Positions 1 through 64,000 of a stretch of DNA of 64,000 nt are shown one piece after another. A program made the translations under genes and the position numbers. Source of the DNA: Candidatus Omnitrophota bacterium (GTDB taxonomy: Bacteria; Omnitrophota; Gorgyraeia; Gygaellales; Profunditerraquicolaceae). A model generated the notes under the pieces. It did no database searches. It had not been told where the DNA came from and saw nothing but the letters and a program-made list of their open reading frames with translations. The stretch's first letter is position 1; the number at the start of each line of letters is the position of its first letter. The stretch covers positions 27,423-91,422 of the forward strand of contig JAQURC010000003.1 in the NCBI GenBank assembly GCA_028715785.1, read 5' to 3'.

Positions 1-624
1 AAATTTATTTTTTACATAATATTTTCGCGTCTCTGAATCTAGCAACGATCCCAACACCACTTTATAATCACTATCTTTGAATTTACTCACAATAGCTTTA
101 AGCTCAGATAATTCCTTTTTATTACCCGGCAACATAATCCCCTGCCTTAGAATAAATTCTATATCAAAAAAATCCCTTATATCTTTCCTATCCAGGGCCG
201 CTTTGATTTTATTCCTCATCGCTTCTTCTAAAGTAACCGCCCTTAAAACAACCTGATCGGTGCTATATTTTGAAAAAGCTATTCTCTCCTGGGTATCGCA
301 CTCCTTAAGTTCTTTCCTGATTTCAATTTTAAGCCGCTTGGGATAATTTTTACTACGCACCTCTAAAAGCAAGCTGTTGAACTTTAACTGCGCGTCCGTA
401 ACCTCATAAAACTTAGCCAAATAACTTTTAACTTTATTAAAATAATCTTTCTGGTCTGTTTTCTTGACAAACCAAAAATCGAGATCCGTGGAATACCGGC
501 CCAACTCATAACAGAGCCGCAGCATTGTGCCGCCGACGAATACAAGCGGCCTGAGAAAATCTCCGTTCTTGAGCTTTTCCAGGGCCTCTATCTCAAATAT
601 TTCATGCTTTCTTAAGGTATCCAT
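1..624 (-). CDS. abiEii: AbiEii/DUF1814-family nucleotidyltransferase (type IV TA toxin), 5' part only; the gene continues beyond window position 1
   Basis: Manual minus-strand translation from the ATG at 624-622 gives MDTLRKHEIFEIEALEKLKNGDFLRPLVFVGGTMLRLCYELGRYSTDLDFWFVKKTDQKDYFNKVKSY... The GGT.L..Y.R.S.DLDF signature is typical of AbiEii. The frame stays open to position 1. It overlaps the stop of the upstream AbiEi-like ORF by 23 nt. It is missing from the ORF track because it is truncated. Confidence 0.7.
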   Translation of the reverse strand, partial: MDTLRKHEIFEIEALEKLKNGDFLRPLVFVGGTMLRLCYELGRYSTDLDFWFVKKTDQKDYFNKVKSYLAKFYEVTDAQLKFNSLLLEVRSKNYPKRLKIEIRKELKECDTQERIAFSKYSTDQVVLRAVTLEEAMRNKIKAALDRKDIRDFFDIEFILRQGIMLPGNKKELSELKAIVSKFKDSDYKVVLGSLLDSETRKYYVKNKF

Positions 625-1195
625 ATTTTAATAATAATTTCCTGGTTGATAACGGGTATTTCCCGGAGATTAGTTTAATCCGCTTCACATCCAATTTGTC
701 CGGATCAATAGAGGTAGGGTCAAAATTATATTTTTTTAAAGACTTAAGATAAATCGCGTCAAGAAATGCCTTCTCGGGGCTGGCGATAAAAAACCCCTTA
801 ATCTTGGCGAACCCAAAATATAATTTTCTATTTATTTTACTGTAATTAAAACTAGTTTCCTTAACTTCAACCAGCTTTGTCCGATAGTAACCCACAGATT
901 CTATAAAATCCCGCTGCAGCTGAGTAGTGATCTCATAATAACTTAAAGCGGTCATAAGTGATATATACGAGGGGACTTGGAGCAAGTTGGCTAAAATAAA
1001 CCGGTCTTCAAGGGAAGCAGAGCTCCATCTTTGGCTTAATATATAAAAATCTCTCTTAACTCTGGTAATATCGCCGCTTTTTACCAGCCTGGTAGCCGCG
1101 ACGCGCGCTGAGCCGGCAGATATGCCAAAGGCCCTTGAAATATCCCGGTAGCTGAAGTAAAGCTTATTTAATAAGTTAATTTTGGCGTAGTTCAT
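602..1195 (-). CDS. abiEi: AbiEi-like antitoxin / transcriptional regulator of the type IV TA pair
   Basis: 197-aa protein immediately upstream of, and overlapping, the AbiEii-like gene. N-terminal region is wHTH-like (YRDISRAFGISAGSARVAATRLVKSGDI). Size and context fit AbiEi. Confidence 0.5.
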   Translation of the reverse strand: MNYAKINLLNKLYFSYRDISRAFGISAGSARVAATRLVKSGDITRVKRDFYILSQRWSSASLEDRFILANLLQVPSYISLMTALSYYEITTQLQRDFIESVGYYRTKLVEVKETSFNYSKINRKLYFGFAKIKGFFIASPEKAFLDAIYLKSLKKYNFDPTSIDPDKLDVKRIKLISGKYPLSTRKLLLKYGYLKKA

Positions 1196-1200
1196 CTAAG

Positions 1201-1234
1201 TATAGTTAGTTAACAGTTTTGTTAATTAACTATA
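1201..1234. promoter_or_regulatory. 14-bp-arm inverted repeat (TATAGTTAGTTAAC-agtttt-GTTAATTAACTATA) immediately upstream of the abiEi start; candidate autoregulatory operator and/or terminator of the upstream GT9 gene
   Basis: Read directly. One mismatch between the arms. It overlaps the GT9 stop codon and ends about 40 nt upstream of the abiEi ATG. Confidence 0.4.
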
Positions 1235-2191
1235 CCTGATATTTTTGGCTTTGTCAAGTACTTCCTCAACGCTTATATCTTCTAAGCTGCTCTTCTCAAT
1301 CACAATGTGCCCTTCTCCCCACGGCCCCCAGCGCTTGGCGGTTTTGCCCGGAAGGTCATTGCGGAAAAGCGCGATTACCGGTGTCCCCACAGCCGCGGCC
1401 AGATGCACCGGCCCGCTGTCACCTGAAATAAGCAGCGAACAACGTTTTAATAACGCGGCTAATTCCACTAAACTTGTCTTATTAATTAAATCCATAACCT
1501 CTGAATAATCTGTCCCCGAAGGCGGCTGAGAATGGGGACTGTCCCCGAATGGGGACTGTCCCCATTCTTCAGTTTTCCCCACAAACACAACCTTCGCCTT
1601 CATCTCCTGCGCAATTCTCCACGCTAGTTCTTTAAACCTCTCAACCGGCCACTGCTTAACCGGGTCGCTGGTAAATGGATGGATCGCAACCGCCCCCGCT
1701 AAAAAATCATATTTGTCATTGCGAGGAAGGCGTAAGCATGACGAAGCAATCTCTTTATTCCGCGTACGCGCCCCAATCAACCCCACTAACTCCAAGTTAC
1801 AATCCACCTCATGCCTGTCACCGAGCGATTTTGTATCTTTTAATTTATGTGTCAGCAAAAATCCCCATTTCCTATTATAGCCAACCCGTACAGGAATCCC
1901 CGCAAAAAAACAAGCGATATGCGCCTCTTTCGTAGGATTTAAAACAACACAGAGGTCAAACTTATGCTTCCTTAAATTCCCTTTGACCTCATCCCAAACC
2001 ACCACCGCATCAACACATTCAACCGCCCCTGCCAATTCGCAAACCGCGGAATTTACCGCCAAAGTAAGTTTTGCCTGCGGGTATAATTCTTTCAGCGCGC
2101 GCATTGCCGGGATATTCAGCAAAAACTCTCCAAACCGGTCATTACGAATAGCCAATATTTTTCTTATCTCAGGTTTTCTGGCCATCAACAA
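1226..2191 (-). CDS. Glycosyltransferase family 9 (LPS heptosyltransferase, WaaF/WaaC-like)
   Basis: The ...SLLISGDSGPVHLAAAVGTPVIALF... motif is characteristic of GT9 heptosyltransferases. It carries an in-frame low-complexity insertion (EEWGQSPFGDSPHSQPPSG) encoded by a palindromic repeat. Confidence 0.8.
   Translation of the reverse strand: MLMARKPEIRKILAIRNDRFGEFLLNIPAMRALKELYPQAKLTLAVNSAVCELAGAVECVDAVVVWDEVKGNLRKHKFDLCVVLNPTKEAHIACFFAGIPVRVGYNRKWGFLLTHKLKDTKSLGDRHEVDCNLELVGLIGARTRNKEIASSCLRLPRNDKYDFLAGAVAIHPFTSDPVKQWPVERFKELAWRIAQEMKAKVVFVGKTEEWGQSPFGDSPHSQPPSGTDYSEVMDLINKTSLVELAALLKRCSLLISGDSGPVHLAAAVGTPVIALFRNDLPGKTAKRWGPWGEGHIVIEKSSLEDISVEEVLDKAKNIRYS
1512..1567. repeat. Family A palindromic array: GTCCCCGAA...GAATGGGGAC-T-GTCCCC GAATGGGGAC-T-GTCCCCATTC (two tandem GGGGACTGTCCCC hairpin units) lying in frame inside the GT9 CDS
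   Basis: Read directly. GGGGAC/GTCCCC arms with a 1-nt centre, duplicated in tandem. Confidence 0.6.
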
Positions 2192-3407
2192 ATTTATTAA
2201 GCGCCAAAGAAATACCGATTATATACCAGAAAACCATTGCTACTCTGGGATAATAAAGGCTGGTTTCGGTAAGGCCATTTACTAAAAAAGCAATTACGCA
2301 AGCAACTAAAGACAGGCCGATTATTTTTAAATACTCATCATTGAGCTTGCGCAATGCATTAAAGGCCTGCCTGAATACCTGAAATAAAAACAGCAAAAAC
2401 ATGGCTAGCCCCAATAAACCAACTTCACCTGCCATCTGTAAGTAGATATTATGCGCGTAGATGGTATCCGCTGTATGCGCGTATTTTTCGGCTTGCTCGG
2501 TCTTATATTTGCCATAATTTCTAGAGAAGGTATTTAGCCCCACGCCGATAAAAGGATGATGCTTAATCATATTTATAGTATTATTGTAAATACTAATCCT
2601 ATCCCGGTTACACATCATGACCAAAGGATTATAGTTAACCTCCTTGGCCCACTGCTTGATATTCTTAGGCATCACAAAAGGAAAGGCTATGAGTATTCCG
2701 ACTAGAATCGAAGTAAGCAGTTTTTTCTTGTTAGCGATACTTAAAAATAATATTGCCAGAAATATCCCCAAACCGGCGCCTCTAGATAAAGACAGATAAA
2801 CTCCGAGTAAACCCAATACACTTGCAAAAAACATTAATATCTTATTCCTGCCTTTGAAATAGAAAAACGTAAGCCCGAAGATTAGTGGAGTGAGCGCCGT
2901 CATATAAATTCCAAAAACATTTGGATTAGGGAATGCGGCCGTCGGCCTGGGTAAACCTATTGCGGCTTGTATAGCGATACGGTGTATAAAATCATAGCCA
3001 AAAACCATCTGCCATAACGCGTCTATTGCCGCAAGGCAGACACCGGAACAGATAGCGATAATAATTCTGGTTATATGTTTCTTATCCCTGACCTCCTCGC
3101 TGCATACCAGGAATATAAGGATATATTTAAGAAGTTTTATGATACCTCCAAAACTCGCACCATAACTGACAGAATTCATAATGGAGATCGCTGAAGCCGC
3201 GAAAAATAGCCCAAAGGATACCAGCGTTAAACGATCGGTAGAAAACGCCTGCCGGGTTATTGACTTTTTAATTATAAATGAAACGCTGAATAAACCGATA
3301 AAAGTATTGGCGATACCCGGGGCGACAGCCACCGAAAAAGGCATTATTACAATTGACCAATAAATCGCAAAATCTAAGAATCTTAATATTTTATCTTTCA
3401 CAGTCAT
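2169..3407 (-). CDS. O-antigen ligase (WaaL/Wzy_C) family integral membrane protein
   Basis: Multi-pass membrane protein with the LSLSRGAGLGIFLAIL motif typical of the O-antigen ligase domain. Confidence 0.6.
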   Translation of the reverse strand: MTVKDKILRFLDFAIYWSIVIMPFSVAVAPGIANTFIGLFSVSFIIKKSITRQAFSTDRLTLVSFGLFFAASAISIMNSVSYGASFGGIIKLLKYILIFLVCSEEVRDKKHITRIIIAICSGVCLAAIDALWQMVFGYDFIHRIAIQAAIGLPRPTAAFPNPNVFGIYMTALTPLIFGLTFFYFKGRNKILMFFASVLGLLGVYLSLSRGAGLGIFLAILFLSIANKKKLLTSILVGILIAFPFVMPKNIKQWAKEVNYNPLVMMCNRDRISIYNNTINMIKHHPFIGVGLNTFSRNYGKYKTEQAEKYAHTADTIYAHNIYLQMAGEVGLLGLAMFLLFLFQVFRQAFNALRKLNDEYLKIIGLSLVACVIAFLVNGLTETSLYYPRVAMVFWYIIGISLALNKFVDGQKT

Positions 3408-3412
3408 CTCCT

Positions 3413-4090
3413 TTAATCAACGAATCTGTATTTAACCATATAAAATACCGCCCAAAGGGCATCCCTTAACCTGATCTTCTTGCCCTCCTTATAAGAACGC
3501 GGATGATAAGAAACGTGCTCTTCCTTTATGCGCAGTTTTCTTTTTAAAGCGGCACAAACTATCTCTACATCAATATCGAATCCGGTAGCGTGAAGTTTCA
3601 AATCCACAAAAGTCGACCTGCGGGCCAGTTTATAACAAGTAGCGTAATCATTAAGCCGCGAACCAAAAAGAAGGTTTAAAGTAAAGGTAAGAAGCCTATT
3701 GCCGAGGCGGTGAATTAATAAACCATGGTATCCTTTAAAGAACCGCGCTCCCAAGACCATATCCAGGTTTCCGCTCTGTATAACCGAAAGCAACTTCAGA
3801 TAATCATTAGGGTCATATTCTAAATCCGCATCTTGAACAATAGCAAATTCGCCCGCGGCATTATCCAGCCCTGTCAGGAACGCAGCGCCCTTACCCCTGT
3901 TTGAACTATGATGAATAACTTTCAGATTATCATAACGCATGTCTCTTAATATTTTATCCGTGCCGTCAGTGGAACTATCATCCACCACCACGATCTCTTT
4001 GTCTACGCCAACGGCATTAATCTTCTCGATAATCTGCCTTACGGTATTGGCTTCGTTATATACCGGAACTATCACAGAAAGTAATGGCAT
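3413..4090 (-). CDS. Glycosyltransferase family 2
   Basis: N-terminal LSVIVPVYNE...VVVDDSSTDGT DxD-type GT2 signature. Confidence 0.8.
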   Translation of the reverse strand: MPLLSVIVPVYNEANTVRQIIEKINAVGVDKEIVVVDDSSTDGTDKILRDMRYDNLKVIHHSSNRGKGAAFLTGLDNAAGEFAIVQDADLEYDPNDYLKLLSVIQSGNLDMVLGARFFKGYHGLLIHRLGNRLLTFTLNLLFGSRLNDYATCYKLARRSTFVDLKLHATGFDIDVEIVCAALKRKLRIKEEHVSYHPRSYKEGKKIRLRDALWAVFYMVKYRFVD

Positions 4091-4091
4091 A

Positions 4092-4799
4092 TTAACCTAG
4101 GATCCTTTTCTTAATTGCCCAAAGGTAAAACTTTAAATAATTAGGAACTAAATTAAACATTCTAAAACTGGATTTACCTTTTTCTCTTTCATGCCATATT
4201 GTAGGCACTTCAGTTATTTTAAAACCCGCGTAATAAGCCTTAAGCGGAAGTTCCATAGATATTTCAAATCCCTTTGACTCTATATTTATGCTATCAATAA
4301 CTTTTTTTCTATACATCTTAAAAGCATTGGCGATATCATGCGTGGGTATCCCAAGCAGATAATAGAGTGACCATCCGGCAAATGCCGAGAAAAAACCCTT
4401 TAGCTTTGAACCGCCAAGCCTGGCCCCGCCTTTTATGTAACGTGAGCCGCAAACTACATCATATCCATCATTAATCTTTCTAATCATCTCTTTTAATGTC
4501 CGCAGATCGTCGCATAGATCTCCCATAACCGGGATTACCAGTTCTCCTTTAGAGTTAGCAAAACCGCACTTAACGGCATTGGCAAAACCTTTTGGCCCAA
4601 GATTATCAACCAGCCTTATATTTGGATATCTTCCCGACAATTCCCTGACTAACGCGGCGGTTTTATCGGTAGAATGGTCATTCACTACAATCAACTCATA
4701 GTCCAGGTCAAGTAAAAACTTGATTTTCTCAATTACACTTATAATATTTTCTTCTTCGTTATGCGCCGGGACAATTATTGATAAATTCATGAGTGTCAT
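4092..4799 (-). CDS. Glycosyltransferase family 2 (polyprenol-phosphate sugar transferase-like); the true start may be the second Met at 4790
   Basis: LSIIVPAHNEEENI...VVNDHSTDKT GT2 signature. The annotated first ATG lies inside a family B repeat copy. Confidence 0.8.
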   Translation of the reverse strand: MTLMNLSIIVPAHNEEENIISVIEKIKFLLDLDYELIVVNDHSTDKTAALVRELSGRYPNIRLVDNLGPKGFANAVKCGFANSKGELVIPVMGDLCDDLRTLKEMIRKINDGYDVVCGSRYIKGGARLGGSKLKGFFSAFAGWSLYYLLGIPTHDIANAFKMYRKKVIDSINIESKGFEISMELPLKAYYAGFKITEVPTIWHEREKGKSSFRMFNLVPNYLKFYLWAIKKRILG

Positions 4800-4827
4800 T
4801 GCGAGCCCCTTTAGGGGCGAAGCAATC
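4793..4827 (+). repeat. Family B structured repeat copy B1 (GTGTCATTGCGAG-CCCCTTTAGGGG-CGAAGCAATC)
   Basis: Read directly. Intergenic between two GT2 genes. A TTGC...GCAA outer stem plus a CCCC/GGGG inner stem can form a hairpin. Confidence 0.6.
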
Positions 4828-4830
4828 GCT

Positions 4831-5613
4831 TCAATCTATTAATTTTCCTTCTTGTGAAGCCTTTTCCCAAATCTTAAGCCATCTTACTTGCGGGCCGATT
4901 ACGCTTAAGATACACCAGGCCAAGCCATGCATGCCGTCTTTGTAGCCTTTTTTTCTGATATAGAGTTTCCAAAATAGCCTAAGCGATTTCCATGTAAGCC
5001 GGTATTTTATTTCTTTTTTACTAACCTTAGGGTTCTCCTTTAGATAAATGGTTGATTCTATATCGGAAAAGAAGTTGCATTTTCCGATAAATTGAGAAAT
5101 TGAATTAAAGGAATAATGATATACTTGCGCATCAATATCTCCTATCGGGCCGTCAACTTTTAGGGTTTCATGGACGCTGCTGCCGACATAAGACGCATTT
5201 GCTTTTTTAGATATCCTTATCATGCGGTCGCGTGAACCGGCATATCTTAAAGGCTTATTCAGGAAATAATTAATTCTAAAATACCTAAACGCAACGTAAT
5301 TGCCCGGATTTTCTATTGCTTGGCGGATTTTCTTTTTCGCATCTTCCGGGAATATTTCATCAGATTCTGTTTGTAAGATCCATTCTCCAGCAGCGTTCTC
5401 TATGCCGATATTACGCTGTTTATCCATATTATAGCCTTCAATTTCATGAGTAACTACTTTTGCCCGGTATTTTTTGCAGATTTCAACCGTTCCGTCAGTG
5501 CCAAGGCTGTCAACCACAACTATTTCATCAACAAGGCCACGCAGGGAATCCAGGCACCTCTCGATTTTTCCCGCTTCATTTTTCACCGGCATTACCGCGG
5601 TCAATTTAGCCAT
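4831..5613 (-). CDS. Glycosyltransferase family 2
   Basis: AVMPVKNEAGKIERCL...VVVDSLGTDGT GT2 signature. Confidence 0.75.
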   Translation of the reverse strand: MAKLTAVMPVKNEAGKIERCLDSLRGLVDEIVVVDSLGTDGTVEICKKYRAKVVTHEIEGYNMDKQRNIGIENAAGEWILQTESDEIFPEDAKKKIRQAIENPGNYVAFRYFRINYFLNKPLRYAGSRDRMIRISKKANASYVGSSVHETLKVDGPIGDIDAQVYHYSFNSISQFIGKCNFFSDIESTIYLKENPKVSKKEIKYRLTWKSLRLFWKLYIRKKGYKDGMHGLAWCILSVIGPQVRWLKIWEKASQEGKLID

Positions 5614-5615
5614 TC

Positions 5616-6290
5616 CTATTTTACTCCTTTAATAAATTCTTCAAGAAAGTTTTCCGGTTTTAAATTCAATAACTTTATCCTATTTGCTTCAAGTCCAGAA
5701 TATGGCATAAGCCTGATATCTTCAGGCGTATAATTGAGCATATTTTCCGGCTTGCCTCTAGTTACAACGCCTACCCCATGGTCACAATCAAGCACAAAGA
5801 CACGAAGATCGCTTCGCAGGCTGCGTAAATGCACAATGGTTTTCCAGACATCTCCGCACCACGGCCCGCCGGATTGGAGAGCAAGATGGCTGGCTTCGCT
5901 TTCAGATTCAGGATTACAGTCGTGCAAAACAATAAAACCAGCATTGTTTAGGTATTTTAATACGTTTAAAACATCTTTTAAGGATTGTTCATAGGTATGT
6001 AGTCCGTCATCTAAAGCAACATCCAGTTTATTCTTATCGAAAAGATTAGAGTTATTTAGGAAAAAATCATCGCTGGTTACTTCAAAAAACATTTCTTTTC
6101 TAAAATTTAAAATGTTTACGATTACGCCTTTAATTTTTTTCTTTAGCTTTAATTTAAAATGCGGATCTACGGCAATTTTTCTTTTAGCATGTATGGCAAA
6201 GAAACTGTTGCCATAATCAGTGCCAATTTCCAAATAAGTTTTTCCTTTTATTTTATCTAATAATGCCTGCACTGCCTGTATCCTATCCAT
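5616..6290 (-). CDS. Putative class I SAM-dependent methyltransferase (Methyltransf_24/TylF-like)
   Basis: YLEIGTDYGNS glycine-rich motif-I-like segment, about 220 aa, sugar-cluster context. Weak assignment. Confidence 0.4.
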   Translation of the reverse strand: MDRIQAVQALLDKIKGKTYLEIGTDYGNSFFAIHAKRKIAVDPHFKLKLKKKIKGVIVNILNFRKEMFFEVTSDDFFLNNSNLFDKNKLDVALDDGLHTYEQSLKDVLNVLKYLNNAGFIVLHDCNPESESEASHLALQSGGPWCGDVWKTIVHLRSLRSDLRVFVLDCDHGVGVVTRGKPENMLNYTPEDIRLMPYSGLEANRIKLLNLKPENFLEEFIKGVK

Positions 6291-6297
6291 TAATTCT

Positions 6298-8367
6298 CTA
6301 ATCCTTATTAAATTTAAGTTTATAAATACGTATCGTGCTATTTTTAAAAACTGGATTAAATATCTCCGGATGCGCTATTGCCCATTTGTCTTCAATGGGG
6401 AAATCATCGGTTTTCTTTATCAATTCCGAGTAAACAAAAAGAAAATCAATTCTTTTGTTTTTAAGGTTAGCAAGCCAAACATTATAATCTGCATTTCCCC
6501 TATAATTTTCAGGGCTTTCAAAATTCCTAAAAACTTTATTCCCATTATAGCCCCAAATGTATTTAGAATCAGGAAAATAATGAAGCATTGCCGGCTCAAC
6601 TTTATTTATAGAAACATAGTAAACATTATTTTTAAAATTCGTTCCGTACAAGGGAAAACCAACAGGTCTGCCGATATAAGCAATATTATTTCCAGTGGTA
6701 TTATCATTAAGCCAATTCCAAGCTTGGGCGGCATCCGGCCAGAACCCGGAATATTTGACCATCTTTGAATAGCTTGGAAATTCATTTTTAATATAAAACT
6801 TTTCAATAAAAACAAGGCTTAGGAATGTAAGAATACATAAGATGATAATTTTTAATTTAAAATTTTTCTTTAACAGTTTTATTATTGATCCAAAAGTAAA
6901 AAATAGTGTTAAAGATAGAATTAAACCTGCAATAAGCTCGTATTTTTTGGCAAGTTCCGGGATTGAGCCAATTACGCACAAAGCAACCAAAATTTTTAAG
7001 AATAATTTTTGTATTTTAAACGCTTCCGCCGCGTAAAAGAAAATTAATATACCAACAGCAAAAAGCGCATAAATGTAACGGATATTCGGCAAAGGGATAA
7101 CAAATCTAAAGGTTAATATGATCAGAAAAGGCAGAATTAATAAATAATCCATTAATAAGCTATGGGTTTTTCTATTTTTAAAAAGTAGTATTGGGCAAGC
7201 TAACACAATCGCCGGCAAGACAAAAATAAGTGTCTGCCCTCCCAGGCCTTCATGAAATAAGAATTTGGCGATGTTAAAGTCTCCCGGCCTTATGCCTGTG
7301 CGGTAAACCACGCTATCAACTACTCCTCTAAAAATTGTGTGTCCGGCTATTTTTAAGTTCAACGGGTAAAGTGGATTATGGGTCAGGATAAAATTCTTTA
7401 TATAACTAAAACCACCCACAGCCAAAATCGGTAAAAAACAAGCAGTAAGAGCGAACATTTTTTTATAGCCAGTATTTTTTGAGAAACATAAATAAAGTAA
7501 CGGCAATAGCAGTAACAATATAATCGGCATTGCTGTAGTTTTAGTACCAATACTAAGGCCGATAGCTAAAGAGCATAAAATAACATTTCTGACCTTGCCT
7601 TCCTTATTAATCAAGAATAAATAATTTAAGGCGATTAAGAATAAGGCTGCTACGATAATATCGATATAGGCGATTTGCAGCTGTTTGAAATAATTTGGGA
7701 TCAAACTAAACAAAACTGCCGCGTAGAATGAAAACTCTTTTGAAAGGTTGAGTTTTCTGGCTAATGAGACTACCGTGAAAAAAGCGGCAATAAAAAATGG
7801 CAGCTGCCCCAAATCAGCCAAAAATACATTTTTTAGCGGTAATATAAACCAGAGGAAAAATAAACTGCCGTTTACGGGGTAATAAGATACGCTTGGGTCG
7901 CCGGATATGCTTATGGGGTTATCAAGGTTATGGTTTTTAAGCCACTCCACGGGAAAAGTAAAATGGTAATTGAGATCATCCCAGCCAAAAGGCGGATTAA
8001 AAAGGTTAATAATAATTTTTACCAATCCAAACCCCAAGAGCACTGCCAAACAAAGCCGGGTAATGTTGTTAATATTTATACCGGTGTTTTGGAAAATAGC
8101 TGAATTTTTAAGATTAACTTTAGCGAATTTGATAACGCCAAGGCTGATAACGAGTACAAATAAGTTAATTAATATGACGTTGTTTAGCTTAAGTAAACCG
8201 AATACTCCTAATAATTCTAAAGTTATGACAATTTGCGAAAAATAAAGAATGAATATGCCAAGAAAGTAGTCTATCCTATTGCTGATCCTAAACAGATATT
8301 TAGCCAGAATTGCCGCATTTGCCAGAACAATTAAATTCATTAATAGCAGTATGAGCATATTAAACAT
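6298..8367 (-). CDS. Large multi-pass membrane protein with a C-terminal soluble domain; GT-C-type (ArnT/PMT-like) glycosyltransferase candidate
   Basis: About 500 aa of hydrophobic helices followed by about 180 aa hydrophilic. AT-rich gene. Confidence 0.4.
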   Translation of the reverse strand: MFNMLILLLMNLIVLANAAILAKYLFRISNRIDYFLGIFILYFSQIVITLELLGVFGLLKLNNVILINLFVLVISLGVIKFAKVNLKNSAIFQNTGININNITRLCLAVLLGFGLVKIIINLFNPPFGWDDLNYHFTFPVEWLKNHNLDNPISISGDPSVSYYPVNGSLFFLWFILPLKNVFLADLGQLPFFIAAFFTVVSLARKLNLSKEFSFYAAVLFSLIPNYFKQLQIAYIDIIVAALFLIALNYLFLINKEGKVRNVILCSLAIGLSIGTKTTAMPIILLLLLPLLYLCFSKNTGYKKMFALTACFLPILAVGGFSYIKNFILTHNPLYPLNLKIAGHTIFRGVVDSVVYRTGIRPGDFNIAKFLFHEGLGGQTLIFVLPAIVLACPILLFKNRKTHSLLMDYLLILPFLIILTFRFVIPLPNIRYIYALFAVGILIFFYAAEAFKIQKLFLKILVALCVIGSIPELAKKYELIAGLILSLTLFFTFGSIIKLLKKNFKLKIIILCILTFLSLVFIEKFYIKNEFPSYSKMVKYSGFWPDAAQAWNWLNDNTTGNNIAYIGRPVGFPLYGTNFKNNVYYVSINKVEPAMLHYFPDSKYIWGYNGNKVFRNFESPENYRGNADYNVWLANLKNKRIDFLFVYSELIKKTDDFPIEDKWAIAHPEIFNPVFKNSTIRIYKLKFNKD

Positions 8368-9238
8368 AAGTTTTTATAATTTTCACCAGTAATGTTAAAT
8401 TAAGGGGTTTAAGTTTAAACGCTTTGATAAAATATTGCCGCGCCTTTTTCCTGTCTATTTTAGAAGCGTCTTTTCCGATTGTCCGATAAAATCTAAAAAG
8501 ATAGTCTTTGTCCTTCCGTAATTGAGAAAAGTTATTTTCTAAGAAGATCTCCTTGCCTTTGATTAAATTTTGGCTGATGACATTAACATGAGTGCTTGAA
8601 GCATGCCAAGTAACCAAATTCTCATTTAAAAAATACAACGGATATTTGTAAGCGACTCTGGCTAAATAATCACCATCGTCCCAATTATACATACTTTCAT
8701 CAAAATAACCAGTCTCTTTTACCGTTTTTATAGGTAATAACCAGCTTGAGGGCGGTGAAATTAATATTCTTAAAGGATAAAAGTTATCCCTTTTGGGATT
8801 AAAGGCTACTCCGGACTTTATTCCGAGCGGGAAAAAAGTCTTTTTTTGCGCTTCGTCGTAACCATTGGTAAAGACTAAACCGATATCCTGATCAAGAGTT
8901 TTAAATATGCTAACCTGTTTTTCAATCTTTTCCGGCAGCCATTCGTCATCAGAATCCAGGAAAGCTATGTATTGCCCATGAGCATTTTTTAATCCGGTGT
9001 TTCTTGCCCCGGCAGGCCCTCTGTTTTGGCTATGGCGAAAGTAACTGACTTTAGTGTCATAAATTGATTGGACTATTTCCTGGGCATTATCTGTAGATGC
9101 GTCATCAACTATAAGAATCTCAATATTCTTATAAGTTTGCTTGAGGCAACTGTTTATCGCTCTCTCTATACAATTAGCCCGGTTATAGGCTGTAATTATT
9201 ATACTTACGAGTTGGTTATCCACCGCATTTATATCCAT
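8360..9238 (-). CDS. Glycosyltransferase family 2
   Basis: VSIIITAYNRANCIERAINSCLKQTY...ILIVDDASTDN...FLDSDDEW, a classic GT2 pattern. Confidence 0.85.
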   Translation of the reverse strand: MDINAVDNQLVSIIITAYNRANCIERAINSCLKQTYKNIEILIVDDASTDNAQEIVQSIYDTKVSYFRHSQNRGPAGARNTGLKNAHGQYIAFLDSDDEWLPEKIEKQVSIFKTLDQDIGLVFTNGYDEAQKKTFFPLGIKSGVAFNPKRDNFYPLRILISPPSSWLLPIKTVKETGYFDESMYNWDDGDYLARVAYKYPLYFLNENLVTWHASSTHVNVISQNLIKGKEIFLENNFSQLRKDKDYLFRFYRTIGKDASKIDRKKARQYFIKAFKLKPLNLTLLVKIIKTYV

Positions 9239-9262
9239 TATGCCAGAATTGTTTTACGGAAA

Positions 9263-10975
9263 TTAAATAATTATCCTGCCCTGCCTGTTTTCCAAAAATT
9301 CTTTTTTATACATAGGATTAAAGAATATAAATAAATCATTATATTTATCGTTATATATTTCTTTGAATCCTCTTTCTTTTAACTCAATAATAACCTGATC
9401 AAATCGTTCCTTATCGCTTTCGATTAACTGGCGGTGCAGCACAACATATTTTGTCAGATACCGGCTATCCGGGCTATTTTCCCAGATATAAATATATTTT
9501 CGATGAGTAAGATGCGGGACTAGCCTGTGAACCGCAGAGACTGAGGCACCTTCGGGAATGTTTTTTAAGGCCATCCTTATTTCAGATGAATGCAACTGCT
9601 TTGCTGAATGGATAAACTTGGACAACTTATGGCCGTCGCTTTTGCCAAAGAAAAACAAAGAAAGGAATATAATTATAGCCGCAAGGCAAATTGATACCCT
9701 TTTCTCTATATCTTTAACAGGAAATTTATTCCTTATAAAATTAACCAACCTGCCTGCCCCGCATATTGCTGAAATAAAAATAAACGGCAAGACATGGGCC
9801 GGATAATGGGAAGTTATTGTTGACATACCGGGGTGGTTAATGCTCCCTATGGCCTGAAACGCAATCGGCAATAAAAATAAAACGTAGTGCTGCGGGCTTA
9901 AGAAAGACAGCATTCCCAGCGGAACAAAAAGCTTTGCATAGTATATAAGTTTATCATTAGAAAAAAATAAATTAATTAGTAACGCGGGATTTTTAATTAC
10001 AGCCAAAATATTTTCAGTGTAGGTTGCCCCAAAAGGAAGCCATTTTAAATACGGGTAAACCTTGGTATTGGCAAAATGCGGCATCACGAAATTAGTAACA
10101 AACGCCCACCACGCTATTGCCAAAACCAAAAGAGCTAATCCAAAACGGTAACGTTTAAGACAGATGAATGAAAAAATCCCGTAAGCAAAAACTAATACCG
10201 CCGCGCTCTCTTTGCAACATAGCATTAAAAATATGGCAATAACTGACCAAAAAGTCCGCTTGGTTATAAGCAAATAATAACTAATAAATGCCAGCGGGAT
10301 TAAAAAAACGTCGGTATGGAAATCCAATAATCCTGCGCCCCTTAACGGACGCGAGAGAAAATAGGCGAGAATAAAAGTAAAGACCAGGAACCTGCTTTTT
10401 AACCTCTCCTTTGCGATCAGGTAAAGCGGAAAAACTGCCAATCCCACGGCAAAGGCCTGGAGAAATATCAATATTATAATATTCGGCCAAATAAAGTATA
10501 AAGGCGCGATCAGGAATAAAACCGGCTCAAAATGGGCGCCCAGATGATTGATATTGCCGTCAATTGAGGAAAAAAAGAGCCTCCCTTTTACAGTATTCCA
10601 AATGGCCTGGTCTGTAACCCCCATATCTATCCCCGCGGATGAAAAAGCAAAATGCCGCATTATCCCGATATACAGAAAAATAAAGGCCAAAACCAGGGAT
10701 AAAAACCAAAGGATCTTAACATCTCCGAGCTTAGATATGTATTTCAATGATTTTACAAGCAAAGAGTTATCAAATGAAGCTTTGTCCAGATACCAGCGCG
10801 CGCCTAACAAGAAAATAAAAATTACACTGTGGACCGAAAGATTGGATATCCCCTCTTTGAAAATAAAAACGAAATCGGTTATAAAAAAACTAAGGAGAAA
10901 AACGAAATAGGCCAATAAAAATTGGTCAAGTAAATTGGTTAATATCTTCTTAAATTTATTCATGATGGCGGTCAA
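9263..10975 (-). CDS. Integral membrane protein (DUF2079/GT-C-like), function unknown
   Basis: 570 aa, more than 10 predicted TM helices, within the glycan cluster. Confidence 0.35.
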   Translation of the reverse strand: MTAIMNKFKKILTNLLDQFLLAYFVFLLSFFITDFVFIFKEGISNLSVHSVIFIFLLGARWYLDKASFDNSLLVKSLKYISKLGDVKILWFLSLVLAFIFLYIGIMRHFAFSSAGIDMGVTDQAIWNTVKGRLFFSSIDGNINHLGAHFEPVLFLIAPLYFIWPNIIILIFLQAFAVGLAVFPLYLIAKERLKSRFLVFTFILAYFLSRPLRGAGLLDFHTDVFLIPLAFISYYLLITKRTFWSVIAIFLMLCCKESAAVLVFAYGIFSFICLKRYRFGLALLVLAIAWWAFVTNFVMPHFANTKVYPYLKWLPFGATYTENILAVIKNPALLINLFFSNDKLIYYAKLFVPLGMLSFLSPQHYVLFLLPIAFQAIGSINHPGMSTITSHYPAHVLPFIFISAICGAGRLVNFIRNKFPVKDIEKRVSICLAAIIIFLSLFFFGKSDGHKLSKFIHSAKQLHSSEIRMALKNIPEGASVSAVHRLVPHLTHRKYIYIWENSPDSRYLTKYVVLHRQLIESDKERFDQVIIELKERGFKEIYNDKYNDLFIFFNPMYKKEFLENRQGRIII

Positions 10976-11480
10976 ACTCGCTTTTTTTACCTAAAACAAC
11001 CAGCTTCATCAGGACTATTGCCTTGGAAATAAACAGCATAACCGGGCTGCCTACATAATATCTCCCGTTGCGCAGGACAATCTGGCTGTTATTCATCAAA
11101 CGGTTAATCCTTATATTAATTATCTCTTGCGCATTATACCTCTTAAGTATATCCCCCTTAGTTAAGCCGGCAGGCGCCTCGCCGAGTTCTCTTAGCAGGC
11201 GAATGCGCCGGGCGGTTTCCCCCATATTTATGAAATTGAAATAACAATAGGAAAGACAGAAATAAATAATTAAATTTACGAAAATTAAAAACAACCAATC
11301 TGCCTCCGGCGCCTGATACGCGAGAATTTCGCAAAGTATTAAAACTATTGATCCACATAAAAAACCGAAATATTCGGATTTCAACAGCTTCTTACCAAGT
11401 AAGTATTTATACAAAAATATTTGCGCGGTTACGTTGCTAAAAATTCCTATAACAGGAATGAGGATATTAAAATAATCCAT
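10956..11480 (-). CDS. Small membrane-anchored protein with a C-terminal wHTH-like soluble domain (paralog 1)
   Basis: About 100 aa of TM helices, then ETARRIRLLRELGEAPAGLTKGDILKRYN...IVLRNGRYYVG. Confidence 0.3.
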   Translation of the reverse strand: MDYFNILIPVIGIFSNVTAQIFLYKYLLGKKLLKSEYFGFLCGSIVLILCEILAYQAPEADWLFLIFVNLIIYFCLSYCYFNFINMGETARRIRLLRELGEAPAGLTKGDILKRYNAQEIINIRINRLMNNSQIVLRNGRYYVGSPVMLFISKAIVLMKLVVLGKKSEFDRHHE

Positions 11481-11486
11481 TTCTAA

Positions 11487-11978
11487 TCAGCCCCCCTTGC
11501 CTAATCCCAGGAAATTACGAAAAACTACAAAAGGCAGCACAAAAAGCCTGCCTTTCTCATTAATTCTATATGTCGAACCGCTTAAATCCACCAACCCGGA
11601 CTCCACTAAGTCTTTAAGCCGGGGCTCAATTAATAAATCACTACCCAGAGATTCTCTTATGCGTTCAAAAAGCAACCCTTCTTTACCGGCCCGGGCAATC
11701 CGCGATACAATAACTAAAGAAGGGCTATCGGCCTCGATAGCCGAATAAGTGATCAAATAACAGATGGACAGGGAAAAAAATAACAAAACAATATGCAGAT
11801 ACTGAGGAACTGTATAAAAAGTATATGAAACCAAGAAGATAATGCCAGAAAGGAGGACCGCGCCAAAGAGTAAGATGAGGGTTTTAATCGGATTCCCGGG
11901 ATAGTGCAATCTCCAAACAACCAGATGCAGCAATAAAGCAATAGTAAATAATAAACTCCCTGAAATTAAGACGCTCAT
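11487..11978 (-). CDS. Small membrane-anchored protein with a C-terminal wHTH-like soluble domain (paralog 2)
   Basis: Same architecture as the neighbouring gene: TM N-terminus, then VSRIARAGKEGLLFERIRESLGSDLL...STYRINEKGRLFV. Confidence 0.3.
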   Translation of the reverse strand: MSVLISGSLLFTIALLLHLVVWRLHYPGNPIKTLILLFGAVLLSGIIFLVSYTFYTVPQYLHIVLLFFSLSICYLITYSAIEADSPSLVIVSRIARAGKEGLLFERIRESLGSDLLIEPRLKDLVESGLVDLSGSTYRINEKGRLFVLPFVVFRNFLGLGKGG

Positions 11979-12751
11979 GTACAGGTTTTCTGCTTTCTTG
12001 CTGCCGTAGATGAGTCTGCGGAAAATACTTCATTAGCTTTCAGGCTTTTTGTAAAATAAAAATCCCTGAGCAATCTTAAGTAGCCTTTGGCTACTTTAAA
12101 TAATGAGGGGAATGAAACGGCTTTAGAAATTCCATCCTTACGTAAACCCAGCCTGTAAGGGACCTCGGCAAAAAGATAGCCTTTTTTAACGGTCCTCACA
12201 AGTATATCGGTCTGAAAAAAGAAACCTGTGCTTCTGAAATCAAGCTCTTTAAGCATAGATCTCCTGTAAAGGACTGTGCCGTTGGTATAGTTAAAATTAA
12301 CTAAAAATGTGCTGTTGATAATAAAACGGTAAACAAAAGACAAAATATTCCTGAAGATTGATCTTACCTCCTTATTAAACACAAATGGAATAACAATATC
12401 TACCTGCTCAAGCAGCCTGAAATACCTGAATATTTCCCAGGGATCATTCTCGTTATCCCCGGGCAGGAGCACAATTGAAGCACCATAAGCGTTATCTACC
12501 CCATCCCAAAAAGAAGCCCCTATCCCCTGCGGTTTACTGTGGTTAAGGATGCGCACCCTTTTATCGGACTGCAAAAAATCCTCTACAATCCCCCTTGTCC
12601 TATCCTTGCTGCCGTCGTTAATCACGATTATTTCACCGCTAATACCGCATTCCTCAAATGCATTTAAAGCGTTCTTTATCGCCAAGAGTATATTCTTTTC
12701 TTCGTTCAATGCCGGCATTATTACTGAAACATCTAAAACTTTTTCGACCAT
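11975..12751 (-). CDS. Glycosyltransferase family 2 (DPM1-like)
   Basis: VSVIMPALNEEKNI...IIVINDGSKDRT. Confidence 0.8.
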   Translation of the reverse strand: MVEKVLDVSVIMPALNEEKNILLAIKNALNAFEECGISGEIIVINDGSKDRTRGIVEDFLQSDKRVRILNHSKPQGIGASFWDGVDNAYGASIVLLPGDNENDPWEIFRYFRLLEQVDIVIPFVFNKEVRSIFRNILSFVYRFIINSTFLVNFNYTNGTVLYRRSMLKELDFRSTGFFFQTDILVRTVKKGYLFAEVPYRLGLRKDGISKAVSFPSLFKVAKGYLRLLRDFYFTKSLKANEVFSADSSTAARKQKTCT

Positions 12752-12767
12752 ATAAACCTACCTTAAG

Positions 12768-13931
12768 CTATATGAAATTAACATGAGGAGGTATTTCTTG
12801 ACGCGCCTGTGGAAGCCCCGGTTCTTCTTTTTTCAGCTTCCATAAGAACTCATTGACTTTATGCTGAAGACATAAAGAACCGCACATTTTCCGGGCATCA
12901 AAATTCTCAGAAGCTAAAAGATTGATCACCTCCCAATACCTGTCGCTCTTCCATATTTCCTTAAAAGGCTTCTCGCAGATATTGCCGATATGGTATTTCT
13001 TATATTTTGAGTTAAACAACATGCCGCACGGGGCGACTAGGCCTGAACCGGAAAATTGCATTATAAAGGGCGGGCCGTAACAACGGCTATAAACCCTCTT
13101 GCCGCCGCTGAGTATTTTTGACCATTTTGCCTTTACCAGGTAATTTCCGCAGGAAAGGGATTCCGCTTGTTTAAGTAATTCAACCAGGTCAAAATACTTT
13201 GAATAATTCACCCCCAATTTCCCCTCTTCGTCATCGCTGCAGTGTTTTATAACCGTATAATCAACCCCCAGTTCTTTTCCCAGGCGCGCCAGCGGAATAA
13301 TCTGGTCCGCAAAATGCGGCAAGAGTACCATTTGTAAACCCAAGGTAACTGGTAATTTTTTCTCATTCTTAATCTGCACGGTTTTCTTAATAGTATTAAT
13401 GACTTTTAAGAAATTACTCTCTTTGCATCCCATAATCTCAGCGTATCTTTTAGGTTCGGCAGCCGAAATATTAAACCTGAGATAAGTCAAGGCCGGAAGT
13501 ATTTCTTCAAGCCGCTCATCTTTTAAGAGAAAACCATTTGTCCCTAAAGCCATATCCAAGCCGTTAGATCTGCCTCTCAAGATGGCATCGTATAAATACG
13601 GGGAACAGGTGCTCTCTCCATCGCTAACGAAACTTATCGCTTTCACGCCGATTTGGGCGGCATCATCAAGAAACCTTAAGATCACCTCTTTGGTCATTTT
13701 CTTCTCGTCATTAGCCTGAAGCTGGCCGTAACAGTATACGCATTTATAAGAGCACCTTCTGGTCAATGCGCAATCAATGGTAATCGGGGCTATTCTTTCC
13801 CCGGCCAGCCAGGCTTCCACCCTATCCCTGTGCCAATTCAACTTATGCCCGTCTAATATTAACTCGTTCATTTTATCCTTTATGATTTCTGCCATAGTAA
13901 TATCAAACCCTGATATAACCCGCTCGGTCAT
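12768..13931 (-). CDS. Radical SAM enzyme with C-terminal SPASM/twitch-like Cys cluster
   Basis: CSYKCVYC (CxxxCxxC) near the N-terminus. Cys-rich C-terminus (CGNYL...CYGPPF...CGMLF...CGSLC). Paralog of the rSAM at 15210..16277; both end in HVNFI. Confidence 0.8.
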   Translation of the reverse strand: MTERVISGFDITMAEIIKDKMNELILDGHKLNWHRDRVEAWLAGERIAPITIDCALTRRCSYKCVYCYGQLQANDEKKMTKEVILRFLDDAAQIGVKAISFVSDGESTCSPYLYDAILRGRSNGLDMALGTNGFLLKDERLEEILPALTYLRFNISAAEPKRYAEIMGCKESNFLKVINTIKKTVQIKNEKKLPVTLGLQMVLLPHFADQIIPLARLGKELGVDYTVIKHCSDDEEGKLGVNYSKYFDLVELLKQAESLSCGNYLVKAKWSKILSGGKRVYSRCYGPPFIMQFSGSGLVAPCGMLFNSKYKKYHIGNICEKPFKEIWKSDRYWEVINLLASENFDARKMCGSLCLQHKVNEFLWKLKKEEPGLPQARQEIPPHVNFI

Positions 13932-14394
13932 CGCTTATCCACTCTGCGACCAGCTTGTGAAAAGTCTTCCTGGCTGCGTAAGGGTCATAGGTTCTTAAAT
14001 GAATCAGCTTCATTAAAGCAAGATCATCACCTCCGCAGCAATGCGAAGGCCCAAGAAATTTAAAATAATCATTAACTCCGGTAGAAATGAACTTTACATT
14101 AATTTTTTGTAAAACTACATCATTACGTATTTGCTCTAAAGCCCGGTAAACAAGAAAGTTTACTATCGAATATACTATAGGTATTAAACCGCTCATGCTC
14201 ATTCCCGCAGCTATCCCTACTGTCCCCTGTTCCATAATTCCGCAATTAATAATTCTCTTGGGAAACTCGCTTTTTAATTTGTCGATTGCGCCAAATCCCA
14301 TATCGCAGACAAGAAGATAATAACGTTTATCTTTGCGAAAATACGGCAACAATAAATCTAGAACCTCTTTGCGATAATTACAAACGGCAGGCAT
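13903..14394 (-). CDS. Transketolase C-terminal-section subunit, pyrimidine-binding domain only (truncated, lacks the Transketolase_C domain)
   Basis: LLVCDMGFGAIDK...CGIMEQGTVGIAAGMSMSGLIPIV matches Transket_pyr. 163 aa versus about 310 aa for a typical subunit. Confidence 0.7.
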   Translation of the reverse strand: MPAVCNYRKEVLDLLLPYFRKDKRYYLLVCDMGFGAIDKLKSEFPKRIINCGIMEQGTVGIAAGMSMSGLIPIVYSIVNFLVYRALEQIRNDVVLQKINVKFISTGVNDYFKFLGPSHCCGGDDLALMKLIHLRTYDPYAARKTFHKLVAEWISDDRAGYIRV

Positions 14395-15208
14395 AGGTCC
14401 TCCCTAATTTCAGCTCTTCGGGCGTCGGCGTGCGGAAATGAAACTTTGGTATATTCTCCATGCACTTAAGCCCGAATCCTTTTATTGTCTCGGCAATAAT
14501 TACACGAGGCACTTTTAAAGAAGTTTTAACTACGGGCCTTATAAACCGGGCAAGCTTAGCGGCATCATGGCCGTTACAAACAACGGGCGCCAGCCCAAAA
14601 CCTTTTAGTTTCTTAAGCTTATCCTTAACATCCCTGTCAAGGACATTAATAATAAAATCCATCGCCTGCAAACGATTGTTATCAATAATAATGGTGAGGT
14701 TGCTGACCTCATGCTTAACCGCGAATTGGATCGCCTCCCAAGTTGTGCCTTCCTGCATCTCCCCATCCCCTATAACGCAAAAGGTATGGAAAATTTTCTT
14801 TTGTAATTTCGCGCCGAATGCCTCTCCTACCGCGATAGGTAAACCATGCCCCAAAGAACCGCATCCTGCCTCAAAACCATAATCCAAACGGTAGTCCATG
14901 CATCCCAAAAGAGTGCTGCCGGGAGCGTAAAAACGCTTCCATTCTTTTTTAAGCAATACCTCTTTATCGGCAAGGATCGCATAAAGGGCGTAACAACCGT
15001 GCGCCTTAGAGAAAATAAACCTGTCTCTCTTATCCCAGCGGGGATTAACCGGATGATAACGCATAACACTATAATAAAGTGCAACAAGGATATCTACGCA
15101 GGAAAGCGACGGGGCAATATGCCCTGCGCCATTTTTAACAGCCACCTCGATTACTTCGTGGCGGATTTGATCGGCTTTTCTTTGCAACGCTTTTCCTGTA
15201 AGATACAT
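14378..15208 (-). CDS. Transketolase N-terminal (TPP-binding) subunit
   Basis: GHIAPSLSCVDILVALYY...DRFIFSKAHG...GSLGHGLPIAVG...VIGDGEMQEG matches TPP-binding transketolase motifs. Confidence 0.8.
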   Translation of the reverse strand: MYLTGKALQRKADQIRHEVIEVAVKNGAGHIAPSLSCVDILVALYYSVMRYHPVNPRWDKRDRFIFSKAHGCYALYAILADKEVLLKKEWKRFYAPGSTLLGCMDYRLDYGFEAGCGSLGHGLPIAVGEAFGAKLQKKIFHTFCVIGDGEMQEGTTWEAIQFAVKHEVSNLTIIIDNNRLQAMDFIINVLDRDVKDKLKKLKGFGLAPVVCNGHDAAKLARFIRPVVKTSLKVPRVIIAETIKGFGLKCMENIPKFHFRTPTPEELKLGRTYACRL

Positions 15209-15209
15209 A

Positions 15210-16277
15210 TTAGATAAAATTAACGTGCGCCGAAGGATGAGTCAGATCCCAAAGATACCTGTTAACCTCATCCATCCTGCAATTCACCCTGCATTTGGCG
15301 GTATTTAACCCCTTTGCCGCCCAACGCACGAGATTATCGCGTTTCTTGCTTTCCCAAATTTCCTTGAAGCTGTTTTTGTAAATATTCCCCAGGCAAAACT
15401 TATTTTTGGTTAAATACATACTGCACGCCCAGACATTCCCTCCGGCGTCAATATACGCCCAGAAAGGAAGCGCCAAACAGTGCTTATAATTACGCTCCGC
15501 CTTATCCCACTTCTGCATTGTGTGTACCCGGAATACGACATTAAAATTTTCACTATTGATCTTATTTAGCTTAGAAGCTAAATCAAAGTACTTATTGTAT
15601 TTAATATCTTTAAATTTGTCGGTCTTGCTTAATGGATGCTGCGAATAGGGTTTCACTACCAGGTAATCCATTCCAATAGACTTAGCCTGCTTAGCTAATA
15701 ATTCTATTTCGCTGTAATTATCCGGCAAAAGGATGGCTTGCATGCCCAGGGTGCAAGGGTATCCCTTTTTCCTGCGTAATTTGGCGGCATACGCCATATT
15801 CTTTATAACTTTATGGAAATCCTCCGGCTTGGTCCTATGAATTTTTGCGTAAGTAACAGGCCTGGCGGCATTAATACTTACCTTAACCCAGGTTAAATAT
15901 GGCAGAGTTGCGGTAGAAATCTTTTCGCTGAACAAAACGGCATTTGAGGTTACAGCAACATCAATACCGGATTTCTTGGTAGTGGCAATTATATCCGCGA
16001 TATCCTTATGCAAAAATGGTTCTCCCTCTCCGGCGTACATAATACTTTTCACCCCAAGCTTACCCATTTCCCTTAACCTTTGCTTAAAAATACTCGTATC
16101 CAGAAACCTGGGCTGATATTCCATAAAATCCAGAGCGCAATATACACAACGGTGGTTACAGGAACCGGCAGGTGATATCTCCATATAAACAGGATAAATA
16201 GGCTTGCCCTTAATCCAATCACCGACCCTTTCAACATGATACATTAGCTTGTGGCTGTCTATTTTATACTTATCCAT
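15210..16277 (-). CDS. Radical SAM enzyme with C-terminal SPASM/twitch-like Cys cluster (paralog)
   Basis: CNHRCVYC CxxxCxxC motif. C-terminal Cys cluster. Ends in HVNFI like the 12768..13931 protein. Confidence 0.8.
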   Translation of the reverse strand: MDKYKIDSHKLMYHVERVGDWIKGKPIYPVYMEISPAGSCNHRCVYCALDFMEYQPRFLDTSIFKQRLREMGKLGVKSIMYAGEGEPFLHKDIADIIATTKKSGIDVAVTSNAVLFSEKISTATLPYLTWVKVSINAARPVTYAKIHRTKPEDFHKVIKNMAYAAKLRRKKGYPCTLGMQAILLPDNYSEIELLAKQAKSIGMDYLVVKPYSQHPLSKTDKFKDIKYNKYFDLASKLNKINSENFNVVFRVHTMQKWDKAERNYKHCLALPFWAYIDAGGNVWACSMYLTKNKFCLGNIYKNSFKEIWESKKRDNLVRWAAKGLNTAKCRVNCRMDEVNRYLWDLTHPSAHVNFI

Positions 16278-16282
16278 TTCGT

Positions 16283-16843
16283 TTATCTTTTATAAAGGAT
16301 ATCCACTAATGCGTGGCAAATCGCCAGGTGGGCAATTTCAACAGCTCCGTAAGATGAAGAAGGCGCGTAGAAATTTACATCCCCCATGCTTCTCAAAGGA
16401 TTCCGGTTGGAAAAACCAGAGAGGCCTATAACAAAACAGCCTTTCTTTTTGGCGCTGGATGCCGCGTTTAAAATATTTTTTGATTTTCCCGAACTGCTTA
16501 TGGCAAAAAGGATATCCCCTTTTTTAGCAAGGACATCTATGGGCACAGAAAAAACACGCTCATAGCCCAAATCATTGCTCAGGCAGGTAAGCAAACTGCT
16601 ATCGTTAAATGCCAGGGAGGGAATTCTTAAATTCTTAAGGAAATCCGTGGCGATATGGCTGGCGATCGAAGCGCTCCCGCCATTACCGATAAAGATTATC
16701 TTTTTCCTCTTTTTGCTTTGCCGGGATATAAGTTTGATGACCTGAAAAATAGCCTTATGAAAATCGAGCGCCCTACGGCTAGAATCCGTCGTTTCTATAT
16801 TTGATAATAAATTGGTTAATTCCAAAAACTGGTTATTTTTCAT
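16283..16843 (-). CDS. gmhA: D-sedoheptulose-7-phosphate isomerase (phosphoheptose isomerase, SIS domain)
   Basis: IIFIGNGGSASIASHIATDF...AISSSGKSKNIL SIS/GmhA motifs. 186 aa. Confidence 0.8.
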   Translation of the reverse strand: MKNNQFLELTNLLSNIETTDSSRRALDFHKAIFQVIKLISRQSKKRKKIIFIGNGGSASIASHIATDFLKNLRIPSLAFNDSSLLTCLSNDLGYERVFSVPIDVLAKKGDILFAISSSGKSKNILNAASSAKKKGCFVIGLSGFSNRNPLRSMGDVNFYAPSSSYGAVEIAHLAICHALVDILYKR

Positions 16844-18375
16844 TTTAAAAGAGTAGTGATGTATTTAAATAAAGGCACCGGTTCAACCGGAGAACGGTTG
16901 CCCACGATTAGCACTTTAATCGCCCCCACCGCATTACCGATAAAACCTACTGTCTCCATGGGGTTCTTTTTGCATACGCATGGCGCAGCAACCGAGAAAA
17001 ACGCGTCCCCCGCCCCTATCCTGTCGACCACATCCTTGGAGAAAACCGGGATCTGGTTAAAACCATCTTTGGCAGAATAAACCAGGGAACCTTTATGCCC
17101 CCTGGTAATAATTATCTTATCGCAGTTAATTTTCTTGCTCACGTCCGTAATTAAGTGCTCGATGTTGGAAATTTTATCATGGCAGGCAAGCCTTAGCTCC
17201 GGCTCGTCAATACAGATAAAATCCGCGCGGTGAAGCTTCGTAATAAGATTGTAGCCAAGATTAGCGCTGTTGGTCTGCACATTTACCGCCAGAAATTTTG
17301 CTTCTTCGCTAAGCAGTTTAATAATTTTAGGAGTAATCATTCCATGCCCAAAATCCGTGACTAAAACAAGGTCAAAATGCTTAAGTGAACCCTGCAAATA
17401 ATCGATAATTTCACTTTCTATGTCTTTGGGCATAATAGAGATATCATCAAGATAGCAGACTTCAAAAAGTTTTGTCAAAAATGCTGGATCCACAAATCTG
17501 CGCTTAACTACTGTTGGAACATCATCGCGATAGTAAAAATTTTGTTTTATGTTAGATTTAAGGTGGCTGGCAACAAAATCTCCGTAATTATTCTTTCGGC
17601 CTACGCAGCTAAGCAGAGTAACATCCTTACAAAAACCCGCGATATGATTAGCCGCTGCCAATACTCCTCCGGCAAAAACCTCCGCATTGGAGAATTTGGT
17701 AGCGATAATATTGTCCTTGGCTGACTTTCCCATCCCCGAACAATAATGGTACTCATCAATAATAATGTCACCGATAACCAAGACCTTTAAATTTTCCAGG
17801 GCTTTGAGCCGGCTGATGATATCGGCGGCGGAATATTTCTTTTTAAAAACATGGAAGAATTCCTTGGCCTCCTGAGGATATGGAGAAAGAAAGGTATTGA
17901 TCAGAGAGGTAGAGCTAAAAGATACTTCATCAGTAAAATGGATCAAGCCCCCTATTGACTTAACCGCCTCCTCTTCTTCATAGATCTTCCCGGTAAGGTC
18001 ATTGGAACGGTCAGCGTAATCGCTGCCTTTAACATAAAAATGCGGCTTAAGTATCTTAATTGTCTCAATCGCAGTCGGCCAATCATTGATCGCCACATAA
18101 TCCACGCATTCTAAAGCCGCGATACTATCGGCGCGCAAATGATGGTTAAAAACAGGCCGGCCCGGGCCTTTATTGACATACTCATCTTTTGTTAAAGTAA
18201 CCACAAGCACATCCCCTTTTTTCTTGGCTGCCTGAAAATGTTTCAGGTGCCCGGGATGCAAAAGGTCGAAGCAGCCGTGGCAATGCGCTATTTTCTTACC
18301 GTTTTTTCTTAAATCTTCAAGAATAAAGGCGAGCTCTTTTATTGTTTTTATTTTGGTTTGAGGATCTCTTTTCAT
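16840..18375 (-). CDS. hldE: Bifunctional heptose 1-phosphate adenylyltransferase (N-terminal) / heptose 7-phosphate kinase (C-terminal); HldE-like but with domain order inverted relative to canonical HldE
   Basis: N-terminal CHGCFDLLHPGH cytidylyltransferase-fold motif as in RfaE domain II. C-terminal PfkB kinase with GAGDAF. Confidence 0.75.
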   Translation of the reverse strand: MKRDPQTKIKTIKELAFILEDLRKNGKKIAHCHGCFDLLHPGHLKHFQAAKKKGDVLVVTLTKDEYVNKGPGRPVFNHHLRADSIAALECVDYVAINDWPTAIETIKILKPHFYVKGSDYADRSNDLTGKIYEEEEAVKSIGGLIHFTDEVSFSSTSLINTFLSPYPQEAKEFFHVFKKKYSAADIISRLKALENLKVLVIGDIIIDEYHYCSGMGKSAKDNIIATKFSNAEVFAGGVLAAANHIAGFCKDVTLLSCVGRKNNYGDFVASHLKSNIKQNFYYRDDVPTVVKRRFVDPAFLTKLFEVCYLDDISIMPKDIESEIIDYLQGSLKHFDLVLVTDFGHGMITPKIIKLLSEEAKFLAVNVQTNSANLGYNLITKLHRADFICIDEPELRLACHDKISNIEHLITDVSKKINCDKIIITRGHKGSLVYSAKDGFNQIPVFSKDVVDRIGAGDAFFSVAAPCVCKKNPMETVGFIGNAVGAIKVLIVGNRSPVEPVPLFKYITTLLK

Positions 18376-19361
18376 TTTGATAGATATCTAAACCAATCTT
18401 TGGTAGCTGTTTCTATTTTTTCAGGGGTCCATACCGGCGCGGCCCGCCAATACTCGATATTATCAAGAATGGATTTTACCCCCTGCTCAAAACTAACCTT
18501 AGGACTCCATCTTAAAAGTTTTTTGATTTTTGCAGTATCCGCGAATGTGCAGTCCGGCTCACCCGGCCTTTTGGGAATATACACTACTTCACCCTTAAGA
18601 AGCTCAACCAAACGGTTAACGCTATAAGTATTCCCTGAGCCGACATTCATCACTTCTTGCTGACAATTTGAATTGGCAGCCATAAAAAAAGCATTGGCCA
18701 CATCAGTAACGAACACAAAATCGCGCGTCTGCGTACCGTCTCCTACTACTGTAAATGGCTTATTATTCAGCTTCTGCGCCAAAAATACTCCAAATACCGC
18801 GCCATAAGTTCCGGATGTCCTTGAGCGCGGGCCGTAAACATTAAAAAGCCTTAATGATACTACCGGTAATTTATATACCTGGCCCCAATGTAAAACCAAT
18901 TGTTCGCCCAAATACTTAGTTAACGCGTAAGGATACTGCGGCCTTGTTTCTGCGGTCTCTTGAGTAGGATATCCATCCGGTATTCCATAACACGAAGATG
19001 ACGCCGCATAAACAAGCTTTTTTACACCGGATAAACGCGCAGCTTCAACTACGCTAAAAGTTCCATCAACATTTGACTTATAATAATCCAAAGGATTGAC
19101 GATTGAAGGAACGATATCCGCCAACGCAGCTAGATGAAAAACATGATCGATCCCCTTAAAATATGGAAGGATTTCGTCAAAGGAAAATATATCAACCTTT
19201 ACTATATTAAGATTCTCATTATTCCTATGGTGGCTAAGATTCTCCAGCCTGCCGGTAGAAAAGTTATCCAGGACAACTACAGAATAACCTTCTTCAATTA
19301 ATTTATCAACCAAATGGCTGGCGATAAACCCTGCACCACCGGTTACTAATGCTTTTTTCAT
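18372..19361 (-). CDS. NAD-dependent sugar-nucleotide epimerase/dehydratase (SDR)
   Basis: [14 protein letters not shown] Rossmann motif. YALTK catalytic YxxxK. Confidence 0.8.
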   Translation of the reverse strand: MKKALVTGGAGFIASHLVDKLIEEGYSVVVLDNFSTGRLENLSHHRNNENLNIVKVDIFSFDEILPYFKGIDHVFHLAALADIVPSIVNPLDYYKSNVDGTFSVVEAARLSGVKKLVYAASSSCYGIPDGYPTQETAETRPQYPYALTKYLGEQLVLHWGQVYKLPVVSLRLFNVYGPRSRTSGTYGAVFGVFLAQKLNNKPFTVVGDGTQTRDFVFVTDVANAFFMAANSNCQQEVMNVGSGNTYSVNRLVELLKGEVVYIPKRPGEPDCTFADTAKIKKLLRWSPKVSFEQGVKSILDNIEYWRAAPVWTPEKIETATKDWFRYLSK

Positions 19362-19383
19362 AATCCTATATCTCCTCTAAATT

Positions 19384-20571
19384 TTAGTTTGCTTTCCCTG
19401 AACCTAAAGCCGCTACTATCCCCAACCACAACCAAAATAATACCGCAAGCGGCAAAGAATATAAGTTAGTATCAAAAAAACTATGGACTAGAAAACCAAT
19501 TAATCCGCATACTCCACCCAATAGGATAGGATCCCTTGTGGATAAGAATTTTTTTATTCCCAGATATAAAACCGAACAAATAAACAGCAAAAAAGCAATC
19601 AAACTAAAAATCCCACTTTCCGCGAGGATTTGCAAAAAACAATTATGCGCGTAGGATATAACTAAATTCGGCAGATATTTTGAAAAATTAGCCATAAAGG
19701 TACCGACCCCTTTGCCCAAAAACGGATTTTCCTTAAACATGGAGATGGCTGCCTGCCAATATTTAAAACGATCCGCATCCCCGCCAAATTGAAATATCGA
19801 AAACAATATCTCCTGGGATTCAGGAATAAATAAAAGGATACCCATAAAAATAAGTATGGTAAAAATGATTACTGGCTTCCTGGAAATAAAAAGCATTGCC
19901 ATCAATACGGCTAAGACTCCTATCCATGCGCCGCGGGAATAAGTGTGAAAAATACAGAAAACCAAGATCGCCGCTAAAAATAATATAGGATAGTATACTC
20001 TTGCCTTAAACACGCGCGGTGTCTTAAGAAAAGCCGCACATAAAGCAAAAGGAATAATTAAATAGGCGCCCAGGTCATTGCAATGATGAAAGCTTGAAGT
20101 AATAGCCCGGACTCCGCCTTTCATAATCATAATTTCTTTTCCCCGCAAGAATTCCACTCCCCAAAAAAGCTGGGCCATCCCTGAAAACGCCACCACAGCT
20201 GATGAAAAAAGAAAAATTGATACGAAAACTAAAATGTCCTTCCTTCTTGTGATTGTATCTTGGAGAATTAAAAAAAGGACAATATATTTACCCCATTTTA
20301 GAAATAAGGCAACAAGGCTTTTCTCAATATATTGTCCGCTGTTAATTAAGGACAGTGCTATAAAAAAGAAAAATAGGGCGAGGAATATATTTTGCTTATG
20401 TTTCAACTGCTGAAAATCAGGCTTAACTATTTTCTTCCCGATAAAACCTAAAAAAATCAAACCAGTAAATAAACTAATAAGCGCATTTGAAATCGGAATA
20501 AAGAATAAAATCCCCCCTAATCCAATTTTAGCCAACAGATCAAAAAAAGTGAATACCTTATCCTTATCCAA
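19384..20571 (-). CDS. O-antigen ligase (WaaL/Wzy_C) family membrane protein
   Basis: HTYSRGAWIGVLAVL motif. Multi-TM. Confidence 0.6.
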   Translation of the reverse strand: MDKDKVFTFFDLLAKIGLGGILFFIPISNALISLFTGLIFLGFIGKKIVKPDFQQLKHKQNIFLALFFFFIALSLINSGQYIEKSLVALFLKWGKYIVLFLILQDTITRRKDILVFVSIFLFSSAVVAFSGMAQLFWGVEFLRGKEIMIMKGGVRAITSSFHHCNDLGAYLIIPFALCAAFLKTPRVFKARVYYPILFLAAILVFCIFHTYSRGAWIGVLAVLMAMLFISRKPVIIFTILIFMGILLFIPESQEILFSIFQFGGDADRFKYWQAAISMFKENPFLGKGVGTFMANFSKYLPNLVISYAHNCFLQILAESGIFSLIAFLLFICSVLYLGIKKFLSTRDPILLGGVCGLIGFLVHSFFDTNLYSLPLAVLFWLWLGIVAALGSGKAN

Positions 20572-20572
20572 A

Positions 20573-21967
20573 TTAATACGCCCCTTTACTTTTAAGCACT
20601 GCCGGGATAGTCCATAGCAATATCTTTATATCCAAACCTAACGACCAGTTATTCACATACCAACTATCCCAACGCATCCACTGGCTAAATTTAAGGCTTG
20701 ATCTGCCTTTCACTTGCGCTAACCCGGTTATCCCCGGCTTTATATTCAATCTTGGAATATGTTTATACTCTATTTTCTCGCTTTCTTCCACAGGGAACGG
20801 CCTGGGGCCAACCAGGCTCATATCACCCTTTAAAACATTAATCAACTGAGGAAGCTCATCCAGGCTGTATTTCCTCAAGAAAGCCCCCACCCTTGTAAGA
20901 CGCGGGTCTTTCCTTATCTTAAAAATAGGGCCATCAACTTCTGATCTATGCCTAATTTGCTCCTTTAACCTATCTGCATTATGAACCATCGAACGAAATT
21001 TATAAAAATTAAATACAATCCCTTTTCTTCCGTTTCTTTTTGAAATGTAAAAAACCGGGCCGCTGCTCTCAATTTTAATAAATAAGCCAATCACAATAAA
21101 AACTGGCAAAAACAGGCACAATATTGAACCAGCAACAAATATATCAAAAATACGCTTAATAATACTGTCCGCCTTAACCTGTTCCCCCTGAAAACAGGTT
21201 ATCAAAGGGATAGAGCCCAGATAGTTTAAATTTAGTTTTTGGAAAGGTAAACCAAAATTATCAATAATTAACCTCACGGCTTTGCCTGTTTTGCCGCATT
21301 TAGCAAGAAAATCATTTATGGACATACTGCTTGAGTATTCCGTAACATAAATCTCATCAATAAAATACTTCTTTACGATATGCTCAAGGTCATCAACTTT
21401 TCCTAAAATCTTAACTTCGCAAAAATCGCCTGTCCGCTTATCATCTAAAATGCCTTTAACACGTAAACCAAGGAATGGGTTATCCTTAATTTCTTGAAGC
21501 ATAAGTTCAGTTTCTTTGCCTATTCCGATAAGCAGAACATTATAATTTGCGAAACCGCTGCTTATAAGTTTCCTGACACAAATCCTCTTGAGGATCCGCC
21601 ACAGAATAATAAAAATAGAGAGGGCTAAAACTGCCTCAATAAAAACAGTACGGGAGAAAAAATTCATGCCAAGTAAATAAACAAATAAGTCCGCAATAAC
21701 TGAAGCAAATACTACGCCTTTTACAACCATAAAACTTTCTTCAATTATGCTTAAATAACGAATAGTAGAATATAAATGCAGACTATTTAAAATAAAAATA
21801 AGACAGATACCCCAAAAGATAAATACGGTTATATAGGCTTTTTGGATAACCAACTCATGGGGGACCAAAGAAGGATTTAGGAAATAGGGAACAGCAAAAG
21901 CAAGGCTAATCAATAAAACATCAATAGTAAGATATAAAAAATGGGCGTATCTATTAGTTCGCAACAT
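20573..21967 (-). CDS. Polyprenyl-phosphate hexose-1-phosphate transferase (WbaP/sugar transferase family, initiating enzyme)
   Basis: C-terminal SLDELPQLINVLKGDMSLVGPRP bacterial sugar transferase signature. N-terminal TM region. Confidence 0.85.
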   Translation of the reverse strand: MLRTNRYAHFLYLTIDVLLISLAFAVPYFLNPSLVPHELVIQKAYITVFIFWGICLIFILNSLHLYSTIRYLSIIEESFMVVKGVVFASVIADLFVYLLGMNFFSRTVFIEAVLALSIFIILWRILKRICVRKLISSGFANYNVLLIGIGKETELMLQEIKDNPFLGLRVKGILDDKRTGDFCEVKILGKVDDLEHIVKKYFIDEIYVTEYSSSMSINDFLAKCGKTGKAVRLIIDNFGLPFQKLNLNYLGSIPLITCFQGEQVKADSIIKRIFDIFVAGSILCLFLPVFIVIGLFIKIESSGPVFYISKRNGRKGIVFNFYKFRSMVHNADRLKEQIRHRSEVDGPIFKIRKDPRLTRVGAFLRKYSLDELPQLINVLKGDMSLVGPRPFPVEESEKIEYKHIPRLNIKPGITGLAQVKGRSSLKFSQWMRWDSWYVNNWSLGLDIKILLWTIPAVLKSKGAY

Positions 21968-22009
21968 GAGGTAAATTATATCATAGATTAAGTATTGTTG
22001 ACAATAAAA

Positions 22010-22861
22010 TTATGGCCTTGAGGAACCCGCTTTAAGACGAGAATGAGATTTAAAAATTAGGTCAATTAATACATAATATACAAACAATGGGTAGTTTACT
22101 AAATACCTGCGCCACAGCCGCTTAGGCTCAGTAATAAGCCTGAACAGCCACTCAAAACCATTATCCCGTATCCAGCGAGGGGCTTGCGGTTTAACGCCAG
22201 CCAAGAAATCAAACGCCGCCCCTACCCCAACCACAACCGCCACCTTAAGTTTATCTTTATGTTCGTACATCCAAAGCTGCTGTTTGGGCGTGCCAAGGCC
22301 AACCCATAAGAGATCCGGAGAAACTTTATTAATAATTTCAACGATAGTTTTATCCTCATCATTATCCAAAGCCCTAAATGGCGGAGCGTAAGTACCCGCT
22401 ACGACTAGACCAGGAAATCTAGCTTTCAAATTATTAACCAATAAATTTAAGGTTACCTGAGTAGTCCCATAGAAAAAATTTGAGTAGCCCTTAATTTCAG
22501 CTAACCTTAAAGACTCAAGCATCAAATCAGGCCCATACACTCTCCTTTTAAGGGGATGGCCTTTGAACCTGGAAAGCAATACTAATGAAATCCCATCAGA
22601 AACAGATAGGCTGCTACCGTTTATCGCATTTCTAACCTTATCATTCTTTTTACCGGCGATCATATCATAGGCATTAGCTACAACGACGTAATTGCCGATT
22701 TTTTTGTTTTCAATCCAGCCGGAAATTCGCTTAATTACATCGGGAATCTGGACTAAATCAACACGCATGCCTAAAATATCCAAATAATCATTATCCCTGC
22801 TTCCAGAAACAGGTTTATTTTTCATTGTCATAAGATATCTTAGATTCCTGTGGTTTTTCAA
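22010..22861 (-). CDS. WecB/TagA/CpsF family glycosyltransferase (GT26)
   Basis: About 250 aa with a GT26-like N-terminal region (ILGMRVDLV...) and size and context typical of the family. Confidence 0.75.
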   Translation of the reverse strand: MKNHRNLRYLMTMKNKPVSGSRDNDYLDILGMRVDLVQIPDVIKRISGWIENKKIGNYVVVANAYDMIAGKKNDKVRNAINGSSLSVSDGISLVLLSRFKGHPLKRRVYGPDLMLESLRLAEIKGYSNFFYGTTQVTLNLLVNNLKARFPGLVVAGTYAPPFRALDNDEDKTIVEIINKVSPDLLWVGLGTPKQQLWMYEHKDKLKVAVVVGVGAAFDFLAGVKPQAPRWIRDNGFEWLFRLITEPKRLWRRYLVNYPLFVYYVLIDLIFKSHSRLKAGSSRP

Positions 22862-23984
22862 GAAAAGGTAATGCTACCAACGTAGGAATCATCCAATAAT
22901 AGACATGCCAAGGAATTAGAAGAAGCCCGGAATAAATGTGCCCTGTTATAACAGCCGATGCGATTAAAATATGCGCTTGACTGGCCAAGGAAAAGTTTTT
23001 TATAATTTTTGAATACAACCAGATAAAAATAATTGCTACAAAAAAAGCTATCTCGAAATTCCCCTTTTGATACAGAGTAGCACCCCATAAATAATGAAAT
23101 AAAAAATGTTTGTAATTTAGAATTAAAAATGGCAAGGAAAACAAGCTTACCGTTAAAACTATACCAATTATGCTATGGATAAGATAGCGACGGCTATTCC
23201 TGAAAATAAGGAAAAGAAGTATCGCTGCCGGCAGCATATAGCATATCCTTACCATCGAACTTATCCCAAGCAGAATCCCGATAATAAAAAATCTTAGCCA
23301 TTTAATATCTACCCATTGCTTTAAGAAAATTAGAACTGCTAAATACAAAAATGGCATCCCATATAAAAGTTCCTCCGAACTTTCCCAATAACACCAATTA
23401 AAATATGGATGAAACACCATCACAATTAAAGCCAACGTCAAAATCGGGCGAGCGCTAACCCTCTCAATATATTTCCATAGGTAAAAAACGATAAATGCCA
23501 TAACGAATGTAGAAAGTATATTGATGTTATTGAAAAATTTTACAAATGGCAAGGATAATAATACCGAAGCAGGGCCGCCAGTAATCGGCGGTTTACAACA
23601 AAAGGTAGGCTTATCAAAAGGGTATATCCCCTGTAAGAAAAAATTCACCGATTGGTAAAGGGCGTCATCCCTATCCCCCTCCCTACCTATTGAATCCATT
23701 CCTCTATAGATCTTGATTCCCAGGTAAAGGATAAAAAAAGCGATAACAATCAAAAAATTAAAGGTTTCTCTTTTGATGTTACGGTTAATCAATGCATAAA
23801 GATACAAGAATAAGGTAGGTAAAGTCAACAAAGTGAGGGGCAACAAACTGAAACCGTCGTTTCTTAAACCCAGGTATCTGGGATGAATAATCATAAACGC
23901 AAAAAAGAACAAGGCAATTAAAATTTCTGTTATGCCGATTGTTTTGTAATTATCTTCGCTATTGAATCCCATTTTTACCCTCAT
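22815..23984 (-). CDS. Integral membrane protein, possible GT-C-type glycosyltransferase
   Basis: 389 aa, about 10 TM helices. No diagnostic motif recognised. Confidence 0.3.
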   Translation of the reverse strand: MRVKMGFNSEDNYKTIGITEILIALFFFAFMIIHPRYLGLRNDGFSLLPLTLLTLPTLFLYLYALINRNIKRETFNFLIVIAFFILYLGIKIYRGMDSIGREGDRDDALYQSVNFFLQGIYPFDKPTFCCKPPITGGPASVLLSLPFVKFFNNINILSTFVMAFIVFYLWKYIERVSARPILTLALIVMVFHPYFNWCYWESSEELLYGMPFLYLAVLIFLKQWVDIKWLRFFIIGILLGISSMVRICYMLPAAILLFLIFRNSRRYLIHSIIGIVLTVSLFSLPFLILNYKHFLFHYLWGATLYQKGNFEIAFFVAIIFIWLYSKIIKNFSLASQAHILIASAVITGHIYSGLLLIPWHVYYWMIPTLVALPFLEKPQESKISYDNEK

Positions 23985-25395
23985 ATCCCCTAAACAGATA
24001 ATCGCAGCTTAAAGCAAAAATTAAATAAATATTAACATAGAATGGATAAAAATATCTCGTTTCAGTATGAAAATGGTAGGCAAAAAAATAGAAATAACCC
24101 AGGCTGATTATGATAAGTGCGTGTTTAAATCTTAATTTCAGTAAACTTTTGACCCCGGATCTCAGCGCGTACTTTAAAACTCCTGCTATAATTACCAAAT
24201 AAATTAATATGCTGTATAGAAAATGCAAGATTATAGCCGAAGCAAGATAAATATAATTGGTCAGCCTTGTCGCATGCTCCGGGAAGATATCCGGATAGAC
24301 GCCCTCAAATAAAACATGGTTTAAGGCATTCAAACAATAAAACCAAATATACCTAAAAGGGTGTTCTTTAACAAGACGGTGCCATTCCGCAATAGCAGAA
24401 ATCTCAGTATTCGAATAATGTCCTTCATTATAACTATTCAAAAATCCTGTTGATTTTATATAAGGCTCACCGGTTATTTTCGCCATCCTCTTGGAATCGC
24501 TTGGAAAAGAAACTTCACCTAGCTTGTTAGATAATTGAAAAATACCCCATTTTAATGAGTCTTTTAAATCCCAGTCTACCAAATAAGCATGGGCCAAAAG
24601 ATTATCAGCACCCCTTATAGCAACCATAGCGTAACCATACTTTTTGTAATTTCTAGCACTCCACAGAAAAGGAAATAAAAGGCTTATGCACAAAAACATT
24701 ATAATCGGCTTAGCGATAATTTTTATGGAACAGCTTTTTTTAGTAAATAAAATCCTGTAAACCAGAATAAAAAAAACTAACCAAAAAGGATAAATTAAAA
24801 AGAAAGCCTTAGTAATTACCAGCCAACCTGCCGCTAAAGCAGCAATAATCCAGAATTTTAGTTCAGTGGAACACCAAGAGTTCTCTTCATTTAGAGATAT
24901 TTTCATAAGGCAAAACAAGATTAGAGAGTTGAGAAAAAGCTGTAGCGGCTCTGAATACACGCGGAGCGCAGAAAATGATGCCAATTGAGGACTAAGAGTG
25001 AACGGCAAGCTAAAAACAAATACTCTTTTTAATGAAGAATTGGGCATTAAAATTCTTAATACCAAAAAGAACAAGGTAGCTGACGCAGAAAATAAGAGGA
25101 TATTTGTAATACGCACTAATATTACTGCATTAGATTCAGAAAATAACCAAAATAATGGGGATATTAATATGGGATACCCCGGCTCTTTAGCCATACCGCA
25201 TTTCCAGAGCCCTCCTGAAACTATATCTTGAGCATATTGAATAAAATTTAAAGCATCATATTGTTGTTGAAAGCGTAGGCTAAAAATCAGGAAAATAGAT
25301 CCGAATAAAAAAGATATTCCGAAAATTATCGGCAAATAAATTTTATTGTTCTTGGCGCTATCCTTATTTTGCGGGCTGATTCTTATGTAATTCAT
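23959..25395 (-). CDS. Integral membrane protein, GT-C (ArnT/PMT-like) glycosyltransferase candidate
   Basis: 478 aa, multi-TM, cluster context. Confidence 0.4.
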   Translation of the reverse strand: MNYIRISPQNKDSAKNNKIYLPIIFGISFLFGSIFLIFSLRFQQQYDALNFIQYAQDIVSGGLWKCGMAKEPGYPILISPLFWLFSESNAVILVRITNILLFSASATLFFLVLRILMPNSSLKRVFVFSLPFTLSPQLASFSALRVYSEPLQLFLNSLILFCLMKISLNEENSWCSTELKFWIIAALAAGWLVITKAFFLIYPFWLVFFILVYRILFTKKSCSIKIIAKPIIMFLCISLLFPFLWSARNYKKYGYAMVAIRGADNLLAHAYLVDWDLKDSLKWGIFQLSNKLGEVSFPSDSKRMAKITGEPYIKSTGFLNSYNEGHYSNTEISAIAEWHRLVKEHPFRYIWFYCLNALNHVLFEGVYPDIFPEHATRLTNYIYLASAIILHFLYSILIYLVIIAGVLKYALRSGVKSLLKLRFKHALIIISLGYFYFFAYHFHTETRYFYPFYVNIYLIFALSCDYLFRGYEGKNGIQ

Positions 25396-26240
25396 AATTC
25401 TCTTACCTTCTTTAAATCCGCGAATATCTCCGGAACATCAGTCTTATCTGGTACGAAGGAAACTGCTTCCTCAACCACTCTCATATCCAAATCTTCTTCT
25501 TTTAAAAGTGAAACTAAGAGATCCTTCATTCTGATACTACCACCGCTACCGACGTTATATACCTCTCCTGACTTCCCTCGTTCCATAATCTTTTGGTAAT
25601 ACTTGACAGCTTCTCGAACATCGATATAATCTCTCTTTGCTTCCAAATTCCCCACTACTATCTTAGAAATATCCCCTCTTTTTATTTTTTCTATCTGATC
25701 ATAGACCTTCCCGATAAACATAAGCTTTGAAATCCGCCTGCCATCACCAGATAGATTAAAGGTGCGCGCCATTACAATATCCATCTGGTAGGCCTTATGA
25801 TAAAAATTCATCAGATATGTTTGGTAAACCTTGGTAAGGCCGTGAATACGGCAGGGCCGCAGCGGATAGCTCTCGCTAACAGGATTATCCTTAACATCAA
25901 CAAAACCGTATTCAGCAGAACTTCCAATCAACAGTACCCGGCAGGAAATAGCGGATCCCAATAAAGAATCTAAGATATTTTTTGTGCTTAATACATTTAC
26001 CGAATAGTCAATGTCATAGTTATTGGTAAAACTGCCGGCAAGATGATAAATGCGATCCGGCCGGATCTTATCGATCAAGGCCTGTACGGATTCTCTTCGG
26101 GTCAAATCGCAATTCAAGACATTTTTAGCGTTATCGGAAATAAAATCAGTTAAATAAAGTTCAGGTCCGCACTGTTTGGATAAAAACTCAATAAGATGAC
26201 GGCCTGTAAACCCTAAAGCACCAGTGACCAATATTTTCAC
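25392..26240 (-). CDS. NAD(P)-dependent sugar-nucleotide reductase/epimerase (SDR)
   Basis: ILVTGALGFTGRHL Rossmann motif. Confidence 0.7.
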   Translation of the reverse strand: MKILVTGALGFTGRHLIEFLSKQCGPELYLTDFISDNAKNVLNCDLTRRESVQALIDKIRPDRIYHLAGSFTNNYDIDYSVNVLSTKNILDSLLGSAISCRVLLIGSSAEYGFVDVKDNPVSESYPLRPCRIHGLTKVYQTYLMNFYHKAYQMDIVMARTFNLSGDGRRISKLMFIGKVYDQIEKIKRGDISKIVVGNLEAKRDYIDVREAVKYYQKIMERGKSGEVYNVGSGGSIRMKDLLVSLLKEEDLDMRVVEEAVSFVPDKTDVPEIFADLKKVREL

Positions 26241-26950
26241 TATTCGATCCTCATCTTTTTCTTTATCTCCGCGTAATGCTCATCGGCGTACTGATAATCT
26301 TCCGCTCGTCCTATATCTAACCAAAATCCGTCAAATTTATGCACGTGGATTTTATCTTTATTTTTGATACCATCAAGCATTAATTGGTCGAATCCATACT
26401 GCCGGCCTCTTGGCGTGCTTTCAATTACTGAACGATTGAGGCAATAAATCCCCATACTAACATCAAAACGGTAAACCGGTTTTTCATTAAATCCCGTTAG
26501 GCAATGCCCACTATCATACTCCATTACTCCAAAGTCAATAGTCAATTCCCTTGAACAGGCCGCCACAGAAATCTTTCTTTGATTCTTTACATGTTCCTGG
26601 TAAAATTCTTTAAGATTTAGATTACATAGGACATCGGAATTCATTACGAGAAAATTATCCGGAAGATCCTGAATAAGCGCCAACGGACCCACAGTATTAA
26701 GGGGCTTGTCCTCAAGAGAATAATCGATCAGAACGCCCCATTTCTTCCCATCCCCAAAATAAGCTCTCACTAACTCAGCAAGGTGGTTAACAGCTAACGT
26801 AATATTAGTAAAACCTGCCTTGGCCAATTGAAGAATAACTAATTCAAGAACCGAACATTCGCCTCCAATAGGGACTAAGGGTTTAGGAATCAAAGTAGTA
26901 TAAGGCTTAAGCCGCGCTCCCTTTCCCCCTGCCAAAATGATTGCTCTCAT
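26240..26950 (-). CDS. Sugar-1-phosphate nucleotidyltransferase (NTP_transferase fold)
   Basis: MRAIILAGGKGARLKPYTTLIPKPLVPIGG signature. Confidence 0.75.
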   Translation of the reverse strand: MRAIILAGGKGARLKPYTTLIPKPLVPIGGECSVLELVILQLAKAGFTNITLAVNHLAELVRAYFGDGKKWGVLIDYSLEDKPLNTVGPLALIQDLPDNFLVMNSDVLCNLNLKEFYQEHVKNQRKISVAACSRELTIDFGVMEYDSGHCLTGFNEKPVYRFDVSMGIYCLNRSVIESTPRGRQYGFDQLMLDGIKNKDKIHVHKFDGFWLDIGRAEDYQYADEHYAEIKKKMRIE

Positions 26951-26951
26951 T

Positions 26952-27950
26952 TTAAATATTGTAGATCCCGGTTTTGTATCTCTTTAAGTTTTCCCTTTTC
27001 TTAAACCATATAATTGTCTCTTCAAGACCTTTCTCTAAGCTATATTTTGGCTGCCAGCCCGTCAGAGAAGTTATTTTTTTATTGCTGCCGAGGAGGCGTT
27101 CTACCTCCGAACCCTTAGGCCTCTTGCGTTCTTCGTCAATGATGATCTTCGCGCGCCGGTTCAACTTATCAACTAAGATTTTCGCCAGTTCTTCAACAGA
27201 TACTTCGATCCCGCTGGAAATATTAATCTCTTCTCCTATGGTTTTTTTAGAGCCGGCAATCTCTAAAAAAGCGCGGCAGACATCTTTTACGTAATTAAAA
27301 TCGCGGGTTGGCACCAAGTTTCCCAAACGAATCTCTCTGGCTCCGGCCAGTAATTGAGTAATAATTGCCGGGATTATGGCCCGCGCGGACTGTCGCGGAC
27401 CATAGGTATTAAAGGGACGCGCAATTACGATTGGTAATTTAAAAGACCGATAAAAAGATTCCGCTAAACGATCAGCAGCGATTTTAGTTGCGCTATATGG
27501 AGACTGAGCCTGTAGAGGATGTTTTTCATCAATTGGCACATATTGAGCTGTCCCATAAACTTCCGAAGTAGAAGTAATAATTATTTTCTTTACATCAAGC
27601 TTTCTGGCCGACTGCAATATGTTAAGAGTGCCTTTGATATTAGTATCTGCATACGAATCCGGTGATTGATAGGAAAACGGAATTGCAATCAGGGCAGCCA
27701 GGTGGAATACGATATCGCAACTTTTCATTGCTTTCTCAACTCCATGCACATCACGAATATCGCCCGGGAAGACCTCAATCCGCTTTATTTTGCTATCCGG
27801 AAGGGAATCAAGCCAGCCCCACGAATTAAAAGAGTTATAATAAACAAAGGCTCTCACATCATAATCCCGTTCAATTAAAAATTCGGTTAGATGGCTTCCT
27901 ATAAAACCATCAGCTCCAGTTATTAATATCTTTTTTCGGGTTTTTTCCAT
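26952..27950 (-). CDS. NAD-dependent sugar-nucleotide 4,6-dehydratase/epimerase (SDR)
   Basis: ILITGADGFIGSHL. SPYSATKIAAD YxxxK motif. Confidence 0.8.
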   Translation of the reverse strand: MEKTRKKILITGADGFIGSHLTEFLIERDYDVRAFVYYNSFNSWGWLDSLPDSKIKRIEVFPGDIRDVHGVEKAMKSCDIVFHLAALIAIPFSYQSPDSYADTNIKGTLNILQSARKLDVKKIIITSTSEVYGTAQYVPIDEKHPLQAQSPYSATKIAADRLAESFYRSFKLPIVIARPFNTYGPRQSARAIIPAIITQLLAGAREIRLGNLVPTRDFNYVKDVCRAFLEIAGSKKTIGEEINISSGIEVSVEELAKILVDKLNRRAKIIIDEERKRPKGSEVERLLGSNKKITSLTGWQPKYSLEKGLEETIIWFKKRENLKRYKTGIYNI

Positions 27951-28026
27951 ACTTTTTCAATCCCAGTAAATCGTTATTTTTACATTCGCCTACTTTGCAT
28001 ATTATACTTCTTAACAGATTATAAAA

Positions 28027-29217
28027 CTAATTATTTATTCTGGTCACCACTATCTTTTTGAATTTTATTGTTTTTTCATAAATATTAATTAAATCATAGT
28101 AGTTCTTCTCTTCATTAAACTGATCTCGGTAAATTTTATTTGCATTCTTGCCCATTTCCATGCGCTCTTTATTATGGAAAAATAAATAAGTAATTTTTGC
28201 AGCTAAATCATTTATGTTGCCCGGCTCAAATAAGACGCCGCTAAACCCATCTATAACGAACTCCTTAATGGCTCCTAAATTACTGGCCAAAACCGGCTTG
28301 GATAAAGCGAAGCTTTCCATTATAACCAAAGGCATATTTTCATAACATTCTGAAGGAAAGATTATAAAAGAAGCTCCTCTTATTGTCTTAAGAAGTAAAT
28401 CCCTATCTATTTTCCCTAAAAATTCAACATTATCGTATGAAGAAGAAAAATCATAAACTCTTTCTTTTAACGGGCCATCGCCAATAATTTTCAAATTGAA
28501 TGCGGGATTGAGGTTATAAGCACCCATTAATGTCTCTACGCCTTTATAATCGACAAGCCGGCCAATAAATAAAGCATAATTATGCTCCTGGCTACCTGAT
28601 TCCGGTTCAATTGTTAAAAAATTTGGCTTCAAATGCATTCTTTGTTCCTCTAGCCCAAACTCAATAAATTTATTCCTACTAAATCTACTTGTCGCGATAT
28701 ATGAATCCGCATTTTTAAAAAAAGGATTTCTCTTAAAAATAAGTTTTGCCAAGAAAAATGAAAGAATAAAAGAACTATTCCAGCATCTTCCCACCACTGC
28801 ATGAAAAAATCGTTTATCCTTGCATCTTTCACAAACTTTTCCTTTACGAAAAAAAATACCCTTAAGACAGAAAAACCTGTAATTATGAAGAGACTGGACT
28901 ACCGGAATATCCTCTTCTTTTAATGCGTAATATACCGCAGGTGTTATATAAAAGAAGATATTGTGAATATGCGCAATATCCGGTTTTTCCTTTTTTATAA
29001 TTTCTTTTATTTCTTTATAAACTACCCTGGAGAAATTCAGTCTCAGCAGAATAAAAATGACCTTTCTAAAAAATGGCAAACTTTTGATATATTCGTTTGA
29101 TTTCTCGTAACGAATTACTTTGTGCCCACGTTCCTCTAATACCTTCGCCTCCGCACTAAATACCTCGTCTTCCCCTCCTTTTTCCAAATAATGATTATGA
29201 ATGATTAAAACTTTCAT
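28027..29217 (-). CDS. Glycosyltransferase family 4 (GT-B)
   Basis: MKVLIIHNHYLEKGGEDEVF... at the N-terminus. C-terminal sugar-donor domain pattern. Confidence 0.7.
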   Translation of the reverse strand: MKVLIIHNHYLEKGGEDEVFSAEAKVLEERGHKVIRYEKSNEYIKSLPFFRKVIFILLRLNFSRVVYKEIKEIIKKEKPDIAHIHNIFFYITPAVYYALKEEDIPVVQSLHNYRFFCLKGIFFRKGKVCERCKDKRFFHAVVGRCWNSSFILSFFLAKLIFKRNPFFKNADSYIATSRFSRNKFIEFGLEEQRMHLKPNFLTIEPESGSQEHNYALFIGRLVDYKGVETLMGAYNLNPAFNLKIIGDGPLKERVYDFSSSYDNVEFLGKIDRDLLLKTIRGASFIIFPSECYENMPLVIMESFALSKPVLASNLGAIKEFVIDGFSGVLFEPGNINDLAAKITYLFFHNKERMEMGKNANKIYRDQFNEEKNYYDLINIYEKTIKFKKIVVTRINN

Positions 29218-30713
29218 AGGGTTTTATTTTTGAATAGATACGCAAAGGTCAACCCAAATAAACTCCACAACGGAATTGCAGTATACGGCATTTCTAAAAT
29301 CTCCAGAAAGTTAGCTGCTATAAACCAATTTATTAGTATGCCGGTCAATAATATTCCTGTTAAGGACCGGTTCTGAAAAGAACGTTTTATAAGGGAGAAA
29401 AGTGTAACAAAAACATAGACAATAATTATTATACCTAGTATGCCCGCACGATAAACTATATCAATATAAGAATTATGCAGACATACCCACCCGTCTCTCA
29501 TCCACTCTCCTGAAGCCCAACCTAAAATTTCTAAAGAGCGGGCGCGGAAAGGTTTGCCAAAATCAAAACCAAATACAGGATGCTGCATTATTAACTCGTC
29601 AAGAGCATCTCCCCAAATAAAAATTCTAAATAAACTATTTATATACGGGATATCAATACCCCTATTGGAAAAATCAACATTGTCTCTCCTTACTTCATTT
29701 ACTAACCTAGAAATTTTTGTAAAAAAACTAATTTTATATCCTTTAACATTTGGAGTTTTCCCAACTGCTGGATTATTTTCAATAGCAGATATTAAAGGAG
29801 ATTTATTAGTTATCTTATATTTATAGTCATTATTCTTTTGAACCCAGGCGTTATCTTTATTATATAATTTTATATCTAATTTTGATGCTTTAAAGTTATC
29901 TTCTTTATTACGAAGATTTTCTATGTTTACATTATATCTTTTAACCAACTCATCAATACTTAATATAGATTTTAATTCATTCGGTTTGCCATACTTTACT
30001 CCTCCGTAGAAAATAAATGATATAAAAATAAAAAAAAGAATAATTTTATAAATCTTTTTAATTTTTAAAATATACAAAAAACCAAAAGCCGCGAAGATAC
30101 CTGCAGATAAATTACTTACGGAAAAAGTCCTTGGAATATCAAAAAGTGGCCTGTAGGGGAATATAAGTAATAACAATAAAAATAAGACAGACTTTACCAG
30201 CCTATTCGGATAATCCTTTACCAGGATTGCTGTCAGTATAAAACAAGTCAAAGCATAATAAGGGAAAAAAATATCGAATTTAAAAATAGAAAGGAATACG
30301 AAGATTAGAATTAAACATTTCCTGGGTGCAAAAAAATCACTCCTATAGAAAACATAAGTAAAAATGGCAAAGAAAGGATAAAAAAATAATACAGCATGTC
30401 TTAATGCTAATGGACCCCAATAAAGATATCCAAAGACTGTTTTTATAATTAAGAATCCTAGACATAAACAAAATAGTAGGGAAACAATATTAATATTATT
30501 ACGATCAATCAATTGTTTTAGGAGAAAAAGGAAAAAACAGGTTAAAAATACCATATCGCTAATAAAAAATGGCGCTCCCATGAAAGATAAATCGATATGT
30601 AATTTAGCGAAATTCCTATAGAACAACACATACGATAGCGAAAGTATCCCTATAAAAAATAAACCTAGATAATCGATTATTTTGTTATTTTTTTCTTTCA
30701 ACGCTTCATTCAT
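29214..30713 (-). CDS. Wzy-like O-antigen/EPS polymerase candidate (multi-pass membrane protein)
   Basis: About 12 TM helices with a central periplasmic loop. AT-rich. Lies between glycosyltransferases near wzx. Confidence 0.4.
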   Translation of the reverse strand: MNEALKEKNNKIIDYLGLFFIGILSLSYVLFYRNFAKLHIDLSFMGAPFFISDMVFLTCFFLFLLKQLIDRNNINIVSLLFCLCLGFLIIKTVFGYLYWGPLALRHAVLFFYPFFAIFTYVFYRSDFFAPRKCLILIFVFLSIFKFDIFFPYYALTCFILTAILVKDYPNRLVKSVLFLLLLLIFPYRPLFDIPRTFSVSNLSAGIFAAFGFLYILKIKKIYKIILFFIFISFIFYGGVKYGKPNELKSILSIDELVKRYNVNIENLRNKEDNFKASKLDIKLYNKDNAWVQKNNDYKYKITNKSPLISAIENNPAVGKTPNVKGYKISFFTKISRLVNEVRRDNVDFSNRGIDIPYINSLFRIFIWGDALDELIMQHPVFGFDFGKPFRARSLEILGWASGEWMRDGWVCLHNSYIDIVYRAGILGIIIIVYVFVTLFSLIKRSFQNRSLTGILLTGILINWFIAANFLEILEMPYTAIPLWSLFGLTFAYLFKNKTL

Positions 30714-31929
30714 TTACTATCACCTGTTTGAATACTCGTGACCATTGTGAATACACTACCTTTTTAGCAAAACGCTCCCTTGTTAAAACGGCAGGTTTAG
30801 GCATCTTATTAATAAACGCTATCAGCGCATCTCTTATTGCATATGGATCATTACTTGTGCAAATACTTACTCCATCCTTTAGCAAATCATTAGTAACTGA
30901 ATCTTTCCCGGCAAGTGCAAAGATAGGCTTGTCTGCGCCAAAATAATCAATTAATTTAACATGCAAAATAACATTACCCCAACCATGAAAATAATCTGGA
31001 TGAACTCCTAAAAGTAAAAGCGCATCTGCCGTCTTCATCAAACCAAGGCTTTCAGAATATGGGATATGGATTACTTTCGAATCGTCATAATTAAAATTGA
31101 CCTGTTTTGCAAGGTCGAGTTTCTTTATAAGTCTGGATACGCTTCCCTTATAGTGCGGATTTGCCCTGCCAATCAAGTCAAAAAAAACCTTATTTTTTAA
31201 TGAAGGTTCATCTCTGAACATAATACTTATAGCTTTTAGTAAATGTAAAATATATCCTCCTACGGGAATCTGACCAAAATGTCGGATAATAATTTTACCA
31301 TCAGATTTAAGTTTGGCGGATTCGCCATAAAGCCTTAAATCATAAAAATAAGGAATAATAAATGTTTTTCTTTCTAAAACAACTCTTTCCTTCGAAAACT
31401 GGGAAAACGCCCAATCCCTTAGCTTGCTATTACAATAGCAAATAGCATCGCAAGACAAAAGCACGCTGCGCTCCATAACCTTTCTAAGTGGAGCTAGTTT
31501 TAAATCCGGGTTATTTCCCCAGGGATCACCGAAAAAAACAACCCACGGTAGCTTATGTTTATAGATTTTCTTGAGCAAAAAACCAACAATATTAGTCCAG
31601 CTATAAGGAGAAATCGAAAATAATAAATTATAATTCTTTCTGCGTATAATGCTACTTGCCATCCCAAATGCAGTAAATACCCAAAGCGATGGCTTATTAA
31701 AAGGACACTTGACTTTATATAACGTTGCCCCCCTCATAAGCTGCACAAATGTATCGTCAATCTTAGCCTTCCTATCTTCGCAAGAAATAATATCAATTTC
31801 CCAGCCATCTTGAAGCATCGCATTGATAATTTTAGCTGTGCTTACAGAAATCGTGGTTAATTGATCCGGAGATGGAGCACAGATAACTAACCCTTTTTTA
31901 AATTTAATATTTTCCTTTTTTTCAAACAT
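30706..31929 (-). CDS. Glycosyltransferase (GT-B fold, GT4-like)
   Basis: Size and context. Weak similarity pattern. Confidence 0.45.
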   Translation of the reverse strand: MFEKKENIKFKKGLVICAPSPDQLTTISVSTAKIINAMLQDGWEIDIISCEDRKAKIDDTFVQLMRGATLYKVKCPFNKPSLWVFTAFGMASSIIRRKNYNLLFSISPYSWTNIVGFLLKKIYKHKLPWVVFFGDPWGNNPDLKLAPLRKVMERSVLLSCDAICYCNSKLRDWAFSQFSKERVVLERKTFIIPYFYDLRLYGESAKLKSDGKIIIRHFGQIPVGGYILHLLKAISIMFRDEPSLKNKVFFDLIGRANPHYKGSVSRLIKKLDLAKQVNFNYDDSKVIHIPYSESLGLMKTADALLLLGVHPDYFHGWGNVILHVKLIDYFGADKPIFALAGKDSVTNDLLKDGVSICTSNDPYAIRDALIAFINKMPKPAVLTRERFAKKVVYSQWSRVFKQVIVNE

Positions 31930-31937
31930 ATAAATTC

Positions 31938-33455
31938 CTATCGCTGCCTTTTTAACAGTCTTTCAATAACGCGTTTTAATAAACCGTAAGTTTTGTTTAT
32001 CTGCAACAAAAATAATTCCCGAAAATAAATTTTATAACGACTGGATTTTCTATAAAATGCATGGTGCGTTACAAACCAATATAGAGAATCAAGGTATTCT
32101 CCTAGAATCATGTACCTAAATCGGACCTTAACGTAGAGAAGCCCCATATTTTTCTTATGTTTAGCCAGTTTAAAACGCGGGTCTGTTATTTCCTGATAAG
32201 ACCTTCTTTGGCCTGAAATTTCATATTCATCCTTTTTAAGCCGAGGAATAACATATTTATCATATAATTCGGTTCCCAGGAGAGGTACGGTAACTGCAAA
32301 AGAATATTTAGTAGCTTTTATAGAATTTGCCAGGCGAAAAGTTGCTGCGAGATCTTCTTCTTGTTCTGTAGGAGTATTTATCAAAAAATTCGCCAAAGAT
32401 CTAAGGCTGTATTTTTTACAAATTTGAAACGCCTGTTTTATTTTTTTAATAGTTGCGCCCTTTTTCATTTCCTTAAGAATACGCTCAGAACCCGATTCAA
32501 CACCAAACTCAACTTGGATGCAGCCGGCTTCTTTCATGTTTTTTGCCATATTCTCTGAAAATGTATTAACATGGCTCTGGCATCCCCATACCAATCTCAG
32601 ATCTCTATCTTTTAATAAGTTGCTAAATTCAATGACTCTTCGGTCGTTTAAAGTAAACATGTCATCTTCAATTGAAAAACCATCAATCTTAAATTTATTT
32701 TTTAAATAGGCTATTTCCTTAACAACTACTTCCGCAGGGCGTGAACGTATGCGGGAAGTATAGCTATTTGCCGAAACTAATGAATTATTCCCACAAAAAG
32801 TACAATTGAATGGACAGCCTCTGGTTGTTTGAATGCCTATTCCGGAAATAAAAATATTGCGGATTAGATCTGTGCGGGGCTGCAAATAATAAGTTAGATC
32901 TAATAAATGATACGGGGGCAATGAAAAGAAATCCAAATTTTCTAATAACTGCCTCGGTTTTGTCTTATGTAATTCGCCATCTCTATAAAATGCCAACCCA
33001 TCAATCTTATCAACTTCCGCTTTACTTTCTATCGCATTTAAAAGTTCATAAAGAGTCTGTTCTCCTTCGCCTAATACAACATAATCAAATATGTTTTTTT
33101 CCTCTAGGAAATCTTTTGGGCAAAAAGTAGGATGATGCCCGCCAGCGATGATAAAACCTTTGTATCCCCTTGCTCTTAACTGCTGCGCCATTCTATATAC
33201 GCAGCCAAACTCAGCAGTAAGACAAGTAAAACCAATGGAAACTGTTGGCTTTACCAGCAATTTGTCAACTATATAATTTTCCGCTTCTATTAATGAAACA
33301 TTGGGAATATTTAGATATTTAACGTCGAGAATCTCGCATTTTTTCCCCTTATCTTCCAGGTATGCAGCAAGCGAAAGGATTGAAAAAGGAATATTGCGAG
33401 AAGAAAGCCTGGTAGGAGGATTAACCAGAATTATATCGAGTTCATTATTATTCAT
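31938..33455 (-). CDS. B12-binding domain radical SAM enzyme (class B rSAM, methyltransferase-like)
   Basis: N-terminal cobalamin-binding-like region (ILVNPP...), then TTRGCPFNCTFC CxxxCxxC. Confidence 0.8.
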   Translation of the reverse strand: MNNNELDIILVNPPTRLSSRNIPFSILSLAAYLEDKGKKCEILDVKYLNIPNVSLIEAENYIVDKLLVKPTVSIGFTCLTAEFGCVYRMAQQLRARGYKGFIIAGGHHPTFCPKDFLEEKNIFDYVVLGEGEQTLYELLNAIESKAEVDKIDGLAFYRDGELHKTKPRQLLENLDFFSLPPYHLLDLTYYLQPRTDLIRNIFISGIGIQTTRGCPFNCTFCGNNSLVSANSYTSRIRSRPAEVVVKEIAYLKNKFKIDGFSIEDDMFTLNDRRVIEFSNLLKDRDLRLVWGCQSHVNTFSENMAKNMKEAGCIQVEFGVESGSERILKEMKKGATIKKIKQAFQICKKYSLRSLANFLINTPTEQEEDLAATFRLANSIKATKYSFAVTVPLLGTELYDKYVIPRLKKDEYEISGQRRSYQEITDPRFKLAKHKKNMGLLYVKVRFRYMILGEYLDSLYWFVTHHAFYRKSSRYKIYFRELFLLQINKTYGLLKRVIERLLKRQR

Positions 33456-34978
33456 AGAGTTTTCCTGGGCAACATTTTTTCGATAAAACTTAAAGCATAA
33501 CCTTTAAAAAAGTATTGTTCCTGTTTAGACAATAAGATAAAATAAGATGCTATGGAATAAAGTAATACATCTAAGATCCCTATGATCATAAGAAAAATTA
33601 GGTTATGAATATGGCCTCTAAACACATAGTAACTGGTCAAAACGATAAGAAGTGCGACAATAATTGATTTAGCCAAATTATAAATATATTCCTTTGCAGG
33701 AAAATGAGTTAAATTTTTGTTTACCCAGGGCACTAAAATAAATAAACCGATCAGGTGTGTCAGCAGCCAAGACAATGCAATCCCAAAAATACCATAATAA
33801 CGGATCAATACTAAAGATACCATTATATGGATAGTTAACATTATTAAGTTTACTTTTATAGCTTTGCTTAAATTTGAAGTACTATATAGAATAATCCCAA
33901 TAATTGAAAGTAGACTGCTTGTTAACACCCCCCAGCTAACGACCCTAAGAATTTGATGCGCACGCAGAGCAAACTCTAAGCCGATCCAGTACTTCAATAT
34001 TTCTATTGCAAATATACTTACAAAAGTAGAAACAAAAACAGCGGTAATGACGATGGCCTTGGTAATCCTTCTATAAAGCCTGTCAAATTCCGCATTCTCA
34101 TTAGCAGCATTATACATGCTAAATGCTGGAAAGAGAGTCGCAATAGCAGAAACTTGAAATTCCCATGCCCGGGAACTAATTTCAAATGGAACAGAATAAT
34201 ACGCCAAATTTGCAATAGGTAGAAAAATACCGATAATAAACTTATCTACATACGTGATAAACATCCCTATTGAATCTGCTGTAAACGATTTTATGGAATA
34301 GCCCAAAACCATAGCAGCGGTATTTTTATCATAGCTGGGGACAACGGCCCCCTGAGGCAATGATTTTTTTACAAAAATATAAAGTACAAAAAAATGCACT
34401 ATTCCGATTATTACATTAACGACTACTACGGTTTGCAAGAAACACCCCAGCCATAATACAACAACAGAAAATATAATTTTTAGGCTGTTAAATATCGTAT
34501 TGATAAAATTAAGAAGATATATCTTCTGATATCCGATTGCTATTGCTTGAACAAATAGTTGAGGTAACCTAAAAATCAAATAGAAGGCTGTTAGATAAAA
34601 AGTTATCAGTGCCTCCTGTTGCATCCAACCTGGAATCTTGAATATTTTCATTAAAAAGAAGTGCGTCAATATGCCCAGGATTAATGCGCCTACCAAACCC
34701 ATGATTAGATAAAGGGAAAAAGAAGTTTTAACAAGTTTTCTTATTTTTTCTATGTCATTAATAACATTGTATTCCGCAATATACTTAGTAATCCCCCTAG
34801 CTAAGCCAAAATCAAAAAGAGACGAATAGCCAATAACAATCAAACTTAAAGATAATACGCCGTAGGCGTCAACTCCAAGTTTATTAATTAGATATGGAAC
34901 CGAAATTAATGATATAATTCCGATCCAAATCCGGCATAGATATGTGCTTGAAATATTCTTTAAAATAATCTTGTTCAT
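33452..34978 (-). CDS. wzx: Wzx-type polysaccharide flippase (MOP superfamily)
   Basis: 508 aa, 12 or more TM helices. Typical polysaccharide biosynthesis protein N-terminus. Confidence 0.75.
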   Translation of the reverse strand: MNKIILKNISSTYLCRIWIGIISLISVPYLINKLGVDAYGVLSLSLIVIGYSSLFDFGLARGITKYIAEYNVINDIEKIRKLVKTSFSLYLIMGLVGALILGILTHFFLMKIFKIPGWMQQEALITFYLTAFYLIFRLPQLFVQAIAIGYQKIYLLNFINTIFNSLKIIFSVVVLWLGCFLQTVVVVNVIIGIVHFFVLYIFVKKSLPQGAVVPSYDKNTAAMVLGYSIKSFTADSIGMFITYVDKFIIGIFLPIANLAYYSVPFEISSRAWEFQVSAIATLFPAFSMYNAANENAEFDRLYRRITKAIVITAVFVSTFVSIFAIEILKYWIGLEFALRAHQILRVVSWGVLTSSLLSIIGIILYSTSNLSKAIKVNLIMLTIHIMVSLVLIRYYGIFGIALSWLLTHLIGLFILVPWVNKNLTHFPAKEYIYNLAKSIIVALLIVLTSYYVFRGHIHNLIFLMIIGILDVLLYSIASYFILLSKQEQYFFKGYALSFIEKMLPRKTL

Positions 34979-35088
34979 ATTATCGCAAATTAAAAAAATC
35001 TATCCACAATTTACGCTTAGGTAAATTATTTAGATATACGGAACTCTGCTAAGCATGAGTCATCTTGGTCAAAATTCCAGATACATAG

Positions 35089-36057
<969 letters not shown>

Positions 36058-36062
36058 TTATA

Positions 36063-36100
36063 GATTGCTTCGTCGGGCTTTGCCCTCCTCGCAACGACAC
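36063..36100 (-). repeat. Family B repeat copy B3 (GTGTCGTTGCGAGGAGGGCAAAGCCCGACGAAGCAATC), intergenic between gmd and fcl
   Basis: Read directly. Confidence 0.55.
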
Positions 36101-36115
36101 ATATAGTCCCTATTA

Positions 36116-37159
36116 TTAGTCTACCTTCCACCATCTGTTAGGGAATTTCTTCTCCAATATCTTATCCCCTTCTCCTATAGCTTTTAACCCAAAGGCCCGC
36201 ACATCAGCATCTACCATTATCTTTACTAGATCATTAAAATTCACTTTAGGATGCCACTTAAGCACCTTCTTTGCTTTCTTAATGTCAGCAATAAGGTTAT
36301 TTACTTCTGTCGGACGAAAATAACGCGGGTCAATACTTACGTATTTCTTCCACTTTAGGCCAACGTAACTAAAAGCTTCTTCGACTAATTCTTTTACAGA
36401 ATGAGACTCACCTGTACCTGTAACATAATCATCGGGTTTATCCTGCTGTAATATTCGCCACATAATCTCGGTATACTCAGGCGCAAAACCCCAATCCCTT
36501 TTTGCATTAAGATTACCTAAATAAAGCTTATCCTGCTTGCCGGCTAAGATGCTGGCTACTGCCCGGGTAATCTTCCTACTAACAAAAGTTTCTCCTCTAC
36601 GGGGACTTTCGTGGTTAAAAAGTATGCCATTACAGGCAAACATATTATAACCGTCGCGATAATTTTTTGTCAGCCAATACGAATAAAGTTTGGCGCAGGC
36701 ATAAGGGCTTTGCGGCTGGAACTGAGTAGTTTCTGATTGCGGCGGGAGCGCGGAACCGAACATTTCGCTGGAGGATGCCTGGTAGAACTTGATCTTTCTA
36801 CCGCTGCGGCGGATTGCCTCCAGGATACGCGTCGTGCCTAAGGCGGTGATATTTCCCGTGTATTCGGGGATATCAAAACTTACCCGGACATGGCTCTGGG
36901 CTGCTAAGTGATACACTTCATCCGGTTTTATATTAAAAATAATGTTATTGATTTGCTCGGCGTCGGCGATATCGCCATAATGCAGGAATAATTTTGCCTT
37001 TTTAGAATGCGGATCGACATAGATATGGTCTATCCTGCCAGTATTAAAAGTGCTTGCGCGGCGGATTATTCCATGAACTTGGTAACCTTTTGAAAGCAGG
37101 AATTCGGTTAAATAGGAACCATCCTGCCCCGTTGCTCCAGTAATAAGCGCTTTTTTCAT
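36116..37159 (-). CDS. gmd: GDP-mannose 4,6-dehydratase
   Basis: [35 protein letters not shown] is the canonical Gmd N-terminus. Confidence 0.9.
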
Positions 37160-37506
37160 ACTAACTCCTCTTGAGCTTTACTTTTTTCATTTAACGAATC
37201 CCCTAGTTCCTGTTTTAATTGATTATATTCCACCTCTTTTATTTGCAGGAAATGCTGGAGGAGCCTGAATTTTTCTTCCAGGCCTTTCTCGGTTAAAAGA
37301 TAATGCATTTTTCTTAGTTTCCCCGGGTTACCGGTGAAGTTTTTGGCTTTGATGAAACCCTTCAGGATAAGTTCGCGTAGAAGATAGTTAGTTTTACCTA
37401 AGGAGATATTCAGGCGGGTGGAAAGATCGCGCTGGGTAGTATTTGGGTTAGCTTCTAACTCTTTGAAAATAAAGAGGGTTTCTTCTGTTTGGAGATGTTC
37501 AGTCAT
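37156..37506 (-). CDS. EPS-associated MarR-family winged-helix transcriptional regulator
   Basis: 116 aa. ...[33 protein letters not shown]... wHTH directly upstream of gmd, as in the EPS-associated MarR family. Confidence 0.6.
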
Positions 37507-37563
37507 TGAACGGATATTGTAACAAGTAGAGGAAAAAAGTCAAGAAATATGACGGATTTTTAC

Positions 37564-38370
37564 CTAAAAAGGAATGGTGATTCCGGCTTCGATTGCCTGT
37601 TCTTTTTGGCGGGATTTCAGCCTTATAAAGGCTTCAGCATCAAGGTGTTCTAAGAATTTACGGGTCATAGTAAGAGTTGCGCCTAGGGGTTGGCCAAGCT
37701 CGTTCTTAAGCGCGAAAATAACTTTGTTACGGCCAAAGGTTACCTTTGCCCCGAATTCTATTGCCCTGACCTTGCCTTGGCCATAATCCATCTGAAAAGT
37801 TAGCCCTAAATCGCGGCCAAACCTCCATTCACCGTAGAGAATAATTATCTGGCCGGGCGCGCTCAGGCGGCTTTGGCGAATACCTATACCAATGCGATAA
37901 CAGATCTCTCCTTTTTTAGGGTAAAATGTCGGCGATTCAAGCTGGACCTTGAATTCAAAACGCGAAGTTGAGCTGCCTTCAAGTATATAAACAAGGCGAT
38001 TGGCCGAAGGTATGTTCCAATAACCTTTAAAAGTTAATCTGTCGCGGCCGTCTTCTGACGTATATTCGATCTGTTGATTATCATTTAGTTTCCAGCTTCC
38101 TTTAAAGGTGTAGGTTTCAGGCGGGCCTTTGCGGCCGGTAACTTCAAAGCAAAGTTGGTTGTAATCATTGGCGCGCCAGGTGCCTTTGAGTTTAAGTATA
38201 CGCAGATGGGATTGCCCCTGCTCTTCTGAGATTGCTTCGTCGCCTTCGGCTCCTCGCAATGACGGTCTCGTAGGCTTATTCCATGTTTGGATGGTTTCGA
38301 TAACCAGAGCATCGGATTCAGCGGCGATAAAACGTTTACGCAGGGTATTTTTTGGCTTAATTGATTTCAT
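37564..38370 (-). CDS. Hypothetical beta-rich protein, unknown function
   Basis: No recognisable motifs. Carries an in-frame family B repeat insertion (SLRGAEGDEAIS). Confidence 0.3.
   Translation of the reverse strand: MKSIKPKNTLRKRFIAAESDALVIETIQTWNKPTRPSLRGAEGDEAISEEQGQSHLRILKLKGTWRANDYNQLCFEVTGRKGPPETYTFKGSWKLNDNQQIEYTSEDGRDRLTFKGYWNIPSANRLVYILEGSSTSRFEFKVQLESPTFYPKKGEICYRIGIGIRQSRLSAPGQIIILYGEWRFGRDLGLTFQMDYGQGKVRAIEFGAKVTFGRNKVIFALKNELGQPLGATLTMTRKFLEHLDAEAFIRLKSRQKEQAIEAGITIPF
38230..38265 (-). repeat. Family B repeat copy B4, in frame inside the hypothetical gene
   Basis: Reverse complement GTCATTGCGAGGAGCCGAAGGCGACGAAGCAATC. Confidence 0.55.
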
Positions 38371-38410
38371 CTCAAATTGGGGCCGGATCTGTTTTCCTAT
38401 TACGAGATTA

Positions 38411-39589
38411 TTAAATAACCGACAAGAACTCTTTTAGATTATACGCCCGGGCAGTTTTAGTAAGAGGAAAAGATTTATCGATAAGCGAGATAACACAACC
38501 GTTTAGTATAGACAATTTTTTGCTTTTGCGCAGATTGCGCAGCCGTTCTATCGAATTAATCATGCTGGAATTGGGCGTTTTAGTTAATTTGATCTCACAA
38601 GGCCTAATCACACCCGCCTTTTCTTCAATAATTATATCTATTTCCAGCCCGTTGTTTGTCCGGTAATAGTAAAGAGGCGGCGTTAATCCGAGGTTAAAAT
38701 AATGTTTTAATAGTTCCTGGATCACAAAATTCTCGAAAATAGCCCCTGCCTGCGCGCCGCGCGTAAGAGCAATTTTTGATTTATTGCCGATTAAATAATT
38801 TACTAATCCGATGTCGGTAAAATATACTTTTGGAGATTTTACAATACGGCTGCCTAAATTAAGATGATATGGCCTAAGCAGAAATATAACCTGGGATACT
38901 TCAAGGATGCTTACCCATAATTTCACCGCTTGAATCGATACGCCCAAATCATTAGAAAGAGACTGATAATTTAAGGCCTGGGATGAGCGGGCAGCTAAAA
39001 GAAAGAGCAGGTCGCGGAAATGGGTTATTTTCTCCAGCCGATAAAAAGGCTGCACGTCTTTCTCTAAATATGTGGATACATAAGATCCAAACCAGCGCTG
39101 CGAATCATGGTTTGGCCTTAACATTAACTCTGGATATGAACCATTAATACCGCGGAAAGAATAGTTCTGCGTGGCGCTTTTTGCCTCAGTAATAGCCATG
39201 GGCAAAAGATGAAAAATCGCCGCCCTACCCGCCAAACTCTCTCGGAGATTATGGATCATCGTAAATTGCTGCGAACCGGTGAGTATAAACCGCCCTCTTC
39301 TCCCTGATTCATCCGCCCTTATCTTAATATACGGCAGAAGCTGCGGGGCATATTGAATTTCGTCTATGATTAACGGCTCTTTATACTCATCAAAAAATAG
39401 CTCCGGATCCTCCTGGGCGAGCTTTAAATCGCGCGGATTATCTAAAGAAACATAGCGGTGCGTCTTTTGGAAAAGATGCGCAAGAAGCGTAGACTTTCCC
39501 GTCTGGCGCATCCCGGTCAAAACTAAAACGCGGAATTGGAGAGCGGCTTTCTTAAGGACACCTTCTATATTTCGCCTGTAATACTTCAT
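38411..39589 (-). CDS. AAA+ ATPase (AAA_14 plus DUF4143 architecture)
   Basis: Walker A LTGMRQTGKST. Size and C-terminal region typical of the DUF4143 ATPase family. Confidence 0.65.
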   Translation of the reverse strand: MKYYRRNIEGVLKKAALQFRVLVLTGMRQTGKSTLLAHLFQKTHRYVSLDNPRDLKLAQEDPELFFDEYKEPLIIDEIQYAPQLLPYIKIRADESGRRGRFILTGSQQFTMIHNLRESLAGRAAIFHLLPMAITEAKSATQNYSFRGINGSYPELMLRPNHDSQRWFGSYVSTYLEKDVQPFYRLEKITHFRDLLFLLAARSSQALNYQSLSNDLGVSIQAVKLWVSILEVSQVIFLLRPYHLNLGSRIVKSPKVYFTDIGLVNYLIGNKSKIALTRGAQAGAIFENFVIQELLKHYFNLGLTPPLYYYRTNNGLEIDIIIEEKAGVIRPCEIKLTKTPNSSMINSIERLRNLRKSKKLSILNGCVISLIDKSFPLTKTARAYNLKEFLSVI

Positions 39590-39673
39590 GCTAAAATTAT
39601 ATAATACAAATATGATTTGTCAAGTTAATTATGTATTTACTAAAACAACCGTGATCGGATCTATTTTTTTTAT

Positions 39674-40720
39674 TTAGAGTTTTCTTAGCTTCGCCTCATT
39701 ATTCCTGATCCAGTTAAAAATATCATTCAGGATCGTTATTGCCGGTTTTTGCGGCTGCCATTTTAGTTCCCGGGTAACTTTTTTGTTATCCGTAAGGTAT
39801 ACGGCGATATCGCCCGGACGGTTACGCAAGTTGTGGCCAACTTTAACGTTATTACCGGAAATCTGCCGGCAAAGCGCGGTGGTTTCCAATAAAGAAAGGC
39901 TTATTTCTCTTGCGCCGCCGACATTATAAGTATTGCCGCTTAACTTAGGAAGGCTGTTTGCCTGTATGCCAATTAGCCGGCAAAGGTCATCAACATGTAA
40001 AAGGTCGCGCACCTGTTTGCCTTGCCCGCCAAAACCGATATATTTAAGCGGCTTTTTAAAATAGTGCGCCAGCATCCAATAGGTAAATACCCCCTGGTCA
40101 ACCTTGCCAAACTGCCATGGCCCGGCAACCACTCCGCAGCGGTTCACAACCGCCTTGATCCCGTAGGCGGCAATATACTCTTGCAGGATAAATTCCGACG
40201 CCAGCTTAGTCGCCCCATACAAAGTCTTTGGGCCGGTTAAAGAAAAATCCGTATCGATACCGCTAAAACGCGGCCACTCAAACCTGCTCTTTGATTCAAG
40301 GCGCTTGATCGCGTTTATTTTTTCATAGGGATAAACCCTGCTTGTGGAAAGGAAAATCATCCCCGCTTTACGCTTGCGGCACAACTCAAGGCAGTTAACC
40401 GTGCCCATCAGGTTGGTATCAATAATATAAGATGGATTCTGATAACCCGCCAATACCGACGGCTCGGCTGAACATTCCAATATCAAATCTATATCAAATT
40501 CCAGATCCAGGTCTTTGGGGCGCCGGGCATCACCGCGGATAAACTTAACGCCGTTTTCCTTAAGCCGCGGTAAATTAAATTCGCTTCCCCGGCGGACCAA
40601 GTTATCCAAAACAAAAACTTTAAGCCGCGGATATTCGCGCTTAAAATATACCGCCAGGTTACTGCCGATAAACCCCGCGCCGCCGGTGATTAAAATATTA
40701 TTATACTTCATATTTTCCAC
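39674..40720 (-). CDS. NAD-dependent sugar-nucleotide epimerase/dehydratase (SDR)
   Basis: ILITGGAGFIGSNL. YGATK YxxxK. Confidence 0.75.
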   Translation of the reverse strand: MENMKYNNILITGGAGFIGSNLAVYFKREYPRLKVFVLDNLVRRGSEFNLPRLKENGVKFIRGDARRPKDLDLEFDIDLILECSAEPSVLAGYQNPSYIIDTNLMGTVNCLELCRKRKAGMIFLSTSRVYPYEKINAIKRLESKSRFEWPRFSGIDTDFSLTGPKTLYGATKLASEFILQEYIAAYGIKAVVNRCGVVAGPWQFGKVDQGVFTYWMLAHYFKKPLKYIGFGGQGKQVRDLLHVDDLCRLIGIQANSLPKLSGNTYNVGGAREISLSLLETTALCRQISGNNVKVGHNLRNRPGDIAVYLTDNKKVTRELKWQPQKPAITILNDIFNWIRNNEAKLRKL

Positions 40721-40751
40721 AATATTTGTTTTGTAACTGGTTATCTTTTAT

Positions 40752-40778
40752 GGAATTACATAGACTGTCTATAATTAT
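40752..40778. promoter_or_regulatory. Family F palindromic motif (ATAATTATAGACAGTCTATGTAATTCC in gene sense) about 35-60 nt upstream of the SDR gene start at 40720
   Basis: One of four copies of the (A/G)TAGACAGTNTA(C/T)GTAATTC motif, each just upstream of a gene start. Confidence 0.45.
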
Positions 40779-41814
40779 CGTGAATTTGTTTGATTGTTTC
40801 TTCGATACCAAACTTGTAATTCCAGTTCGGATAATGTGATTTAAATTTAGAGACATCGCTGATCCACCAGATGTGGTCGCCGATACGGTTGGTATCAATA
40901 TACTCATACTCAAACTGTTCCCCGGTAAGTTTTTCGCAAATTTCGATTGCCTCTAAAACCGACACATTGGCAAACCTGCTTCCTCCAATATTATAAACCT
41001 CTCCGGAGCGGGGATTCTTAAAATAGTGATAAAACGCGTTAACCAAATCAAATGAGTGGATATTATCCCTGACCTGTTTTCCTTTATAACCGAAGATCTT
41101 GTATATCCTTCTGGTAATGGCGCATTTAACCAGATATGATAAAAATCCGTGCAGTTCGGCTCCGGAATGCGCCGGTCCGGTAAGACAGCCGCCGCGAAAT
41201 ATGCCTGTTTTAAGATGAAAGTATCTTCCATACTCTTGAACCATTACGTCCGCGGCAACTTTGGAGGCGCCAAAAACTGAATGCAAACAATTATCGATGC
41301 TCATGGTCTCATCGATACCATTATAATATTTATGGTCGCTGGCTATTTCAAAACGCTTTTCTTTTTCAATTAAGGGCAGGCGGTTAGGGGTATCGCCATA
41401 GACTTTATTGGTGGAGGTAAAAATAAAAACTGCCTGCGGGCAGAACCGGCGCAGCGCCTCAAGCAAGACCAAAGTTCCGACCGCGTTTACGCCGAAATCC
41501 ACTGCCGGATCTTTTGCCGCCCAATCATGAGAAGGCTGGGCCGCGGCATGGACAACCAAGGCGATATCCTTGTTAAACTTCTTGAATATGTGATTTATTT
41601 TATGCCGGGAACGGATATCTACGGAATAATGCCGGTAGTTCTTATACTGTTTCTGGAGGCGCTGCTTGTTCCAAAGGATTGAACCGTCTTGGCCAAAAAA
41701 ACTTTTACGCATATTATTATCCATGCCGACGATATCAAAACCTTTTTCAGCAAAAAAAGTGACGGTTTCAGAGCCGATTAAGCCGCATGAGCCTGTTACG
41801 ATAACAACTGACAT
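40756..41814 (-). CDS. NAD-dependent sugar-nucleotide epimerase (SDR, CDP-paratose 2-epimerase-like)
   Basis: [21 protein letters not shown] YxxxK region. Confidence 0.7.
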
Positions 41815-41832
41815 ATTATTCCTTTCCCATCC

Positions 41833-41853
41833 ATAGACAGTTTACGTAATTCC
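41833..41853. promoter_or_regulatory. Family F motif copy (ATAGACAGTTTACGTAATTCC) 20-40 nt upstream of the SDR gene start at 41814
   Basis: Read directly. Confidence 0.45.
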
Positions 41854-41906
41854 ATCAAAGATAAACAGTTACATAAGAAATACTTCGAATGAATTAGGGA
41901 ATATTT

Positions 41907-42926
41907 CTATTTATTATACAGTTTATTAATATCCCCGAGTTTGCTCTTAAGCCACCCCTGATGCTTAAGCGACCAGTCCACAGTAAACTTAAGTCCTTGC
42001 GCGAGTTTAACAATCGGACGCCAACCGAGTTTTTGATAAAGCTTTTTGGAGTCCAAGCTATATCTTATATCATGGCCTAAACGATCCTTAACAAATTCAA
42101 ACCTGTCCTGGCTGACACCCAGGGTTCTTAGCAATAACTTGACTGTGTCAATATTCTTACTTTCGCAAGCGCTGCCTAAATTATAAATCTGGCCCGTTGC
42201 GCCTTTATTCATAACCGCCAAAATTCCTCTGGCGCAATCATCAACATAAAGCCATTCACGCACATTTAGCCCTTTGCCGTAAACCGGAACCTTACCGCAT
42301 CCTATTATTTTCAAGATCGCCAGCGGGATCAACTTCTCAGGATACTGCCATGGCCCGTAATTATTTGAGGGGCGGATGATTATCGCGGGAAATTTATAAG
42401 TCCTGATATACGACTGCGCCAGAAGGTCTGCTGCCGCTTTAGATGCCGCATAAGGACTGTTAGGCTTAACGGGAGAATTTTCGTCAAACTTGCCATTGGC
42501 AATTTCTCCGTAAACTTCATCGGTACTGATAAAAATAAATTTCTTTACCCCAAACTTACGGCTGGTATCCATAAGAATCTGCGTACCCTTAATATTGGTT
42601 TCAATAAACGGCGAGGCATCGTTAATACTGCGGTCAACGTGGCTCTCGGCGGCAAAATGCACGACGATATCCGGCTTTTCTCTAGCAAATATTGTTTCTA
42701 TCTGTTTTCTATTGCAAATATCGGTTTTATAAAATTTGAATTTTCCCTCCACCTCCGCAAGGCGCTTAAGGTCTCCTGCGTAAGTAAGTTTATCGGCTAT
42801 AATAACCGAGCCGTAGGGGAGGTTTAAACCTCCCCTACGGCAATCACCGAGAATAAGCCTCACAAAGGCGCTGCCGATAAACCCCGCGCCGCCGGTAACT
42901 AGGATTTTAGGTATTCTTTTACGCAT
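41907..42926 (-). CDS. rfbB: dTDP-glucose 4,6-dehydratase
   Basis: [16 protein letters not shown]...ADKLTYAGDL...FIFISTDEVYGE...SPYAASKAAADLL matches RfbB. Contains an in-frame palindromic insertion ([12 protein letters not shown]). Confidence 0.9.
   Translation of the reverse strand: MRKRIPKILVTGGAGFIGSAFVRLILGDCRRGGLNLPYGSVIIADKLTYAGDLKRLAEVEGKFKFYKTDICNRKQIETIFAREKPDIVVHFAAESHVDRSINDASPFIETNIKGTQILMDTSRKFGVKKFIFISTDEVYGEIANGKFDENSPVKPNSPYAASKAAADLLAQSYIRTYKFPAIIIRPSNNYGPWQYPEKLIPLAILKIIGCGKVPVYGKGLNVREWLYVDDCARGILAVMNKGATGQIYNLGSACESKNIDTVKLLLRTLGVSQDRFEFVKDRLGHDIRYSLDSKKLYQKLGWRPIVKLAQGLKFTVDWSLKHQGWLKSKLGDINKLYNK
42811..42840. repeat. Family C perfect 30-nt palindrome CCGTAGGGGAGGTTTAAACCTCCCCTACGG, in frame inside rfbB
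   Basis: Read directly. GTAG...CTAC ends around a GTTTAAAC core. Flanked by ...ACCGAG on both sides. Confidence 0.65.
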
Positions 42927-43720
42927 TCTTCTAAAACTGAATTAATATTCCTGGTTTTAAAACCGGTTTTCTCAAGCTTGGTTGTGGACAAAATCAGGTT
43001 GGTCCTGGCTAAACCCAGCTTTTTTAAAGCAACCACTTTGAATTTAAATCCCGGAACGTATCTTTGATAAACCTTCATAAGCTCAGGGTAACGCAAGCCG
43101 CCTTTGTTTACCACGTTATATACCCCTTTAGCGTCAATTTTGAGCAAATGTTTAACCGCATTGACAAAATCAGGGATATAGGTTACAGAGTTGGGGATAT
43201 CAATCACTTTCTTGTATTTTATAAGTTTATCCAACACATTCTTAGGGTGTTTGGCATTAAGCAGGGGTATGCGGATCCTCGGAATAAGTATATTGTAATC
43301 CCGGGCAAGCGCCTCAAGCGCCCTTTCCGCATATATTTTGCTGCGGCTGTAGAATAACCCGAAGAAATAATCCCGGCTGTCTTCTTTTATCGGCTTGTTT
43401 TTCCTATAATCGTAATTAAAGATACACCCGCTGCTTATATGCACAAGCTTGATGTTGTTGCGCAGGCATATTTCAGCCAGGATTACCGGGACAAAACTAT
43501 TTGCCAACAATGTTGTGTCTTTTTCCAGCTCACAGTCATCAACATTGCGCCTGCCGGTAATACCGATGCAATTAATGATTATTTTTGGGTTGTATTTCTT
43601 AACCAGCTTTTCGGCATCGCTAAAATAATTGATCATTGAGCCATCAATCCTGCAATCAAGTTCTTTTTGCAGCCTTTGGCCGATAAATCCTTCCCCTAAA
43701 ATTAAAATATTATTATGCAT
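42899..43720 (-). CDS. dTDP-4-dehydrorhamnose reductase-like SDR (RmlD family)
   Basis: 273 aa. [11 protein letters not shown] Rossmann motif and YSRSKIYAE YxxxK. Adjacent to rfbA and rfbB. Confidence 0.6.
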
Positions 43721-44579
43721 CCTTAAGCAGATCCTTCAAGTATTGCCCATAGCTGGTTGGTGTATGGCCGGCAAGCTTTAGCAATTGCGTTTTATTAATA
43801 TACCCCATGCGATAGGCCACTTCTTCAATACAACCAATCTTTAATCCCTGCCTGTCTTCAATTGTCTTAATAAAAACCGAGGCATCAATTAAAGACTCAA
43901 ATGTTCCGGTATCTAACCAGGCATGGCCGCGGCCGAGAAATTTTAATTTAAGCTTACCCTCTTTAATATACTCGTTATTTACCGCAGTGATTTCAAGTTC
44001 GCCCCTTTTAGATGGCTTAATCTTTTTAGCAATGTTTACCACGTCATTATCATAAAAATATATCCCTGAAACTGCCCAGTTAGACCTGGGTCTCTTCGGC
44101 TTCTCTGCTATCGCGATTACCCTGCATTTCTTATCAAATTCAAGGACGCCATAGCGCCGAGGATCCTTAACATAATAACCGAAAATTATTCCGCCTTTTT
44201 TTAGCTTAGCCGATTGCTGAAGTAACCTTGTAAGGTCCTGGCCGTAAAATATATTATCCCCTAAAATAAGGCATACCTTATCGGAACCGATAAATTCCTC
44301 GCCGATTATAAAGCTCTGGGCAATGCCTTTTGGCTCGGGTTGAGTCGCATAAGTAAGCTTGATCCCTAAGCTGTGGCCATCGTCAAGAAGATCTTTAAAT
44401 CTTGGGGTGTCTTTTGGAGTTGAAATTATCAGGATATCGCGTATACCGGCAAGCATTAAAACCGATAAAGGATAATAAACCATCGGTTTGTCGTAAATCG
44501 GCAGTAACTGCTTGCAAACGCTTTTAGTGATTGGATAAAGCCGGGTGGCTTTACCGCCGGCCAGAATTATCCCCTTCAT
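43713..44579 (-). CDS. rfbA: Glucose-1-phosphate thymidylyltransferase
   Basis: [54 protein letters not shown] is canonical RmlA. Start placed at this Met. The 12-codon upstream extension in the ORF track reads through a palindrome and is probably not translated. Confidence 0.9.
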
Positions 44580-44583
44580 CCGG

Positions 44584-44859
44584 CTACCCCTCCTGCCTGC
44601 CGGCAGGCAGGCCATATTTAAAATATAAAAATATTAATATCGATAAACTCACTAAAGTTACCGCGTTTGCCAATATGATTATCGGATCCTTGCGGGAAAT
44701 CCCGTAAATTATCCACAGTAAAACGCCGGCAGAAAGTTGGAACAGCATAACCGGGCTGACATCTTTAACAGACCGCATCCGTATAGACCTGGCTATCTGC
44801 GGAATGAAGGAAAACGTGGTTAAAGTGGCGGCAATTGCACCAATCAGCGTCCAAAACAT
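44584..44859 (-). CDS. SemiSWEET-family sugar transporter (PQ-loop, 3 TM)
   Basis: 91 aa. [19 protein letters not shown]-loop motif. [26 protein letters not shown] closely resembles known bacterial SemiSWEETs. The C-terminal tail GLPAGRQEG is a read-through of a 20-nt palindrome. Confidence 0.7.
44590..44609. repeat. Perfect 20-nt palindrome CCTGCCTGCCGGCAGGCAGG between the SemiSWEET and rfbA genes
   Basis: Read directly. Confidence 0.6.
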
Positions 44860-44900
44860 AATTAATGATTATATCTCTAAACCCCTGAAAAATAAAGGTA

Positions 44901-44926
44901 ATAATTATAGACAGTGTACGTAATTC
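44901..44926. promoter_or_regulatory. Family F motif copy (ATAATTATAGACAGTGTACGTAATTC) upstream of the SemiSWEET start and downstream of RAYT; the sense strand contains TATAAT
   Basis: Read directly. Inverted relative to the F copy on the other side of the RAYT gene. Confidence 0.45.
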
Positions 44927-44942
44927 TATTAAAGTTAGATGG

Positions 44943-45629
44943 TTACGAAACAAATATTGCGGCTTTCCGGCCTTGCCTTCTCGGAAAATAATGCGCGCCT
45001 GTCTTCACCAGCCTGCGCAAGAAATCTTGATCACCGCGAGGAATCTCTATATTCGAGAAATAGGCCTCCTTTTTATTATCAAAAACACTCAAGAATTCTT
45101 TATAAGCTGCCTGCCGTCCAACAGCCTCTTTTCCGAAATCTTCAAAATCAGGGCTAACCCGCGTTATGCCATCCTCTTGCCCCAAACAATAAAATCGCGC
45201 ACTACTATGCGCATATTCACAGGCCTCTATAACCATCCCCGCGCGCACCGGATTTCTCTCTACATATCTGCCGCAATTTTTCAAATACAAATCCTTTTGT
45301 ATCGGCTGCAATTTAAACCTGCCTTGCCATAAAAAACCCACTGCGTTATATTGCTTATGGTAATAATGGCTATACGCCCGATGTAATCCTGCCATAAATT
45401 TCGAAATTAGCTCCGGGTATTCAAATTCAACCACAAGATGGTAATGATTTGGCATAATGACCCAATGATATATTTTTGCATCAAACCTATTGCTATACTC
45501 GCAAAGCAGCCTCTCGAAATGACCAAAATCCTCAGATTCTTGGAAAATTACTTTGCGCCCACTGCTTCGGCTAAACGCATGATAAACTAATGATTGTTGC
45601 AACTGATGCTTACGCGCGTACGATGGCAT
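44943..45629 (-). CDS. IS200/IS605-like HuH tyrosine transposase of REP-associated (RAYT) type
   Basis: HuH motif VIMPNHYHLVVEF. C-terminal AHSSARFY region resembles the RAYT catalytic Tyr/HSS signature. Single gene with no tnpB, flanked by inverted family F motifs. Confidence 0.7.
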   Translation of the reverse strand: MPSYARKHQLQQSLVYHAFSRSSGRKVIFQESEDFGHFERLLCEYSNRFDAKIYHWVIMPNHYHLVVEFEYPELISKFMAGLHRAYSHYYHKQYNAVGFLWQGRFKLQPIQKDLYLKNCGRYVERNPVRAGMVIEACEYAHSSARFYCLGQEDGITRVSPDFEDFGKEAVGRQAAYKEFLSVFDNKKEAYFSNIEIPRGDQDFLRRLVKTGAHYFPRRQGRKAAIFVS

Positions 45630-45736
45630 TGCCTTTTCTCCTTCTGTTACAACTGACGCAGAAGATAGAAAAATCTAACAATATTTATTTTAGGAGAAAA
45701 TATTTCTTACAGATATGATTGGGGAATATAGGGTTA

Positions 45737-45753
45737 GGTAAACTGTCTACAAG
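45737..45753. promoter_or_regulatory. Family F motif partial copy (sense CTTGTAGACAGTTTACC) upstream of RAYT, in inverted orientation to the copy at 44901
   Basis: Read directly. Confidence 0.4.
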
Positions 45754-45775
45754 ATAAGTTTTTAGAATTTTAAGA

Positions 45776-46942
45776 TTAAATTCTAATCTTTAAAAATCTG
45801 CGGGAACCGGCCTTGAGGATGCCGGCTTCAGCCGGGACAAAATCGTCTTTTTCGATTTTTACGTTGTTAAAGCTGACTGCCCCCTGTTTTATCAGCCTGC
45901 GCGCCTCATTACCGCTGGCCGCTAAGTTACTTTCGGTAAGAATAACTAAAATGGTTTTCCTGCCATCAGTTTTAAAGACAGGCATATCTTGAGGAGTTTC
46001 TTTTTGGGAAAAAACGCGGGAAAATTCTTCCGCTTCTTTTTCCGCGGCCCCGGCAGAGTGGTATTGAGTGATAATAATCTTGGCCAAATTAATTTTTGCA
46101 TCTTTTGGATGCATCTGCCTGACTTTAGCTAAATCCTCATCGGTCAACAATTCATAATATTTAAACATCATCTCGTCGGAGATTGACATGATTTTACCGA
46201 ATATCTCTTTAGCCGGTTCATTAATGCCGATATAATTACCGCAAGACTTGCTCATTTTCTGGATGCCATCGGTGCCTTCTAAGAGCGGCATGGTCAGAAC
46301 CACCTGCTGCGGCTGGTTGAAATCTTTTTGGAATTCTCTTCCTACCAGCAAATTAAATATCTGGTCCGTTCCGCCGATTTCCACGTCAGCCTCAAGCATG
46401 ACCGAATCATAACCCTGCATTAGAGGATAAACAAACTCTAAAATCGAAATATTTTCTCCGTTTGTAAAACGTTTCTTAAAATCATCACGGGCCAGCATTT
46501 GGGAAACCGAAGCGTGGGTAGTAAGCTGCAGCATTTGGACCCCTGACATTTTTTCAAACCATTTGCTGTTAAAAACTATTTTGAGCTTGCGCATATCCAG
46601 GATCTTAGCTACCTGCTTCTTGTAGGTTTGGGCGTTGGCGGCCACCTCCTGTCTGGTGAGTTGTTTTCTGATTTCCGAGCGGCCGCTGGGATCCCCGATC
46701 CTGCCGGTAAAATCGCCGATAAGAAAATAAACTTCATGCCCTAAATCCTGGAATTGACGCAGCTTTCTTAAGAGCACGGTATGGCCCAGATGTAAATCCG
46801 GCGCGGTAGGATCAAACCCGGCTTTAATTTTTAAGGGGCGCTTAGTTTTAATGCTCTGCTCCAGCTTCTTACGAAGCTCATCTTCAGAGATTATCTCTAC
46901 GGCGCCACGCTTCATAATATCTAATTGCTTTTCGATATCCAT
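45776..46942 (-). CDS. tyrS: Tyrosine--tRNA ligase
   Basis: [23 protein letters not shown]-region and KMSKS motif. C-terminal S4-like domain. Confidence 0.95.
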
Positions 46943-46954
46943 AGTTATCCACAG

Positions 46955-46982
46955 CCGTAGGGGAGGTTTAAACCTCCCCTAC
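46955..46982. repeat. Family C palindrome copy (CCGTAGGGGAGGTTTAAACCTCCCCTAC), intergenic between rpsA and tyrS
   Basis: Identical core to the copy inside rfbB. Confidence 0.65.
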
Positions 46983-46989
46983 ATATTCA

Positions 46990-48531
46990 TTATAAACGGG
47001 CTGTCAGGCCGATTTTTGCCTGCTCCACATCCACTTTGATTACCTTAACCTTGATTTTATCGCCGGGTTTTAAATTGGCGGCTGTTTCTTTTTCGATCTC
47101 GCTGGAATAAATCAAGCCTTCCAGTTCGCTGTCGATCTTGGCAAATACGCCGAATTCGGTAAGGCTGGATACCTCCACCTCCAATTGCGTATCCAAAGGA
47201 TATTTCTCGGCGATTTTTGGCCAGGGATTCTCCTGCAGTTGCTTTAAACCTAAAGCGATCCTGCGGTTGGCAGAATCAACCGAAAGAATGGAAACATCCA
47301 CCTTCTGCCCCTTTTTTAAAACATCCTGCGGATGGCCGATCCTTCTGGTCCAGGAAATATCGGAAACATGGATCATGCCTTCCAAGTTAGAATCCAGCTC
47401 CACAAACGCCCCATACTCGGTAAAACCGCGGACCTTGCCGGATACGCTTGTGCCAACCGGATATTTTGATTCCGCTTCCAGCCAGGGGTTCTGCTCCAGT
47501 TGTTTCAAGCTAAGGGAGATCCTGCGGGAATCTTTTTCGATGCTCAAGATCTGGGTTTCCACCATATCGCCTACGGCAAACATCTCGCCCGGGTTATTCA
47601 CCCGCTTGGTCCAGGAGATCTCGGAAACATGAATAAGGCCTTCAATGCCTTTTTCCAGTTCCACGAAAACTCCGTAAGGCAGGATATTGACTACCTTGCC
47701 TTTTACCTTTGAGCCGACGCTGAATTTGTTCTCGATATCCTTCCATGGATCAGAAAGCCTCTGCTTCAGGCCCAAAGAAACTTTACCCGAAGCCTGGTCG
47801 AGATTTAAGATCATCACTTCGATCTTATCGCCGATAGCCACGATCTCGGAAGGATGGCTGATCTTTGACCAGGACATATCCGTAATATGCAGCAGGCCGT
47901 CAAGGCCGCCTAAATCAATAAAGGCGCCGAAGTCGGTAATCGCTTTGACCAGGCCGGGATAAATATTGCCGATCTTCAATTCGCCCCAAATCTTGCTTTT
48001 AGCCACATCCCTGTCCGCCTGCACTGCTTCGCGGCGGCTGACAATGATGGAACGGCGCAGGTTATTGACTTTAACGATCTTAAATTTGAATATCTTATAT
48101 AAGATATCCTTATCGGCCATATTGCGGAAAGAGGAAAGCGAACTGGGCAGGAACCCTTCGATACCCATAATATCGACCAGGAATCCGCCTTTGACTTTCT
48201 TGACCGGCTTGCCTTCAACCAAAGTGCCGTCATTGGATAATTTAACGATTTTATCCCAGCCTTGCATGCGCATGGCTTTTTCGCGCGAGAGGGTCATAAC
48301 GCCGGCGTCATTTTCCATGCTTTCCAGCAAAAACTCCATCTCTTTACCGACGGCTAAATCCGCGGCGCTGAATTCGGTAATCGCAACTATGCCTTCGGAT
48401 TTAAAACCCACATCCACCAGGACCTCTTTACTCTTGATTTCGACGATCTTGCCGGTTACAACCTGGCCTTCCTTCAAAACCTTGATACTTTGATTGTACA
48501 TCTGCTCTAATTCTGCTCTAGTATCCGACAT
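46990..48531 (-). CDS. rpsA: 30S ribosomal protein S1
   Basis: Six tandem S1 domains with recurring GxV.G.V......FGAFV motifs. Confidence 0.9.
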   Translation of the reverse strand: MSDTRAELEQMYNQSIKVLKEGQVVTGKIVEIKSKEVLVDVGFKSEGIVAITEFSAADLAVGKEMEFLLESMENDAGVMTLSREKAMRMQGWDKIVKLSNDGTLVEGKPVKKVKGGFLVDIMGIEGFLPSSLSSFRNMADKDILYKIFKFKIVKVNNLRRSIIVSRREAVQADRDVAKSKIWGELKIGNIYPGLVKAITDFGAFIDLGGLDGLLHITDMSWSKISHPSEIVAIGDKIEVMILNLDQASGKVSLGLKQRLSDPWKDIENKFSVGSKVKGKVVNILPYGVFVELEKGIEGLIHVSEISWTKRVNNPGEMFAVGDMVETQILSIEKDSRRISLSLKQLEQNPWLEAESKYPVGTSVSGKVRGFTEYGAFVELDSNLEGMIHVSDISWTRRIGHPQDVLKKGQKVDVSILSVDSANRRIALGLKQLQENPWPKIAEKYPLDTQLEVEVSSLTEFGVFAKIDSELEGLIYSSEIEKETAANLKPGDKIKVKVIKVDVEQAKIGLTARL

Positions 48532-48564
48532 TTCTAATTACTTCCTTTCTTTATATTTTATATT

Positions 48565-48646
48565 GTGTCATTGCGAGCCCTGAAAGGGCGAAGCAATCTA
48601 TCTTTTATGAGATTGCCGCGTCGCCTTTGGCTCCTCGCAATGACAC
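48565..48646. repeat. REPIN-like doublet: two family B copies in inverted orientation (48565-48598 plus strand, 48611-48646 minus strand) separated by 12 nt
   Basis: GTGTCATTGCGAGCCCTGAAAGGGCGAAGCAATC ... GATTGCCGCGTCGCCTTTGGCTCCTCGCAATGACAC. Intergenic between plsC and rpsA. Confidence 0.65.
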
Positions 48647-48651
48647 TACTT

Positions 48652-49248
48652 TTAATTAACCGATAACTGTTTGATGCTGGCCATTATCATATTCGAAATT
48701 TCCTGATAAGGCTTCCCCCTTTCTATATGAATTTCTTGACCGAAGCGGACTAAAATCTTCCTGCCAAAATTAATCTTCCTGTTGACTCCCTTAGGCAGCG
48801 CTTCGTATGTCCCTGAAACATAAGCCGGAATAACCGGCACATTTGCTTTATCCGCCAAGAATCCTGCTCCCGGCTCCGGATTAATAAATGCTTTATCAAT
48901 GGGCCGGCGCGCCCCTTCCGGAAAAATCGCCAAGCCCTCTCCGCCGCGGGCCAAGCGCAATGACTTCTTTAACGCCGCAAAATCCGCCCTGCCTCTTTTT
49001 ACCGGAATTACCCCTACCGATTTCATCCAAAAACCTAAAAACCGGTTATTAAATAAAGTGTCGCGCGCCATAAAATGCACGGAGCGCTTGCATCCTGAAC
49101 CCAAAGCAACCGGGTCCAGGTAACTTAAGTGATTACAGGCCAGAATGAATCCGCCTTTTTTGGGCAGGTTCTCCCTGCCCTCTACTTTAAAATCGAAAAA
49201 GAGTTTCAAAAAAACCAATAGTATGAACCTGCTGAATCTATACGCCAT
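48652..49248 (-). CDS. plsC: 1-acyl-sn-glycerol-3-phosphate acyltransferase
   Basis: ACNHLSYLDPVAL (HX4D) and FPEGAR motifs. Confidence 0.8.
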   Translation of the reverse strand: MAYRFSRFILLVFLKLFFDFKVEGRENLPKKGGFILACNHLSYLDPVALGSGCKRSVHFMARDTLFNNRFLGFWMKSVGVIPVKRGRADFAALKKSLRLARGGEGLAIFPEGARRPIDKAFINPEPGAGFLADKANVPVIPAYVSGTYEALPKGVNRKINFGRKILVRFGQEIHIERGKPYQEISNMIMASIKQLSVN

Positions 49249-50671
49249 CCTTTATAATAATCTCTTTGGCCAAAACAAGAAGTTTCTTGGCCTGAGCGAG
49301 GCTTTTTGCCTCGGCATAAGTGCGCATAATCGGCTCGGTGCCTGAACCGCGGAACATCAGCCAGCTTTGATCCTCGCAAGTAAGCTTTATCCCGTCGTAA
49401 TCTTTGATATCTATGACTTTTTTCCCTAATAATTCTTTGGGCAGGTTTTCTTTTTTGGGCTCAACGCGCTTATCCAGGTGAAAATCCTGGCGCACGTAAT
49501 AATATTTGCCGAATTTTTTTTCAGTTTCATTCAAGATCTTCAACATATTCTTATTGCGGTAAACCATCATTTCGATCAAAAGCAGCCCTGCCATTGTCCC
49601 GTCGCGCTCGGGGATATAGCCTTTGACCCCCATACCGCCGGCCTCTTCTCCTCCGGCTACGATATCCTCGGTCTCCATAAGATTGGAAATATATTTAAAA
49701 CCTACGGGAGTCTCGTACAGTTTAATTCCCAAAAATTTTGCGATATTGTCCATCATCGTCGAGCCGCAGATAGTTTTAACCAATCCGCCGCTAAAACGGC
49801 GGTCCTGGTTTAAATGCAACGCAAGCAGCCCTAAAATTTTCTGCGGATGGATAAACACGCCGCCGGGGGCAACCGCGGCAATCCTGTCGGCATCGCCGTC
49901 AAGGGCGATACCTAAATCAAATTTCTCTTTCTTTACGCGCGCCTTTAATTCCTCCAAGTTATCTTCCACCGGCTCCGGCCTGCCTCCCCCGAAAGAAGGA
50001 TTAATGGTATTGCGCATGAACTCTAGCCTTATCTTGGTGCCCTTAAGCACCTGGGCGATAAAACTGTCTCCTGAACCATACATCGAATCCACTAAAACCT
50101 TGAATTTTTTATTCTTTATTTTCTTTAAATCAATATAATTGCGGATAAACTTTATGTAATCTTTGATGATGTCCACGGCTTCAATGGAGCCGGCCGGAGC
50201 AGTTTCTTTTACCGGGTTCTTGCCCAGGAGCCCTTCCACCTCTTTAGTCAGCTCGGAGCTGGCTCCGCCGCCGCTGGAGTTCTTGATTTTAAAACCATTA
50301 TATTCGGCCGGGTTATGCGAAGCGGTAATCATGACCCCTAAATCCAGCTTGCGCGACTTAATCGCGAAACTCAATGCCGGAGTAGGCGTGGGCCGGTCGG
50401 AAAGAATCACGTCTATATCGTTACTTTTTAATACCATGGCTGCGGCCAGGGCGAACTTATCCGACATAAAACGCGTGTCAAAACCAACCGCGGCCTTTTT
50501 ACCGGCGCCTAAATAATCCGCCACGGCCTGGGCCAGGATCTTAACGTTTTCCAGGGTATAAGTGTCGGCGATAATTGCACGCCATCCGTCGGTGCCGAAT
50601 TTAATCTGCGCAACAGTATCACTCATCGCTATTTCTCCTTGTCCACGTGGACAACACCCGCGCAATTCCAA
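49238..50671 (-). CDS. Phosphoglucomutase/phosphomannomutase (alpha-D-phosphohexomutase family)
   Basis: GVMITASHNPAEYNGFK active-site serine loop. Confidence 0.85.
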   Translation of the reverse strand: MELRGCCPRGQGEIAMSDTVAQIKFGTDGWRAIIADTYTLENVKILAQAVADYLGAGKKAAVGFDTRFMSDKFALAAAMVLKSNDIDVILSDRPTPTPALSFAIKSRKLDLGVMITASHNPAEYNGFKIKNSSGGGASSELTKEVEGLLGKNPVKETAPAGSIEAVDIIKDYIKFIRNYIDLKKIKNKKFKVLVDSMYGSGDSFIAQVLKGTKIRLEFMRNTINPSFGGGRPEPVEDNLEELKARVKKEKFDLGIALDGDADRIAAVAPGGVFIHPQKILGLLALHLNQDRRFSGGLVKTICGSTMMDNIAKFLGIKLYETPVGFKYISNLMETEDIVAGGEEAGGMGVKGYIPERDGTMAGLLLIEMMVYRNKNMLKILNETEKKFGKYYYVRQDFHLDKRVEPKKENLPKELLGKKVIDIKDYDGIKLTCEDQSWLMFRGSGTEPIMRTYAEAKSLAQAKKLLVLAKEIIIKDGV

Positions 50672-50684
50672 TTAGCGCGGGGTG

Positions 50685-51316
<632 letters not shown>

Positions 51317-51320
<4 letters not shown>

Positions 51321-51883
51321 TTATACAGCTTCCTTTTATTGATGTAGTCAAAAACTTTATCCGGCACCAGGTACCTGAATGATTTATTTTCTTGAATACA
51401 CTGGCGCACCTCAAAACCTGAAACATCCACCGCCCGGATGGCCAAGGTCTGAATATAAGGCGGCAACTGCTGAAGCGGATATCCCGGCCGGGTAGCCGCG
51501 ATAAATTTTACCATTTTGATTATTTCGCTTAAATCCTTCCACTCGTTTAAATATTTAAGCAGGTCGGAGCCGATAATAAAATAAATTTCATCGCGGGTAA
51601 ATTTATTTTTTAATTCTTTTAAGGTATCGATTGTGTAAGAGCGGCCGGGGCGCCTGATTTCAATGTCCGAAACCGCAAAAAACTTATTCCCCTTAATCGC
51701 TAATTCCAGCATTTTCAAACGGTCGGCTGCGGGGGCGATATCCACATTGTCCTTATGCGGCGGCAGCGCCGTGGGGATAAAAATAATTTTATCCAGGGCC
51801 AACTTTTCCCTTACTTCTTCGGCCAAAATCAAATGTCCCAGGTGCACCGGATTAAAAGTCCCGCCAAGGATACCGATCTTCAT
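51317..51883 (-). CDS. nadD: Nicotinate-nucleotide adenylyltransferase
   Basis: IGILGGTFNPVHLGHL (H/T)xGH motif. 188 aa. Confidence 0.85.
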
Positions 51884-53136
51884 TGCCGGACCTGCCCTGT
51901 GCCAAAAACCATATATTTATAAGTAGTCAGCTCTTCGAGCCCCATCGGCCCGCGGGCGTGCAGTTTATCCGTTGAGATGCCGATCTCAGCGCCCATCCCG
52001 AACTGATTGCCGTCGGTAAAACGGGTCGAAGCGTTCAGGTAAACGCAGGCCGAATCCACTTCTTTTAAGAATTTTAAAGCGTTATCCTGATTATCCGTGA
52101 CAATGCTGTCTGAATGATGCGAGCCGTAATCGTTGATATGCCTGATCGCTTCATCCAGGCCATCAACCACCTTAACCGACAAGATTAAATCCAGGTACTC
52201 GGTGCGATAATCTTTGTCTGTAGCAACCTTTGCCCATTTAGCGATTTTCCTGGTAAAGGCGCATCCGCGGATCTGCACGCCGGCAGCTTTAAATTTTTTA
52301 AGCATCCCGGGCAAGAACCTGGCGGCAACATCGCGGTGCACCAGCATGCTTTCCATGGCATTACAGACTCCCGGCCGCTGCACCTTGGCATTAAAACAAA
52401 TGCTCTCTGCCATATTTAAATCCGCCCACTCGTCAACATAGACATGGCAGATGCCTTTATAATGCTTGATCACCGGTATACGCGATAACTTAACTACTTT
52501 ATTGATCAGCCCTTCTCCGCCGCGGGGGATCACCACATCGATATAATTATTCAACTTTAACAAAATATCCACCGCCTTATGGTCGCTGGTGTCAATTAAA
52601 TTGATTGCCCCGCAAGCGATAGCGTGTTTTTTCATTACGCCATTAAGCACTTTGTAAATGGCAAGATTGGAATTTAAGGATTCGCTGCCGCCGCGCAAAA
52701 TCAGGCTGTTTCCGGATTTAAAACACAGGCCGATACAATCCGCGGTGACATTGGGACGCGATTCATAAATTATGGCAATTACCCCGATAGGACAGCGCGC
52801 CTTTTGAATATGCAGTCCGCCGGGCGTACTCCAATCGGCCAGGACCTTTCCGACAGGATCTTCCAATTTAACAATATCGAGCAGAGAATCCGCCATCTGC
52901 CTGATTCTTTCCTCATTTAAAGAAAGGCGATCAATAAAAGAGCTGCTTTTGCCGGCCGATAGCGCGATATCTTTTTTATTCGCTTTCAAAATTACCTCTT
53001 TGTTGCCCAATAAAGCAGCGGCCATCTCGGCAAGCACTTTATCTTTGGCCTCTCTAGACAAGACAGCAAGCGCTCTTGATGCTGCCTGCGCTTTTTTGGC
53101 AATAGCCTCTATTTTCTTCTTAAGATCTTGTTTCAT
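51880..53136 (-). CDS. proA: Gamma-glutamyl phosphate reductase
   Basis: 418 aa aldehyde dehydrogenase-fold protein with ProA-typical motifs. Adjacent to proB. Confidence 0.9.
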   Translation of the reverse strand: MKQDLKKKIEAIAKKAQAASRALAVLSREAKDKVLAEMAAALLGNKEVILKANKKDIALSAGKSSSFIDRLSLNEERIRQMADSLLDIVKLEDPVGKVLADWSTPGGLHIQKARCPIGVIAIIYESRPNVTADCIGLCFKSGNSLILRGGSESLNSNLAIYKVLNGVMKKHAIACGAINLIDTSDHKAVDILLKLNNYIDVVIPRGGEGLINKVVKLSRIPVIKHYKGICHVYVDEWADLNMAESICFNAKVQRPGVCNAMESMLVHRDVAARFLPGMLKKFKAAGVQIRGCAFTRKIAKWAKVATDKDYRTEYLDLILSVKVVDGLDEAIRHINDYGSHHSDSIVTDNQDNALKFLKEVDSACVYLNASTRFTDGNQFGMGAEIGISTDKLHARGPMGLEELTTYKYMVFGTGQVRQ

Positions 53137-53906
53137 TTTTTCTTAGGTATAAATATAGTGCCGCGGCTGTAAGGGTCCAGCGCGACCCTGCTGATAATCC
53201 CTTTTTTGCCTCCGTTGGCAATTACGCAAGGAATTCCGGAATCAACGGCAATGGATGCTGCTTGGATTTTGGTGATCATGCCGCCGACACATTTCTTTTT
53301 ACTGGTCGGGCAAGCCAGGGATTTTATCGCCGGGGTTATCCTGCCAACCGAACGGATAACCTTCTTATCTTTGTCCAACAGCCCATCCACATCGGAAAGG
53401 ATAATCAATAGATCGGCATCCACCAATATGGAAACCAAAGCCGAAAGTTTGTCATTGTCGCCGAATTTAATCTCCTCGGTTGCCACCGTGTCGTTCTCGT
53501 TTATGATCGGCACGCACTTAAGCTCAAGCAGAGTATTCAAAGTATGTTTTGCGTTGAGATACCGGCGATCCGAAAAATCATCCCAGGTCAAAAGCAGTTG
53601 GGCGCAATTTATACCGTGCTTATTAAAAGCCAGCTTATAAATATGCATTAATTCATGCTGGCCGATAGCCGCGGTAGCCTGCAAATACGCAAGCTCCTTG
53701 GGACGGCTGGTTGTCTTTAAGATTGACATACCGATAGCGATTGCCCCCGAAGAAACAACCACCACCTCTTTGCCCTGCTTTACCAAAGCAGATATTTGAC
53801 AAGAGATATCATGAATTAAAGCAGTGTCTATTTTATGCTTATCCCCCGCGAAAATACTTGCCCCGATCTTTATTACGATCCTCTTATAATTTCTTGGCGA
53901 CCGCAT
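53133..53906 (-). CDS. proB: Glutamate 5-kinase (short form without PUA domain)
   Basis: RIVIKIGASI...VVVSSGAIAIG amino-acid kinase family. 257 aa. Confidence 0.85.
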   Translation of the reverse strand: MRSPRNYKRIVIKIGASIFAGDKHKIDTALIHDISCQISALVKQGKEVVVVSSGAIAIGMSILKTTSRPKELAYLQATAAIGQHELMHIYKLAFNKHGINCAQLLLTWDDFSDRRYLNAKHTLNTLLELKCVPIINENDTVATEEIKFGDNDKLSALVSILVDADLLIILSDVDGLLDKDKKVIRSVGRITPAIKSLACPTSKKKCVGGMITKIQAASIAVDSGIPCVIANGGKKGIISRVALDPYSRGTIFIPKKK

Positions 53907-54837
53907 CGACTAACTCCTCTAAATTTTTTTTCTCTAAAGCCGAAATCGGATAAACCGGTTTTTTGACCAATTTCTTAAATTTTTTCAGGTTTTCCTCTGC
54001 TCCGGGGATATCCATTTTATTGGCGCAGATCACCTGGGGTTTCTTATAGACCTCTTTGCCGTAATTCTTTAATTCCAAATTTATTTTTTTGTAATCATCA
54101 ACCGGTTCCCTGCCCTCAAAACCCGCCATATCGATCAAATGGATCAAAACTTTTGTCCGCTCGGCGTGTTTTAAGAATTTATCCCCTAATCCGCGGCCCT
54201 CCCAGGCTCCCTCGATTAAACCGGGGATATCGGCAATGACAAATCTTTTGTGCCTGCTGTTGACTACCCCTAAGATCGGAGCCGTCGTCGTAAAAGGATA
54301 AGCGGCAATCTTCGGGTGGGCATTGGAAACCGCGGAGATCAAAGTGGACTTGCCTGCATTAGGAAATCCGACCACCGCAACATCGGCCAGGAGTTTTAAA
54401 TCCAAAATAATTGTTTTTTCTTCTCCCGGCTCACCCGGTGTCGCTTCTTTACGATGCCAATTGCCTATGCCGCCCTTGCCTCCGCGGGCAACGATTACCT
54501 GATCGCCTTCGACATTCAGGTCGCGTAAAACAGATCCTGTTGCCTCATCTTTAATGATCGTGCCCAAAGGCACGCGCACGATTATATCCGCGGCCCCTTT
54601 ACCTTTTTTGTGGTTGCTTGAGCCATATCCGCCATGGGCGCCGAAAAAATGCCGGTGATGCTGAAAATCCAGAAGGGTAAGCAGGTTGGGATCCGCCTGA
54701 AAAATAATATCCGCCCCCTTACCCCCGTCTCCTCCGTCAGGGATCCCCCGGCGCTGGTATTTATCCCGATAAAGGCTTTGGCAGCCGCGGCCGCCATTGC
54801 CGGCGCGGATATTAATTTTAGCGCTGTCAATGAACAC
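53884..54837 (-). CDS. obg: GTPase Obg/CgtA
   Basis: MFIDSAKINIRAGNGGRGCQSLYRDKY...GGDGGKG Obg fold. G domain GFPNAGKST. Confidence 0.9.
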   Translation of the reverse strand: MFIDSAKINIRAGNGGRGCQSLYRDKYQRRGIPDGGDGGKGADIIFQADPNLLTLLDFQHHRHFFGAHGGYGSSNHKKGKGAADIIVRVPLGTIIKDEATGSVLRDLNVEGDQVIVARGGKGGIGNWHRKEATPGEPGEEKTIILDLKLLADVAVVGFPNAGKSTLISAVSNAHPKIAAYPFTTTAPILGVVNSRHKRFVIADIPGLIEGAWEGRGLGDKFLKHAERTKVLIHLIDMAGFEGREPVDDYKKINLELKNYGKEVYKKPQVICANKMDIPGAEENLKKFKKLVKKPVYPISALEKKNLEELVDAVAKKL

Positions 54838-54842
54838 TGGAT

Positions 54843-55160
54843 TTATAAACCTAACTCAATAGATTTAATCTTAAGCTCGGTAAGCTGCGGCCGATGCCCT
54901 TTTTCCCAGTGAGAGTTTTTTCTCCGGCGGTATTTATAAGCGGTGGTTTTTTCACCCAGCGTCTGCCTTAAGACCGTTGCTTCCACCTTGGCCCCTTTAA
55001 CATAAGGAGTGCCAATCTCAACTTTCTTGTCCTTGGAGACCAATAAAACCTTATCGATGATAAGATTATCCCCTGAAGCTGCCGTCTCTTTATTAACCTC
55101 GATAATATCATCTTTTTTTACATTATACTGTTTTGAGCCAACTTCAATTACTGCATACAT
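54843..55160 (-). CDS. rplU: 50S ribosomal protein L21
   Basis: MYAVIEVGSKQYNVKKDDII canonical L21 start. 105 aa. Confidence 0.9.
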   Translation of the reverse strand: MYAVIEVGSKQYNVKKDDIIEVNKETAASGDNLIIDKVLLVSKDKKVEIGTPYVKGAKVEATVLRQTLGEKTTAYKYRRRKNSHWEKGHRPQLTELKIKSIELGL

Positions 55161-55196
55161 TTGTTATCCTCCTTTAAAATGAATCCGCCAAAACAA

Positions 55197-55250
55197 GGGG
55201 ACGGTTCTATTTTTCAATCAAATCAGGAGACGAAAAATAGAACCGTCCCC
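55197..55250. repeat. Family D hairpin element GGGGACGGTTCTATTTTTC-(16 nt)-GAAAAATAGAACCGTCCCC between rng and rplU; may also act as the rng terminator
   Basis: Read directly. 19-bp perfect stem. Confidence 0.6.
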
Positions 55251-55298
55251 TGGATTTTCACCTAAGAACTTTATATTATATACCCGCTGATTTTGGGG

Positions 55299-56741
55299 TC
55301 AAGCTATTTTGATGTCTTCCAGGTGCGCGGTAGGGTTGGAGATAAGGCTGATCTTAGTCCTATATTTATGCTCAACTGCGCGCAGGGCCTCCTTATCTTT
55401 TAAGATTTCATCGATCACCGGCGGAGCCAAAGTAACCGAGACCTGTTTTAAGGTTTTGCCCTTAAGATAACGCTTAAGTTCTTTTAAGGCGAAAATTCCC
55501 AGGGTTTGCGGTGAACGCAGTTTACCTTTGCCCTTACAATACGGGCAGGGATGAAAAGAAAGCATCTGCACGGTCTTATGTATCCGTTCACGGGTCATCT
55601 CCACTATTCCAAACTTAGAAATCCCCAGAATATCATACTTTGCCCGGTCGCTGGATAAAGCGTTTTTCAAAATATTCAGCAATTCCCGGCGGTGGCCTTC
55701 CCGCTCCATATCGATAAAATCGATCACGATAATACCGCCTAAATCCCGCAGCACAAGCTGCCGGGCGATCTCAACCGCTGCCTCGGCGTTAACCTTAAAA
55801 GCCATGTCCTCCTGATTGACCTTTTTCTTAAAGCCTCCGCTATTCACATCGATTACAACCAACCCTTCAGTCGGCTCAATAATCAGGTAAGCCTTGGATT
55901 TCAAGTAGACATGGCTCTCAAAAATATGATTAATTTGTTTTTCCACGTCTTTTGCGCCAAAAAGGTCATCTCCCTTATAAAGTTCGACTTTTTTGCACAG
56001 GTAACTTAAAAAAGTGCGCATAAAATGCTGGATGCGGTAAAATTCAGGCTTGGAATCAACAATAAGTTTGGTAACATCTTCGGTAAAGGAATCGCGGATT
56101 GCCCGCAGGGTTAAATCGTATTCCTCATAAACTAAAGCCGGAGCTTTCTTGCCTTGGGCGCTTTTTTCCACGCGTTTCCACAATTTATAAAGAAATTGGG
56201 CGTCGCGGGTTAGCTCCTGCTGGCTTCTCCCGCTGGAGGCAGTACGCACAATAAAGCCTACCGGGTCAGGAAATTTCAAACCCTTAAAAATTTCACGCAG
56301 GCGTTTTCTTTCAGCCTCATCCTCAATGCGGCGGGAAATTCCGCCCTGTTTATCCAGCGGCATGATCACCAGGTACCTGCCGGCCAAACCAATCTGCGTG
56401 GAAAGGCGCGGCCCCTTGGTCCCGAAAGACTCTTTAACTACCTGGACTAAAACTTCCTGTCCTTTTTTTACTTCTTTGATCGGAGTCTGCTGCGGGGCTT
56501 CCAAAGACTCATAAGCGGATTCAATCTCGGATAGATACAAGAAACCATTTTTAGGCAAGCCGATATCCACAAAGGCCGCCCCGATAGACGGCATCACCGC
56601 CTCGATCCTTCCCTTATAGATATTGCCGACGATGGTGCGGTCCTGCGGGCGCTCGATATGAAATTCCAAAAGCAGCCCGTTGTCAACTATGGCAACACGT
56701 TTTTCCTGCGTTTCAACATTAATTAAAATTTCCTTGGACAT
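55299..56741 (-). CDS. rng: Ribonuclease G (RNase E/G family)
   Basis: S1 domain N-terminus (GNIYKGRIEAVMPSIGAAFVDIG), DNase-I-like catalytic region, about 480 aa. Confidence 0.85.
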   Translation of the reverse strand: MSKEILINVETQEKRVAIVDNGLLLEFHIERPQDRTIVGNIYKGRIEAVMPSIGAAFVDIGLPKNGFLYLSEIESAYESLEAPQQTPIKEVKKGQEVLVQVVKESFGTKGPRLSTQIGLAGRYLVIMPLDKQGGISRRIEDEAERKRLREIFKGLKFPDPVGFIVRTASSGRSQQELTRDAQFLYKLWKRVEKSAQGKKAPALVYEEYDLTLRAIRDSFTEDVTKLIVDSKPEFYRIQHFMRTFLSYLCKKVELYKGDDLFGAKDVEKQINHIFESHVYLKSKAYLIIEPTEGLVVIDVNSGGFKKKVNQEDMAFKVNAEAAVEIARQLVLRDLGGIIVIDFIDMEREGHRRELLNILKNALSSDRAKYDILGISKFGIVEMTRERIHKTVQMLSFHPCPYCKGKGKLRSPQTLGIFALKELKRYLKGKTLKQVSVTLAPPVIDEILKDKEALRAVEHKYRTKISLISNPTAHLEDIKIA

Positions 56742-57024
56742 CTTTTACCTGGATCCCTTCTGGTAATTGTTTTTGCAGCCTATCCCTAAAATCAACGGGG
56801 GCAACCGGAAACCTTAATACCACAGAAGCCTCTTCGGATTCGCTCTCTACTCCCAACTTTAACGCCCTCTTAAAACTTAATCTGGGGTGCGGGCTGAACC
56901 CCTCTGACATTTTTAAGGGGAGCTTGGCGCGGCGCATAGCGCGCATAAATAGGCGCATCAGGTCTAAATGCGAAATATAACGCATCAGGCCTTTTTTAGA
57001 AAAATTAAAATTTACTCTATACAT
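56719..57024 (-). CDS. DUF2344 (TIGR03936-like) protein, short 101-aa form
   Basis: YISHLDLMRLFMRAMRRAKLPL...FSPHPRLSF matches the DUF2344 N-terminal region. Typical members are about 230 aa. Confidence 0.5.
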   Translation of the reverse strand: MYRVNFNFSKKGLMRYISHLDLMRLFMRAMRRAKLPLKMSEGFSPHPRLSFKRALKLGVESESEEASVVLRFPVAPVDFRDRLQKQLPEGIQVKDVQGNFN

Positions 57025-57095
57025 AAAAATATAAGAACCCCATTTCCCGATTAGCTTCGAAACAGTTTCGAGGCTAAAGGGGAAATGGGGGCATA

Positions 57096-58829
57096 TTATT
57101 TCTTTTTCTTCTTCCTATCTGCCGGCTCAGCCTTGACCACTACCGGCTCATTACGCTCCAATCTTTTTTCTAACTTTGTGATTTCCTCGGGAGTAAACTC
57201 ACCTTCCCTAACTATCCTGGCTTTGATAAAAATCAAAAGATCGATCTTGGTGGTATGAGTCGTTTCCCGGCCAAAAAACTTTCCTAAACCCCAGGGAAGA
57301 TCTTTTAAGAAAGGGATCCCGATAAACTCTTTCGCCTTAACATCCTTAAGCAAACCGCCGATTACAACAGTCTCTCCATCCCTAAGCAGCACCTGTGTCT
57401 GGGCTTCGCGCACATCGATAACCGGATAACTTGTGGTTGTCGTAGCGCCTCCGGCAGTAGAACTGGCTGTAATACTGGAAGTAGAAGAAGTAATGCTGGG
57501 ATGAATGATCATATTAATATAGCCTTCTTCGCTTATCTGAGGCACGACATTTAAACGAATGCCTATTTCCTGATAATAATCTAATGTCTGGGTAACTGTT
57601 GCCCCTGTCCCGGATGTAGCCGTGCCTGCGGTAACCGTGGAAGCTAATATGGGGGTATGATAACCCACCAACATCGATGCTTCCTGGTTATCAAGGGTAA
57701 GAACGCTTGGCGCGGATAAGGTATTCGTATTGGCATCATCCTCCAGGGCATGTATAACTGCTTCAAATTTTGTTCCGGTCAGTTTCTGGAATACAAACTC
57801 CGCCCCTGCGTTATAAGGCTCATATCCTAAGATTGTGGTTGTTGCCGGGCTAAACACAGAAGGCTTCAACGGGTTTGTAGTTGTAGTGATGGTGCCTCCA
57901 TGGCCTCCTATATCTTTACCATTAGCAACTTCCTGCATCGTAATCGTATTTGACCTGGCGGTATTATTGCCGCCTAAACCCCAATCAACGCCAAGATCCC
58001 TCAACTTATCCCGGTTAACCTCGATAATTTTAGTCTCAATAAGCACCTGTTTGGGTTTAACATCAATCTTGGGTAAAATGATATTACGTATTCTATCGAG
58101 AGTACTGGCTGTATCGGTAATCACCAGAATCTTGGATTTTACGGAAGGATCAAACTCCGCCTTCTTCATTACTGTCTCTCCGGTAGCGCTCTTCTCATAA
58201 GAAACCGTTTCGGACTTAATCTCTCCGGCTGATTCCTTTACTAAAGTTGCGCTGGAACTTTCCGTTTCTTTACCGATTTGAAATGTCCCAAACTTCCAAC
58301 CCTTTTGGCCGCGGGTATATAGAACCGATATCCTTCCGCGCGGAGAAAGCAAAGGAATAATAATTTTTTGCGCATCCTGGGCATCTAAAAATTTAAGCGT
58401 GATAATCTCCGTCTGTAAAGGCTCCTCGGAGGCGATCTTGGCCACATTTTCTACCTTAGTGACCAGGATAACATTACCCTGCCTCTGGTAGCCAAAACCA
58501 TAAGTCTTTAAGATTACATCCAGGGCCATCTCCCAGGGCACATCGCTCAGGCGCACCGAAATATTGCCGATAACATCCGGAGTAGTTACGATATTTATTC
58601 CGGATTTATAAGAGATAATTTTAAGGACATTGTTGATATCCGCCTCCCTAAAATCAAAAGTCACGTTTCCCGCACCCGTATAAGGGATACCTCCAGTTTC
58701 TGCCACAGGCACCTGTTGTATCGGCAGCGCTTTGGCCAGATCGGGCCCGCTTTGCGTATCCTTAGCCTCCTGCGCGGCAAAAGCAAAACAATAAAAAGTA
58801 AAAATAAATATTAAAAATATTTTTTTCAC
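57096..58829 (-). CDS. pilQ: Type IV pilus secretin
   Basis: C-terminal secretin domain (VVIGGLLKDVKAKEFIGIPFLKDLPWGLGKFFG). N-terminal signal peptide. Confidence 0.85.
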   Translation of the reverse strand: MKKIFLIFIFTFYCFAFAAQEAKDTQSGPDLAKALPIQQVPVAETGGIPYTGAGNVTFDFREADINNVLKIISYKSGINIVTTPDVIGNISVRLSDVPWEMALDVILKTYGFGYQRQGNVILVTKVENVAKIASEEPLQTEIITLKFLDAQDAQKIIIPLLSPRGRISVLYTRGQKGWKFGTFQIGKETESSSATLVKESAGEIKSETVSYEKSATGETVMKKAEFDPSVKSKILVITDTASTLDRIRNIILPKIDVKPKQVLIETKIIEVNRDKLRDLGVDWGLGGNNTARSNTITMQEVANGKDIGGHGGTITTTTNPLKPSVFSPATTTILGYEPYNAGAEFVFQKLTGTKFEAVIHALEDDANTNTLSAPSVLTLDNQEASMLVGYHTPILASTVTAGTATSGTGATVTQTLDYYQEIGIRLNVVPQISEEGYINMIIHPSITSSTSSITASSTAGGATTTTSYPVIDVREAQTQVLLRDGETVVIGGLLKDVKAKEFIGIPFLKDLPWGLGKFFGRETTHTTKIDLLIFIKARIVREGEFTPEEITKLEKRLERNEPVVVKAEPADRKKKKK

Positions 58830-59194
58830 CTTGTTTCCTCCTTGGTTAATTCTACCTCCAAAGGCTGGCCATCTTTAATAAAAACTACCTTATTTTCAAA
58901 AATTTTCAAAACCTGATAATCCCCGACGGTATCTCCGATCCCCACTACGGAGGCGTTAACTATGGCAAAGCAACGGCCCAGCTTATCATAAATGATCCCT
59001 TCTATCGCTATGCCCCCCGAAGCGGCAGCCTCTTGTTTATCGAGTTTAAGCAGCCTGCCTTCGGCAGTTACCAGCGGGATAAAAGGATTGCGCCTGCCTT
59101 TGGCATCATAAACAAATTCACCCTGGCCAAAAACCAGAGTCAGGAACCCCAAAAACAAAAAGAATGAAAATAAAAATTTCTTATTTACTGACAT
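58826..59194 (-). CDS. pilP: Pilus assembly protein PilP-like
   Basis: Signal peptide. RNPF motif. Position between pilO and pilQ. Confidence 0.55.
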   Translation of the reverse strand: MSVNKKFLFSFFLFLGFLTLVFGQGEFVYDAKGRRNPFIPLVTAEGRLLKLDKQEAAASGGIAIEGIIYDKLGRCFAIVNASVVGIGDTVGDYQVLKIFENKVVFIKDGQPLEVELTKEETR

Positions 59195-59741
59195 ATGTCC
59201 GAATGACCAAGCTGACTTTTTGTTTCAGATAATCCGGCATCCGCGCCGAAATCTTCAGCTCAGCCACTCCCATAAAGACCGGTGAATTTTCCAGGCTGTG
59301 AATAAACTTACCCAGGCTATGGTAATCACAGATTAAATCCAAGTTAATTAGGACCGGGGCAAGCTTGCCGGCGGCAACAGCTGATTTTTCTGTTTCACGG
59401 CTGGTCCGAATCTGCATAATTCTTACATCGAATTTATTCGCCTCGCTTGAAATATCCCGCAGAAGCCCGGAGACACGGCTTTCGGCAATCAGCTTAGAAG
59501 ACCTGTTGGCTGCCTTGTAAGATTCCAAAACAGGCCTGCTTTTAAAAGCGCGCATATCCTCCAGATCACGATTCAAATTTTTAAGATCCTTTTCAAAACG
59601 GCTAATTTTGGGATCCAGGCTTTTTAATCCGGCAACCTGGGCCTTTAAGATATAATTGGCCTCCACATAAACAATAAAGACGCAAAATATGATGATTAAT
59701 ATTTTTTTCTGTTTATCTAATTGTATATTGGCCAGGTTCAT
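59181..59741 (-). CDS. pilO: Pilus assembly protein PilO
   Basis: Single TM plus coiled-coil. Gene order pilMNOPQ. Confidence 0.6.
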   Translation of the reverse strand: MNLANIQLDKQKKILIIIFCVFIVYVEANYILKAQVAGLKSLDPKISRFEKDLKNLNRDLEDMRAFKSRPVLESYKAANRSSKLIAESRVSGLLRDISSEANKFDVRIMQIRTSRETEKSAVAAGKLAPVLINLDLICDYHSLGKFIHSLENSPVFMGVAELKISARMPDYLKQKVSLVIRTYVSK

Positions 59742-60343
59742 TTGGATTTCAAAGCTCCTACCAAGACAAAATCCGCGACATCATAGCTTCCGATATTCCT
59801 TTTCTGCGCGTTACTTAATTCAAAATTTGAAAAATCCTTGAAAAATTCTTTATCTGACTTTAAGTTATCCAACAGCTTGTTAACCAGGACAAGCTCCTCC
59901 TTTTGTAACGAAATAACCGAACCCTGAATAATGAGATTCTGCTTGCCCAGCGACAGGTCATTAAACCAGACTCCGGCGGGTAAATTCAGGCTTAATTTAT
60001 TTAATTTCTGCGCCCAGAGAATCCTTTGGCTGATTAAAAACTGCGTCAGGCCGGCATCCTGAGAAACCGCTGAATACTGCCGGTTGAATTCATCCAGTAT
60101 TTTTTTCCGCGGCTCAAGGGCCGTCCATTTACGCTTTAAAGAAGCCAGCTGTCCGCCTTTAGCTATGCCGATTACCGCAAAATAAAGATGCGCTAAAATA
60201 AATAATCCCAGTAAAACAGGAATGGCATAAATAAACAACTTGTCCCGGCTAACCCCTGTCATGGTCGTTACCATAACCTGCTCAAGGGTTTTTTCCTTAG
60301 TTTTAACTCTTAGTTCCTGGGGTAATAAATTTATCTCGATCAT
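59738..60343 (-). CDS. pilN: Pilus assembly protein PilN
   Basis: MIEINLLPQELR canonical PilN N-terminus. Confidence 0.7.
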   Translation of the reverse strand: MIEINLLPQELRVKTKEKTLEQVMVTTMTGVSRDKLFIYAIPVLLGLFILAHLYFAVIGIAKGGQLASLKRKWTALEPRKKILDEFNRQYSAVSQDAGLTQFLISQRILWAQKLNKLSLNLPAGVWFNDLSLGKQNLIIQGSVISLQKEELVLVNKLLDNLKSDKEFFKDFSNFELSNAQKRNIGSYDVADFVLVGALKSK

Positions 60344-61446
60344 CTTTGGCGTAAAGCCAGGCCTACGGCAACATTAAACTGACCGGAAAAATTGTTTAAT
60401 CTCTGCGCGTCTATTTTATCGGAGATCTTTATCTGCTTAAACGCATCCCAAGGCTCTACCGGGATGCCTAAACAGGCAGATAACATCTCGGTTAAACCGG
60501 CTATTTTACTCCCTCCGCCGCTTAAGAATATCTTGGCCACGCTTGAGGAGTTCTGGCTTTCGTAATAATCAAATGACGTGCGGATCTCTGCCGCTAAATT
60601 TATAAGCACGCTCTCCACGCCGGCCTTAACCTTATTGGCTCTTTCAGGATCCGGATTGTGGCTTTGGCTATCCGTAGCCAAACCACCGCCCTCTGGCTTG
60701 TGGCTTTGGCTATCTGTAGCCAAACCACCGCCCTCTGGCTTGATTTTAAGCGCTTCGGCGGCTTTAAAATCCAGCTCAAAAATATCCATAATCTTCCTGG
60801 TAAAATTTGCTCCCGCGGAATGGATATCGCGGCTTAAACGCGGTATCCTGTTATCAAGGATATTGACATTGCTGATTGAAGCCCCGATATTCAAAAGGCA
60901 AATGGACTTGTTCTCCGGCACATCGATTTTAGGATAATTAAAATTAAACGCGTTAACCAGCGCTATCGAATCAATATCAATGATATTAGGCCTTAATCCG
61001 GCATTTTCAAGGGTTTTATGCCTTTGCCGCATCAATTCTTTTTTGATCGCGGCGATCAAGACAAGCATCTTGTTTTCAGGCAAGTCGTTTTTGAGGATTT
61101 CGGCATCTAGATCAACCTCGTCGATGGAAAAAGGAATATGTTTCTGGGCCTCGAACTTAAGCGCCTGTTTAAGCTCGGCTTTATTCATCCGCAGAAAATT
61201 TACATAACGGATAACCGTGGATGAGCCGCAAAAAGAAATGTTTACCAGATCGGCATCCTGGGCGTGCCTGATCTTCTTCAGCGCCTCCGTCGGATCAAGC
61301 TGGCCCTCCTCAAAGTCAAAATTAACCAGCTCGACAGCTTCGTTAATTTTTAATTTTACGCATTTGATCGACTGCGTGCCGATATCCAGGCCGATACTGA
61401 ACTTTTCTTTTGCTTTAGGAAATCCTATTTTAGAAAAAATATTCAT
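60340..61446 (-). CDS. pilM: Type IV pilus assembly ATPase-like protein PilM (actin-like fold), with an in-frame 28-aa tandem-repeat insertion
   Basis: IGLDIGTQSIKCVKL N-terminus. Insertion (PEGGGLATDSQSHK)x2 encoded by a 42-bp tandem repeat. Confidence 0.8.
   Translation of the reverse strand: MNIFSKIGFPKAKEKFSIGLDIGTQSIKCVKLKINEAVELVNFDFEEGQLDPTEALKKIRHAQDADLVNISFCGSSTVIRYVNFLRMNKAELKQALKFEAQKHIPFSIDEVDLDAEILKNDLPENKMLVLIAAIKKELMRQRHKTLENAGLRPNIIDIDSIALVNAFNFNYPKIDVPENKSICLLNIGASISNVNILDNRIPRLSRDIHSAGANFTRKIMDIFELDFKAAEALKIKPEGGGLATDSQSHKPEGGGLATDSQSHNPDPERANKVKAGVESVLINLAAEIRTSFDYYESQNSSSVAKIFLSGGGSKIAGLTEMLSACLGIPVEPWDAFKQIKISDKIDAQRLNNFSGQFNVAVGLALRQR
60657..60740. repeat. Family E: 42-bp tandem direct repeat x2 (GTGGCTTTGGCTATC(C/T)GTAGCCAAACCACCGCCCTCTGGCTT), each unit with a TTTGGCTA-TCCG-TAGCCAAA hairpin, inside pilM
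   Basis: Read directly. One mismatch between the two units. Confidence 0.7.
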
Positions 61447-61449
61447 CGT

Positions 61450-61863
61450 CTATCTCTTATCGCAGCTTTCCGCCAGGATCAAACCTCCGGTAGAAACCGA
61501 ATACACCATCTTTCCGGTAAGCTTGCAGTCAACCGGCGCTGCCGAACAATTATAGCCGGATGCGTCCAGCCTCTGGCAATCATATTCATAACCCCGTATT
61601 GAAGAACTGTCCAGATAATTTCTCTCCAGATAAGCCGGCTCACTTTTAGTAAACTGATCGATGCTGGTCGGATATGCGCTTTTATTATTTTTAGCGTAAT
61701 TTTCTAAAGCCGTGGAAAGGAGCTTAAGGTTCACCTGGGCCAATAGCTGGTTATGCCCGATATTATAGATGATTATCTTCTGTACCGCCAGGCGCAGCAA
61801 TAACGCGGACAAAGCCGCAACGATCATGATCGTAACAAAGCTTCTGGCTTTTCGATTAAACAT
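61450..61863 (-). CDS. Pilin-like protein with degenerate prepilin signal
   Basis: N-terminal RKARSFVTIMIVAALSALLL hydrophobic helix resembles class III signal peptides but lacks Gly(-1) and Glu(+5). C-terminal Cys pairs (CQRL...C...C). Confidence 0.4.
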   Translation of the reverse strand: MFNRKARSFVTIMIVAALSALLLRLAVQKIIIYNIGHNQLLAQVNLKLLSTALENYAKNNKSAYPTSIDQFTKSEPAYLERNYLDSSSIRGYEYDCQRLDASGYNCSAAPVDCKLTGKMVYSVSTGGLILAESCDKR

Positions 61864-61956
61864 AGTTAAAACCCTCTCACTTGCGCTCAGACATTATTTT
61901 AATATTACCATAAAGAGGCTATTTAGCAACCAATTTTTACTAAGCAGTAAATAAAA

Positions 61957-62036
61957 GAGGTAGTTCTATTTTTCTGCACTTTGTAGCTGACGTTTAAACG
62001 TCAGCTACTCTGTGGATAAAAAATAGAAACGTTCCC
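61957..62036. repeat. Family D-like hairpin element (GAGGTAGTTCTATTTTTC...GAAAAATAGAAACGTTCCC) with a nested family C-like perfect palindrome GTAGCTGACGTTTAAACGTCAGCTAC (61983-62008)
   Basis: Read directly. Intergenic between the TPR-protein gene and the pilin-like gene. Confidence 0.6.
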
Positions 62037-62042
62037 TGGTTT

Positions 62043-63980
62043 CTAGTTTTCGGCGATTAACCTCTTGGCCCGGATATGATTAGGATTAATTTTTAAGGCC
62101 TGCTTTAAAGTAGATTTTACCCTGGCTTTCTCCCCTTTTTTCAGGTAAGCTAAGCCCAGATTATAATAGTAATCGGAGGATTTAGGATCCAGGTCTAAAG
62201 CGCAATTAAACGCGCTGACCGAGGCATCCCAATGATTATTTTGGGCAAAATAAATCCCTAAATTATTATAGAACTGAGCGGCATTATCCAGCCAGCCGGC
62301 GCTTTTAAAAAAATCCGCGATGGCCTTATCCCGGGCCAAATCAGTTTTGCCCGCAACTTTACCCAAAGATTCCGCTATCTGGACTGCGGCGAAATTAATG
62401 TCCCCTTTAGCAAAATAAATCCGCGCCAGGTTAAAATGCGTAAACTTGAGGCTGTGGTCAAGTTTTAACGCCTGGTTATATTTTACGATTGCCCCATCCA
62501 AGTTACCGGTAGCTTCATAAATATTACCCAGGTTATTTTGCACATCCCCTGCTTTTGCGCCAAGCGGGCTTTTCTCAAGTAGTTCGTATTCTGCCTTGGC
62601 CTGGTCATAAAGCTTTAATTTGAAATAAAGGTTGGCTAAATTCGCCCGAGCCTCGATTAAATCCGGCTTAATTTCTAATGCCCTCTTATATTCAAGTCTT
62701 GCCTGATCAAACTTGCCTCTGTATTCATATTCCAGGCCCAGATTATTGTGCGCCTGGAAACTGGCGGGAGAATACTTGATGATATTCTTGTAAAAAACCA
62801 CCGGGTTTTTCCATTCGAAATTTCGGCCGGCGGTAAGCAGAATATAGAACGCGCAAAATAATCCGGCGCTTAAAATAAATAATTCCCTCCTTAAAGTTTT
62901 ATGTAAAATACAGGCTAGGAGCATAAAAAAGCTTATGGAAGATAAATAGATGAAATGCTCGGCGACAAAAGCATTGATCGGGAAAATCCCGGATTGCGGG
63001 ATAAAAAAGACCAGCGCCCAGAACAACATAAATGCAGCCACCTTATTCTCCGGCCGATACTTTAAGTAACGCCAGCAGGTAAACAGAATCACCCCAAGAA
63101 AGAAAACAGCAATTAGGATGCCAGCAATACTTGTCGGCCGTAGCAGTTCATGATTCATGTGCAAGTTGACCGGTAAAATAAGCAGTTTAAAATACGTAAG
63201 GATTACTTTAGGTAAAACACTCAGGCGGACAAACCAGGCGACATTGGCCAGAGCGGGGGGCCGCAGTGTTGCAAATTTAAAAAAAGATAGCCTTAAAAGC
63301 AGATAGCTTATGCTGATCAGAAAAAACGGAGCGATGTTTTTGACAAAATAATATTTTTCTTTTAACCTACCCCTTAAGAAGTAGAAAGCATAACCGCAAA
63401 TTATAAAAGGAAAAACAATCGCCACTTCTTTGGATAATAGGGCTACAAAGAAACTAAATACTGAAAAAATGTAGAATAAACTGCGGCGGCGGAAAGTTTC
63501 CTGGCTCCTGATAAAAAACAATAACGCCAGGATGACAAAAAAACCCACCAGCATCTCTGCCCTGCCTGAAATATAAGTAACCGCCTCGGTGTGCAGGGGG
63601 CTGGCGGCGAACATGGAGGCAGCGGCAATGCTGACAGCCAAATTAGCCAGCAGCTTAAATACCAGAAGAAAAACTAAAAAAGAAACAGCGGCCTGTAAAA
63701 TAACGTTGGTCAGGTGATAACCGAAAGGATTTAGCTGCCAAAAATGATAATCGAATATATACGATATGGTTTGCAACGGGCGGTAAAAATTAGAGCCGCT
63801 GGCTACCCCGAAATACAGGTCATTGGTAAAACTTAAAGGCAAATTCCGCGCGCTGCGGATAAGCGTATTTTTAACTACCAAAGCCTGATCATCCCAGATA
63901 AACGGATTGGATAAGGAATTAAAATAGGCGAGAAAACATACTGCAGTAATTAGGATAAAAACAAAAAATTTAATTTTCAT
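62043..63980 (-). CDS. Membrane protein with N-terminal multi-TM (GT-C/PMT-like) domain and C-terminal TPR repeats
   Basis: About 400 aa with 10 or more TM helices, then TPR motifs (YNLGLEYEYRGKFDQARLEYKRALEIKPD..., NLGNIYEATGNLDGAIVKYNQALKLD...). Confidence 0.6.
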   Translation of the reverse strand: MKIKFFVFILITAVCFLAYFNSLSNPFIWDDQALVVKNTLIRSARNLPLSFTNDLYFGVASGSNFYRPLQTISYIFDYHFWQLNPFGYHLTNVILQAAVSFLVFLLVFKLLANLAVSIAAASMFAASPLHTEAVTYISGRAEMLVGFFVILALLFFIRSQETFRRRSLFYIFSVFSFFVALLSKEVAIVFPFIICGYAFYFLRGRLKEKYYFVKNIAPFFLISISYLLLRLSFFKFATLRPPALANVAWFVRLSVLPKVILTYFKLLILPVNLHMNHELLRPTSIAGILIAVFFLGVILFTCWRYLKYRPENKVAAFMLFWALVFFIPQSGIFPINAFVAEHFIYLSSISFFMLLACILHKTLRRELFILSAGLFCAFYILLTAGRNFEWKNPVVFYKNIIKYSPASFQAHNNLGLEYEYRGKFDQARLEYKRALEIKPDLIEARANLANLYFKLKLYDQAKAEYELLEKSPLGAKAGDVQNNLGNIYEATGNLDGAIVKYNQALKLDHSLKFTHFNLARIYFAKGDINFAAVQIAESLGKVAGKTDLARDKAIADFFKSAGWLDNAAQFYNNLGIYFAQNNHWDASVSAFNCALDLDPKSSDYYYNLGLAYLKKGEKARVKSTLKQALKINPNHIRAKRLIAEN

Positions 63981-63989
63981 TAAAAACTA

Positions 63990-64000
63990 GGGGACGGTTC
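63990..64000. repeat. Partial family D left arm (GGGGACGGTTC) at the window edge
   Basis: Identical to the first 11 nt of the copy at 55197. Confidence 0.4.

Follow-up and report, generated by a model that had tools for sequence, protein, structure and literature searches.

The 64-kb stretch of DNA from a Candidatus Omnitrophota bacterium analysed here (hereafter the window) contains a lone gene for an HUH/Y1 protein which, with a probability that we put at about 0.78, is the fixed Y1 gene of a TIRtron-type unit. According to this reading, the gene is of the TIRYT type, is bracketed by inverted cognate ends of 52 nt, and the units that are moved are hairpin-forming doublets of these ends. It is a further example of an already described kind of system, combining a domesticated transposase with mini-repeats, rather than a new kind. 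The relevant features of the window are the following.

40721..40772, − strand: solo copy c1 of the 52-nt repeat, between two epimerase genes (nhmmer E=1e-13)
41833..41884, + strand: solo copy c2, between an rfbB-like gene and the epimerase gene 40756..41814 (nhmmer E=4e-14)
44907..44958, + strand: TIR-B, the gene-downstream end, inverted relative to TIR-A
44943..45629, − strand: Y1 gene, encoding a 228-aa HUH/Y1 protein (predicted single-strand DNA nuclease-ligase)
45640..45679, − strand: conserved leader (alignment of 15 homologues) that separates TIR-A from the start codon
45699..45750, − strand: TIR-A, the gene-upstream end, sense-oriented, its 5′ box on the side away from the gene: GTAGACAGTTTACCTAACCCTATATTCCCCAATCATATCTGTAAGAAATATT

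The 228-aa ORF with an HuH motif, singled out in the preliminary description of this DNA, is indeed present and carries PNHYHLVV and AHSSARFY. The HUH motif corresponds to H62-Y63-H64 and the catalytic tyrosine to Y122 within YVERNP, followed by an SS motif (S142-S143) and a C-terminal tail; none of H62/Y63/H64, Y122 and N126/P127 varies among 36 homologues. The HMM search that the same description recommended assigns the protein to Pfam Y1_Tnp (PF01797, 55 bits vs. a cut-off of 23, E=8e-15) and gives 62.1 bits (E=5e-17) with the NCBIfam model REP_Tyr_transpos (NF047646), as against 21 bits with the IS200 model, for which the cut-off is 55. As the REP_Tyr_transpos score is below the curated equivalog cut-off of 80, the protein is related to the NF047646 family and stands outside its curated equivalog. 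A PDB sequence search returned only a weak match to 4er8 (E=0.1), so that a fold search was needed for confirmation. Using an AF2 model of the protein (pLDDT 84), Foldseek matched 4er8, 2vic and 2xm3 with a probability of 1.00; the best PDB structural match was E. coli TnpAREP (4er8, 166 aligned columns, compared with about 117 for IS608 TnpA). The protein is thus a member of the HUH/Y1 transposase superfamily. Its Y---NP motif is that of class 2 TnpAY1 proteins, not the Y---Q of class 1, to which the IS200 type belongs (PMC6006769). Together, this motif, the two NCBIfam scores and the structural match to TnpAREP support a RAYT-like rather than an IS200-like protein.

Among class 2 proteins, the closest description is that of TnpAY1 subclass 2.1 (Quentin et al., 2018; PMC6006769), which is the same as RAYT Group 1 (Bertels et al., 2017; PMC5581495). 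Members of subclass 2.1 have NH[YF]H or NHVH, W[EQ], Y[IV]ELNP or Y[IV]HLNP, SS in the proximal tail and a median length of 238 aa (PMC6006769, Table 1); the protein studied here has NHYH, WQ, YVERNP (one position off the pattern), S142-S143 and 228 aa. It can also be aligned over its full length, tail included, with proteobacterial proteins that have subclass 2.1 motifs (NHVH/NHFH, WE, YIELNP/YVEANP). Judged from these motifs and this full-length homology, it may be called ‘subclass 2.1-like’. The C-terminal HTH reported for subclass 2.1 (Bac_DnaA_C, HTH_23 or HTH_28; PMC6006769) was not detected: at E≤0.1, Pfam found Y1_Tnp only and no HTH in the tail, and the same was true of two full-length proteobacterial homologues. 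Residues 144-205 of the tail are helical in the AF2 model.

The gene is, as previously stated, a lone gene without tnpB; its neighbours are tyrS and a SemiSWEET/PQ-loop gene. A tblastn search of the 64-kb window revealed no second Y1 gene, and each sampled MAG has one gene-bearing locus. Orthologues with 67-91% identity occupy the same tyrS-adjacent locus in Candidatus Omnitrophota MAGs, and the order rpsA-tyrS-gene-...-SemiSWEET-rfbA is common to loci L001, L004, L005 and L117, the last of which carries the 67% orthologue. The nearest of the related loci that we retrieved have about 82-88% DNA identity with the window, whose own genome is not among them; searching public assemblies for an exact match to the protein gave no result. 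With dN/dS values of 0.08-0.12 at a dS of 0.6-1.2 versus orthologues, the gene is under strong purifying selection. Searches of plasmids and phages yielded no close homologue (identity at most 36%). The Y1 gene is vertically inherited and chromosomally fixed.

The inverted motif that had been reported to bracket the gene, TAGACAGTGTAC at 44908-44919 (+) and TAGACAGTTTAC at 45738-45749 (−), turned out to be only the 5′ box of a 52-nt, two-box element: rTAGACAGTnTAyGTAA, about 20 variable nucleotides, and GTTAyrwAAsAAATAyt. Regarded as an isolated inverted repeat, the bracket is unremarkable, with 25-nt arms that are 80% complementary, while other pairs of 17-19 nt reach 74-83%. It is as a family that the motif becomes significant: four matches occur in the 64 kb vs. 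0.32 expected (four were reached in 1 of 100 shuffles), and nhmmer gives the four window copies E-values of 1e-10 to 2e-16. Within the window, these copies cluster near the Y1 gene, all of them lying within 5 kb of it. Twelve orthologous loci have a conserved TIR-A in the corresponding position. The 3′ box of TIR-B extends over the final 4-5 codons of the ORF and its stop codon (..AIFVS*), an overlap with the ORF terminus that is seen throughout the clade; the TIR-B boxes are invariant in 13 orthologous loci, with a mean pairwise identity of 80%. Solo copy c1 ends 13 nt ahead of the ATG of the ORF 39674..40720 and has orthologous copies in L035, L045 and L056. The site of c2 is filled in L056, L005 and L117 and empty in the closest relatives, L045 and L100. 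In every one of the 18 RAYT-bearing loci that has sufficient sequence, copies are found both upstream and downstream of the gene. L038 and L078 depart from the canonical bracket, with an upstream copy of opposite orientation or a deleted leader, and show that this arrangement is not obligatory. The inverted bracket is real and is kept by most orthologues; its repeat is one of a dispersed family whose sequence changes from one protein lineage to the next.

This change is graded. In the clade of the window the 5′ box is GTAGACAG or ATAGACAG. Homologues with 55-62% identity, found in other genomic contexts, also have inverted ends, and their 5′ box is altered to AAGACGCT or TAGACGCT; at 48-51% identity the box is GTAGACGy, and at 34-41% it is GGGGACGs or GGTGACrs. 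The box drifts with protein identity across the 42 metagenomic loci examined; the search for such loci found roughly 555. The end lineages, named by their box, include GTAGACAG, AAGACGCT and GGGGACGC. One genome, L128, has two box variants, and the one that brackets its gene fits that gene's lineage. Read along this series, the terminal GTAG of the repeat seems to derive from a GGGG-type TIR terminal box and not to represent the REP tag of E. coli.

Single units of the repeat show no hairpin: single-stranded DNA folds of the four window copies, on both strands, have z-scores of -1 to +0.4, and RNAalifold found no consensus structure for 123 copies of the 52-nt repeat. A GTAA...TTAC stem within the repeat was considered and rejected, having no covariation and a score that 497 of 500 shuffles equalled or exceeded. 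Without a conserved hairpin in single copies, the 52-nt repeats are not REPs, and the idea that the flanking repeats are REP-like palindromes has to be abandoned.

A set of 123 unique copies of the repeat forms a gapless alignment with a sharp 5′ boundary. Most copies (114/126) are intergenic, and in relatives presence/absence polymorphism is observed at orthologous sites. The filled and empty sites at coaD/rpe and rfbB/epimerase were too diverged in sequence to define a target-site rule or duplication. The 3′ side of the copies is turned towards a gene end in 70 cases and towards a gene start in 45. A main role of the repeat as promoter or terminator was discarded, given this lack of gene-start bias and of any convincing -35/-10 register by eye. 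In L117, eight copies lie in successive intergenic gaps of one operon. An exact 16-mer scan covered 185,579 species genomes; among the matches listed, 53 of 118 stretches, and all stretches with multiple hits, were from Omnitrophota, with at least a few to about 7 repeat blocks per MAG. The repeat family is moderately abundant and intergenic in this Candidatus Omnitrophota lineage. Known RNA families gave no match at E≤1 in the region 40000-47500.

The tight pairs within this family are all convergent (14/14, with none divergent), their polarity matching that of the pair around the gene. They form inverted, tail-to-tail doublets of 122-163 nt (n=14 in relatives; none inside the 64-kb window), which as single-stranded DNA fold with -13 to -30 kcal/mol and z-scores of -2.5 to -10. 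Like REPINs, the doublets thus consist of inverted units of the same family as the flanks, joined in one hairpin.

Non-REP inverted ends, an overlap with the 3′ end of the gene and a family of solo and doublet copies are the features that our system shares with the TIRYT/TIRtron elements, in which a RAYT-like Y1 gene has long terminal inverted repeats (TIRs) in place of REP hairpins (Di Nocera et al., 2013; PMC3733652). A TIR can extend into the 3′ end of the gene, and TIRs can form moderately abundant families, occurring as singles, dimers and groups (PMC3733652). Here, the 52-nt ends are inverted around the gene, as they are in homologues down to about 34% identity. The motif GGGGWSAS is present in the majority of the described TIRs, not in all (PMC3733652); the GGGGACGs of the 34-41% relatives differs from it at one position, whereas the clade box rTAGACAG is two substitutions away from GGGGACAG, and there is no literal GGGGWSAS. 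Candidatus Omnitrophota is not among the host phyla described (PMC3733652). The graded change of ends with protein, the strict polarity of the doublets and the fixed syntenic locus are additions to that description.

The preliminary description had proposed a RAYT/REPIN system. A RAYT-like lone gene with dispersed flank repeats is what we find, but its correct category is TIRYT/TIRtron (PMC3733652), not classical RAYT/REP. With the RAYT/REPIN systems (4ER8; Pseudomonas fluorescens, PMC3116915) it shares a single, vertically inherited Y1 gene, inverted and dispersed short repeats, hairpin doublets, lineage-specific cognate repeats and TnpAREP as best structural match. In contrast, the repeat is a 52-nt, non-palindromic, two-box element instead of a GTAG-tagged hairpin of 20-40 nt, and its abundance is far below the hundreds typical of REPINs. 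The REP flanks of RAYTs sensu stricto (groups 2 and 3 of Bertels et al.) were not found, the flanking units being unfolded. RAYT Group 1 has been described as the most IS-like RAYT group and as not associated with REPINs (PMC5581495). The absence of a nearby REP and the low copy number recall subclass 2.1/Group 1, yet the clade studied here shows synteny and possesses doublets that form hairpins.

If it works like the analogous TnpAREP and IS608 TnpA, the enzyme would recognise the boxes of its lineage-specific ends, and would cut and rejoin one DNA strand via Tyr122 and the HUH-bound metal. On single-stranded DNA, each doublet would fold into a hairpin that has the two 5′ boxes at its foot, and the doublets would be non-autonomous units that the enzyme moves or copies. 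Solo copies would be half-elements or remnants, and the Y1 gene itself would now be immobile. It is from these analogous enzymes that we infer binding, cleavage, the single-strand mechanism and the role of this protein, as opposed to another factor, as the mover of the repeats.

The leader upstream of the gene contains a box, GTTAGATTT (45671-45679), and a hairpin, CTTCTG-CGTCAGTTGTAA-CAGAAGG (45640-45664), whose 3′ arm covers the Shine-Dalgarno sequence. Its GTTAGA and CGTC stretches are invariant in the alignment of 15 homologues, and RNAalifold predicts 11 pairs, 6 of them with compensatory changes. Lying over the ribosome-binding site, this hairpin probably limits translation and so would hold expression of the Y1 gene low. 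IS200 has a leader hairpin that covers its ribosome-binding site, which the leader described here recalls.

Several observations are at odds with the TIRtron-type reading. The solo copies lack a hairpin of the kind recognised by known Y1 enzymes, and several of them are kept at orthologous sites over long divergence, which also fits a host function. The copy number is modest (4 in 64 kb). Finally, the RAYT score is below the cut-off, the tail has no Pfam HTH, and the bracket is deviant in L038 and L078.

It is possible, although unlikely, that the locus is an integron-like cassette platform, in which the Y1 enzyme, acting on same-strand ends, would excise and insert units of ‘gene plus end’. 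In relatives, small accessory gene cassettes next to the Y1 gene, and others in the neighbouring sugar-nucleotide operon, are bounded by 52-nt ends. Thus, BrnT/BrnA is found between two ends of the same orientation; L001 has a second end-A/end-B unit, with an HTH gene within it; in L004, five ends of the same orientation separate AbiEii and ORF6N cassettes; and an ORF6N cassette with 71% identity occurs in L117 at another position, likewise bounded by ends. In other lineages, ParE or BrnT modules are located directly downstream of homologues. If this were true, the ends would do more than breed miniature doublets.

We consider it unlikely that the 52-nt repeat serves the host as a regulatory or structural DNA site, such as one bound by a chromosomal protein, independently of the Y1 protein, with the bracket being incidental to a repeat-rich region. 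Two boxes at a fixed spacing without a hairpin would fit a site for a protein that binds double-stranded DNA, and the conservation of solo copies at orthologous intergenic sites, as well as the filling of successive gaps of one operon by the eight copies of L117, is consistent with such a role. However, a site of this kind does not account for the lack of orientation bias towards gene starts, nor for ends that change with the protein lineage across unrelated genomic contexts and, in L128, for the match between the gene and the box variant bracketing it. The invariably convergent arrangement of tight pairs, like that of the pair around the gene, and the overlap of the downstream end with the ORF terminus in the whole clade likewise argue against such a site.

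An ordinary IS of the IS200/IS605 family, currently active and moving its own gene, is disfavoured and, in our view, very unlikely. The Y1_Tnp domain with intact catalytic residues, the HUH/Y1 catalytic fold in common with the TnpA of IS608 and ISDra2, and a gene bracketed by defined ends with miniature derivatives are all compatible with it. Moreover, the homologues with 55-62% identity are found in differing contexts, with toxin-antitoxin genes as frequent neighbours and, in one case, an rve integrase, and the second end-A/end-B unit of L001 carries a different cargo. Yet the protein is of class 2, with Y---NP and not the IS200 Y---Q (PMC6006769), and the combination of terminal hairpin ends and an adjacent tnpB was looked for and neither was found, the ends having no subterminal hairpins on one strand. 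The gene has stayed at the same chromosomal locus despite the dS of its orthologues, with dN/dS of about 0.1; plasmid and phage homologues are at most 36% identical; and the single gene-bearing locus per sampled MAG is not the multi-copy behaviour of IS200/IS605 (subclass 1.1).

GTAG...CTAC palindromes (family C) and a 42-nt tandem repeat (family E) had been put forward as GTAG-tagged cognate REPs, seeded into genes by an active or recently active system. They have only the GTAG start in common with the flanks of the gene, and neither family directly flanks it in the window; the same holds for the five related loci examined (20 kb/8 kb). Two identical palindromes (such as GTAGGGGAGGTTTAAACCTCCCCTAC) are present 1.3 and 2.1 kb from the Y1 gene, one of them in frame inside the rfbB-like ORF, and the family is also found in related Omnitrophota loci, with compensatory stem variants. 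The intragenic palindrome is orthologously conserved in L045 and L100; it is thus old and does not indicate recent activity. The palindromes are a family separate from the 52-nt repeat. That they should be the cognate elements of the enzyme, seeded into genes in the style of the E. coli RAYT/REP system, is highly improbable: for all their proximity and shared GTAG, it is the 52-nt ends that abut the gene, and since the GTAG of these ends grades into GGGG in relatives, the likeness to the E. coli tag is probably coincidental.

RAYT-type genes are the best-studied case of a bacterial transposase that has lost its self-mobility and is kept vertically together with a population of miniature repeats. 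No other branch is as large or as poorly understood as the TIR-associated one (TIRYT, group 1, subclass 2.1), which has been described as without cognate repeats or as the most IS-like. The Omnitrophota locus and its relatives provide a clean example of this branch in an uncultivated phylum. Their natural series of end/protein pairs offers a design for binding and cleavage tests of how Y1 enzymes recognise ends that are not hairpins. The label ‘transposase’ in these MAGs, for its part, should not count as evidence of an active insertion sequence.

The Y1 gene encodes a protein that the preliminary description had called RAYT-like, and our searches bear this out. The protein matches the Pfam family Y1_Tnp (E=8e-15) and scores 62 bits on the NCBIfam model for REP-associated tyrosine transposases, which is under the cut-off of 80, versus 21 bits on the IS200 model. 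The top structural match to its AlphaFold model (pLDDT 84) is E. coli TnpAREP (4er8; 166 columns), followed by the TnpA proteins of IS608 and ISDra2 (about 117 columns). Across 36 aligned homologues there is no change in the HUH motif (H62-Y63-H64), in the catalytic Y122 or in N126-P127 of the Y---NP motif. The gene has tyrS upstream and, downstream, a SemiSWEET/PQ-loop gene and then rfbA. No tnpB lies beside it, and the 64-kb window holds no second Y1 gene. The inverted motif said to bracket the gene was also correctly seen, both flanking copies of TAGACAGTnTAC being present as reported.

The Y1 gene and the 52-nt units of the window (position, strand, feature)
44943..45629, minus: Y1 gene, ORF of 228 aa
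45699-45750, minus: upstream end, 52-nt unit upstream of the Y1 gene
44907-44958, plus: downstream end, 52-nt unit overlapping the Y1 stop codon and last codons
40721-40772, minus: c1, solo 52-nt unit
41833-41884, plus: c2, solo 52-nt unit

With two more matches to TAGACAGTnTAC, at 40760-40771 (minus) and 41834-41845 (plus), the window contains four, versus 0.32 expected. Alignment of the four copies revealed a longer element, which copies from related genomes resolved as a unit of 52 nt whose 5' boundary is sharp. It consists of a 5' box (rTAGACAGTnTAyGTAA) and a 3' box (GTTAyrwAAsAAATAyt) separated by about 20 variable nt. The alignment of 123 unique copies is free of gaps, and no more copies were detected in the remaining 59 kb of the window. 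In the window clade, the downstream end supplies, with its 3' box, the codons for the last residues of the Y1 protein. Single units fold no better than shuffles on either strand, RNAalifold predicts no consensus structure for them, and they are not REPs. GTAA...TTAC, the only candidate stem, lacks covariation and was equalled or bettered by 497 of 500 shuffles.

When exact 16-mers were scanned for in a genome set with one member per species (596 Gb in all), at least 118 stretches came up. Of the 118 stretches listed, 53 are Omnitrophota MAGs, and every multi-hit stretch among them is from Omnitrophota; the scattered single matches in other taxa are explained by chance, since simple arithmetic predicts about 1100 chance matches in 596 Gb. 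A profile search of the retrieved loci gave 146 matches (128 unique copies). Most copies are intergenic (114/126), and the 126 show no preference for gene starts. Orthologous sites may hold or lack a copy: the comparison loci L004 and L009 have a doublet between coaD and rpe where the window, L001 and L005 have none, and c2 occurs in the window and in L056, L005 and L117 but is missing from the closest relatives, L045 and L100. Loci that bear a Y1 gene and offer sufficient sequence have a sense copy upstream and an inverted copy downstream, the upstream copy being reversed in L038 and L078. The 14 tight pairs are all convergent, like the pair around the Y1 gene, with 7-45 nt between 3' boxes and an outer span of 122-163 nt; no tight divergent pair occurs among the retrieved loci. 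These doublets fold as single-stranded DNA (z-scores -2.5 to -10). In L117 (1-8000), eight ends in strictly alternating orientation (+ - + - + - + -) occupy successive intergenic gaps of the series tyrS-Y1-SemiSWEET-rfbA-rfbD-rfbB-epimerase-ORF6N-epimerase, and here the inverted pair around the Y1 gene takes in SemiSWEET as well.

We found 4139 homologues of the Y1 protein (E<1e-5), the named ones being from Candidatus Omnitrophota; plasmid and phage homologues are distant, with at most 36% identity. On long contigs, orthologues of 79-90% identity share one gene order (rpsA, tyrS, Y1 gene, small accessory genes where present, SemiSWEET, rfbA, rfbD, rfbB, epimerases), and the L117 orthologue (67% identity) also lies immediately downstream of tyrS. 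Comparison with six orthologues gave dN/dS of 0.08-0.12 at dS 0.6-1.2, so that the gene has kept one locus over a near-saturating neutral divergence. The shared order and low dN/dS therefore indicate a fixed position and strong purifying selection. Staying put under selection has been described for domesticated RAYTs (PMC5581495), not for insertion sequences.

Homologues have in common a GTTAGATTT box and a hairpin in the leader, which runs from the upstream end to the start codon; the 3' arm of the hairpin covers the Shine-Dalgarno sequence, and CGTC is kept in the hairpin loop. Of the 11 pairs that RNAalifold predicts, six show compensatory changes, and the hairpin may act as a translational brake. 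In two related MAGs (L038 6812-6867; L078 3642-3697), the upstream end has been replaced by a copy in opposite orientation, and in L078 the leader hairpin is deleted, so that the end abuts the ribosome-binding site; the Y1 gene is still intact in both (83-85% identity).

The ends vary together with the protein. Inverted ends of the 52-nt type also bracket each of four homologues of 55-62% identity, whose genomic contexts are unrelated to one another, and have AAGACGCT or TAGACGCT as 5' box; one of their genomes contains both variants, and its Y1 gene is bracketed by that of its own lineage. We compared ends in 42 of 80 metagenomic loci, the 80 spanning 92-34% protein identity. In most of the 42, the terminal box is the best inverted match between the flanks and drifts with protein identity, a pattern that an enzyme and the sites it recognises would be expected to show. 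The 3' box (GTTAC..AAT) is kept down to about 40% identity.

The 5' box by protein identity
73% and above: GTAGACAGT
53-60%: mAAGACGCT or ATAGACGCT
48-51%: GTAGACGTT or GTAGACGGT
34-41%: GGGGACGs or GGTGACrs

Di Nocera et al. reported RAYT-like genes whose flanks hold long TIRs in place of REPs, and named them TIRYT and TIRtron; in some cases the TIR runs over the 3' end of its gene, many TIRs share GGGGWSAS, and some make up moderately abundant families that occur singly, as dimers and in groups (PMC3733652). For Quentin et al., TIRYT corresponds to subclass 2.1 of their own scheme, the group 1 of Bertels, which has NH[YF]H, W[EQ], Y[IV]ELNP, a proximal SS, a median length of 238 aa, a C-terminal HTH and no REP nearby (PMC6006769). 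The window protein has NHYH, WQ, YVERNP and SS and a length of 228 aa; Pfam detected no C-terminal HTH in it. Proteobacterial plasmid proteins with NHVH/NHFH, WE and YIELNP/YVEANP align with it over the full length, tail included. The GGGGACGs boxes of distant relatives come close to the published GGGGWSAS consensus, and the GTAGACAG box of the window clade is two substitutions from GGGGACAG. On the strength of the box series, the motifs and the full-length homology, we would class the locus with the TIRYT/TIRtron type. Our literature search found no publication linking Omnitrophota to RAYT, REPIN, TIRYT or IS200. The C-terminus of the Y1 family carries a conserved basic P-R-R-x-G-R-P motif (alignments A3 and A6), which resembles an AT-hook and reads RQGRKAAIFVS in the window clade (window 44943-44975).

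What our results do not support in the preliminary description is its REP assignment, in which GTAG...CTAC palindromes were taken as cognate to the Y1 gene. Neither in the window nor in those related loci that were examined does a palindrome abut the gene, and the likeness to the ends is confined to GTAG, which in the ends looks like a derived state.

Other repeats of the window
42813-42838, 46957-46982, 61983-62008: perfect 26-nt GTAG...CTAC palindrome, GTAGGGGAGGTTTAAACCTCCCCTAC twice and the variant GTAGCTGACGTTTAAACGTCAGCTAC
60650-60733: 42-nt tandem duplication (93% identity), in frame in the pilM-like ORF 60340..61446 (minus)
48564-48598 and 48608-48646; also 35433-35467, 36055-36100, 38221-38263: imperfect palindromes, GTCATTGCGAG-loop-CGAAGCAATC

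The GTAG...CTAC palindromes are a genuine, separate REP-like family, with no cognate RAYT gene within the window. Variants in related Omnitrophota loci show compensatory stem changes. The copies inside the rfbB-like ORF and between tyrS and rpsA are matched by copies at orthologous sites in L045, and two identical copies occur in L100. At 42809-42841 the palindrome is in frame in ORF 41907..42926 (minus), within a hypervariable loop (aa 27-42) of the rfbB-like dTDP-glucose 4,6-dehydratase. The same loop in L001 has a different insert, VIARRGAPKQSQ, which looks like a translation of the CATTGCGAG...GAAGCAATC repeat family; the loop thus seems to tolerate repeat insertions. Family E, also proposed as REP-like, proved to be the tandem duplication, which encodes KPEGGGLATDSQSH twice and holds the GTAGCCAAA hairpin. 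The imperfect palindromes, a third repeat family, form an inverted doublet in the gap upstream of rpsA and are unrelated to the 52-nt ends.

In relatives, accessory cassettes of small size (BrnT/BrnA, an HTH gene, AbiEii, ORF6N) are bounded by 52-nt ends as well; the window has none of them. L001 has a second unit of upstream and downstream ends (11292-11888) in which a 94-aa HTH (Xre-type) gene stands in place of the Y1 gene. This unit shares the leader of the Y1 gene, has the last ~10 nt of the Y1 ORF at its right end, and appears to be a derivative whose cargo was swapped or whose interior was replaced. Two ORF6N-domain genes (L117 5355-6043; L004 18638-19359; 71% identity) lie at different places relative to the conserved operon, both bounded by 52-nt copies, and the window has only c1 at the L117 position. 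In other lineages, toxin-antitoxin modules lie immediately downstream of Y1 homologues; BrnT/BrnA, ParE with an antitoxin, Phd/ParE and MazEF stand beside Y1-family genes of several unrelated lineages (L001 10791-11289; L005 10262-10787; L131 6814-7316; L128 5142-5679; L136 1-348). In the tyrS clade, two copies of the downstream end, in the same orientation as each other, enclose the BrnTA module.

Most probably, the Y1 gene encodes a domesticated HUH/Y1 nuclease-ligase that would recognise lineage-specific two-box ends and act on single-stranded DNA. The comparative evidence for this system, and for a cognate relation of enzyme and ends, is strong, and we give this reading a probability of nearly four in five; binding, cleavage and the single-strand route we infer from TnpAREP and IS608. 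The hairpin-forming doublets would be the units that the enzyme propagates and the solo copies their remnants, and the ends may possibly also serve in the shuffling of cassettes.
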